Positions 1 to 64,000 of a stretch of 64,000 bases of DNA are shown here, one piece after another. Where the stretch lies: positions 2,790,001 through 2,854,000 of the forward strand of contig OZ249442.1 of NCBI GenBank assembly GCA_965235115.1, read 5' to 3'. The notes beneath the pieces are model-generated. The model saw only the letters and a list, made by a program, of their open reading frames with translations, searched no databases and had not been told where the DNA came from. How positions within the stretch are numbered: the first letter of the stretch is position 1; every line of letters starts with the position of its first letter. The DNA comes from Laetmonice hystrix. Lineage: Eukaryota. The position numbers were made by a program, and so were the translations under genes.

Positions 1-397
1 TTCCTTATGTATGCTCTACAGCACTATCGTAGTAGCATATAGAAAGTGGTCTTAGGTGCAGGTTCGCTCCAAGCCATACGCGTACCCGCCGTAGTGAAAA
101 ACAGAAGAAAGAAAAAAAGGCTTCAGGACTGTTTCTCCAGCCGTATCATCTAATACAGTTTGATATTATTACTTTCTTATACAAACCATTTCTGCTGTCC
201 TCATATAAATCTGGGTAGTATATGGGGGAAAAAAACAAAAAAAACTAAACCTTTAGAATGGCGTGTATACCCTTTACGCCAAGCCATCAGAGTCATGGAC
301 CTTACGGTGGGTACACGTATGGCTTGGACCGACCCTGCGCCTAAGACCAGTTTCAATATACTGCTACGATAGTGCTGTAGAGCCTGCATAAGAAACC
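1..397. mobile_element. MITE-like foldback element with ~95-bp inverted arms (left end may be truncated by the window)
   Basis: 1-94 is the near reverse complement of 302-397. Confidence 0.7.
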
Positions 398-1222
398 ACA
401 ACCCAAACGTCGACTGAGGACGAAGCCCAGCGACTTGCTATAGCCGTAGAGTGCCCGTATTACAGAAAGCACACTTCCAGCTTTGAAAGACGTCCTGTAA
501 TTACCAAAGAAAACTTTGCGAAGAGATGTCAATTATTTTTCTGTCTGAAATCGTCTCGGTTCATGCCTCATAAGACGAGTTAAGTTGGGGTTTCTAATCT
601 ACCAGTGCGTGGTCCACAACCACCAGCCTGCTTCCACCTCCAGTCAACAGAGTAGCACCAATCCATCTTTACTTCGATTCAGCTTCAAATGTTGTGACGG
701 TGAGGGCCCATGGTGCCCGGACAACCAGACCAACCTCCTGGTATGGGAGGCCTCCCACCATGCGGCAGCACGTTATCTGTGCCGACCAGAGTGACGGCAC
801 GAGGTGGGAGGAGAGACCGCCGAGAGCTGGCCGCTCAACCGGGTTTCAATCCCAGGAGGCTCTGCGATTCCCAAGTGACACCGTATGCCTACGACAAGCA
901 TTCCTGGAGTCTCCGCCTCGGGCGATTCTGCCGTTTGAGTGCAGCGTACATAGTATAAGCCGAGGTCTATGCATATTACACTTTAGAAGAAAATAGTAAA
1001 TTCAAAGCAATTTTCTCTCATGAGTGTCGATGGTAAGTCATTAATAGAAAGCGCGATTCGCCGACTCCATGATCCAATCCTTATTCACACCACAGAACTC
1101 GGTCCAGTTTAGTACTGTGTTGTTTACGTTTACACGAAACAAAATAGAAAAAGAGGTGATGTCTCTGTAAGTCCTGCCGGTATTGCATTAAATTTTTGTT
1201 CATTTTGTGGGTTGTCATTTAA

Positions 1223-1439
1223 AGTTACACCAAAAATTCCGCATATACTTGTTAGAATTTCAGGGTCGAGCGATAAGCGAAAGTAGGAGCGGAATGGAAA
1301 AATTGGTTGGCTTCCACGGGCGGTAGGGTAACTCGGAAACCTAACATAACTCATGTTTCGCTTATCGCTCGAACCTGAAATTTTAACATGGGGTCCCTGG
1401 GGTTCAACGGGAAGTATTTGAGGAATTTTTGCTGCCACT
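1223..1439. mobile_element. TTAA-flanked MITE (Kolobok/T2-like), copy 1
   Basis: TTAA|AG...CT|TTAA, imperfect TIRs, internal inverted repeat GAGCGATAAGCGAAA; homologous to 59990-60274. Confidence 0.6.
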
Positions 1440-2094
1440 TTAATATGGTTAAACCGTTGCCGCACACACTGCTACATCTACTAACTGGCATGATTCAGTG
1501 TGAAACGCCTCGGCACCTCTGCATGGACTTCACGGTCATCGAAGACCCGGTCTGAAGCAAACAGTTTAAAGGCAATCATTTCTGGCACGGCAGCCAAGCT
1601 GACGGTGAAAGGTAGAGGAGATGATTCGCTCTGACAATGCAATGCAACGACTGGATGGCTTCTCCTGCTGGCCATTACTCTTCGTCAGGCATAACGTCGT
1701 TCGGACGGCTTTCTGAGCGTCTCCGAGAGACAGCATGGTTGTTGTTTGACCTTCCGAGGTCAGCTGTCTTTGCTCAATGTGTTCACAGCCGCCAGCTCGG
1801 TGGAGTCCCAACTACTAATCTAAATATGTTATCATCAAAACTCATCCGTGTCCGTGTCACTCGTGGTCACGCAACCATTCGGTCATATTGGTTGTACTTT
1901 AATCAGAGGATAGGCAATAAGAAATCTCAGAGATCAATGCTACTAAACTCAACCACCTATCGGTAACAGGACCAAGGTCAACGGGGTCAGGGATACTGCG
2001 CTTACTGTTCATCATCTTTCCATCTTCTACGTCACTGGGCGTTCCTGAATACCCATTCCCAGCGTTTCCTTTTGAAAAGGCCAAAAGAATAAGA

Positions 2095-2192
2095 TCCGGT
2101 AACCTTGAAATCTCCAGGTAACCTTGAAAATCTCCCGGTAACCTTGAAAATCTCTCCGTAACCTTGGAAAATCTCCCGGTAACCTTGAGAAT
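2095..2192. repeat. ~20-bp tandem repeat x5
   Basis: GGTAACCTTGAAAATCTCCC units. Confidence 0.85.
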
Positions 2193-3239
2193 CTTCAGCA
2201 GGTTGTGCCATCTCGTCGCCTAATGAAACATGACACTTGAGAACTCGATACCATGGCCACTTGGCGGGAAAGCTTCCATTTCGTGCTCCCGTTTACCGTT
2301 CGGTGAGGTTGGAGTGACGTAAGCTCCATTAAACCAGGCGGACACGCTCACGATCGCGCCCATTTGCTGAAATGAACGCTCACAGATCCTGCACGGGACG
2401 CTGGGTAAGCCGCAGGGGACCAGGCTAACGAGGACGCCGATTGCCGAACAAGGCCATTTTATTTCCCCGTGACACCAGCCGAACCGGTGGTTAATTCAAA
2501 GACAAACACCAAGCGTATAAGTTTAAATAAAGAAATATCCCTGCTTGATGCCCCTCTTCGATAGGCCTAGGCCTACTTTGTCACTGGTGTAGTAATCAAA
2601 CGAATGAAGTGGCGCGCATGTTCCTATTTGGGCCGTGAGTGATATGTAATCTGTGAGGGTCCTTTCTATGGACGGGCCTAAGATTGCTGAAAGGACTCGA
2701 ACGTGAGAATACCGGGCGGAGACATGCAATGGCTGACGGGTTGTTGGCAACAGCGTTGTCGTAAATACCGGTACCTCTCTATACTCGACTGTTGTCGTTA
2801 ATAGCTAACCTAAGCTGTCCAATCACAAAGCCACCATGACCGACTTATTCCAAGCTCACTCGGCCCGGTTCTTGAAAACTTTCTTCTTAATACGCTTGCC
2901 CTCTTGGCTGGCTTTCACAGAACGGCCAATCACAAGCTTTAAGCTTAAAGGCCGGGATTCGTTACCACATGGTAGCGTTGACCTCAGCTGACCCTGCTCC
3001 ACTGGTTCAGGCCAGCAATGGTCGGGGCTGCACTGAGCTTACCTCTACACTGGCACGGGGCCGGTCTTTAGGCTTAGCCTAAGCATGAACTTGAATCAAG
3101 GCCCCGAATGATAAGAATGTGATCTGACAGGCTAAAATGTACGAAATGCCAGGAAAGGCAGGTCCAATTACAAAATTCTTCTGAGGTATGCTCCTACATC
3201 TGATATGATCACCACTCATTAATTCAGGGACATGGCAAG

Positions 3240-3345
3240 GATAGGGACAGGGTTAGGATATGGACAGGGCTAGCATAGGTACAGGGTTAGGATATGGACA
3301 GGGCTAGCATAGGTACAGGGTTAGGATAGGGGCAGGGCTGGGGTA
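3240..3345. repeat. Short G-rich tandem repeat
   Basis: CAGGGTTAGGATATGGACAGGGCTAGCATAGG units. Confidence 0.7.
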
Positions 3346-4177
3346 GGATTTGGGAGAGGTCTCCCACCATAGCCTGAGCCCTGGTCGTAGCCTATGGCTG
3401 TGGACTTGGCCGTCGAGATGATCCCATGCTACCGGTGCACTTCACAAACATCAGTCATCTGGTGGCTAATGTCTGAATCACTCGTTACTTCTAAAAACTT
3501 GGTACCTCCACTAGGTACAAAACTTACAGCAATTCCTAGAATGCTGAACTCTAAACGATAAAGTGAAACTTCTACTCAACATCCCCTATTTCCCCTATTA
3601 AAAAAATTAATATACAAATAAATGAAAAATAATAAAACGCAAAATATAGCAACTTTGATAGACAAGTTTTACTAATGAATGGGATCTCAGAGGATCTCCG
3701 TATATATACAGTGTCTTGTACAAAAACTGTACGGTCTTTACTTGTGGTCATTGCTTCAACAGGATCAGTCCTGGTTTGTTCAGCCTACATGTAAAGTACA
3801 TGCAAATCTTCCTCATACACATGCTTCTTCAGACCAGGATTACTTATATACATGGTTTTAGTCGTCCAGGATAGATACACGTCCAAAATAAGCACCATCT
3901 ACACCTTAGTCTACATGATAAATCATATGTGCTTCAAATTAGGAAAGAAACGTGCACGGGAAGCGATGTTCAGACGAAGGTTTTCGCTCACTTTCCAAAA
4001 CCTTTTATTGGTTCCAATTTGTCTTGTTTTGGAATCCATGGCTTAGAATTATATTTCTAAACAATAAAATATGAGAATACAACAGCATCTGATACTATAA
4101 AGTATTCTTCTCACTTTGTAGCATTGTCTTCCGCCCAGTTCAAAACAAATAGCTTTAACTAAGGAGATTACTACTAG

Positions 4178-4266
4178 CTTTCTCCAAGGTTATAATAAAC
4201 TTTCTCCAAGGTTATTATAAACTTTCTCCAAGGTTATTATAAACTTTCTCCAAGGTTATTATAAAC
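4178..4266. repeat. 22-bp tandem repeat x4 in the MCM4 3' UTR
   Basis: CTTTCTCCAAGGTTATTATAAA units. Confidence 0.85.
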
Positions 4267-4357
4267 TTGGCTGGTTTGTAATCCTAGCGTGCGCAGTTTC
4301 AGGTGTTGTGGAGACCTTCGCTTTGTTCCACGGGATGTAGACTGGCCTGTGTACGGT

Positions 4358-13398
<9,041 letters not shown>

Positions 13399-13594
13399 TA
13401 TGAATTACCTTCGTCTGTTTGCTAGGAACCTGAGAACACAAATAGAATTTGTTATTTTTCTTCCTCAAGAACCAGCAATAATAAGGTAAACAAACTGTCA
13501 AGTGGCTGGGCTTCTGCAAGCCGTTCGCCACGTTACCATTGGCGAAAACAATAGCAAAGTGGTGAAATGGAATATAATAAAATGGGTGGGTGCA

Positions 13595-13775
13595 GCAGCG
13601 GATCGAGGCCGAGGGGGTAGGGGGTCGTTAAGCAGCGGATCGGAGGGGGGGGGGGGGTCCAGCCTTCATGAATTAACCGTATTGGACTCCCCTCTAGATT
13701 ACTGACGTGGACCCCCCCCCCCCCCCCCTTTCCAATTTTCTGAAACACCCGCACACCCCCAGATCCGCCACTGCC
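13595..13775. mobile_element. Degenerate GGCGGATC/poly-G MITE fragment in the MCM4 5'-UTR intron
   Basis: GCAGCGGATCGGAG(G)n ... GGAC(C)n ... CCCCCAGATCCGCCACTG. Confidence 0.45.
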
Positions 13776-14005
13776 ACTGGAGGGTCAGTGAGTAAGTCAA
13801 GTTGTGTTGTTAATGTTACTTGTTAGTGGGGCTCAGTCACAACGGGCTGGTCACAACCACCCCTGTGACTGTGGCACACCAGTCATTCAATCATCCAAAA
13901 ATACCGTTGTGATACGGTCATTGACAGCCAGCGATCACCGCAGATCATCTTCGTAAAGTTTATCTAAACTGTCTAAACAACAAAATATCAACATCCAAGC
14001 CTTAC

Positions 14006-14060
14006 CTGTCAATAGTTGGTGATGCCGATCTTTCCCGCCACAAACGCAATCCACAAAGGG
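14006..14060 (-). other. MCM4: Probable non-coding first exon (5' UTR) of MCM4; upstream boundary approximate
   Basis: Strong donor CAG|GTAAGG at 14005. The ATG-containing exon begins with an acceptor (TTCTCAG| at 13430), so an upstream exon is required. Confidence 0.6.
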
Positions 14061-14416
14061 GTCTTTAAATCACGTGGTACGAAAATAGCGGGAACATTAT
14101 ATTTACTGTCTAGGATTAGTTTAAAATTCTGTTATGCCATGCTGTTAAAAATTCAACTATTTGCACATTGTACGACTTCAGATTCAATGAAATATGTAAT
14201 TTTTCGTTTGATCACTTGTTTTTGTTGTTGTCGTTAAAATATGTCATACCGGATGTAGAACTGACTTGTGGCCGGAAGCTGTTTACATGTGGGAGCCAGC
14301 ACATGTGAATGTTTAGAACACGTCTTCACAAAGTGATGAAAAACGTTCAACAGGAGATATTATACCCCGAAAACAGTGAAGGAAACCGCACGTAATTAAG
14401 TTCGGAAGCCGTTGAT
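14031..14416. promoter_or_regulatory. Bidirectional promoter region shared by MCM4 and MCAT
   Basis: Head-to-head genes. E2F-type TTTCCCGC at 14031-14038 and GCGGGAA at 14088-14094, E-box CACGTG at 14071, ETS-like CCGGATGT at 14249 and CCGGAAGC at 14272. Confidence 0.6.
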
Positions 14417-17221
14417 ATGTTCAAAAGTGCCGTGAACTTTGCAAAGGCGCCGCTGACAGGCATTGTTCGCGGGGCGGTGTCTAGCTCGGCCGAGCTGTCA
14501 TACCAGAACTCGCGGGTAACTCAACAGAGGGCAGCACAGTATGTCACCGAGGGAGGTATCAAGAAGGGAGTGGCGGGAATTAGCGGATGGAATGACGGCA
14601 GTAGGCAAAGCCTCGTGATGTGTCTTCAAGTGGCAGGACATTGTAGGTCAGCGTTTCAAAAGAGTGTTTACCACAAAAGTCTGAGCAGAAGAGTAGTCGG
14701 GGGCGTGGCCGGCCACCAACAGCAACGCTATCTATCCTCAAAACACGAAAACAGAAAAGTCTACGAAGGTACAACGTCCACACGAGCGGCAGACACAGAA
14801 GCCCAAGGTGATCAGGGCACAGAAAAGTCTGTCGAACAGTTACTGCAAGAAGCATGTTTAGATTCCGATGTCCCTCCCCCAGATATGCCGCTGGACAGTA
14901 TCGAATTTAACAGCTGGAAGAGAAACCAGACAAGGCACGTATACCAGCCAAAAACAGATCCACGGGAAACCTCCATATTACTATTTCCTGGCCAAGGCAG
15001 CCAGTTTGTTGGGATGGGGCAAGATGTATTGGAGTATCCAAATGTTCAAGAAATGTTTAATGTTGCCCGAGATATTTTAGGATATGATCTCTTGGACTTA
15101 TGTCTGAATGGACCACAGTCAGAACTGGATAAAACGGTTCACTGTCAGCCTGCTGTATTCGTGTCATCTCTTGCTGCCGTTGAGAGGTTAAAATGTGAGA
15201 AACCAAAGGTGAGTATCGTAACAATAACCCCCAGTCTTGAGGTCATGCAGTTGCAGGTGTCAGATTTAGTGATATCAGTTTTTCTTTTTTAATGTAAAGC
15301 ATTGCTATTGAATGTGATTTGTTTTTACTATGATCCCGATTGAAGCATTTAAAATTTCCATAGGGCATTCTGTTTTCAACGGGTCCTCCGGAACATAAAA
15401 ACTTAGTCAAACCAGAAAGATACAATCACAATGCAGGGCTGTAGGACCTCACCCCCACAAAAACAATGGTGTTAATACCACCCTCCAAGGGTATTTTCTG
15501 TGGTAAAACCTTGTCTTTGTTTCGTACAGATGATTGAAAACTGCATTGGTACATCAGGGTTCAGCATCGGGGAGTTCTCTGCTCTTGTGTTTGCTGGTGC
15601 AATGTCCTTTGAAGAAGGTAAGTGACAGATTGTTTTTTATTTTGAAATAATACATCTAGGAAACAGTCTAAGGTTGGTAAGGGGGAAAACCTTGTCAGTA
15701 CTGTGTAAATATTCCTGGGGGAACAGGTGTTGGAAGGATGCAGCATTATTTGCATGTTTACAACATTTAATATTTTTGTAGGTTTAGAAGTGGTCAAAGA
15801 GAGAGCTGAAGCCATGCAGGAAGCATCAGAGCTGGTGCCCAGCGGGATGATGACCGTTTTTCTGGGTCCAGACAACAAAGCTAAGATGGCATGTGAGGTC
15901 GCGAGACGTTACTGCGTAAACCGACTGAAGATGGAGGATGCCTGCTGCTCTGTGGCCAATTTTCTCTACCCAGAATGCAAAGTTATTGCAGGAAATATTG
16001 AGGTCAGTAGATATACTGTCCCAAGTTTAAACACACTCGCCCAGCCCATTGAGGTCAGTAGACATACTGTCCCAAGTTTAAACACACTCGCCCAGCCCAT
16101 TGAGGTCAGTAGGCATACTGTCCCAAGTTTAAACACACTCGCCCAGCCCATTGAGGTCAGTAGGCATACTGTCCCAAGTTTAAACACACTCGCCCAGCCC
16201 ATTGAGGTCAGTAGGCATACTGTCCCAAGTTTAAACACACTCGCCCAGCCCATTGAGGTCAGTAGGCATACTGTCCCAAGTTTAAACACACTCGCCCAGC
16301 CCATTGAGGTCAGTAGGCATACTGTCCCAAGTTTAAACACACTCGCCCAGCCCATTGAGGTCAGTAGGCATACTGTCCCAAGTTTAAACACACTCGCCCA
16401 GCCTATTGAGGTCAGTAGACATACTGTCCTAAGTTTAAACACACTCGCTCAGCCTATTGAGGTCAGTAGGCATACTGTCCCAAGTTTAAACACACTCGCC
16501 CAGCCTATTGAGGTCAGTAGACATACTGTCCTAAGTTTAAACACACTCGCTCAGCCTATTGAGGTCAGTAGGCATACTGTCCCAAGTTTAAACACACTCG
16601 CCCAGCCTATTGAGGTCAGTAGACATACTGTCCTAAGTTTAAACACACTCGCTCAGCCTATTGAGGTCAGTAGGCATACTGTCCCAAGTTTAAACACACT
16701 CGCTCAGCCTATTGAGGGCAGTAGGCATACTGTCCCAAGTTTAAACTTAAAAATTACATTAAATTTTTTTGGTCATATATATGTTTCCCATTCATTTATA
16801 TTTAATGACTTTTATTTCCCACCAGGCACTTGATTTCATTGAGAAGCACAAGAAAGACTTTGGACTCGTACGAACCAAACATCTCCCTGTGAGTGGAGCG
16901 TTTCACACAGGTCTGATGAAGCCAGCGAAAAAGCGACTCTGGAAAGCGTTATCCTCCATATCCATCCACAACCCCATTATACCGGTGTACAGTAACGTAG
17001 ACGGCAGACAGCACAGAGGGGGTGAGCACATGGTAAAAACACTGCTGGCACAACTCAAGAAACCAGTACGCTGGGAACAAATCATGCACAGTCTGTACTC
17101 CCGGAAGGATGGAGTAGCCTTCCCCAATACCTATGAGGTAGGCCCAGGAAGACAACTTGGAACCATACTTAAACTGACCAACAACAAAGCTTATCAAGAA
17201 TACCATTCTGTTGACGTATAA
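14417..17221 (+). CDS. MCAT: Mitochondrial malonyl-CoA:ACP transacylase (FabD family), 498 aa. Exons: 14417-15208, 15530-15617, 15782-16002, 16826-17221
   Basis: LLFPGQGSQFVGMG, TVHCQPAVFVSS, active-site GFSIGEFSAL, LPVSGAFHT, PVRWEQ, EVGPGRQL. GT-AG junctions are in phase. AATAAA at 17315. Confidence 0.95.
15997..16747. repeat. 51-bp tandem repeat x14.6 containing the MCAT exon-3 donor
   Basis: ATTGAG|GTCAGTAGGCATACTGTCCCAAGTTTAAACACACTCGCCCAGCCC units. Confidence 0.97.
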
Positions 17222-17369
17222 AGATGAAGGAGAAACTTGAAGCCATTCACAATTGCCTCTTAGTTCAATGACTCTAAAATTAAGATGTTAGTGTTTTCTG
17301 ATTTTCTGTGATGAAATAAACGAAAATATTAATGCCATCTTGAGTTGTGAATCTGTACTAAGTTACCCG

Positions 17370-17885
17370 TATTGCCCTCTAGTGGTGGGGCAATGAACCA
17401 AGCGATGGTCCCCCCTAGTGCTAGGAGAATGAAACCAAACGGTGGTACCCCTAGTGGTGGGACAATGAACCAAACGGTGGTCCCCGTGGTACCCCTAGTG
17501 GTAGGACAATGAACCAAGCGATGGTCCCCCCTAGTGCTAGGAGAATGAACCCAAACTGAACCAAACGCTGGTCCCCCTGGTACCCCTAGTGGTAGGACAA
17601 TGAACCAAACGATGGTCCCCCTAGTGGTGGGACAATGAACCAAACGGTGGTCCCCCTGGTACCCCTAGTGGTAGGACAATGAACCAAACGATGCCCCTTC
17701 CCCCCCCCTAGTGGTGGGACAATGAACCAAACGATGGTCCCCCTAGTGGTGGGACAATGAACCAAACAATGCCCCTCCCTCCTAGTGGTAGGACAATGAA
17801 CAAAACGATGGTCCCCCTAGTGGTGGGACAATGAACAAAACGATGCCCCTCCCCCCTAGTGGTGCGACAATGAACAACACGATGG
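17370..17885. repeat. Variable ~35-44-bp tandem repeat x13 with a CCCCTAGTGG core
   Basis: CCCTAGTGGTGGGACAATGAACCAAACGATGGTCCC units. Confidence 0.9.
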
Positions 17886-18769
17886 TCCAGCACAGTGTAC
17901 CGGTAGTCTGTTCTCAGACTCTTATAAACAACTTGATTTGGGGGACGTTAAAAAAATCTTATCTGCAAGAAAAGAAAAATGAACGCCCAACTATATACAA
18001 ACCATTTTATTTTCAATAGTCATATTATGTACAATACATGTGTATCTTCAGACTGTCTTCAAGACTGCATGTCTATTATTGTTTCCTTCCAAAGACGTTC
18101 ATCATTGCTAGATAACTTGAGACTCTAACATAGAATGTTTGCAAAGCTTCTAGAAAATGACGCTGCCGATGTATGCTCGGCATTCGTTCATATTATTTAA
18201 CTTGATCAGATTATGATCTCATATAGAAATGTATTTTAGATATTGCATTGCATAAGGAATCTACAACATAATACACGTTAGTCATCGACTCCTCTGTGTG
18301 TCTGGAATCATTCAAGACCAAATGAATTAACATCAGTAAGTACCCTCTTCTCCAACGTGTAAACATATTATCATCTATACAGAATGACTAGGGAACCCTT
18401 CACCAAGTCAACGGACATTTTCTATAGATTGTACAGTCATGACACGCACACATAAACTAGTCCATGATCACTTCCTCATGTAAACATACATTCGTTTACT
18501 GCCAGTTTCTGTGATGGCAATATTATGTATTCAAGGCCGTAGTTCACTCAAGTCGGTCCTTGGCGTGTTCACTGCCCAAAGTCAGACCCAGTCGGGACAC
18601 TTCAATGAAAATATACGATGGACATGACTTCGCCCAGGCTATGTGACTGGTGCTGTGTGAATAGATGATACAGGGACGTCGGATCAGTGTTACGGTATCG
18701 TCAAGGGGGGGGGGGAACCTGTCACAAGGGGACAAACTATAATTTATCTTGTCGGGAGTGTGATCGTCC

Positions 18770-19600
18770 CACCCCCAGTAATGTGCTTTAATAGACTCGC
18801 CTGATTCCATTCACCCCCAGTAATGTGCTTTAATAGACTCGCCTGATTCCATCCACCCCCAGTAATGTGCTTTAATAGACTCGCCTGATTCCATCCACCC
18901 CCAGTAATGTGCTTGAATAGATTCGCCTGATTCCATCCAACCCCCAGTAATGTGCTTTAATAGACTCGCCTGATTCCATCCACCCCCAGTAATGTGCTTG
19001 AATAGATTCGCCTGATTCCATCAAACCCCCAGTAATGTGCTTGAATAGATTCGCCTGATTCCATCCAACCCCCAGTAATGTGCTTTAATAGACTCGCCTG
19101 ATTCCATCCACCCCCAGTAATGTGCTTTAATAGACTCGCCTGATTCCATCCACCCCCAGTAATGTGCTTTAATAGACTCGCCTGATTCCATCCACCCCCA
19201 GTAATGTGCTTTAATAGACTCGCCTGATTCCATCCAACCCCCAGTAATGTGCTTTAATAGACTCGCCTGATTCCATCAAACCCCCAGTAATGTGCTTTAA
19301 TAGACTCGCCTGATTCCATCCACCCCCAGTAATGTGCTTGAATAGATTCGCCTGATTCCATCCAACCCCCAGTAATGTGCTTTAATAGACTCGCCTGATT
19401 CCATCCACCCCCAGTAATGTGCTTTAATAGACTCGCCTGATTCCATCCACCCCCAGTAATGTGCTTTAATAGACTCGCCTGATTCCATCTACCCCTAGTA
19501 ATGTGCTTTAATAGACTCGCCTGATTCCATCCACCCCCAGTAATGTGCTTTAATAGACTCGCCTGATTCCATCCAACCCCCAGTAATGTGCTTGAATAGA
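18770..19600. repeat. 42-bp tandem repeat x~20
   Basis: CCCCCAGTAATGTGCTTTAATAGACTCGCCTGATTCCATCCA units. Confidence 0.95.
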
Positions 19601-19920
19601 CTGTGTTTTAATGCGGGTCTGGAGGCTGCCCAGGACCAAGACAAGGATACACATATATCTAGAAGCAAACTTTTGATGTGAAGGCAAGGTACTATGACGC
19701 TAGGCTTACATGAATGGGAATAACTTCTACATTTATACCGAAGACAAGTATAAAATGTTGTACGCGATCAGTGTATTCAGGGCATGGAAGTTCATATTGG
19801 TCTAGGGCTAGACTGATTTTGAAACGCAACACATGGATCTAGAGTAAAATATTTAACTGAAGATGAATGATTTCAATTCCTATCCTGAAGTCCATTTGGT
19901 AATGTAATTATGTTGATACT

Positions 19921-20302
19921 AGGCAAAAAAAATAGTTTCGTTTCTTGTCCTTTCATATAAAAAAATGGTGCGGTGACGCGGGTTTTTTTTTATCTTTCTT
20001 TTTTTTTGATGCAACCAGACAACGGCCGATTCTCCGAATGCAATTGCTGTTGGGTACATGAAGAAATCTTGAAGAAAAAACTAATGCAATGATGTTCAAT
20101 GTTTTCATTAAAGAATGTGCAAAACTCACATAAAAAGCAATAAAACGAGCAGAAAAACGCCAACGCCAAAGAACCGTTGCAACGTTCTGTCACAGCGCTA
20201 CACTGACCACCATATGAAGTAGTCGGATTTGAAAAAAAAGACTTGACGCGGGTGTTTTTTAGGTGGGCGGGGACAAGAAACGAATCTATTTTTTTTTGGC
20301 CT
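19921..20302. mobile_element. MITE with ~30-bp TIRs
   Basis: AGGCAAAAAAAATAGTTTCGTTTCTTGTCC versus GGACAAGAAACGAATCTATTTTTTTTTGGCCT. Confidence 0.65.
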
Positions 20303-20689
20303 TGGACCTACTCGTCACTATACAATGCTGTGATGGTGTATGAAGTGTTACACTACAGTAGTCACTGATCAGCACTTTAATATGCTGCTCTAGGTGCAGG
20401 TGCTAACACATTTAACATTCTAGCGTCATTATTGAGACAGTGTAATCCTACAGAATCCATATTCTGGATCGAACGTACAAGAATGACAATTCGGGCGTGC
20501 ACAATACCAGATTCCAATTAAAAACAATGTCTCTTTTCGCACAAGAATTCGTTTTTCCGAATAAAAAGCCCCTTTCAGTCGTGCAATTCACAAATCAGTG
20601 AATACGGGTAAAATGTGGTGATGATATATTGGGAAACAATTTAATTAGGCTTTAAGGCAAATATTTGCTTTAATAGAGGTTAGTCCTCT

Positions 20690-20888
20690 GACCCAGTCTC
20701 CTATCAGAGGATAGCCTGACGTGACCCAGTCTCCTATCAGAGGATAGCCTGACGTGACCCAGTCTCCTATCAGAGGATAGCCTGACGTGACCCAGTCTCC
20801 TATCAGAGGATAGCCTGACGTGACCCAGTCTCCTATCAGAGGATAGCCTGACGTGACCCAGTCTCCTACCAGAGGGTAGCCTAACGTC
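20690..20888. repeat. 33-bp tandem repeat x6
   Basis: GACCCAGTCTCCTATCAGAGGATAGCCTGACGT units. Confidence 0.92.
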
Positions 20889-23156
20889 TATTCTGACCAG
20901 AGAGAGAATATTCCAAATTCTAGAATCTCATACATGAGTATCTAAAATATACCACCCCGTACGTGACTATATATAATCACCGTCTATTATACACTATTGT
21001 ATGATATCCCTCTACCGGTGGATACACGCTCTTTATCTTACAAAGAATATCATGCACATGAGAAAAATCCTTATTAGGGATGGAATCCTTACATAGTGTT
21101 GTGCTGTGTGGTGTAACTCTTCGTCTATCTCGACATTAACCGACATTCCGTCAATCTACGTGTCACTCTGGATGAGGTGGTCAACAAAAAACTGATACTT
21201 TCAACTGGATATATACACCTAGAAATGAATCTGAGAATGAGGCCAGCCCGACACGGGCAGGCGACTACATGATGAATGTGTGGGGATGAATCTATGAAGG
21301 CCACTGTAAATAACTGCGCAAACAATAGGAGTAACAAGATGCTAATCTTCAGTGCTACCTGGAGATCAGCTGAGAAATGTTTAACATAAATCTTACAATC
21401 TGTGTGCAGCGAGTACTGCACGCGAGAGGGTGCCACAACCTTACAACAACATTGAAATAAGTATGCTCAAGTCAGTCAACACTTCGCCAGTGTTGTGTCT
21501 GTGTGACAACGGTCGGGTCACTACATATCACTTCTAGCAAACAGCAACCGTTTCCCCTTCCAATCATGAATAAAAAAAAAAAACTATATAATTAACTCAT
21601 TGCTTAGTCAAAGTGCTAAGATCAAAATTAACCATCCAAAAAAATGATGTTATATAATTAGGATTCTTCTTAAGACATGCAACTCTAGAAATCCAAGCAA
21701 CATATGGTACCGACACTGACGGGTTTTGTTCAACATTAGTTAACAGTTCAGCAAGTTCGAGAAATAAACACAAATTGCATTATATTTATTAAAATGTCAC
21801 CTTGGCCATGCCAGTGCGAGGTAGCATATAACACGCCATATACCGGTAATAGATATGACATCTGACATATTTAACGTTTGATGTAAGAAAGGATGTTTAA
21901 ACATCTCGACTGTAGATTGAAGACCATGTTACAATCGGAATAAATAGATGTACTTTAAGATCGCTAGAGTGTGAGAGATATGAGACAATGTCTCTTTGTT
22001 TCTGACGATGATTTATTCCAGCACGATCCTAGAGACGCCAGGTTCATACAGAGGACGTGTAATTAAAGGTCAAGGTCTGTGACGTATATCTTTGATCAAA
22101 TCCTACCGTTCGTCAGTCTCACAGAACTCAGACCTCAGTCAGCGGAACCTCTCACACTCTGACTTCATCCTCACACAGAACTAACAACATGTTACAAGTA
22201 TCTTCACATTCTTCGCCTGGATGAAATGTACAACACTCAATGAGTTGGACGACTTGCTCTTCAAACAAATCTTTCATTACCCACTGCGACAGGGAGTACA
22301 TTATACATTGTAGTAGAAAATAATTAATTCTGACATACTCTTTCACAATTAGCAGAGCTGTTGCGTTTTTAGCCTGCACCTATACATTCTTCATGTCGTA
22401 CTACTTTTTGCCAGGGGTTTAGAGATTTTTTAAAATATTGCCACTACAATTTGGATTAGTTTTCTCTTCTGTATCATGGGGCGGCAACTACAGCGGTTCC
22501 TGCGAGTCCAGGCAGAAAATATCCTATTTATATATTATAGGTTAGGGTCTGCTACTTGTATACAGGGACTGTATTAAGGTATGTACTTCCCCATCTTCCC
22601 TCATACCGTTTTGAATATTTTATATAAAGTAGTTTTTGTTTCTAGATTGAGATAATCTGAGACTTGGCAGGCCACTGTCTGCCACTTGTCTTCATGATCG
22701 GAATCAAACTCACTATATAACATTTGTAAACATGGAAGTCTTCATCCCACCAGGTGACTTGTTGGATTCAATGCCAACTCTTGGTTCAACTAGTGATCAT
22801 TATAACCCATTATGTTTTCATCTCTCGTAACTCTCTCTGGACTCATCTAGACATCAACAACAGTCGTTAGTAATCTCATAAAATCCAATTTCTACTGTAT
22901 AGCGGATATATCAAAATCCCTCATCAGGGCTGAACTCTGTGCCGTCAGGACCAGACAAGGTACTCCCGGCAGATGGCGTGCCGGTCAATGAGCTCTCGGA
23001 ATCATCTGTCTTCAGTTCCCCTGGACACCCGCCTTCAGTTCCCCCGACTTCCGCTAGGTGGCGAGCCAGTTAATGTAATGTTGGAATCAACTGTCTTCGG
23101 TTCCCCTGACTCCCGCCAGGTGTCTTCAGTTCCCCCGACTCCCGCCAAGCGGCGCC

Positions 23157-23249
23157 TCACGCAAGGAGACCGAGCCGCTGGACCTTGGCTGAGAGGAACG
23201 TATGCAGAATGAAAACGATTGGTTTGGGACTGGAGTGCATGTCCAACTC
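23157..23249 (-). CDS. SNTB1: Syntrophin canonical last coding exon
   Basis: GATTGCAG| acceptor; encodes [30 protein letters not shown]. Confidence 0.92.
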
Positions 23250-26200
23250 CTGCAATCAAAAGTCCAAACAGTTCATTGTAATACTTTGATCCAAACAGTT
23301 CATTGTAATACTTTGATCCAAACAGTTCATTGTAATACTTTGACCAAACAGTTCATTGTAATACTTTGATCCAAACAGTTCATTGTAATACTTTGACCAA
23401 ACAGTTCATTGTAATACTTTGATCCAAACACTTCATTGTAATACTTTGACCAAACAGTTCATTGTAATACTTTGACCAAACAGTTCATTGTAATACTTTG
23501 ATCCAAACACTTCATTGTAATACTTTGACCAAACAGTTCATTGTAATACTTTGATCCAAACACTTCATTGTAATACTTTGACCAAACAGTTCATTGTAAA
23601 ACTTTGACCAAACAGTTCGTTGTAATACTTTGATCCAAACAGTTCATTGTAATACTTTGATCCAAACAGTTCATTGTAATACTTTGTTCCAAACAGTTCA
23701 TTGTAATACTTTGACCAAACAGTTCATTGTAATACTTTGATTCAAACAGTTCACTGTATCCAAAGAGTTCATTGTAATACTTTGATTCAAACAGTTCATT
23801 GTAATACTTTGACCAAATAGTTCATTGTAATACTTTGATCCAAACAGTTCATTGTAATACTTTGACCAAACAGTTCATTGTAATACTTTGATTCAAACAG
23901 TTCACTGTATCCAAAGAGTTCATTGTAATACTTTGATTCAAACAGTTCATTGTAATACTTTGATTCAAACAGTTCACTGTATCCAAAGAGTTCCTTGTAA
24001 TACTTTGATCCAAAGAGTTCCTTGTAATACTTTGACCCAGTGATTGGTATCAAACTAACGACGAAAACATAATGGTATGTACGTGTACAACTTGTGGCAG
24101 TGAATCTCAGTTACGTTTCTAAGTTTTCGAAGTCTTCCCTTTCCTATCACATAATTATTATCTCTGACCAACAAGAAACACTAGAGGCAGTGGACGTGTA
24201 GTACAGTGTTTAGAGTTGTTGTTTACAGTGTCAGATAACACTGCGGTAACTTAGCATCCAATGTTGTCCTCTTGATGCCCGCCGTGTACATATATGTACA
24301 TGACGTGTACGTGCATATACCTGGGACAAGAAGAAGGGGTTTATCAACCAAGAAGTTTACCAACAATGTTTTTAGGGGTTATCTCACGTGCCGAATCGAC
24401 CGGAGTGATTCGACCGAACCGGATTCAGAAGTGGAGAAAAACGACGAGAGCAGTAGGCAGTAGTCCTATGACATAGTCGCTACATTTATAAAACTTTCTT
24501 ACTTAATACCCACCAAACTCACTAAAAACGATCGGGGAACTACGGATGTCATCTGAGAGGTGAAGTTCAAACATATTTCTTTTGTGAAACGCCAACTATT
24601 ACTTGAACTTCGTGAGACAACCCCTTTAAAACTAGGACCAGAAAATCATCACTTTCAACTTGCAGGAAGGAAGGATTTTGGAAACCTGAGGTTTCAAAGT
24701 TTACACCACTTTTTAAAACCTGAGGTTTCTCACAGCAGTCAAAGCATTCAAACTCTCGACCTATAAATCCAACAAAGACTTTTCCTTTATCTTAAACATG
24801 ATGAGAAAGGTACAGTGTCAACTCGGGCAATTCAGCTCACGTCATGCAAGAACGAGATCTGCAACAAAGTCAAACGATCAGAGTAGACGGAGAAAACGAT
24901 TCTAGTAATTCTGTATGGCAGAGTGACCAGGGTTGGGGGTGGGTGGGTGGGTGGTAATTTCAAACATGGATAAATCCCTGCAGCCGTGCCATCAGCAGAA
25001 TCAGGAATCTTGGTGTCTGAGAGCCATTGTGACCTTGACAGCAGCGGAGTTTGACCTCTCGCACGGTCTCTTCACATGAGGACTGCGTCAAAGTAGGTTC
25101 TCGCCGAGAGAAACACTTGCAACGTAAACACAAACGGTTTCGGGTTTTCTTCCAACGTGAGCTCCTAAAACATCATTCAAATCCCCCATCAACATCAGTT
25201 CAAACTGTCTGAACCCTGAGTAGAGCTAATAAAAATCATTCAAATCCCCCATCAACATCAGTTCAAACTGTCCTAACTTTCAGTCTAGCTTCCGAAACAT
25301 AACGCAAGAGTTTTTAGGCCAAGGTCCTGCACATAAAAGCTTTTACATCAGGACAACACGGTACCGGCATACATGACCTTGACCGAATTATTATAAAATA
25401 TCTCCTCAATCAGTCACCTGTTCTCCTTCCTCGCCGAAGTCGAGCCAGAGAAGTCGGATTCCATCATCGGCTGACATTCGTAGTTTCTCGTACGGGTAGT
25501 GCCAGAAGATGTGGTTCCGTCGACCATCCTGTGTATTGCGCATGTCGGTCAACGTGAAGCCGTGATCATAGTGTAAGGTCAACCTCGCTTCTTGACCTTG
25601 CCACGTGGTGGCTGCCAATACAAACGTTATAACTTTACCACCCGCCACGTGGTGGCTGCCAATACAAACGTTATAACTTTACCACCTGCCACGTGGTGGC
25701 TGCCAATACAAACGTTACAACTTTACCACCTGCCACGTGGTGGCTGCCAATACAAACGTTACAACTTTACCACCCGCCACGTGGTGGCTGCCAATACAAA
25801 CGTTACAACTTTACCACCCGCCACGTGGTGGCTGCCAATACAAACGTTACAACTTTACCACCCGCCACGTGGTGGCTGCCAATACAAACGTTACAACTTT
25901 ACCACCCGCCACGTGGTGGCTGCCAATACAAACGTTACAACTTTACCACCCGCCACGTGGTGGCTGCCAATACAAACGTTATAACTTTACCACCCGCCAC
26001 GTGGTGGCTGCCAATACAAACGTTACAACTTTACCACCCGCCACGTGGTGGCTGCCAATACAAACGTTATAACTTTACCACCCGCCACGTGGTGGCTGCC
26101 AATACAAACGTTATAACTTTACCACCCTTGGACAAAAATCATACCTGGGACCAGTTAAAAAAAAAACTTCAGATCTCACTTAAGCTCCTGTTTCTGATTG

Positions 26201-29200
26201 GCTGGTCTAAAAACAGACCAGCCAATCAAGAGCAAGATCTTAAGTTTTGAAAGACTGGTGCCTGGCGTTTGTCGGGTGAAAAGACCGAAATGAATTCATT
26301 ACAACAAATGTCTATGGTAGAGTTTTATTTATAAGTTGATATTTTGTCTGAGTATCTCTACACCCCTAAGTATGATGAACACAGTTCTATCCTTTGTCCT
26401 CGACCAGATCCAGCTTTTTTCAATTCAATGTGGATGTTGATGTGGGTGTAGATGCGAATGTTTAAGTTGAGTTGAGTTCTTTATTATCCCATTTCCCTGA
26501 CGGGGAAATGGGATTTTGATTTTGTATGGTTTCGTCTACACTATTATTATTATTATCCCGTTTCCGCTTCCAGCGGAAACGGGATTTTGTTCTTGTACGA
26601 ATTCGTCATCTCTATTATTATTATTATTATTATTGTTGTAGTAGCCTAAGGTGAATATCTCAGAAGCTATTAGAGCTATCTTTCTAAAATTTTGCGCACA
26701 TGTTCATTATGGCCCCTAGGCGCAAAATTTCGAAAAATAAGGTCACGTGACCTAAGGTCACGGTGCTATTAGGTCACAAAGTGGTCAGAGTGGTCAAGCA
26801 GTTCTCAGTCCCTGGGGGGTCCAGAGTCAAACTATTGGGATGCAGCAACTAGGCTTTTAGTTCTTAACAATTTGCCATATTCATTTGACCTTTGACCTTT
26901 GACCTTTGTCAGATATAGGTCACATCTCAAAAACCGCTTTAAACTATTCACAGGCCACAATTCTTTATGAAATTCAACTAAACTGCAGATTATAACACGC
27001 AATGGAGAGCCGAAAAAAGTCTATTATATTAGAACTTGCTTTGACCTATATTGAGTGAGTAACGTGACCTTAAAGTCTTTAACTTGAACCGTTTGTATAA
27101 AAGGGCCTGTAACTTGAAAAGGGTAAGAGATAGGCCCATGGTTCCTCTTGAACTCAAATAGGAAGTCATATATGCTCTTTCAAATAGCGCCATTTTTAAT
27201 GATGTCACGTGACCCTATATGGCTGTATGACGTCATCAGTATATTCAGATGGCTATAACTTGGAAACAGAGCCACATAGGCCCATGGTTACCATTGAACA
27301 CAAATAGGAAGTCATATATGGCCTTTCAAGTGACACCATTCTTAATGATGTCACGTGACCCTATATGGCTGTATGACGTCATCAGTATTTTCAGATGGCT
27401 ATAACTTGGAAACAGAGCCACATAGGCCCATAGTTACCATTGAACACAAATAGGAAGTCATATATGGCCTTTCCAGCAAAACCATTTTTAATGATGTCAC
27501 GTGACCCTATATGGCAGTATGACGTCATCAGTATTTTTATTTGGCTATAATTCTGAAACAGAGCCACATAGGCCCATAGTTACTATTGAATTCATATAGG
27601 AAGTCATATATGGCCTTTCCAGTCACCCCATTTTTAATGATGTCACGTGACCCGATATGGCAGTATGACGTCATCAGTATATTCAGATGGCTATAACTTG
27701 GAAACAAAGCTAGATACGCCCATAGTTACCATTGAACACAAATAGGAAGTCACATATGGCCTTTCCAGCAAAACCATTTTTAATGATATCACGTGACCCT
27801 ATATGGCAGTATGACGTCATCAGTATTTTCATTTGGCTATAATTTTGAAACAGAGCCACATAGGCCCATAGTTACTATTGAACTCATATAGGAAGTCATA
27901 TATGGCCTTTCCAGTCACACCATTTTTAATGATGTCACGTGACCCGATATGGCAGTATGACGTCATCAGTATATTCAGATGGCTATAACTTGGAAACAGA
28001 GCTAGATAGGCCCATAGTTACCATTGAACTTATATAGGAAGTGATATATGTCCTTTCAAATGCCACCATTTTAAATGATGTCATATGACCATATATGGCT
28101 GTATGACGTCATCAGTATGTTCAATTGGCTGTAACTTGCAAACAGAGCTACATAGGCCCAGAGTTACCATTGAAATGATATAGGAAGTCATATATGGCCT
28201 TTTTGTTGACGCCATTTTTAGTTATGGTACGTGACCCTTGTATGACGTCATCAGTATTTACAGGTGGCTGTAGCTAGGAGCTGAATGTTTACAGTGTAGA
28301 TCAATGTTTACAATGTTGTTCACAATATTTTTTTTTTGGTCTTGTGCTGCTTCCATGCTATAAGAAGGAAACGGGATACATGGTGTTGCCTTGCAACTCC
28401 TTGCAACTAGTTATTATTATTCCTGTTGTAAGACAAAGTGTATATCTCGGTCACTTTTTAAGATAGCAGGTTGAAACTTGCAGGGAGGGTTCATCATGGG
28501 ATGAAGATCTGTGCATATGAAGCAGGACTTCATGCGACGTCATGTCTTGGTTTTATGACGTCTCAAACACGTCACATGGAGCATCAATTTATCAACTCCC
28601 AACACAAAACAACTGTTACTTGGGGAAATATTGGTTATAGATCCTCTTCGTGGATGGTTCTCTAAGATACTTGTTCCATAACTTGACCTTCGATCATTAC
28701 CTTTTCTGAGATTCGGGTCAAAGGTCACAATATGGTTAAATCCTTACTACTCTCTCATTTTTATGAAAATCTTGACCAAACCACTTCTGGATGTTCCTAG
28801 TGGATAGCTTAAAATTGTGGGGCCGTTGTTTAGCGATCGGACCTTTTTTCACTGAATCACGTGACATCAAAGTTTGATTTTTTGGTCAGTTTACCAGAAA
28901 TCGGTCATATCTCTGGCAGTTTTTAACTGATCTTAATGAAACTTGGTAGACTTAAAGAGGATGGGATGCTGAGCTAGATTTATGCAAACTTTTTTCTGTG
29001 ACGTCACTCTTTTGTGTCATGAAGTCATCCACCTATTTCAAATAGGACCCAGGTACCTCTATACCCGTGAGTCTCAATAGCTGAGTGGGTAGCATGCCCG
29101 ACCTAAAGGCTGGAGATCATCGGTTCGAATCCCACCAAGTACAAAAACTTTTTTCTCATTTTTCACACTCTGAAAACCAAAGCACCACCAGGCAGCATAT

Positions 29201-32200
29201 GAGGCCTTGTCACAGTCATAGTTATGAAATGTTTTGACATACATGGTTCTCAAAGATAAAGTTTACCAGAAATCGGTCATATCTCTGGCAGTTTTTAACA
29301 GATCTTAACGAAACTTAATAGGCTTAAAGAGGATGGGATGCTGAGCTAGATTTATGCAAACTTTTTTCTGTGACGTCACTCTTTTGTGTCATGACGTCAT
29401 CCACCTATTTCAAATAGGACCTAGGTACCTCTACAAGCGTGAGTCTCAATAGCTGAGTTGGTAGCATGCCCGACCTAAAGGCCGGAGATCATGGGTTCGA
29501 ATCCCACCAAATACGGAATTTTTTTTCTCATTTTTCAGACTCTGAATACCAAAACACCACCAGGCAGGATATGAGGCCTTGTCAAAATCATAGTTATGAA
29601 ATATTTTGACATACATGGTTTTCAGAGATAATTTTCCCATAACTTGACCTCTGTCAATTACCCTTTCTGAGATTTGGGACAAAGGTTCCAGGACTGACAG
29701 TGACAGTAAAACCAAGATGGCAGAGTGGTAAGGCTATGGGCCACTTTAGTTACTTGATAGCATACGAATGGCACCTGGCGTTTTCCTCATGACGTCCGGA
29801 GGAAATGGGATTAGTGTATTGCTTGCAATCATGATGTCTAGTTTTAAATTTATTTTGTTGGCAGGTGTGGGTGTGTGTAGGGGTGTGGGTGTGTGTATGG
29901 GTGTGGGTGTGGGTGTGGGTGTGGGTGTGGGTATAGGGACTACTCACCACACGACACCTCCTTGACGAGTACGGCTGACGTGTGTGCAGTCTGGACGAGG
30001 ATACGTGACCACGTGGACAGATCTCGCTGAGTTTCTACCCTGAACACGTGTGACTCTACTCCTTGTCTCGTACCAGACCGAGTACCAAACGTCAACACCT
30101 CCGAACCTCCCAGCGCACACAACTGTTTCCCGGAATGCACCAATCTGTACCAACAGAAAAATTCAAACAAATATATACAAATTTTACTCTAGCTTTTTTC
30201 AGGGAACATTGCGATGTTTTTTCTGGGAACATTGTAATGTTTTTCAGGGAACATTGTATTGTTTTTCAGGGAACATTGTATTGTTTTTCAGGGAACATTG
30301 TAATGTTTTTCTGGGAACATTGTGATGTTTGTCAAGGAACATTGTGATGTTTTTCAGCGAACATTGTATTGTTTTTTAGGCGACTGCTGCTTGGACTTGC
30401 TGCTTGGACTTGTATAATGATCATTTAAAAAAGCAGCAACTTTTAGTAAAAGCTCAAAAACCAAACTGCTCTACCATACGACTTACTGCTACACAAAGAC
30501 ACAGCTGTTCTTAAAAAGGTCATCCATGCGTGAACCAAGACGATAAAACTAAAGGTTTTCAAGCCAGCATAATATAAAGTCGGACAGCGAGACGCTGCGA
30601 CTTAAAGCCTCACTGAGATACAATATAACCACGAGGTATGATGATACAAATGTTTTCAGAATAAAGCACAGTGCACTGCACCAGCAGTAACTAGGTAACG
30701 GATTAAAACTCAATGAAATCATAATTGCCTCCTTGCAAGTATGATGTTCTGCCCACAAGATGTTCTAGTAAACTACAGGCTATGACAGCTTGGTCAGACT
30801 GGAGGCTGTAAACATCGGACGTCGAGGGCTTCATTCACAAATTGATACTCTGAACATTTCCTTCACACATACATCCTGTTTGCGAAAATACACCTGTGGT
30901 TGAGATCAAGATATATTTTCCCTATATAAATACACCCCCCCCCCCCCCCCCCCACACACACACACCCACCAGACACAGGAGTTATTCAATGTACAGTATA
31001 TTCTACATAACCGTCTGACCAGGGCCACCCTCCTACTCTACTTTAAACACTAGAGGTGAGGTATTATATTGTGATGGTGCTGCCATCTATGATTACCTAA
31101 CGTCACCAGCAATGCTACTCGCTGAGTACACACCCACTGTCCAGGAACGGGTTGGCGACAGAAACTCTGTTTTTTGTATTGTCTTATGACTGAAATTATT
31201 CATCCTGCTGTCTGAATTCTCATTTCGCGCCAAATCTGGGGTACTACCAACTATATTGTGATTAGTGTCTATATTGTATAATCTACTCCATACAGACGGA
31301 TATTGTACATTTATAACAAAGTAAAGCCACTAACAGTCTAGAACTGAATGTTCCCGTATCATGATAATCAAAACATGCATTTCCTCTAACTACGGACACC
31401 GAATCCAAACTGGACTAATTTCTCAATCAGCAAATGTGTGCAAAAGTGAGGACGTCAAAGGAAGCAAGTGATAGAGGTCACATGACAATGGTTGTTGATA
31501 TCGAGTCTGGAGAATCGAGTGGTGTTGACAATTTGAGAGGAGCATGCCGAGAGGTGACAGGAGGAATTATACATACCCAAAGTGCAACCTTCAGTGTCCG
31601 ATTGGAATATGAAACGTGTAAAAGATCATTGTGTATCATTGTGAAACAATGTGTCAAGGTGACAAATGGGTGAGAAATAATGCCAGCCCGATGCTGAAAG
31701 CAAAGGTCATGGTTGATGAGGTACTACTGGCCAGCTGGGCTGGCATGTGGGGCCCTAGTCATGGTATACTGTGACAGTGGGCCTGGCAGGTGGGGCCCTG
31801 GTCATGGTATACTGTGACAGTGAGCCTGGCAGGTGGGGCCCTAGTCATGGTATACTGTGACAGTGGGCCTGGCAGGTGGGGCCCTAGTCATGGTATACGG
31901 TGACAGTGGACCTGGCAGGTGGGGCCCTAGTCATGGTATACGGTGACAGTGGACCTGGCAGGTGGGGCCCTAGTCATGGTATAAGGTGACAGTGGGCCTG
32001 GCAGGTGGGGCCCTAGTCATGGTATACGGTGACAGTGGACCTGGCAGGTGGGGCCCTAGTCATGGTATACGGTGACAGTGGACCTGGCAGGTGGGGCCCT
32101 AGTCATGGTATACTGTGACAGTGGGCCTGGCAGGTGGGGCCCTAGTCATGGTATACGGTGACAGTGGACCTGGCAGGTGGGGCCCTAGTCATGGTATACG

Positions 32201-35200
32201 GTGACAGTGGGCCTGGCAGGTGGGGCCCTGGTCATGGTATACTGTGACGGTGGGCCTGGCAGGTGGGGCCCTAGTCATGGTATACTGTGACAGTGGGCCT
32301 GGCAGGTGGGGCCCTAGTCATTGTATACTGTGACAGTGGGCCTGGCAGGTGGGGCCCTAGTCATGGTATATTGTGATTAATACATGTGACATGAAATAAT
32401 GATATGAAATAATAATTGTCTAACACATTAACTATAACGCGTAGGTCATCTTGCTGTATGTGGCGACTGCATATATGTCCAAATTACACAAACGGTCTAA
32501 ATGACGGTATAAAAATACCTTTTCATAAATTTAAATAATCACAATAACAGAAGACAGAAGACCAAATTTTGATCATATGTAATGCCCAGATATAAATAAA
32601 ATAGTTTGAGATGTAGGGTTACGTCCACCAGTCAGACAAAATCGACCACCCCAGCCCGCCCAGCCCAGCCCACCCCGTATCCTGGGTTGTGTGGTCGTCT
32701 GTGTGTACACTCTGAGAGGCTCACGTCCGCCCGTCTCTCCAGGTAGGCCGGTATAAGGTCGAACAGATTAGACGTTGACCAATGACGGCACGTTGTCAGT
32801 ATAATCCATCACCGCCTGGCCGGGCGGTCGGGGTCCGGGGGTGGGGTGGGGTGCGTGCTCCGGGCGTGTGGCCTGCTCGGGCCGGTAGGTCTGCTCTGGA
32901 CGGCGGGTGGCGACCGTCCTGCTCAGGACGACAGCGACCTACCCCCGGCCTTTGTTGTAGCCGTCAGCCAAGCCTTGTCCACTCCGGACTACAGCAGCGT
33001 TACCGCATTCCCGCCACTAGATATTCCAAGGCCATGGCACTACCCCTGTCTGAGACCTGTCAGATCCACCGAGCCCTGAACAGTAACCCTAACCCTGGAC
33101 CGGGGCTCATCAACTAACTTTCCTCCATCCTCTTGACGTATGGGCTGTCTTAGGGAACCACTTGGCCCCACTGATTCCGAACCTCGCAGATTTATTTGCA
33201 ATGTATTTATTCTGCTGGAGCAAAACTACTCCATCATGGCGACAGAACTGGTCGTACAGTCTACAGAACGGACCGTAAAATCTAGAGAACGTTGTAATAA
33301 ACTGACCGTATAAACTACAGAATTATGTGATAAACTGACCGTATAATCTACTGATCTAAATGATAAACTGTTCGTATAATCTACTGATCTAAATGATAAA
33401 CGTTTCGTATAATCTAATGAACTAAATGATAAACTGCCCGTATAATCTAATGAACTAAATGATAAACTGCCCGTATAATCTAATGAACTAAATGATAAAC
33501 TGCCCGTATAATCTAATGAACTAAATGATAAACTGCCCGTATAATCTAATGAACTAAATGATAAACTGCCCGTATAATCTAATGAACTAAATGATAAACT
33601 GCCCGTATAACTGCCGATGGTTAAAACGTTCAAAACGGCCAGTGTGTTTATTTCTCTCCTCCACCTCGGGATTAGCATATCACGAATCCGTGGTCCCGGT
33701 GTGAAATTGAAAATGGACCTTAACTGAAAGTGGAGCCGGTGGTCCATATTCAATAATGGTCATAAAAACAAACACAATCGGGCTAGTCTTGGCAAGTCAC
33801 TGGATATAAAATGTAACAAAACTAGATGAAGATCAATTTTTCATGAGGGGGTCTATATTCCCCTATTGATAATGGACCCTTGGTCTATATTTAAAGAGGT
33901 CCATTTTTAACATCACACCGGTTTCCCGCCGCCAGAGCAAGGCCGAGCCAGCCTTACGCCTGGGATTACGCCTGCACTGGAAAGAGCGACGTGTAGGAAA
34001 ATTGAGTAAAGACAATTGACTACATCAACATGAAATTGTCATTTATTGGCCTGATGCTGGGCGAACTGGGGCACAACCCTAGTGAAATCAACGTCAGCGG
34101 CAACTTCTGCCCTTCTCTGGTGGGAAATCAGCGCTCACACAATACGTGACATGCTTGTGCCAAGTTGTGGGCTCCGACAACGACGAATTGACAGGATTGC
34201 CTTTCTTCTTAACGGCCATTGTCTGCCGGGGGTAGCGCTTTAAATTATCGACATCAATGACGCTTTTTTCTAAATTGTATTTCCCCTCCAATTTATTTCT
34301 TGTAAATTCAACGGTATGCAACTGGGTCAGGGTCAGTGTCGCTCAAGACGATAGAGCCACGTCCTATCTACCTGATTGGTTTATGATGTCGTCACAAACC
34401 AGATCATCACGTGGTCAACACTCCGTCGATCTGATTGGATAATAGTGACGTCACGGACCAGATCACGTGGTCAACACTCTGTGGACCTGATTAGTTTGAC
34501 GTCACAGCCCACATCACGTGGTCAACACTCCGTCGACCTGATTGGATAATAGTGACGTCACAGCCCACATCACGTGGTCAACACTCCGTCGATCTGATTG
34601 GATAATAGTGACGTCACGGACCAGATCACGTGGTCAACACTCTGTGGACCTGATTGGTTTGACGTCACAGCCCACATCACGTGGTCAACACTCCGTTGAC
34701 CTGATTGGATAATAGTGACGTCACAGCCCACATCACGTGGTCAACACCCCGTCGATCTGATTGGTTTATAATGTCGTCACAGACCAGATCACGTGGTCAA
34801 CACTCTGTCGACGTGATTGGTTTATAGTGATGTCACGGACCAGATCACGTGGTCAACACTCCGTCGATCTGATTGGTTTATAATGTCGTCACAGACCAGA
34901 TCACGTGGTCAACACTCTGTCGACGTGATTGGTTTATAGTGATGTCACGGACCAGATCACGTGGTCAACACTCCGTCGATCTGATTGGTTTATAACGTCG
35001 TCACAGACGGAGACTGGAAACTGTCCACTCGCTATGCGCAGAGCTATGCTATTGGTGGGTCCGACAGATGGACTATAGATCACAGGCCAGGTCCCGTGAC
35101 CGGAAGCTGCCATGCCCTTACTCTGTGTCGTCCATCGGTATCTGGCGCAAACTCTGGCCATCTCATTGCTTGCCCGTGTGTGGTTACTGCAGGTTCGAGT

Positions 35201-38200
35201 ACTAGTGATGAGGTCTCGTCTTGTCTGGTCTGCTAGCCGTGGCAGCCAGAACCTCAAAGTATATTATGTCCCTAGAGATCCCCAGCCAGACACGAGTGTT
35301 CACAGACGGTGGCTAGTTCCTCCTCTTTCTTAGCACAATGTCGAAGATCAGTAAGAGTTCTCACAACTCGCTTGGGAAGGTTCTATTGCCTTAATCTCTC
35401 AACATTTTGCTTTAGATCTCGACAACCTTCTTGTGTTTGCCTTCGTAAATCACATCACGATACGCTTCTTTCAGCAATGTCTCATCATGCCTTTTCTACT
35501 CCTGTCATTTGACCTTTTCCTAATCAGTGCAATTCTTAGAAAATTGCAGCTTTTAGCAGGCTTGCTAATCCCATATGGCGCACGCTGCAGTGAATGAATG
35601 AGGCGCAGAGAGAGTAAGTAAATACAGCTCTGGTTGTCCCTGACGACGAGATCAAGCAGAGATGGTGTTGGGATTAGATGGATCAGATTATGACGTACTA
35701 CCTCAGCGATACGATCCTCAAAGGACAACAGAATATCCTCCTTGTTGCCTCATCTTCCAATCCCAGCGCTGACAACCGACAGATCGCCGGGATAAGTTGC
35801 TGCTCGTCTCCCTCCAGGCATCGCTTCACTCTGTCCTAATCCCTGGCTTACCTCGTTAACCAAACACAGCGTGATGTACGTACAAACATAGAATCCGAGT
35901 TTAGAGACAGACTTGTATGAACATCAAGTCAATCAATCACTGTATTCTTTGCTGACTGCGAGTCTTTACGCCTGCGGTATAATGACATCAACAAGGATCG
36001 ATGTGATTACGGTTTAATAGAAAGAATACAGTCAAATCTCATTAATCAGTACCACCTCTGAATCCAAGCACGCTTTCTGGTATGTTTGACCTTCACAATC
36101 CCAACGTCCTTGAATGTCAATTCGAATAAACGAGGTCTGTTATTTCTTTATTTCGCATCGCTCAGACTGACAGAGATATAGAGATAGAGGTTAGAATACC
36201 GATATTGAGCCATGTTTGAGATAACGTCCTCGACATCGCTAACAATCAATTTGTGACGTCATTACACGTCATACAGACTGCAGACGACACTGACAAAGAA
36301 AACGACACCATAGTCGAGCCGGGGCTCTCACGGATTGTCTTATACCCTTTATGCCGATGACTTGGTACTGCATTTTACAGGAGCTCTAAGATTACTACGT
36401 GTAAATCCTTTCAAGAAACCGAATTAGTTAAAATTCCAGGAGACTCCTACGAGCTCAGCATTCGGGAGTCAGATTACTTGATTAAACCTTGTGGAACGCA
36501 TGAGGCCGTCTCCAAACCTACTATATTATTCCACAGTCGAGTAAACATATTCTGACATAAATTCATGAGAAACGTTCCCAATTTGAATGACAACTGAACC
36601 CCAAGGTTATTTGTGATCGAGTTACGAGGAACCTTAGGAACATTCACAACTATTCATTGTAGGGGACCTACACATGGAGACCGTGGAGCTATCCGACGTT
36701 TGGCAATCACTCCCTGGACGTCATCCATAACTTACCGAATCTACCTCTTAGTCGCTCCCTGCCCACATACGTCAGACTCCGGTGGGCAGGGGTTAGGGGC
36801 TAAGTCTGCCCACATACTACGCCAGACTCCGGTAGTCAGGGGTTAGGGGGCTAAGTCTGCCATAGAGGGCAGCACGGGTGATGGGGGATTTCCCATTGGA
36901 GTCGGAATCACTTGTCAACGTTTGACAATATTGACTTCTCCACTAGTACCGAGGCAGCGGGGACTGCACGTTTCTGTACGCTTACTGGGATTGACCTCAG
37001 GGAAGGACACAATAGATTGAACTCCAACGTCTCCGTTGATGGAGGGATGCCAAGGCTGTATACAGTGATATTTCTTTACAAGCCAAGCGTAGTGGGTTGT
37101 AAGGTACACTGACATAAATCGATATGGACTGATACGGAATTCTTCAGCTTCCCCACCTAACTTAGGACTGGACTTAGTTTGGAGTGTACTGCCGACCAGA
37201 AGAAGTCGTTAATATATGTTAAACTTCCCAAACCATGTCTTCCTTCCTGCAGGCAGAACATTTTAATCGGAACAAAAGCTGATTACGAATAGCTTTAGGT
37301 AGTAAGCACATTTTACAAATTGAAGTCAGCTAGGAAATACAATCGAAACCATTGCCGACTTACAAAATAAAGGAATCGGTAATAAGTATCCCACACCCCC
37401 ACCCCCGCCTACAATTACCCCGCCAAATTCTCCACAACTCAGTCACATTAGATCGAAACGTTTGTATGTGTTCCTGATCAATCAGATTGTGACGTGAACC
37501 ACTTGTCCTGAGCAAACCCCCTGCTCTCCATGCTAGCCACCTGTCCCATGTGACCGCCCGGCTCACTTAGATCTCTGCTCACGACCTCTGCATTCACTGA
37601 CTGCCTACCTCATCTGTCTGCCGTCCACAGCGCTCTCTGGCGGCCACAACTGGCACTGACAGCCTGGCAGAGTTCTAGGTCTGTGTCTGCCAGAGACAAA
37701 TTCTGCCACAGTCTGTCCGCGCCAACTTGAGCCCAATGCGTAGTCATGATATGCAAGGTCAGCATTGTTGACTGCCGGCTGCCGACCAATGTGTGAGCTG
37801 GGTGCTGGGGACAACCCACGTGTAGGGGGGTAGCACATGGTTTGACCACAAGCAGCTAGCTGCCGGCCACTGTTACTGAACCTGTACATATATCTAGCAA
37901 TAGAACCCGTACCCCGTCAGTGGGCTCAATCTGCGGCAAGGTTCCAAACCAGTTGTCTCTCAATGGGTTATCGTGTGTTCTCCAGACGCCAGATCTTCGA
38001 ACGGTAGGACTTGGACCAAGCTTCAGGATCAGTTCCCCTTTTTTAGGTACTCTCAATTTTTAGTTACTCTCAGCTCGATACAAGAGATAGCAAAAAGTGT
38101 CCTGAGACACTCTGACCCCAGAACCTGTTTCCTCCGTGATCATCTCAGGTGCCATCGGTCGCTGGAATAGCTCACAACTCACAGAATATTTTGACCCAAG

Positions 38201-41200
38201 CTTCTGATTCCCGATTCTATGTGGCAGTCTAAGCATAAATAAAGTATGACTTAAAAATGATCGCGAATCTGGCGGCGTGGCGTGGGTTTGTAGTCAGTGG
38301 ATCCTCCCACGGTGAGAAGAGAAAGTTTACACAGACCAGGTGAGATCGGTCAAACACGAGGCTGCCGATAAATTGATCATCTAAAGTGGTAGGACAAAGT
38401 AAGCAGAATTATACGTACTAATAATATATACAATGTAAGATACGAACATTATGTCTACGTGTGAGACTGCCCATGTCTGGGCTATCTATAACACTGGTTG
38501 AGTGGGCGCGGTCCACGGTAATACAATGTATTGAAAATGGAAACGCCTCTTTACGCCCAAAGAAAACGAGCCTCGTTTTATTATAAACAAAATGGAAATA
38601 TCTCTCTTTAAGGCAAAAAAGTAAAACGCCTCTCTATATTCTTTTTGGTCTCAAAACCAAAAGGCTCATCCCTTCCAAGGACGATTATCTAAATATCAAC
38701 AGAAGTATATAACCACAACTACTTAAAAACAACCAGACTTGCTTGCTATATGACGAGAGTGTATGACAAAGATGTGCTTACCTTGTAGCGAGTATGGCGT
38801 GACTGTATGATGGCATGGCCCACTCTTCCTTGGTGGTTGGTACCGTTTCATAAAGCATCAACTCTCGGTCTGTGAGCACAGCGAAGGTCGGCTTCCAGCC
38901 TCCTGTGTTACCCTGTTCTGTTTGTAGCTACAAGGGAGGAGAAACAAGAGGCACACGCACTTAGATCGTCCATCACATCTCCTGCTGGTCTGCCTGCTGA
39001 TGGAAGGCAGGCAGGAGGCAGGCTTTTTATTCTCGGGTTAAACTGCTAAATCAAAATCTCAGACAGGATCAAATACTTCAGGATCCCCTCCGGAAAACTA
39101 CTTGCTGAGAGGTCTTTCATCTCAGAAAAAAAATGGTGAAAAGTATTTGAAAAAGAAGAGAGAAAAAATAGTCATGAGGGAACTGGCTTACAAAAAAGTA
39201 AAATGTTCGGTGTAAGCGACGTTCATGTTACGAAGATACACGGCACGTGTGTGACTGTACACGAAGTCACACACATACTTGTCTTCAAATATCTACATTA
39301 ATCAAATCCATTTTTTTATCCACTTAGAGGAAATTACTTCCTTCTTTTTCGATCTCATATGGATCTGTTTACGCCAACAATGTCACAAATACGTATAAAA
39401 GTTCAATCTAAGCCCTCTACTAAAACATCCAACCATGATATGGTTTGTGTACTTGAGTACCTAAAACCAATGACCTAGACGTCAATTACTGAGCATAAAT
39501 CGTATCACCTTTACAGTTTTCCAATTTCCGATAATGATCGCTGTATGTGTAAGTTAATTGCCTATTGGAATAATATATTGAAGAATATTTCCGTGGCTCC
39601 TATTGTGGTGGTATGGTTTGTGTGGGTGTGTTGGTATGATTTGTGTGGGTGTGTTGGTATGGTTTGTGTGGGTGTGTTGGTATGGCTTGTGTGGGTGTGT
39701 TGGTATGGTTTGTGTGGGTGTGTTGGTATGGTTTGTGTGGGTGTGTTGGTATGGTTTGTGTGGGTGTGTTGGTATGGTTTGTGTGGGTGTGTTGGTATGG
39801 TTTGTGTGGGTGTGTTGGTATGGTTTGTGTGGGTGTGTTGGTATGGTTTGTGTGGGCGTGTTGGTATGGTTTGTGTGGGCGTGTTGGTATGGTTTGTGTG
39901 GGTGTGTTGGTATGGTTTGTGCTGGTGTGTTGGTATGGTTTGTGTGGGTGTGTTGGTATGGTTTGTGTGGGTGTGTTGGTATGGTTTGTGTGGGTGTGTT
40001 GGTATGGTGTGTGTGGGTGTGTTGGTATGGTTTGTGTGGGTGTTTTGGTATGGTTTGTGTGGGTGTGTTGGTATGGTTTGTGTGGGTGTGTGGGTGTTTT
40101 GGTATGGTTTGTGTGGGTGTGTTGGTATGGTTTGTGCTGGTGTGTTGGTATGGTTTGTGTGGGTGTGTTGGTATGGTTTGTGTGGGTGTGTTGGTATGGT
40201 TTGTGTGGGTGTGTTGGTATGGTTTGTGTGGGTGTATTGGTATGGTTTGTGTGGGTGTGTTGGTATGGTTTGTGTGGGTGTGTTGGTATGGTTTGTGTGG
40301 GTGTGTGGGTGTTTTGGTATGGTTTGTGTGGGTGTGTTGGTATGGTTTGTGTGGGTGTGTTGGTATGGTTTGTGTGGGTGTGTTGGTATGGTTTGTGTGG
40401 GTGTGTTGGTATGGTTTGTGTGGGTGTGTTGGTATGGTTTGTGTGGGTTTGTTGGTATGGTTTGTGTGGGTGTGTTGGTATGGTTTGTGTGGGTGTGTTG
40501 GTATGGTGTGTGTGGGTGTTCTGGTATGGTTTGTGTGGGTGTTCTGGTATGGTTTGTGTGGGTGTGTTGGTATGGTTTGTGTGGGTGTGTTGGTATGGTT
40601 TGTGTGGGTGTGTTGGTATGGTTTGTGTGGGTGTGTTGGTATGGTTTGTGTGGGTGTGTTGGTATGGTTTGTGCGGGTGTGAAGGAGGAAGGGTTTGTTG
40701 CCCTGGCATGTATAAGTTGTATGATGTCTTACCTCCTCGTAGCTGTCTCCACAGTCCCTCTGGAAGTGAAGCCAGACCACACAACTCAAGTAGCAGATCT
40801 ACACAGTCAACCAATCTACCAACCAGATCTACACAGTCAACCAATCTACCAACCATCCACCACCACAAAGGGTCTTCACAATTTGACATGTAATTTCCAA
40901 ACCATCACTATATCCGGCAATTCAAGTCGAAATGGCGTCACCAAAAAGTCCTCAAATTCCGACTAAAACCATGGTCACAATTAAAAGAGGCCAAAAGTTT
41001 TTACGTTACAGTCGGAACAGTTAACTTGTAACGTGTTTGTTCTCCACTGTTTTCTCTCTTTCAAATTATGTGGATAGAACAACGATTTGTGTTTGATCTT
41101 AGTTGCCGGTTCATAGTGTTTGCATGTCAAACCACTGAGGAAAGTCAGCCATGACTAACTTAGACCCTCTCTACTGCTATAACAAGGACAACATCATGCA

Positions 41201-43086
41201 ACATACCGAGGCCAGCTGCAGTGGCGGAGAAATTATCTATCTTTCATGGAGACTACTCGGATAAACAAAGACTAAACAAGAACCAGTGCGAAATCTTCAA
41301 ATTAATCATTTCAAATTTCAGGGGGAAAAAGAATTTTTTTGCAGAAGTTGAAGGGCAATCAATCGAAAAATAGGACTGGTTTAAATGTATGCACAGACAA
41401 GTCTATTGACTAGTAAAATACACTTCATTAAAACTCAACTCCTCTGATTCAAACCTTACTCTTTCGTGATATAAAGTTCTCTATGTCAGGCACGGTAACC
41501 AATGCATCTATCGAAAGATAATAATCGTAAATGCTTTTCTAACAAAAATCTATTTATTAAAAAAAATAAAGTAAGGGGAAAACGGGCATTTTGCATGTCT
41601 AATGATATTTGTGTGTGAGTCGAGCACTAGCCCGACACCTGTCGAGTTATAAAAGAACCAATGGCAAGCGCAATCTTTAAGTACCTTCAACTCCCAGGAG
41701 AATTCCTCCCATAGGAATGGTGCAGCATTAAAAGCAACATTGTAGTATGTGACTAGATTTAACAGATATACTCAGAGAAAACTGCAGTAATTTCCCTCGA
41801 GTAAAAGGCGTGCCCGTATCTTTACGTAGGTAAGAAAAAAACGGGACGAACTTTTCCGATTCTGTTCGTCACCCAGACGGGCTACTCAAGAAAATTACTG
41901 GTTTGTGATGACATGGATGGACGTAGCCTAGGGCTCATTACTATGTCGTGCTCTTTCCGTACCGGTATTATGTGCCATGACTTGATGGAATATTGTAGAA
42001 TTAAACAAAATTCATTTAGTTCCAAAGTCTGGACTCTAGTATAACGACCTTGAATGATTTCGAAATTACACAATGCAAGAACTAGGAAGAAGAAATTGTC
42101 GTTTTGTTGCTGATTGACGTAATAAATGAATTAATTCAGGATTCTGTCGTTTGTAAGGCTCCATGAAAAATACATACTACATTCTGTGATGTGTTTTTGT
42201 GAGGAGCTAGAGCCCACACAAAGCCAAGCACTGTAGAATGGTTGGTAAGAAACGACTGCACGTAATGGCTATTTGCACAACAAGCACAGTACCTTAACAG
42301 GCACAGTACACGCAACAATATACGAATAATAATCTAGCAGCAATATCTACAATAAAACGAATTATTCTGGTATGAATACTACAGTAACATCAGCTTTAAC
42401 TTTGATTATTATTCAAATACCTTTCAATCGGGAAAGTGGACCTTAATTTTCACTAGGATACTCTCCAAAATACGTGGGTATCAACCTTGCCTTGTCAGAT
42501 TAGGATGTATGTCAGAAATTTGTACGTGTTTTTTTCCTTTTGATGCTCAAACATCATTTGGAGAATATACCAGTTTGACTTTATCCCTAAACACTAGCAA
42601 AACCCAACTATATATATTATAGTACATATGATCCATGTATGGGTGGCGGTATGTCGATCGTACTGCCACCTGGCGGGCTCCTCCTCACCTGTTCGGCCAG
42701 CCATCCGATGTGTTTGATTTCCGTACTATTACTGGGAACATTGCTGAAGACTACCGTCAGTTCACTCATTGCTTGTTGTAACAACATATGCACATTTGAA
42801 TGTAATGCGTTAAACCACTGGGTGGCTATGTGTTCGTCTGGACACCGTAACACACACGAGTTTTTGCCATCAGGTGAGTATAGTTCTATTGTCCGATGTT
42901 GTGGGTCTGGTACGGATAGATTTCGGCACAGGTAACAAAGTTTGAGAGGTATATTCTTGCGTTCACACCAACTGGTCTTGCTTGACCCTGTTCCGTCCTT
43001 GGGTAGTGTGTCTGTCCCGCCCCACCCTACGTCATTTAGGGCGGATGTTTTTCGGAAGTAGGGCGTTACTTCTCGGAGGTATTTAA
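23157..43086 (-). CDS. SNTB1: Alpha/beta-type (beta-1-like) syntrophin, 3' portion (PH1b, PH2 and SU domains). Exons: 42689-43086, 38782-38927, 29948-30144, 25418-25611, 23157-23249
   Basis: [64 protein letters not shown] and [30 protein letters not shown] match syntrophin motifs, and phases are consistent. The exact paralogue name is uncertain. Confidence 0.9.
23264..24037. repeat. 26-27-bp tandem repeat x~29 abutting the last syntrophin acceptor
   Basis: CCAAACAGTTCATTGTAATACTTTGAT units. Confidence 0.95.
25072..25164 (-). CDS. SNTB1: Duplicated alternative last coding exon of syntrophin
   Basis: GTTTTAG| acceptor, phase 0, 93 nt like the canonical exon; encodes [30 protein letters not shown], which aligns without gaps to the canonical exon. 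Confidence 0.7.
   Translation of the reverse strand, partial: ELTLEENPKPFVFTLQVFLSARTYFDAVLM
25418..25611 (-). CDS. SNTB1: Syntrophin SU-domain exon
   Basis: TTGGCAG| acceptor, CAG|GTGACT donor; encodes [18 protein letters not shown]...[11 protein letters not shown]. Confidence 0.9.
25600..26127. repeat. 44-bp tandem repeat x12 containing a syntrophin splice acceptor
   Basis: GCCACGTGGTGGCTGCCAATACAAACGTTACAACTTTACCACCC units. Confidence 0.97.
26551..28411 (+). mobile_element. Inner HINE/DINE-1-like element nested in the outer element's (ATT)n tract
   Basis: 5' ATCCCGTTTCC hairpin with (ATT)n; 3' GGAAACGGGAT at 28367, GTTGCCTTGCAAC palindrome, CTAGT end; carries a 146-bp tandem array. Confidence 0.7.
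27105..28270. repeat. About 8 x 146-bp satellite-like array inside the inner HINE
   Basis: Recurring GGCTATAAC...ATAGGAAGTCATATATGGCC...GTCACGTGAC...TGACGTCATCAG at 146-bp spacing. Confidence 0.9.
29071..29141 (+). pseudogene. tRNA-derived sequence / SINE-like head, copy 1
   Basis: A box TAGCTGAGTGG, B box GGTTCGAATCCC, downstream T-run; acceptor stem does not pair. Confidence 0.6.
29443..29513 (+). pseudogene. tRNA-derived sequence / SINE-like head, copy 2
   Basis: A box TAGCTGAGTTGG, B box GGTTCGAATCCC, T-run at about 29519-29526; acceptor and anticodon stems degenerate. Confidence 0.6.
29948..30144 (-). CDS. SNTB1: Syntrophin PH2 exon
   Basis: GGTACAG| acceptor, G|GTGAGT donor; encodes LVHSG...[20 protein letters not shown]...KEVSC. 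Confidence 0.92.
30190..30380. repeat. 22-bp tandem repeat x~8
   Basis: TTTTTCAGGGAACATTGTAATG units. Confidence 0.88.
31735..32375. repeat. 43-bp tandem repeat x~15
   Basis: CAGTGGGCCTGGCAGGTGGGGCCCTAGTCATGGTATACTGTGA units. Confidence 0.95.
33290..33612. repeat. 30-bp tandem repeat x~11
   Basis: AAACTGCCCGTATAATCTAATGAACTAAATGAT-type units. Confidence 0.9.
33696..33921. mobile_element. MITE with ~24-bp TIRs
   Basis: CCGGTGTGAAATTGAAAATGGACC versus GGTCCATTTTTAACATCACACCGG. Confidence 0.6.
34370..35005. repeat. 51-57-bp tandem repeat x11 rich in CACGTG, ATTGG and TGACGTCA
   Basis: ATCACGTGGTCAACACTCCGTCGATCTGATTGGATAATAGTGACGTCAC units. Confidence 0.92.
38782..38927 (-). CDS. SNTB1: Syntrophin PH2 exon
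   Basis: CCTTGTAG| acceptor, AG|GTAAG donor; encodes [48 protein letters not shown]. Confidence 0.9.
39605..40680. repeat. 23-bp GT-rich tandem repeat x~47
   Basis: GTATGGTTTGTGTGGGTGTGTTG units; accounts for the long spurious ORFs. Confidence 0.97.
40733..40759 (-). CDS. Candidate 27-nt symmetric microexon (RDCGDSYEE) in the syntrophin PH2 domain
   Basis: GGCTTCACTTCCAG| acceptor and GAG|GTAAGA donor; phase 0-0 within a phase-0 intron; no stop codon. Confidence 0.4.
42689..43086 (-). CDS. SNTB1: Syntrophin exon (PH1b into PH2)
   Basis: TTTTCAG| acceptor, CAG|GTGAGG donor; encodes [10 protein letters not shown]...HIGWLAEQ. Confidence 0.92.
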
Positions 43087-43111
43087 CTGAAAACAGAATG
43101 AATATTCATTA

Positions 43112-43625
43112 GACATGAATGTAAATATCCACATTAATGTAAATATCCACATTAATGTAAATCTCCACATGAATGTAAATCCCCACATGAATGTAAATCT
43201 CCACATGAATGTAAATATCCACATGAATGTAAATCTCTACATGAATGTAAATATCCACATGAATGTAAATATCCACATGAATGTAAATATCCACATGAAT
43301 GTAAATCCCCACATTAATGTAAATCTCCACATGAATGTAAATCCCCACATGAATGTAAATCTCCACATGAATGTAAATCTCTACATTAATGTAAATATCC
43401 ACATGAATGTAAATATCCACATGAATGTAAATATCCACATGAATGTAAATATCCACATGAATGTAAATCTCTATATGAATGTAAATATCTACATGAATGT
43501 AAATATCCACATGAATGTAAATATCCACATGAATGTAAATCTCTACATGAATGTAAATATCCACATGAATGTAAATATCCACATGAATGTAAATATCCAC
43601 ATGAATGTAAATATCCACATGAATG
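43112..43625. repeat. 18-bp tandem repeat x~28 just upstream of a syntrophin acceptor
   Basis: CATGAATGTAAATATCCA units. Confidence 0.96.
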
Positions 43626-44334
43626 CATCTATTGCGTCTCAGTGGACTGCTGATTCATCGGTATTTCTGCTCTCTGGCTGATCTGTCATTTCGACATACA
43701 TAAAGGATGATTCGCCAAATCTCAGCCACCCCATCCACGCCCGTGTTCTGATACTAATCTCATATTCCCATGGTGACATAGAGTGGCGGTTAGTAATGTC
43801 GTCTGGCACCATGACAACCGTTTGTTCGAACGTCTGACGTGTCACGTATGTGTGGAGCATTGTGACGTGACGTTATGACAGACAGACAGCTTGTCCTGCC
43901 CCCCATCCTGGCCAATTCATTATCACGGCGCCCAAACTATTACAGCTATTCGTTGTTACGCTTCAACGACATGCATGGCAAATATTTGTTTGCTAGCGGC
44001 GGATTTCTTTATTAAAACATCTCGTTTGTTGCTTTTATTACGCTGTTATGGCCAATCATGCAAGGCCGCACTTATTGTGGGGCTGTACCCAATGTCCGCC
44101 AGCATACCGGGGAAGGAGATTGGAGGTTTTTTATGTACACCACAATAGTTCACTTTGGTGCGTCCCCCTTGGCCTCTACAAGATAAGGAATTTATTGCAC
44201 GCTGTTTGCCGTTTAGAAAGTTTTTGTCGCCATGGTGTTGCATGATTGTTGCGAAATGCACCTCTTCAGTCATTAACAACTAATGGAACAGAGAAACAAA
44301 ATGGACAAAAACTAACATCATCAGATGACTATGC

Positions 44335-45862
44335 GATAAGTCATCGTTACCAAACTCCCGGTAACTTTCAACTCACCTAAACCTAACTCATCCCATGCTA
44401 ACTCAAACATTATCTGATTACGACATGATAGGTCATCGTTACCAAACTCCCGGTAACTTTCTACTCACCCAAACCTAACTCATCCCATGCTAACTCAAAC
44501 ATTATCTGATTACGACATGATAACTCATCGTTACCAAACTCCCGGTAATTTTCTACTCACCCAAACCTAACTCATCCCATGCTAACTCAAACATTATCTG
44601 ATTACGACATGATAGGTCATCGTTACCAAACTCCCGGTAACTTTCTACTCACCTAAACCTAACTCATCCCATGCTAACTCAAACATTATCTGATTACGAC
44701 ATGATAAGTCATCGTTACCAAACTCCCGGTAACTTTCTACTCACCTAAACCTAACTCATCCCATGCTAACTCAAACATTATCTGATTACGAGATGATAAG
44801 TCATCGTTACCAAACTCTCGGTAACTTTCTACTCACCTAAACCTAACTCATCCCATGCTAACTCAAACATTATCTGATTACGACATGAGAGATCATCGTT
44901 ACCAAACTCTCGGTAACTTTCTACTCACCTAAACCTAACTCATCCCATGCTAACTCAAACATTATCTGATTACGACATGATAACTCATCGTTACCAAACT
45001 CCCGGTAACTTTCTACTCACCTAAACCTAACTCATCCCATGCTAACTCAAACATTATCTGATTACGAGATGATAAGTCATCGTTACCAAACTCCCGGTAA
45101 CTTTCTACTCACCTAAACCTAACTCATCCCATGCTAACTCAAACATTATCTGATTACGACATGATAAGTCATCGTTACCAAACTCCCGGTAACTTTCTAC
45201 TCACCTAAACCTAACTCATCCCATGCTAACTCAAACATTATCTGATTACGACATGATAAGTCATCGTTACCAAACTCCCGGTAACTTTCTACTCACCTAA
45301 ACCTAACTCATCCCATGCTAACTCAAACATTATCTGATTACGACATGATAAGTCATCGTTACCAAACTCCCGGTAACTTTCTACTCACCTAAACCTAACT
45401 CATCCCATGCTAACTCAAACATTATCTGATTACGACATGAGAGATCATCGTTACCAAACTCCCGGTAACTTTCTACTCACCTAAACCTATCTCATCCCAT
45501 GCTAACTCAAACATTATCTGATTACGACATGAGAGATCATCGTTACCAAACTCTCGGTAACTTTCTACTCACCTAAACCTAACTCATCTCATGCTAACTC
45601 AAACATTATCTGATTACGACATGATAACTCATCGTTACCAAACTCCCGGTAACTTTCTACTCACCTAAACCTAACTCATCCCATGCTAACTCAAACATTA
45701 TCTGATTACGACATGATAAGTCATGGTTACCAAACTCCCGGTAACTTTCTACTCACCTAAACCTATCTCATCCCATGCTAACTCAAACATTATCTGATTA
45801 CGACATGATAAGTCATCGTTACCAAACTCCCGGTAACTTTCAACTCACCTAAACCTAACTCA
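44335..45862. repeat. 92-bp tandem repeat x~16.5
   Basis: TCATCGTTACCAAACTCCCGGTAACTTTCTACTCACCTAAACCTAACTCATCCCATGC... units, with an internal GTTACC/GGTAAC inverted pair. Confidence 0.96.
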
Positions 45863-46584
45863 ACACGGGAAAAATCCCATCTTACAGTTCAAACGGGTTT
45901 TTATTAACACAAGTTAACTTTAGGTTTCACGAGGTACCATTTAGCTGTACGATCATATTTTAACAAAAAATAAGAGATAATCTGACATTTAATTTATAGC
46001 CTCCAGTTCACTCCACGTCTCAAGCGCCAGAATAAAAGAACCTGAGGGTACGGAGTACATTCTCACTCTGTCGTCAGGTGGCGCCACCCGTACGGACTGA
46101 GGTTGCCACCCTAATATGAATCTGAGATACAACGTTCCTGTTTCTTTGATGCGCCATGTCGCAATAATTACTACAGCACACAGGCAATGAGACTTAATCA
46201 GAACCAAATTACCCGTTCAATTACCTCTTCCTTATGGATTGGACAATGACCCTGACGGCGATTTAGCCACGAGAAAAGATTTTTTATCAAACCGAACGGT
46301 GCTCTCTGTTCATACATAGAGGACGGGGCTCCTTGTAGGGAGAAGTAGGGCAATAAGTAGGGAGCCTCCTTACTTCCAAAACCCACCAATAAAAACAACA
46401 TGACCGCTCAATATGCCGTAAAACTGAAAAGGTTGTTGATGTGATATCTGAAGTCCACTTTACTCTTCGGACTGTAAGATCGCAGAACTTCTTTTTCAGT
46501 TCATGAAGTCGGGTTTTAATGCCTTGAGGATCCTTACTCACATCCAGTTGAATAAAGTCAGGCTTGGAGAATGGAGTTGAGTCG

Positions 46585-46985
46585 GATGGGTAAGTGTACG
46601 CCGGATCGGTAGGTGTACGCCGGATCGGTAGGTGTACGCCTGATGGGTAGGTGTACGCCTGATGGGTAGGTGTACGCCTGATGGGTAGGTGTACGCCTGA
46701 TCGGTAGGTGTACGCCGGATCGGTAGGTGTACGCCTGATCGGTAGGTGTACACCTGATCGGTAGGTGTACGCCGGATCGGTAGGTGTACGCCGGATCGGT
46801 AGATGTACGCCTGATCGGTAGGTGTACGCCGGATCGGTAGGTGTACGCCTGATCGGTAGGTGTACGCCGGATCGGTAGGTGTACGCCGGATCGGTAGGTG
46901 TACGCCGGATCGGTAGGTGTACGCCTGATCGGTAGGTGTACGCCGGATCGGTAGGTGTACGCCGGATCGGTAGGTGTACGCCGGG
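46585..46985. repeat. 19-bp tandem repeat x~21
   Basis: GGTAGGTGTACGCCGGATC units. Confidence 0.95.
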
Positions 46986-47964
46986 GTTGTTCAGAGAGTG
47001 TTCAGAGCGAGCCAGGCGGGATGCTGTTAACACGCTGGTTTCAGGTCGACTGAACGCTGACCCGCTGTGATCGGCAGCGTCCGTCCGAACGCAACGCCCC
47101 AGTCACGTGACCCGGAAACACCGGTATGGTTCGGTATCAGTCACGTGCCGAGGTTCAGAGGTCAACCGTCATCTTTTTTTTTCTTTTTTTTTCTTTCTCA
47201 GCATGAGGTCGGTAGCTTGGAGGCAGACCTTTTCTTCTGGCTACAGACTTATCAAGTTCTTCCCTCTTGGTAAAGTGAATCACGCACACCTTTCATCAAA
47301 GGGAATGAGTAACCAACCCGCCGCGGTTCTTGGTCCTACCAGCATGAAATTTAAACCTGGGTTTTAAACGAAAGAGTATAATCTTCTCCGACATACAATA
47401 TTCAGCGTATGTGAAATCAGATGGTTCTGATAAGGGCATCAATTCCGGGTTGATAGATTAGACACAAGGCACTCTCAAGTCGACCCCCCCCCGCCCCAAG
47501 TGATCGACTCTCATGCCTCCTTACAATATTTCACGTTTTTCCCTTGTCAGTATATCGCAGTTACGATCCTGCGTCTGTTAGCCTGCCCTCTCCTACCTAA
47601 CTTATGCGCATGCGTTCAGCTTTTTTGACCTTTCAAGATTAACCCGAAACAGCGAGCTGTCCCGTCCTCCCTGCCGGGAATAAAATCATAAATCGCTCGC
47701 TAGTATTTCCAGTATAAACTAGGAGCAAATCACTGCACTTTTCACTGTTCTTCAGGGCCAAGGCTGGTTACAGTTTCGGCTGGTGTCCTGGGATGTAACA
47801 GCTGTGCTGATTGGTTGCAGGCCAGCAATGTGTGTGTTACTTAACCTCAGACTGGGTGTCGACACCATGTTACCAGTAACAACTGGGTTACTACAAACAT
47901 ACCTCCTCTCCGTACACCGACACCTTGCCCTCCTTAGGTCCCTACCAATATTCTTTCTTGGAGA

Positions 47965-50432
47965 AGACTTACGTCTCCCCCTCCCCCTTCCTCATCATGT
48001 CCATGAAGACTACCGTCTCCCCCTCCCCCTACCTCATCATGTCCATGAAGACTACCGTCTCCCCTCCCCCTTCCTCATCATGTCCATGAAGACTACCGTC
48101 TCCCCTCCCCCTTTCTCATCATGTCCATGAAGACTACCGTCTCCCCTCCCCCTTCCTCATCATGTCCATGAAGACTACCGTCTCCCCTCCCCCTTCCTCA
48201 TCATGTCCATGAAGACTACCGTCTCCCCCTCCCCTTATCCTTCATGTCCATGAGGACTACCGTCTCCCCTCCCCCTTCCTCATCATGTCCATGAAGACTA
48301 CCGTCTCCCCCTCCCCTTACTCATCATGTCCATGAGGACTACCGTCTCCCCTCCCCCTTCCTCATCATGTCCATGAAGACTACCGTCTCCCCCTCCCCCT
48401 TCCTCATCATGTCCATGAAGACTACCGTCTCCCCTCCCCCTTCCTCATCATGTCCATGAAGACTACCGTCTCCCCCTGCCCCTTCCTCATCATGTCCATG
48501 AAGACTACCGTCTCCCCTCCCCCTTCCTCATCATGTCCATGAAGACTACCGTCTCCCCCTCCCCTTCCTCATCATGTCCATGAGGACTACCGTCTCCCCT
48601 CCCCCTTCCTCATCATGTCCATGAGGACTACCGCCTCCCCTCCCCCTTCCTCATCATGTCCATGAAGACTACCGTCTCCCCCTCCCCTTACTCATCATGT
48701 CCATGAGGACTACCGCCTCCCCTCCCCCTTCCTCATCATGTCCATGAAGACTACCGTCTCCCCCCCTTCCTCATCATGTCCATGAAGACTACCGTCTCCC
48801 CCTCCCCCTTCCTCATCATGTCCATGAAGACTACCGTCTCCCCCTCCCCCTTCCTCATCATGTCCATGAGGACTACCGCCTCCCCCTCCCCCTTCCTCAT
48901 CATGTCCATGAAGACTACCGTCTCCCCCTCCCCCTTCCTCATCATGTCCATGAGGACTACCGCCTCCCCCTCCCCCTTCCTCTCATGTCCATGAAGACTA
49001 CCGTCTCCCCCCCCTTCCTCATCATGTCCATGAAGACTACCGTCTCCCCCTCCCCCTTCCTCATCATGTCCATGAAGACTACCGTCTCCCCCTGCCCCTT
49101 CCTCATCATGTCCATGAAGACTACCGTCTCCCCTCCCCCTTCCTCATCATGTCCATGAAAACTACCGTCTCCCCCTCCCCCTTCCTCATCATGTCCATGA
49201 AGACTACCGTCTCCCCCTCCCCTTACTCATCATGTCCATGAGGACTACCGCCTCCCCTCCCCCTTCCTCATCATGTCCATGAAGACTACCGTCTCCCCTC
49301 CCCCTTCCTCATCATGTCCATGAAGACTACCGTCTCCCCCTCCCCCTTCCTCATCATGTCCATGAAGACTACCGTCTCCCCTCCCCCTTCCTCATCATGT
49401 CCATGAGGACTACCGCCTCCCCTCCCCCTTCCTCATCATGTCCATGAAGACTACCGTCTCCCCTCCCCCTTCCTCATCATGTCCATGAAGACTACCGTCT
49501 CCCCCTCCCCCTTCCTCATCATGTCCATGAAGACTACCGTCTCCCCTCCCCCTTCCTCATCATGTCCATGAAGACTACCGTCTCCCCTCCCCCTTCCTCA
49601 TCATGTCCATGAAGACTACCGTCTTCCCTCCCCCTTCCTCATCATGTCCATGAAGACTACCGTCTCCCCCTCCCCCTTCCTCATCATGTCCATGAAGACT
49701 ACCGTCTCCCCTCCCCCTTCCTCATCATGTCCATGAAGACTACCGTCTCCCCTCCCCCTTCCTCATCATGTCCATGAAGACCACCGTCTCCCCCTCCCCC
49801 TTCCTCATCATGTCCATGAAGACTACCGTCTCCCCCTCCCCCTTCCTCATCATGTCCATGAAGACTACCGTCTCCCCTCCCCCTTCCTCATCATGTCCAT
49901 GAAGACTACCGTCTCCCCCTCCCCCTTCCTCATCATGTCCATGAGGACTACCGTCTCCCCTCCCCCTTCCTCATCATGTCCATGAAGACTACCGTCTCCC
50001 CTCCCCCTTCCTCATCATGTCCATGAAGACTACCGTCTCCCCCTCCCCCTTCCTCATCATGTCCATGAAGACTACCGTCTCCCCTCCCCCTTCCTCATCA
50101 TGTCCATGAAGACTACCGTCTCCCCTCCCCCTTCCTCATCATGTCCATGAAGACTACCGTCTCCCCCTCCCCCTTCCTCATCATGTCCATGAAGACTACC
50201 GTCTCCCCTCCCCCTTACTCATCATGTCCATGAAGACTACCGTCTCCCCTCCCCCTTCCTCATCATGTCCATGAAGACTACCGTCTCCCCCTCCCCCTTC
50301 CTCATCATGTCCATGAAGACTACCGTCTCCCCTCCCCCTTCCTCATCATGTCCATGAAGACTACCGTCTCCCCTCCCCCTTCCTCATCATGTCCATGAAG
50401 ACTACCGTCTCCCCTCCCCCTTCCTCATCATG
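47965..50432. repeat. ~43-44-bp tandem repeat x~57 (2.5 kb)
   Basis: CTCATCATGTCCATGAAGACTACCGTCTCCCCCTCCCCCTTC units. Confidence 0.97.
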
Positions 50433-51904
50433 TCCATGAAGCTGGCCTTTCACCATAGATAATTTGAGAAAATATCGAATGAACATGACGTGACATTTTA
50501 TACATTTTATGATGTAATAATAACTTAAATCTGCGGTCGTCTCAGACTTACTGAGATATATTATTACAGTCCGCAGAACTACTGAAAAGATCATATTTGT
50601 ATAGTCAGCGGAACTAGATATATGATATTTGTATAACTGGCACTACCAGCCTGGGTGTGGATCTTTGCTCCTGATGTACGCCTCAGTGGTTGTTACCTTG
50701 GATACGTGATCATACAATGTCACAACCCCAAGCTGATCACGTTGCTACCACTGACAGTAGGCCTACACCGGTCGGTGGGGTGGGGACAGAATGGAAGCGT
50801 CATCACTGGCGCTATCCCAACATCATACAAGCGTCAAAGCCGACGCTTCTATCAGCGTGAGATCAAAGGACGCGGAAACAGGTGAGCCAGGGCAGAGCGC
50901 CGTCTGGTGGCAGAGTAGGTTTCCAAACATCTCTATGAAGTTTAGAGATCAGAACTAAAACATGTCGGTATTATATTTCACCAGTTTCTGAACGCTAGAC
51001 TTGCAATTAACATTGAGACTTTGTTAATTAGAATCTAGGGATTATCATTAATCATATCGTCCCACCAGTCAGCGCACATCCTCCATGCTATATCTGAGGA
51101 TTACCTGATCATCCCCTCATCCCTGTCAGACCGTCCGTATTAAAGCTGCCTCTCACCACTTCATTTATTGTCGAACAACTTTTAACTGCATCATTTTATA
51201 AAAAAAAAGCTCATCTAGATAAAGACATGTTTATATCAAAAGGAATCCATTTGACTGCATGTTAATCCTATGACGGTGACTAAAAGTAGCGGAGATAATG
51301 GCATATCATTTCACCCGATTTAACATAACAACACCCACACAAAAAGGCTAAAATCCACATAGGTTTCACACTATTCTCCACTTAACTTTCTAGAATATGT
51401 CACAAATCATCGTGCTGTATACGGCATTAGTGGAACCTAACGAATTCATTTCTTTCAATTTGCCTGCCATTGTCAACTTAAAGGACGACCCAGAATTTAT
51501 TTATATTTGAAAGAAAATGGCATACAAAGAATTCTAGAGTGTTTAAGCAAGCAAATCGTAAGAAAATAACAACACTACGTGCTACAAGTACGTATTCAAT
51601 CAGACACAGAGTGTGTGTATGAAATGGATCTTTCTAAAATAATAAATGAAAGAACAAGATTATTTTTCTGTTAGGATGGCACCAATGTGGTAGATTCTAT
51701 TCCTGAATGTGAAATGCTGATCAACCGTAAAGGGCTGATGTCGGACCACGCCCTGATCACTGCCTTATTCTCAGGTAATATCATTTCTACCCCCAAAAAG
51801 ACAAAATTCCTATCATTTAAAGGCGTTCACAAGTTCCCCAGGTGAAAGTCAACAACTCCCTACTCATTCTTTACACCACGGACTTCTCCCCCCCCCCCCG
51901 GCCA

Positions 51905-52040
51905 GACGATGACGTCACAGACCTGTGTAGATGACGTCACATATCTAAATAGATGACGTCACAGATCTGTGTAGGTGACCCGTGTAGGTGAAGTCACATA
52001 TCTGTGTAGATGACGTCACAGACCTGCGTGGATGACGCCA
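51905..52040. repeat. Short CRE-rich repeat
   Basis: GATGACGTCACAGA(C/T)CTG units. Confidence 0.7.
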
Positions 52041-52190
52041 CTAAGCCCGAACGACGTCTTTGAAATGGTCGCTGAGCCCAAAGAGGTCTTTGCGGCGACG
52101 GGTTCTCCACTAAGCTCCTATTTTTTAACATTGGCCTCGCAAAGACGTCTTTCCAAAGACGTCTTTGCTAAAGACGTCTTTCGTTAGTGG
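52038..52190. mobile_element. Small MITE built from AAAGACGTCTTT palindromes
   Basis: CCACTAA...TTAGTGG termini and repeated AAAGACGTCTTT. Confidence 0.5.
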
Positions 52191-52407
52191 AACGGACCCC
52201 CGTGATATTATTATAAATAGTATTTACAAGTCCCCCAGCAATATGTATGACATGTATCTCAGTGGTTCAGGACGATCCCGCTGGGAGACCGGCGATCATT
52301 GAAGTCGAAAGAACCCGAGGATTCAGTTCGTGTTCGCGTTTTCTAACTGACCACATCAAAGAGTGTCATTAAGTCAGACCCCCCCCCCCCCCGTCATCCA
52401 TTCACCC

Positions 52408-53100
52408 TCTATCTGTGGCCAGGGGTCCAGCCAAACGTCTATCTGTGGCCAGGGGTCCAGCCAGAAGTCTATCTGTGGCCAGGGGTCCAGCCAGACGTCT
52501 ATCTGTGGCCAGGGGTCCAGCCAGACGTCTATCTGTGGCCAGGGGTCCAGCCAGACGTCTATCTGTGGCCAGGGGTCCAGCCAGACGTCTATCTGTGGCC
52601 AGGGGTCCAGCCAAACGTCTATCTGTGGCCAGGGGTCCAGCCAGACGTCTATCTGTGGCCAGGGGTCCAGCCAAACGTCTATCTGTGGCCAGGGGTCCAG
52701 CCAAACGTCTATCTGTGGCCAGGGGTCCAGCCAGACGTCTATCTGTGGCCAGGGGTCCAGCCAAACGTCTATCTGTGGCCAGGGGTCCAGCCAAACGTCT
52801 ATCTGTGGCCAGGGGTCCAGCCAGACGTCTATCTGTGGCCAGGGGTCCAGCCAGACGTCTATCTGTGGCCAGGGGTCCAGCCAAACGTCTATCTGTGGCC
52901 AGGGGTCCAGCCAGACGTCTATCTGTGGCCAGGGGTCCAGCCAGACGTCTATCTGTGGCCAGGGGTCCAGCCAAACGTCTATCTGTGGCCAGGGGTCCAG
53001 CCAAACGTCTATCTGTGGCCAGGGGTCCAGCCAAACGTCTATCTGTGGCCAGGGGTCCAGCCAAACGTCTATCTGTGGCCAGGGGTCCAGCCAAACGTCC
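52408..53100. repeat. 30-bp tandem repeat x23, highly homogeneous
   Basis: CTATCTGTGGCCAGGGGTCCAGCCA(G/A)ACGT units. Confidence 0.98.
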
Positions 53101-53585
53101 CTTTTAGTTAATATCCGAGACGCATAAATCCCAGGGTGAAATCTCCATGAAATTTGGGGTTTAAACACTAGAAATCTGCAATTATTCCCAGCCCAAAACC
53201 TAACCTTAACCCCTAACCTCGTCCCCCAAACCAGTGTCATTAAGTCAGACCCCCCCCCCCCCCAAACCTTGTCCCCCTAACCTCGCCCCCTAACCTTTCC
53301 ATAAACCTTATTGCTATCCCTATTGCTCCATCCCTTACCCGAATACCGACGCTTAATTCCGTGGGAGTTTCACCATGGAGGAATACCCTAACACAAGTTT
53401 CTTATTACTACTTTCAGACTTCAAAGCGTTCCTCTCAAAGTTTGTTAAATGATGACTGACAAGATATTAACTGTCTCAATGTCGTCTAAAAACACCCACA
53501 CTGTATATATAGAGGAATGGTCAGCTTCAGGTGGTACGTTTCTACCCTCTACACCATTCTCATCTCCAATAAAAAGCTCCGACCC

Positions 53586-53743
53586 TGGCCCCGGTTTCAG
53601 AAAGGCTCCAAGCAGTAAGCTTAAAGCTCCGCAGGGGTACGACCGGTGGCCGTAGAAGGTTAAAACACTAAAGGTCTGATGTCCTTATGGGCTGCCGTAG
53701 CTCTGCTTAACTTAAAGCTTGCTGCTAGCCTTTCTGAAACTGG
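53586..53743. mobile_element. MITE, GGCCCCGGTTTCAGAAAGG family, copy 1
   Basis: TIR CCGGTTTCAGAAAGGCT / AGCCTTTCTGAAACTGG; inverted homolog at 57921-58203. Confidence 0.65.
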
Positions 53744-53848
53744 TTGCGACCACACGGTTCTCACTCAACCTCCGGTGAAGGTTAAAGAACGCGGAATTGC
53801 TCTAGTTGCTCAGTTTTTCTATATCTTGTTGTATTTTTTCAATATATA

Positions 53849-54442
53849 CACAGGAACGACCGAGTGTGTGATACGGGATTCTGTATCAGACGAGGCGGCA
53901 AGCGCGGAGTAATATCAGCACGAGTGCGAAGCACGAGTGCTGATGTGAATCTCCGCGCTTGCCGCCGAGTCTGATACAGAATCCCGTTATCACACACGAG
54001 TTTGTTCCTGTATTTATTATACCTTTTTCATAAATTAATTAATGGTAATATATTTAAGTTGGATTAATTGTTTCTAACTTAGTGAAAATGCGCTGTATTG
54101 GCGACTATTTTGACGACATCGGTCATGGTAACAATTCAACAAACGGATTGTGACGTCAGGTAACAGTCGAACAAATGAATTGTGACGTAGGTATTAAAAC
54201 ACGCACTCTCCGTTCATTGGTGGAAAAATGAGGTCGGGCCATATCTGGGTCAGTAAACAGTGGTGATACAGGATTTCAAGTAGGCCAAACACGAGTCACA
54301 TGGTACAAATGCCGGATGTCTATTGGTACAAAACTGGGTCGAACTATTTTTAGGTCAGTGGACAGGGGTAATACAGATTTTTTTATCACACTCGTAGCTC
54401 AGCCAATCAGCGCTCGTTATTTCGTGCAAAGGTATAATAAAT
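53849..54442. mobile_element. Non-autonomous element with an ~80-bp-arm hairpin (possibly Crypton-like)
   Basis: Hairpin 53849-54011 with a GC-GAA-GC loop; second inverted repeat ATTTATTATACCTT (54012) / AAGGTATAATAAAT (54429). The family assignment is inference. Confidence 0.5.
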
Positions 54443-56574
54443 CTTCATACTATCCTTAGTCCTAATCCATTTAATGATATTATCGTGTAGCGCGAAGTGG
54501 GCGACCTAGGACCTGCATACCCAGGGAATCCTGGTCCGGTGGACTTATATTCCGGCGGGCTTACATTCCGGCGGGCTTACATTCCGGCGGGCTTAAATTC
54601 CGGCGAACTTACATTCCTTTCAAACCGATATTGTTCGAGACAACGATACATTCAACAACAACATCACTCGACAACATCACCCAACACCATCCAACATAAA
54701 GTAGGGCATGAATACGTGGGAGCAGGTACGGGAGTGAAACCACACTCAGGTTGTACATACGGGAGTGAAACCACACTCAGGTTGTACATACGGCAGTGAA
54801 ACCACACTCGGGTTGTACATAATCTAGGGGATTACCATACTTCTGATGACTGCCAACTTTCCGACACAATCAAAAGGTTTGTATAACGCCTGTTTATCAT
54901 CGTTAGACAGAGAGATCTATTCTACTCTCATCCCTAGCGTCGTTCAATACTGAAGTTATCATTTGACCGCAGTTGCATAAAGATCAGAATAAAGCAGGTA
55001 ACTTTAGGGATTCCGACGTGACGCTAATATTACCGACCCCTAGCGGAGAGCGCCAACATCATCTCATTACTGTATTGATAACAAGTGAAACCTGAAACGG
55101 TGTTGTTCCTGTTACGGACTGTTGTTTGGAACCTAAAACGGTGTTGTTCCTGTTACGGGCTGTTGTTTGGAGTGTTTAGAGTTACTCAATCACTATCCTT
55201 GCTCTATAATATTCATTACAATCTTATGTTTGGATTCTGCAGCTATACCTCATGAAAGGTCACATAATATCGTGTTGGCTTTCTGGGCTTGGATATATGA
55301 CAATAATATCTGGAACAAATAGAGATTTACCACGAGGATTCCTATACAAATATTTCCAACATTTTATGCTTTGTTGCTACATAATGTCTGGCTGCAAACA
55401 GATTGATGTAACATAGAATTCGGTATCGTATAAAGACAATACATGTATATCTAAACGATTGCAGAAATTCTCATCGGGGAAACAATCAATAATCTGTGGC
55501 CTGCTTCCCCTAACATGATACCCTTACTTCATTGTGTAACAAACATGAGTTATGACGAAAGGAAACGATGAATACTTTTATAAAGTGAGAGAAAAAGAAA
55601 GAGAAATGCGTAAATTCAATCATGTAAGCGGAAGTTTGCTGTGTATGTCTGCTGAATATAAAATGGAGACGAGAAGCAAAGTTGGATTGTGTGTCTAAGA
55701 TTAATTACGTAACGTTGACGAAGAAACATTGAAATATGAAATGATAAAACCACAACGGCTAAAACACCCCTATATAAAACAAAGGTTACTGCGGGTCGCC
55801 TACAGAATCTCAGGTATTTCATATCTTCGCTCGTTTATCACCTTCAACTTACTATACTCCGTATTTACTCATTCACGGTTGATTGAAACTACCTTCGAGT
55901 TATGAATCAAATTAATAGAAAACATTTATAATGATATACCATTAAACAGAATTGATAATGTGACGGCTTTTGCAAATAAGAGAAACTTTCTTTAGTGCAT
56001 GTCGAATTTGTTTTGCCTTTAGCGTCTAATGTGCAGAGCTCTTCTCTCCTCTTTTGTATGTAGTTTTCAAGCATATGAAGCAAAAGACAATAAATAAAGA
56101 TGTAAAAGGCAGTTCATCAGAAAGGCATGTAAATAGGAGGGCATATAAAAGTGATCTTCAAACATCAGAAAGTGCTTCCACTATAGAGGGCTCCACATGT
56201 GTGCATCCAACTAGTTGACCAATCAGTGACCAGTTTACATTGTGCTTTCGGCGGGTTTCAAATGTTGGACTTACCGGTGGTACAGAGGACAACTGGTGCG
56301 ACAGATAAATAAAGATGGAAAAATAAATCATTAATATCATTAAAACAATGAATGTCTCTTATCATCCAGATCGAAATTCAATGGAAAACAATGGCTTACT
56401 AAATACACATTGCGGCCATGCTTAGCTTTCCTAACATGTCAATAAAACAAAATATCAGATATTCAAATGACTGGGAAACAGATCAAAACAAATTTGCTGA
56501 AAGGAGCAAATAATGTCCGCTGCAACTTAATATTCCGAAGAAATTGGTGTAACCCTCAGTTTAACGAACAAAAT

Positions 56575-57142
56575 ATATCCTAAACAGAATATGCCAGTCT
56601 ACTGGTGTCGCTCCAGCAAAATATATCCTTAACAGAATATGCCAGTCTACTGGTGTCGCTCCAGCAAAATATATCCTTAACAGAATATGTCAGTCTACTG
56701 GTGTCGCTCCAGCAAAATATATCCTTAACAGAATATGTCAGTCTACTGGTGTCGCTCCAGCAAAATATATCCTAAACAGAATATGTCAGTCTACTGGTGT
56801 CACTCCAGCAAAATATATCCTCAACAGAATATGTCAGTCTACTGGTGTCGCTCCAGCAAAATATATCCTAAACAGAATATGTCAGTCTACTGGTGTCGCT
56901 CAAGCAAAATATATCCTAAACAGAATATGTCAGTCTACTGGTGTCGCTCCAGAAAATATATCCTAAACAGAATATGTCAGTCTACTGGTGTCGCTCCAGC
57001 AAAATATATCCTATACAGAATATGTCAGTCTACTGGTGTCGCTCCAGCAAAATATATCCTAAACAGAATAGGTCAGTCTACTGGTGTCGCTCCAGCAAAA
57101 TATATCCTATACAGAATATGTCAGTCTACTGGTGTCGCTCCT
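56575..57142. repeat. 48-bp tandem repeat x~12
   Basis: CAGAATATGTCAGTCTACTGGTGTCGCTCCAGCAAAATATATCCTAAA units. Confidence 0.95.
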
Positions 57143-57920
57143 CTCAGCCACAGCAGGAGGCGAGTCTTGTTTTTGATTTGTAGTAGATTGGGCGGAAGTG
57201 TCTACGGTCCACTGATCCCAGCGTCACACTCCACTGAACAAGGACGACCCCCATCTCATCCCTCCGGTCGGATGCGTCCTGCTCAACAGACCGTCGGCAA
57301 TGACGTCTCCAAGCTACACGTGACGTCACAATACATAGTGGTATGACGTCAGCACGTATCATGGTGGTACACGCTCTTATATCCGAGTTTGTTTGTCACA
57401 TAAGACCTCCATTTTAATTGAGCAGCATCTGAGTCCATCAAAAGCTGACTTTTACGTTTCATAATCGACATTTGATCATATTTACTTGCTGTATTGACTG
57501 TGAAGATGTCGCTTTGTGCTTAGCTAATTTAACAGATCACTACAGAATTGTTACCTTAAAGCACTACAAGCAAAAATTCAGTATCGCACTTGTATAACAT
57601 TTTGTGACAATAAATAGGTCACAATTGGAATCAGTTAGCTGAAAGTGGGCGTGAAATCTAAAGTCACGTCTTAGGTTTATTTTAATGGTGGGGGAACTTT
57701 GAACCGAGCACTAGTTACTGTATGAGAATCTCAATCATTACCTCTCCATGTTCACAGTGACCCGGGGCCCACTTCTGAACTGTGACATTATCATCTCTCA
57801 CTAATGACAACACGTTAGTAAAATGAGACTCCTTTACCTGATGTATGGTTTGTTTCACTTGTAATTTTAGAATGCCAGGTTTCACTTCTGTAAATGAACC
57901 ACCTCCCACATTAACATCCG

Positions 57921-58203
57921 AGTTGCTCTAAGCAGCAAACTTTAAGCAGAGCTACGGCAGCCCATAAGGACATAGACCTGTAGTGTTTTTAACTTTCTAG
58001 ACTGATTTTCATCGATATTTTCAGAATGATAATAATTTAACCGTGGTGGTAATATTTTCACCGCGGTGATATTTCCACTTTTGTGAAAATATCCATGAAA
58101 ATCACTGTGGAAAGTTAAAGTCTCCCCCTGTGTTCTCGTGGGCCACCGTAGCCCTGCTTAGCTTCAAGCTTGCTGCTTAGAGCCTTTCTGAAACCGGGGC
58201 CAG
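57921..58203. mobile_element. Same MITE family in opposite orientation, with an internal ~130-bp insertion
   Basis: GCAGAGCTACGGCAGCCCATAAGGACAT is the reverse complement of the 53.68-kb segment; ends AGCCTTTCTGAAACCGGGGCCAG. Confidence 0.6.
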
Positions 58204-58737
58204 ATCTGATACACTATAACAATGATGATAATACTTACTTTGTATAGAAGTATAATATTATTCTAATGTTATCACATCAATATCTGACACTGGTAAACAT
58301 AACAACGTAGGGGGCCTATAACTGTTGGCAGGGGGGAATCCGGGGATTTGTCAGGGTGCCCCTTAATCCTGAAAATAGGGTGCGCAAGAGTGGTACAGGG
58401 CCGCCCCTCCCGGCCCCGCCCCCCACCCCCGGGTAGCCATCACTGCTCGGTACCGCCCCCCGATTGTATGATCCCGCCACCAGCGGCATGCCCTCCGTCA
58501 CGGCCACAATAGACCCATTCTGTCCGGCTGACAGACCCCACTGTGACTGGCTTCTCTCGGGGCCCATTCTCTGCCCCCTCCCAGCACCTCCTGGCCCTCT
58601 AACTATGCGCCCCCACCCTCCACCCACAGCACACCATTTCTTCTCTCCTTGACAATCCTCTATCTGGGTATACGCACTCATAATCCATCGCATCTTGATC
58701 CTCTGAAGTCACAACCATCTCCAGAATATTGTACGGA

Positions 58738-59388
58738 AAATTGGAGTTCGTATACTATGGAAAGTAGTTGGAAACTCACCATATAAGTAACTTAAATTGG
58801 AGTCCGTATACTATGGAAAGTAGTTGGAAACTCGCCATATAAGTAACTTAAGTCCGTATACTCTATGGAAAGTAGTTGGAAACTCGCCATATAAGTAACT
58901 TAAATTGGAGTCCGTATACTATGGAAAGTAGTGGGAAACTCGCCATATAAGTAACTTAAATTGGAGTCCGTATACTATGGAAAGCAGTTGGAAACTCGCC
59001 ATATAAGTAACTTAAATTGGAGTCCGTATACTATGGAAAGTAGTTGGAAACTCGCCATATAAGTAACTTAAATTGGAGTCCGTATACTATGGAAAGTAGT
59101 TGGAAACTCGCCATATAAGTAACTTAAATTGGAGTCCGTATACTATGGAAAGTAGTTGGAAACTCGCCATATAAGTAACTTAAGTCCGTATACTATGGAA
59201 AGTTGGAAACTCGCCATATAAGTAACTTAAGTCCGTATACTATGGACAGCAGTTGGAAACTCGCCATATAAGTAACTTAAGTCCGTATACTCTATGGAAA
59301 GTAGTTGGAAACTCGCCATATAAGTAACTTAAGTCCGTATACTCTATGGAAAGTAGTTGGAAACTCGCCATATATAAGTAACTTAAAT
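58738..59388. repeat. 49-56-bp tandem repeat x~12
   Basis: GGAGTCCGTATACTATGGAAAGTAGTTGGAAACTCGCCATATAAGTAACTTAAATT units. Confidence 0.94.
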
Positions 59389-59989
59389 CATCTGTCTCTG
59401 ACCGGCTCCTACAGCGAGTCAAGGTCTGCATCGTGCAGTAATTATCTTCCGCTAGATTACAGTCGACCAGCTGAGACCTTCATTTAGTCAGCCCCCCAGA
59501 CAGAGCTAACATACTGACGTCTGAGGACTGAGGTCCTGACTGATGTCTGAGGACTGAGGTCCTGTAGAGACATCAATGGAGGTCAGCAATACTGAGCACA
59601 GCTGAGCAGATAACTGACCCGGCCATGCTCATTTTACAGACAACAAGTATTATTACAGTATTATTCAGATTATTGGGCCATAATTTCCCGGCTAATATGC
59701 AGTGGTTGTCAGGTTGTTGATCAGGTGAATATTGACGGGTTAATTACTGCGTCCCTACCACAGCCTCATGCATCATAAAGCCCCACTGGTCCACCCGATT
59801 TATGCGTTCATTATACAGCAGTCCGTGGTTGCCAAACCGGATTATAAATACCGGACTTGGAGCCTCGGTCTAGACATTAGATCATGAATTACTTATAATA
59901 CGGCCAAAGTTCACCTCCTACTCCACTGTCAACCTCCGCCAGACTCCCTCGGATACTGTAGCATACTACCGTGGCCACAATAATGTTAA

Positions 59990-60274
59990 AGTAGCACCCT
60001 AAATTCCTCAAATATTTACCTTTGAACCCAAGTGCCACCATGTTAAAATGTCAGGTTTGAGCGATAAGCGAAAGATTTAAAAAAATGGAATGGAAAAATA
60101 TGTCACCGCTGTCCTCCTGGCTTCCACTCCAATTCCGATGCCATATTTGGACATAATCTATGACCTATTACCGCTAGCTTCCAGCCCACGCTGGCTTCAC
60201 AACTAGTCGGGCTGAACGTTAACTCGGGGCCCTCATATAACTCCATTAATATTTCAGGAATTTAGGGTGCCACT
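59990..60274. mobile_element. TTAA-flanked MITE (Kolobok/T2-like), copy 2
   Basis: TTAA|AGTAGCACCCTAAATTCCT...AGGAATTTAGGGTGCCACT|TTAA. Confidence 0.65.
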
Positions 60275-61844
60275 TTAATACGACACAAATTAAAGACGCG
60301 ATTTCTGGTTTCCCATAGTCTTTTATTCACGGTGCAAACTCTGTAGTGTTTATACTGAGGCAATTGGTCACACAAAACTCGTTACATCTGCTTTCTTTTC
60401 TTTGCCTCGTTTAATTTAAAACATTATTTGCCTTGTTTTGAATATATACAGTATAATCTCCCTTTCCCCTCAAAATACATGAATGTAAACTTGGCTTCGG
60501 CATATACCAGTTCTACTAACGTATACAAAACGTTGTAAGCACAGAATCCCTGGCCTTCGCCAACTTTAAACCTTCCAACCTTCCACTACGTTTTCTCGTA
60601 TTGCCCATATTTTAGTCTGAACCATACCTCATCGTGAAGTATGCTGCTGTAGACCACCTCGCACATCTCTTAGAAATAACTCTCAAACCGCTCACCAAAC
60701 GATGGGTGCTAGCCTGTCATGACATATTACATGTCATGGACTCTCACAGATGTAAAGGATATAATTTATGGATGAAGAGAAGCCGAAACATTATGTTAGT
60801 CAGGAAATCCACAAGGTAGTCTGTCAGAATGATTCATTCCGCCAGGTTCTAAGGTTTACCGACAACTGCTGTCAGGTTTTCACACGCCAAAAACTCTTTC
60901 CTCACATAAATTCAGAACTTTTTCAACCAAACATCGCTTTTATAGATATTTTTCATAGTATACCTGACTTATTTTTGTAATGTTCTTAAAAGCCAGCACC
61001 ATTTAGAAGTGTTCGCTCCCGGGAAACCTGACGTTGCATCGATTAGTAGCAAAAATGTATTCGTTTGGTAAGACTTACACAATTTGTTTTTATCAAAATA
61101 TCCGACTGTACTGAAATAAGCGAAACCAAAGAAAACTGTCCAGATATATTCTGGAACTATTTCAAAATAAGTAACTTCTAAAGGACTGATAAACTGCCAC
61201 GCAGTCCAACGAATCGAAGTAAGGTTATCAGGTACACTCCGCCTTGTAAGTCTGGAGATAACACAAGGCACGTTTTGATATTCGCGAATTCCTTCAGTTC
61301 AAAGAAACTTTGTACATAATTCTTCCTTTGATATACTCGATAAAACGGCTGAATCGAAGAGTAGTCGACCTGAGGATATTATCCTTTCCTGTTTGAACAA
61401 AAATCATAAGTATTCACTTTATGACCAGCCCAGTTTTCATCTCAGGTATAAAGTAACTTTATGTGTGATTGAAGTATAAATGTCGCAATCACAAGACCAC
61501 GGGAGAGCATACTTGATTTCTGCTCCAATTCTGTGCTTTTTTCTACTTTTTTTGGGTGCCAAATAACCCCGCAGAGTCACCCTCCGAACACGCCGGAACT
61601 ACATGTCGGCACCGTCGCAATGTGCGACTCGCTCGTAAACTTGTGGCTCACACGCCATTTGGTCTGCTTAGTACATCTGTGGGTGTTTCAACCGTGAAGG
61701 CTGGTTTAGAATTGATGCAGTTCTACACCATTCCACCCGCTTACTGCAGGCTCCTGGCACCGCCCGGACAAGCACAGGGCCAGACCTGAGAGGGTCCTAT
61801 ATCGTAAAACACAAGCTGTGGGGACATCAAATATAGGATGACGT

Positions 61845-64000
61845 GTCCATTCTATGTTAATGATCGCGTACCAGGGCCATATCACCTTTGGTCAGACTCT
61901 ATCTCACACGAACTCACGGTTCTCATGTCCATTGTATGTTAATGATCGCGTACCAGGGCCATATCACCTTTGGTCAGACTCTATCTCACACGAACTCACG
62001 GTTCTCCATGTCCATTGTATGTTAATGATCGCGTACCAGAGCCATATCACCTTTGGTCAGACTCTATCTCACACGAACTCACGGTTCTCATGTCCACTGT
62101 ATGTTAATGATCGCGTACCAGGGCCATATCACCTTTGGTCAGACTCTATCTCACACGAACTCACGGTTCATCATGTCCATTGTATGTCAATGATCGCGTA
62201 CCAGGGCCATATCACCTTTGGTCAGACTCTATCTCACACGAACTCACGGTTCTCCATGTCCATTGTATGTTAATGATCGCGTACCAGGGCCATATCACCT
62301 TTGGTCAGACTCTATCTCACACGAACTCACGGTTCTCATGTCTATTGTTAATGATCGCGTACCAGGGCCATATCACCTGTGGTCAGACTCTATCTCACAC
62401 GAACTCACGGTTCTCATGTCCATTGTATGTTAATGATCGCGTACCAGGGCCATATCACCTTTGGTCAGACTCTATCTCACACGAACTCACGGTTCTCCAT
62501 GTCCATTGTATGTTAATGATCGCGTACCAGGGCCATATCACCTTTGGTCAGACTCTATCTCACACGAACTCACGGTTCTCCATGTCCATTGTATGTTAAT
62601 GATCGCGTACCAGGGCCATATCACCTTTGGTCAGACTCTATCTCACACGAACTCACGGTTCTCAATGTCCATTGCATGTTAATGATCGCGTACCAGGGCC
62701 ATATCACCTTTGGTCAGACTCTATCTCACACGAACTCACGGTTCATCATGTCCATTGTATGTTAATGATCGCGTACCAGGGCCATATCACCTTTGGTCAG
62801 ACTCTATCTCACACGAACTCACGGTTCTCATGTCTATTGTTAATGATCGCGTACCAGGGCCATATCACCTGTGGTCAGACTCTATCTCACACGAACTCAC
62901 GGTTCTCATGTCCATTGTATGTTAATGATCGCGTACCAGGGCCATATCACCTTTGGTCAGACTCTATCTCACACGAACTCACGGTTCTCATGTCCATTGT
63001 TAATGATCGCGTACCAGGGCCATATCACCTTTGGTCAGACTCTATCTCACACGAACTCACGGTTCTCATGTCCATTGTTAATGATCGCGTACCGGGGCCA
63101 TATCACCTTTGGTCAGACTCTATCTCACACGAACTCACGGTTCTCATGTCCATTGTATGTTAATGATCGCGTACCAGGGCCATATCACCTTTGGTCAGAC
63201 TCTATCTCACACGAACTCACGGTTCTCCATGTCCATTGTATGTTAATGATCGCGTACCAGGGCCATATCACCTTTGGTCAGACTCTATCTCACACGAACT
63301 CACGGTTCTCCATGTCCATTGTATGTTAATGATCGCGTACCAGGGCCATATCACCTTTGGTCAGACTCTATCTCATACGAACTCACGGTTCATCATGTCC
63401 ATTGTATGTTAATGATCGCGTACCAGGGCCATATCACCTTTGGTCAGACTCTATCTCACACGAACTCACGGTTCTCATGTCCATTGTATGTTAATGATCG
63501 CGTACCAGGGCCATATCACCTGTGGTCAGACTCTATCTCACACGAACTCACGGTTCTCCATGTCCACTGTATGTTAATGATCGCGTACCAGGGCCATATC
63601 ACCTTTGGTCAGACTCTATCTCACACGAACTCACGGTTCTCAATGTCCATTGCATGTTAATGATCGCGTACCAGGGCCATATCACCTTTGGTCAGACTCT
63701 ATCTCACACGAACTCACGGTTCATCATGTCCATTGTATGTTAATGATCGCGTACCAGGGCCATATCACCTTTGGTCAGACTTTATCTCACACGAACTCAC
63801 GGTTCTCATGTCCATTGTATGTTAATGATCGCGTACCAGGGCCATATCACCTTTGGTCAGACTCTATCTCACACGAACTCACGGTTCTCATGTCCATTGT
63901 ATGTTAATGATCGCGTACCAGGGCCATATCACCTTTGGTCAGACTCTATCTCACACGAACTCACGGTTCTCATGTCCATTGTATGTTAATGATCGCGTAC
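61845..64000. repeat. 79-83-bp tandem repeat x>26, truncated by the window end
   Basis: ATGTTAATGATCGCGTACCAGGGCCATATCACCTTTGGTCAGACTCTATCTCACACGAACTCACGGTTCTC... units. Confidence 0.97.

What the first reader, a model, noticed from the sequence alone, without database searches (positions are those of the whole stretch)
25072..25164. Duplicated alternative last exon giving syntrophin a second C-terminus
Not in the ORF track. A good acceptor (GATGTTTTAG|) 253 nt past the SU exon opens a phase-0, 93-nt exon encoding [30 protein letters not shown]. It is the same length as, and aligns gap-free to, the canonical [30 protein letters not shown] (EL, PKP, VF, L, FLSA conserved). The DNA has diverged while frame and length are preserved, which suggests selection. 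The syntrophin PH2/SU C-terminal region binds dystrophin/dystrobrevin, so the isoforms could differ in partner binding. I do not know of such mutually exclusive terminal exons in syntrophins.
Basis: partly seen in the sequence, partly recalled or inferred. Interest (0 to 1): 0.75.

Follow-up and report, generated by a model that had tools for sequence, protein, structure and literature searches.

The report
Diverged spare last exon in syntrophin
This worm's syntrophin gene carries an old, much-changed but still intact second copy of its last protein-coding piece, which may give the protein an alternative tail; no RNA data were available to show that it is used.

Summary
Observation confirmed. 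On the minus strand, 253 nt after the syntrophin exon ending at 25418, a TTTTAG acceptor opens a phase-0, 93-nt frame (25164-25072). It aligns without gaps to the true last coding exon (23249-23157): same length, 13/30 residues, 48/93 bases, stop in the same codon. This is not chance (score 60 against at most 39 in 200 shuffles; alone it hits Pfam PF23012, E 2.6e-5).

The duplicate is old: its flanks and third codon positions match only at random level. About 25 loci from other worms have one canonical last exon, in the nearest relatives 169-554 nt downstream. The duplication therefore looks lineage-specific, and the diverged copy sits where relatives have their only last exon.

All amino-acid change lies on the copy's branch (dN about 0.6 against about 0). 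It lost 8 of 18 (near-)invariant residues, including the whole R-L-G-L-x-A tail. Yet it kept frame, length, stop and acceptor, and its changes fit the family better than matched neutral decay (P 0.01-0.03).

- **Best reading (about 0.55):** an alternative 3' coding exon, KRAS4A/4B-like.
- **Rival (about 0.3):** a decaying relic.

No RNA was available. No canonical poly(A) signal or strong donor follows the copy. The scan noted other duplicated exons in this genome, not this one.

The parts
25418..25611 (-). Penultimate coding exon of syntrophin (first 70% of the C-terminal PH-like 'SU' domain); donor CAG|GTGACT, phase 0 at its end
   Evidence: tblastn of syntrophins. Pfam PF23012 positions 8-71, E 3.3e-23. 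The acceptor ttggcag|CC fits the family consensus KEVxCxxxWQGQE once the phase-1 end of exon ~30146-29946 is taken into account.
25165..25417 (-). 253-nt intron-like interval between the SU exon and the diverged copy. It has branch-like CTGAT and TTGAT at -31 and -25, and a TTTTAG acceptor.
   Evidence: Read directly from the sequence. In the nearest relatives the interval between the SU exon and their only last exon is 169-554 nt.
25168..25290 (-). Two tandem 63-nt units (87% identical) holding the copy's acceptor region. The upstream unit carries a pseudo-acceptor TTATTAG, and the repeat register runs a few bases into the exon.
   Evidence: the repeat finder family D3; pairwise alignment.
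25072..25164 (-). Diverged duplicate of the last coding exon (30 codons + TGA): the candidate alternative C-terminus
24040..25071 (-). Unique spacer after the copy's stop. It has no AATAAA or ATTAAA (only GATAAA at 24791 and TATAAA at 24490), and the best donor-like sites match 7/9 and lie at least 684 nt downstream.
   Evidence: There is no DNA homology to the region after the canonical exon.
23263..24039 (-). Minisatellite of about 30 x 27 nt, ending 13 nt before the canonical acceptor
   Evidence: TRF; the repeat finder family D2.
23157..23249 (-). Canonical last coding exon (end of strand 7 plus the C-terminal helix of the PH-like domain), under strong purifying selection
   Evidence: It shares 24-26/30 residues with relatives although third positions are saturated. 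PF23012 positions 73-100, E 3.4e-13. Model of the Lineus orthologue: strand at residues 79-83 and helix at 89-105 of 110.
21785..22017 (-). Two AATAAA hexamers (starting at 22017 and 21790), the likely poly(A) signals of the gene, 1.1-1.4 kb after the canonical stop

Best explanation
An old tandem duplication in this worm's lineage copied syntrophin's last coding exon. The distal copy (23249-23157) kept the canonical sequence. The proximal copy (25164-25072) lies about where relatives have their only last exon. It diverged strongly but stayed an open, splice-competent, same-phase exon. Inferred mechanism: when the proximal TTTTAG acceptor is chosen, the mRNA ends its reading frame in the copy, and the canonical exon either becomes 3' UTR or is not reached. 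The protein would keep the domain but swap the end of the last beta-strand and the C-terminal helix of the SU/PH-like domain. The helix core (PKP, VF, L, FLSA) would remain, and the R-L-G-L-x-A tail, near-invariant across the sampled animals, would be replaced by an unrelated tail. Shown: homology, geometry, age, lineage restriction, asymmetric divergence and retention of frame. Inferred: past or present coding constraint, actual splicing, and any change in binding to dystrophin or dystrobrevin.
For: Homology is far beyond chance, and Pfam recognises the copy on its own. Phase, length, stop position and the AG acceptor are preserved. Similarity stops exactly at the exon edges: 48/93 bases inside against 44/186 in register in the flanks (Fisher P 6e-6), and blastn finds no flank homology. 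In a neutral-decay simulation tuned to the observed 13/30 identity, P(no internal stop and terminal stop kept) is 0.15-0.23. The copy's score against a profile of 84 canonical C-termini exceeds matched neutral decays with P 0.009-0.028, or 0.0005-0.0024 when the simulation starts from the unpolarised canonical exon. Calculated P(no indel in 93 nt) is 0.002-0.16 for indel:substitution ratios of 0.05-0.125, and P(AG kept) is 0.33-0.45. Losses are clustered: 10 of 14 (near-)invariant columns are kept in residues 1-22 and 0 of 4 in residues 23-30 (P 0.023). This is what a tail swap on a conserved helix core would look like. The core variant PKPFVFTL also occurs in working syntrophins of arachnids. 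The canonical copy is still under strong constraint (dN 0.11-0.14 to relatives, branch dN about 0 since the duplication). The proximal acceptor therefore cannot be constitutive, which fits a weak or regulated site.
Against: There is no transcript evidence at all: no protein or fragment among about 360 fetched syntrophin sequences ends in this tail. None of those comes from this species, so the blank is uninformative. No AATAAA or ATTAAA follows the copy before the canonical exon, and no strong donor either. The polypyrimidine tract is poor. The copy is absent from every related locus examined. It has lost 5 of 11 residues that are invariant from cnidarians to vertebrates. Substitution counts alone do not reject neutrality, because dS is saturated. 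A BLOSUM test of how conservative the replacements are is not significant (P 0.28).
Confidence: 0.55

Rival explanations
1. Relic pseudo-exon. After the duplication the distal copy took over, and the proximal copy is skipped by the spliceosome. It is drifting, and its intact frame is luck or reflects only a recent loss of use.
For: All non-synonymous change sits on its branch (dN about 0.61 against about 0.003). Eight of 18 (near-)invariant residues are lost, including the whole conserved tail. The polypyrimidine tract is weak, with no canonical poly(A) signal or good donor. A young 63-nt tandem duplication has hit its acceptor region. It is absent from all relatives sampled. A neutral model with about 0.4-0.55 substitutions per site reproduces the observed identity.
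Against: That much neutral change should usually bring a stop, an indel, or loss of the AG or TGA. The joint probability is roughly 1e-2 to 1e-4. Its substitutions fit the family better than neutral ones (P 0.01-0.03). Losses are clustered in the tail rather than spread (P 0.023).
Confidence: 0.3
2. The exon is used, but as a regulatory or unproductive splice choice: a decoy acceptor or a premature-stop cassette that lowers canonical syntrophin output. In this reading the peptide itself does not matter.
For: The proximal acceptor competes with the canonical one across a short 253-nt intron. The exon carries its own stop and has no canonical poly(A) signal of its own.
Against: RNA-level function would not preserve protein-level similarity, length or the family-typical residues.
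Confidence: 0.07
3. The copy did not arise from this gene's own exon but was inserted from a paralogous syntrophin gene, as proposed for KRAS exon 4A from NRAS. This concerns origin only and is compatible with either functional state.
For: This origin has been proposed for KRAS4A (PMC9882654). The exon-exact limits of similarity would fit.
Against: No fetched syntrophin subfamily resembles the copy more than ordinary beta-type exons do (best score 68 of a possible 152). The copy lies at a distance from the SU exon typical of the single last exon in the nearest relatives.
Confidence: 0.05
4. Chance similarity of an intronic open frame.
For: The exon is short (30 codons).
Against: Score 60 against a maximum of 39 in 200 shuffles, with 21 the next best in the window. 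Pfam hit E 2.6e-5. Exact coincidence of acceptor, phase, length and stop.
Confidence: 0.01

Closest known systems
KRAS exons 4A/4B (homologous alternative last coding exons)
   Same: Two homologous 3' coding exons lie in tandem. The proximal one carries its own stop codon. The globular domain is kept while the C-terminal segment is exchanged (PMC9882654; PMC8373072).
   Different: KRAS4A and 4B are both transcribed, translated and conserved for over 450 My. Here usage is unproven, the copy is seen in one lineage only, and no donor or poly(A) signal after it could be identified.
Tandem-exon-duplication-derived C-terminal substitutions (77 of 236 curated human events; Martinez-Gomez et al. 2021, PMC8373072)
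   Same: Same origin (tandem duplication of a 3' coding exon) and same proposed outcome (homologous alternative C-termini, usually through alternative poly(A) use).
   Different: The paper's main text, as searched here, does not mention a syntrophin, and its gene list was not available to check. The human events have transcript and often peptide support, and this one has none.
Mutually exclusive duplicated internal exons (Kondrashov and Koonin 2001; Letunic et al. 2002, as cited in PMC9882654)
   Same: Exon duplication followed by divergence of one copy, with same-phase, same-length copies.
   Different: This is a terminal exon with its own stop, so exclusivity would come from termination rather than from splicing rules. 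Strictly, it is not mutually exclusive splicing (PMC8373072).

Membership tests
Syntrophin C-terminal PH domain (Pfam PF23012), last strand plus helix segment | Sequence match to the family profile | tested here: inconclusive
   The copy alone scores 24.8 bits, E 2.6e-5, over profile positions 73-95, just under the 27-bit whole-protein cut-off. The canonical exon scores 50.1 bits over 73-100. Joined to the SU exon (82.3 bits) the domain would pass easily, but the spliced product was not submitted.
Syntrophin C-terminal PH domain (Pfam PF23012), last strand plus helix segment | Residues invariant in 39 diverse animal syntrophins (D3, P8, K9, P10, F13, H16, L19, S20, K22, G27, L28 of the exon) | tested here: not met
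   6 of 11 are kept. D3T, H16Q, K22R, G27A and L28V are changed, and the near-invariant R25 and A30 are also lost.
Tandem-duplication-derived alternative C-terminal exon (KRAS4A/4B type) | Two homologous exons in tandem in one gene, on the same strand, in the same phase, each giving a complete reading frame | tested here: met
Tandem-duplication-derived alternative C-terminal exon (KRAS4A/4B type) | Usable 3' splice site on the alternative exon | tested here: inconclusive
   The AG, the TTTT core and branch-like CTGAT/TTGAT at -31/-25 are present, but the tract is purine-rich (9/18 pyrimidines). Only a consensus check was possible.
Tandem-duplication-derived alternative C-terminal exon (KRAS4A/4B type) | Own poly(A) signal, or a donor joining it to the downstream exon | tested here: not met
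   No AATAAA or ATTAAA between 25071 and 23250, only the weak variants GATAAA at 24791 and TATAAA at 24490. The best donor-like sites match 7/9 and lie at least 684 nt downstream. Read-through to the gene's AATAAA at 22017 or 21790 remains possible.
Tandem-duplication-derived alternative C-terminal exon (KRAS4A/4B type) | Transcripts or peptides containing each exon | not testable with these tools
   No sequence of this species turned up in the protein and contig collections searched. No alternative-type tail occurs among about 360 syntrophin sequences.
Tandem-duplication-derived alternative C-terminal exon (KRAS4A/4B type) | Both copies conserved in related species | tested here: not met
   There is a single canonical last exon in L001, L002, L003/L004, L006, L008-L011 and about 20 further worm loci, and none within 854 nt in L005. 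All of these relatives are distant, with third positions saturated, so close relatives remain untested.
Tandem-duplication-derived alternative C-terminal exon (KRAS4A/4B type) | Purifying selection on the alternative copy | tested here: inconclusive
   dS is saturated. Indirect tests favour constraint: profile score against neutral decay P 0.01-0.03, no stop or indel, and clustered losses P 0.023.

The most novel reading that the evidence does not exclude
The copy encodes a natural 'tail-swap' syntrophin. This isoform would keep the fold of the C-terminal PH-like domain but lack the R-L-G-L-x-A end shared by almost all animal syntrophins. It could thereby switch or release the dystrophin/dystrobrevin partner, giving this worm a splicing-controlled way to uncouple the PDZ scaffold from the dystrophin complex.
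Probability: 0.15. Interest if true: 0.6.

Novelty: new member of a known kind. Interest (0 to 1): 0.35.

Why it matters
The last 30 residues of syntrophin are among its most conserved: 11 are invariant and 7 nearly so from cnidarians to vertebrates. They form the closing helix of the domain that, together with PH2, binds dystrophin-family proteins (PMC2133114). If the exon is used, it would be a naturally occurring isoform that keeps the helix core but replaces the conserved tail. That would point directly at which residues matter for folding and which for partner binding. It would also be, as far as these searches show, the first homologous alternative C-terminus described for a syntrophin. 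If the exon is only a relic, the locus is still a clear example of exon duplication in a gene end crowded with tandem repeats that span splice sites. It would then have no wider consequence.

Tried and rejected
- **dN/dS between the copies and to relatives:** dS is saturated everywhere, so no ratio can be given.
- **Indel:substitution ratio from orthologous last introns of five relatives:** the introns are unalignable (p about 0.5), so the estimate is meaningless and was dropped. The ratios used are assumed ranges, with one local data point from the 63-nt repeat.
- **Flank homology, local alignment and blastn:** nothing found. Both flanks are overwritten by tandem repeats, so this says little about the original size of the duplication.
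- **Transcript or isoform searches:** these covered the 50%-identity representatives, 90% clusters with the genomic ORF, a C-terminal profile containing the copy and a full-length profile. No alternative-type tail and no sequence of this species turned up.
- **Cluster look-up for organism names:** no names returned.
- **Chance similarity:** rejected.
- **Assembly or haplotype duplication:** rejected, because the copies differ at 48% of bases.
- **Overlapping gene on either strand:** rejected, because only short ORFs of 57 aa or fewer lie there.
- **Spliced SU+copy protein in the structure or family tools:** not submitted, because it is not a contiguous window sequence.

Full report
**1. The observation**

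The syntrophin gene runs on the minus strand. tblastn with fetched syntrophins places exons at about 43102-42689, 38897-38781, 30146-29946, 25611-25418 and 23249-23157.

The exon ending at 25418 (...GAA CAG|GTGACT) finishes in phase 0. An in-frame TAG lies directly upstream. The canonical last exon, 23249-23157, has the same length.

The gap-free alignment gives 13/30 identical residues plus the stop, and 48/93 identical bases (16, 19 and 10 of 30 at codon positions 1, 2 and 3).

The match is not chance:
- Its gap-free BLOSUM62 score is 60.
- The next best of 127,816 frames in the window scores 21.
- 200 shuffles of the 64 kb never exceed 39.
- By itself the 30-residue peptide hits Pfam PF23012 (Syntrophin C-terminal PH domain) at positions 73-95, E 2.6e-5.

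No larger ORF on either strand overlaps it.

**2. What the exon encodes**

PF23012 is covered by the 25611-25418 exon (positions 8-71) and the last exon (positions 73-100).

I modelled the orthologous 110 residues of the Lineus longissimus protein from a 39-sequence alignment (pLDDT 87). The result is a PH-like sandwich that ends in a helix. The last exon supplies the end of strand 7, a loop, the 17-residue C-terminal helix and a 5-residue tail.

In that alignment 11 exon positions are invariant and 7 nearly so, from cnidarians to vertebrates. The copy keeps P-K-P, V, F, L, F-L-S-A and the initial E-L. It changes D3, H16, K22, R25, G27, L28 and A30. So 10 of 14 conserved columns survive in residues 1-22, and 0 of 4 in residues 23-30 (P 0.023).

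Its core variant PKPFVFTL also occurs in working arachnid syntrophins. A few natural syntrophins have divergent tails after FLSAK.

**3. Age and origin**

Similarity ends exactly at the exon edges: 48/93 bases inside, against 21/93 upstream and 23/93 downstream in register (P 6e-6). blastn finds no homology between the two neighbourhoods, and not even between the exons. Third positions are at random level. The duplication is therefore old.

Both neighbourhoods have been reworked by tandem repeats:
- a 63-nt tandem duplication carrying the copy's acceptor;
- a 30 x 27-nt minisatellite ending 13 nt before the canonical acceptor;
- a 29-nt repeat right after the canonical stop.

**4. Relatives**

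Genomic contigs of related animals were fetched through the penultimate exon. The closest named full-length protein is from the nemertean Lineus longissimus (65% over the exons in the window), followed by the annelid Capitella teleta (61%). Earlier notes of this scan call the genome an annelid; I did not verify that.

- In L001, L002, L003/L004, L006, L008, L009, L010 and L011 there is one canonical last exon, 169-979 nt after the penultimate exon.
- About 20 further worm loci also have exactly one.
- None has a second copy scoring 30 or more.
- L005 has none within 854 nt.

The duplication is therefore specific to the window's lineage among the taxa sampled. The diverged copy (253 nt) lies at a distance typical of the single last exon in the nearest relatives, while the canonical-looking copy lies 2168 nt away.

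All these relatives are distant, because third positions are saturated against the window. They cannot show whether close relatives share the copy.

**5. Constraint or decay?**

A three-point decomposition puts all non-synonymous change on the copy's branch (dN about 0.61 against about 0.003). The canonical exon clearly remains in use. Because dS is saturated, dN/dS is unavailable.

A neutral model with about 0.4-0.55 substitutions per site reproduces 13/30 identity. Substitution counts alone therefore do not reject decay. Other features do weigh against it:
- P(no internal stop and terminal stop kept) is 0.15-0.23.
- P(AG kept) is 0.33-0.45.
- P(no indel in 93 nt) is 0.002-0.16 for indel:substitution ratios of 0.05-0.125.
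- Among simulated neutral derivatives with matched identity and no stop, only 0.9-2.8% reach the copy's score against a profile of 84 canonical C-termini. The figure is 0.05-0.24% without polarising position 4.

A plain BLOSUM test of replacement conservativeness is not significant (P 0.28).

Taken together, long-term neutrality is unlikely. Recent loss of function cannot be excluded.

**6. Can it be expressed?**

The acceptor has AG, a TTTT core and branch-like CTGAT/TTGAT at -31/-25, but a purine-rich tract. No AATAAA or ATTAAA lies between the copy's stop and the canonical exon; the gene's AATAAA hexamers are at 22017 and 21790. The best donor-like sites after the copy match 7/9 and lie at least 684 nt away.

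If the exon is used, the likeliest form is a proximal-acceptor choice whose transcript runs on to the gene's normal 3' end. A weak variant signal (GATAAA at 24791, TATAAA at 24490) is the other option.

No transcript evidence could be obtained. Four database searches returned about 360 syntrophin proteins and fragments, none with this tail and none from this species.

**7. Comparison with known systems**

Homologous alternative C-terminal exons born by tandem duplication are well known. Seventy-seven of 236 curated human events are C-terminal (PMC8373072). KRAS4A/4B is the textbook case with a proximal exon that carries its own stop (PMC9882654). PH2 and SU together are required for binding utrophin and dystrophin-family proteins (PMC2133114), so a changed SU ending could plausibly alter binding. 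That remains inference.

A literature search found no report of such an exon pair in a syntrophin. The gene list of the human survey was not available to check.

**8. Verdict**

- **Most likely (about 0.55):** a lineage-specific alternative 3' coding exon, used now or until recently.
- **Main rival (about 0.3):** a decaying relic.

If real, it is a new member of a known kind. Interest is moderate to low until RNA data exist.

Noticed in passing
window 25600-26127: Twelve tandem 44-nt units (98% matches). Each carries the penultimate exon's acceptor (ttggcag|) and its first 12 bases, followed by GGTGGTAAAG, which looks like a donor. The real exon starts in the last unit at 25611.
   Followed up: partly
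window 25168-25290: A 63-nt tandem duplication (87% identity) of the copy's acceptor region creates an upstream pseudo-acceptor TTATTAG. Use of it would meet the in-frame TAG before the exon.
   Followed up: yes
window 23263-24039 and 23092-23147: A 27-nt x 30 minisatellite ends 13 nt before the canonical acceptor, and a 29-nt x 1.9 repeat starts 10 nt after the canonical stop. All three 3' splice sites at this gene end are flanked by tandem repeats.
   Followed up: partly
L012 789-1085, L041 1339-1632, L044 177-473, L046 286-570: In these metagenome contigs the penultimate and last syntrophin exons are contiguous, with no intron. This means either intron loss in those animals or cDNA-derived contigs.
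   Followed up: no
L005 828-1681: One of the closest relatives by the penultimate exon (GCA_013332675.1) has no last exon of either type within 854 nt, so its last intron is also long.
   Followed up: partly
L003 1264-3540 and 11356-11829: Retrotransposon ORFs (RT, RNase H, integrase) lie upstream of the relative's syntrophin exon. An Acyl_transf_1 (MCAT-like) gene lies downstream on the opposite strand. Another note of this scan places MCAT near 16 kb in the window, which would make this shared synteny.
   Followed up: no
proteins P0220, P0225, P0237, P0202, P0209: Some natural syntrophin C-termini keep the helix core, but the residues after it differ from the usual R-L-G-L-x-A (for example ...IQQLTDST). 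The tail is therefore not absolutely fixed in animals.
   Followed up: no
cluster 3 (P0162, P0242): A 57-residue syntrophin fragment is listed in the same 90% cluster as a 1002-residue bacterial SrfB protein. This is probably a clustering artefact.
   Followed up: no
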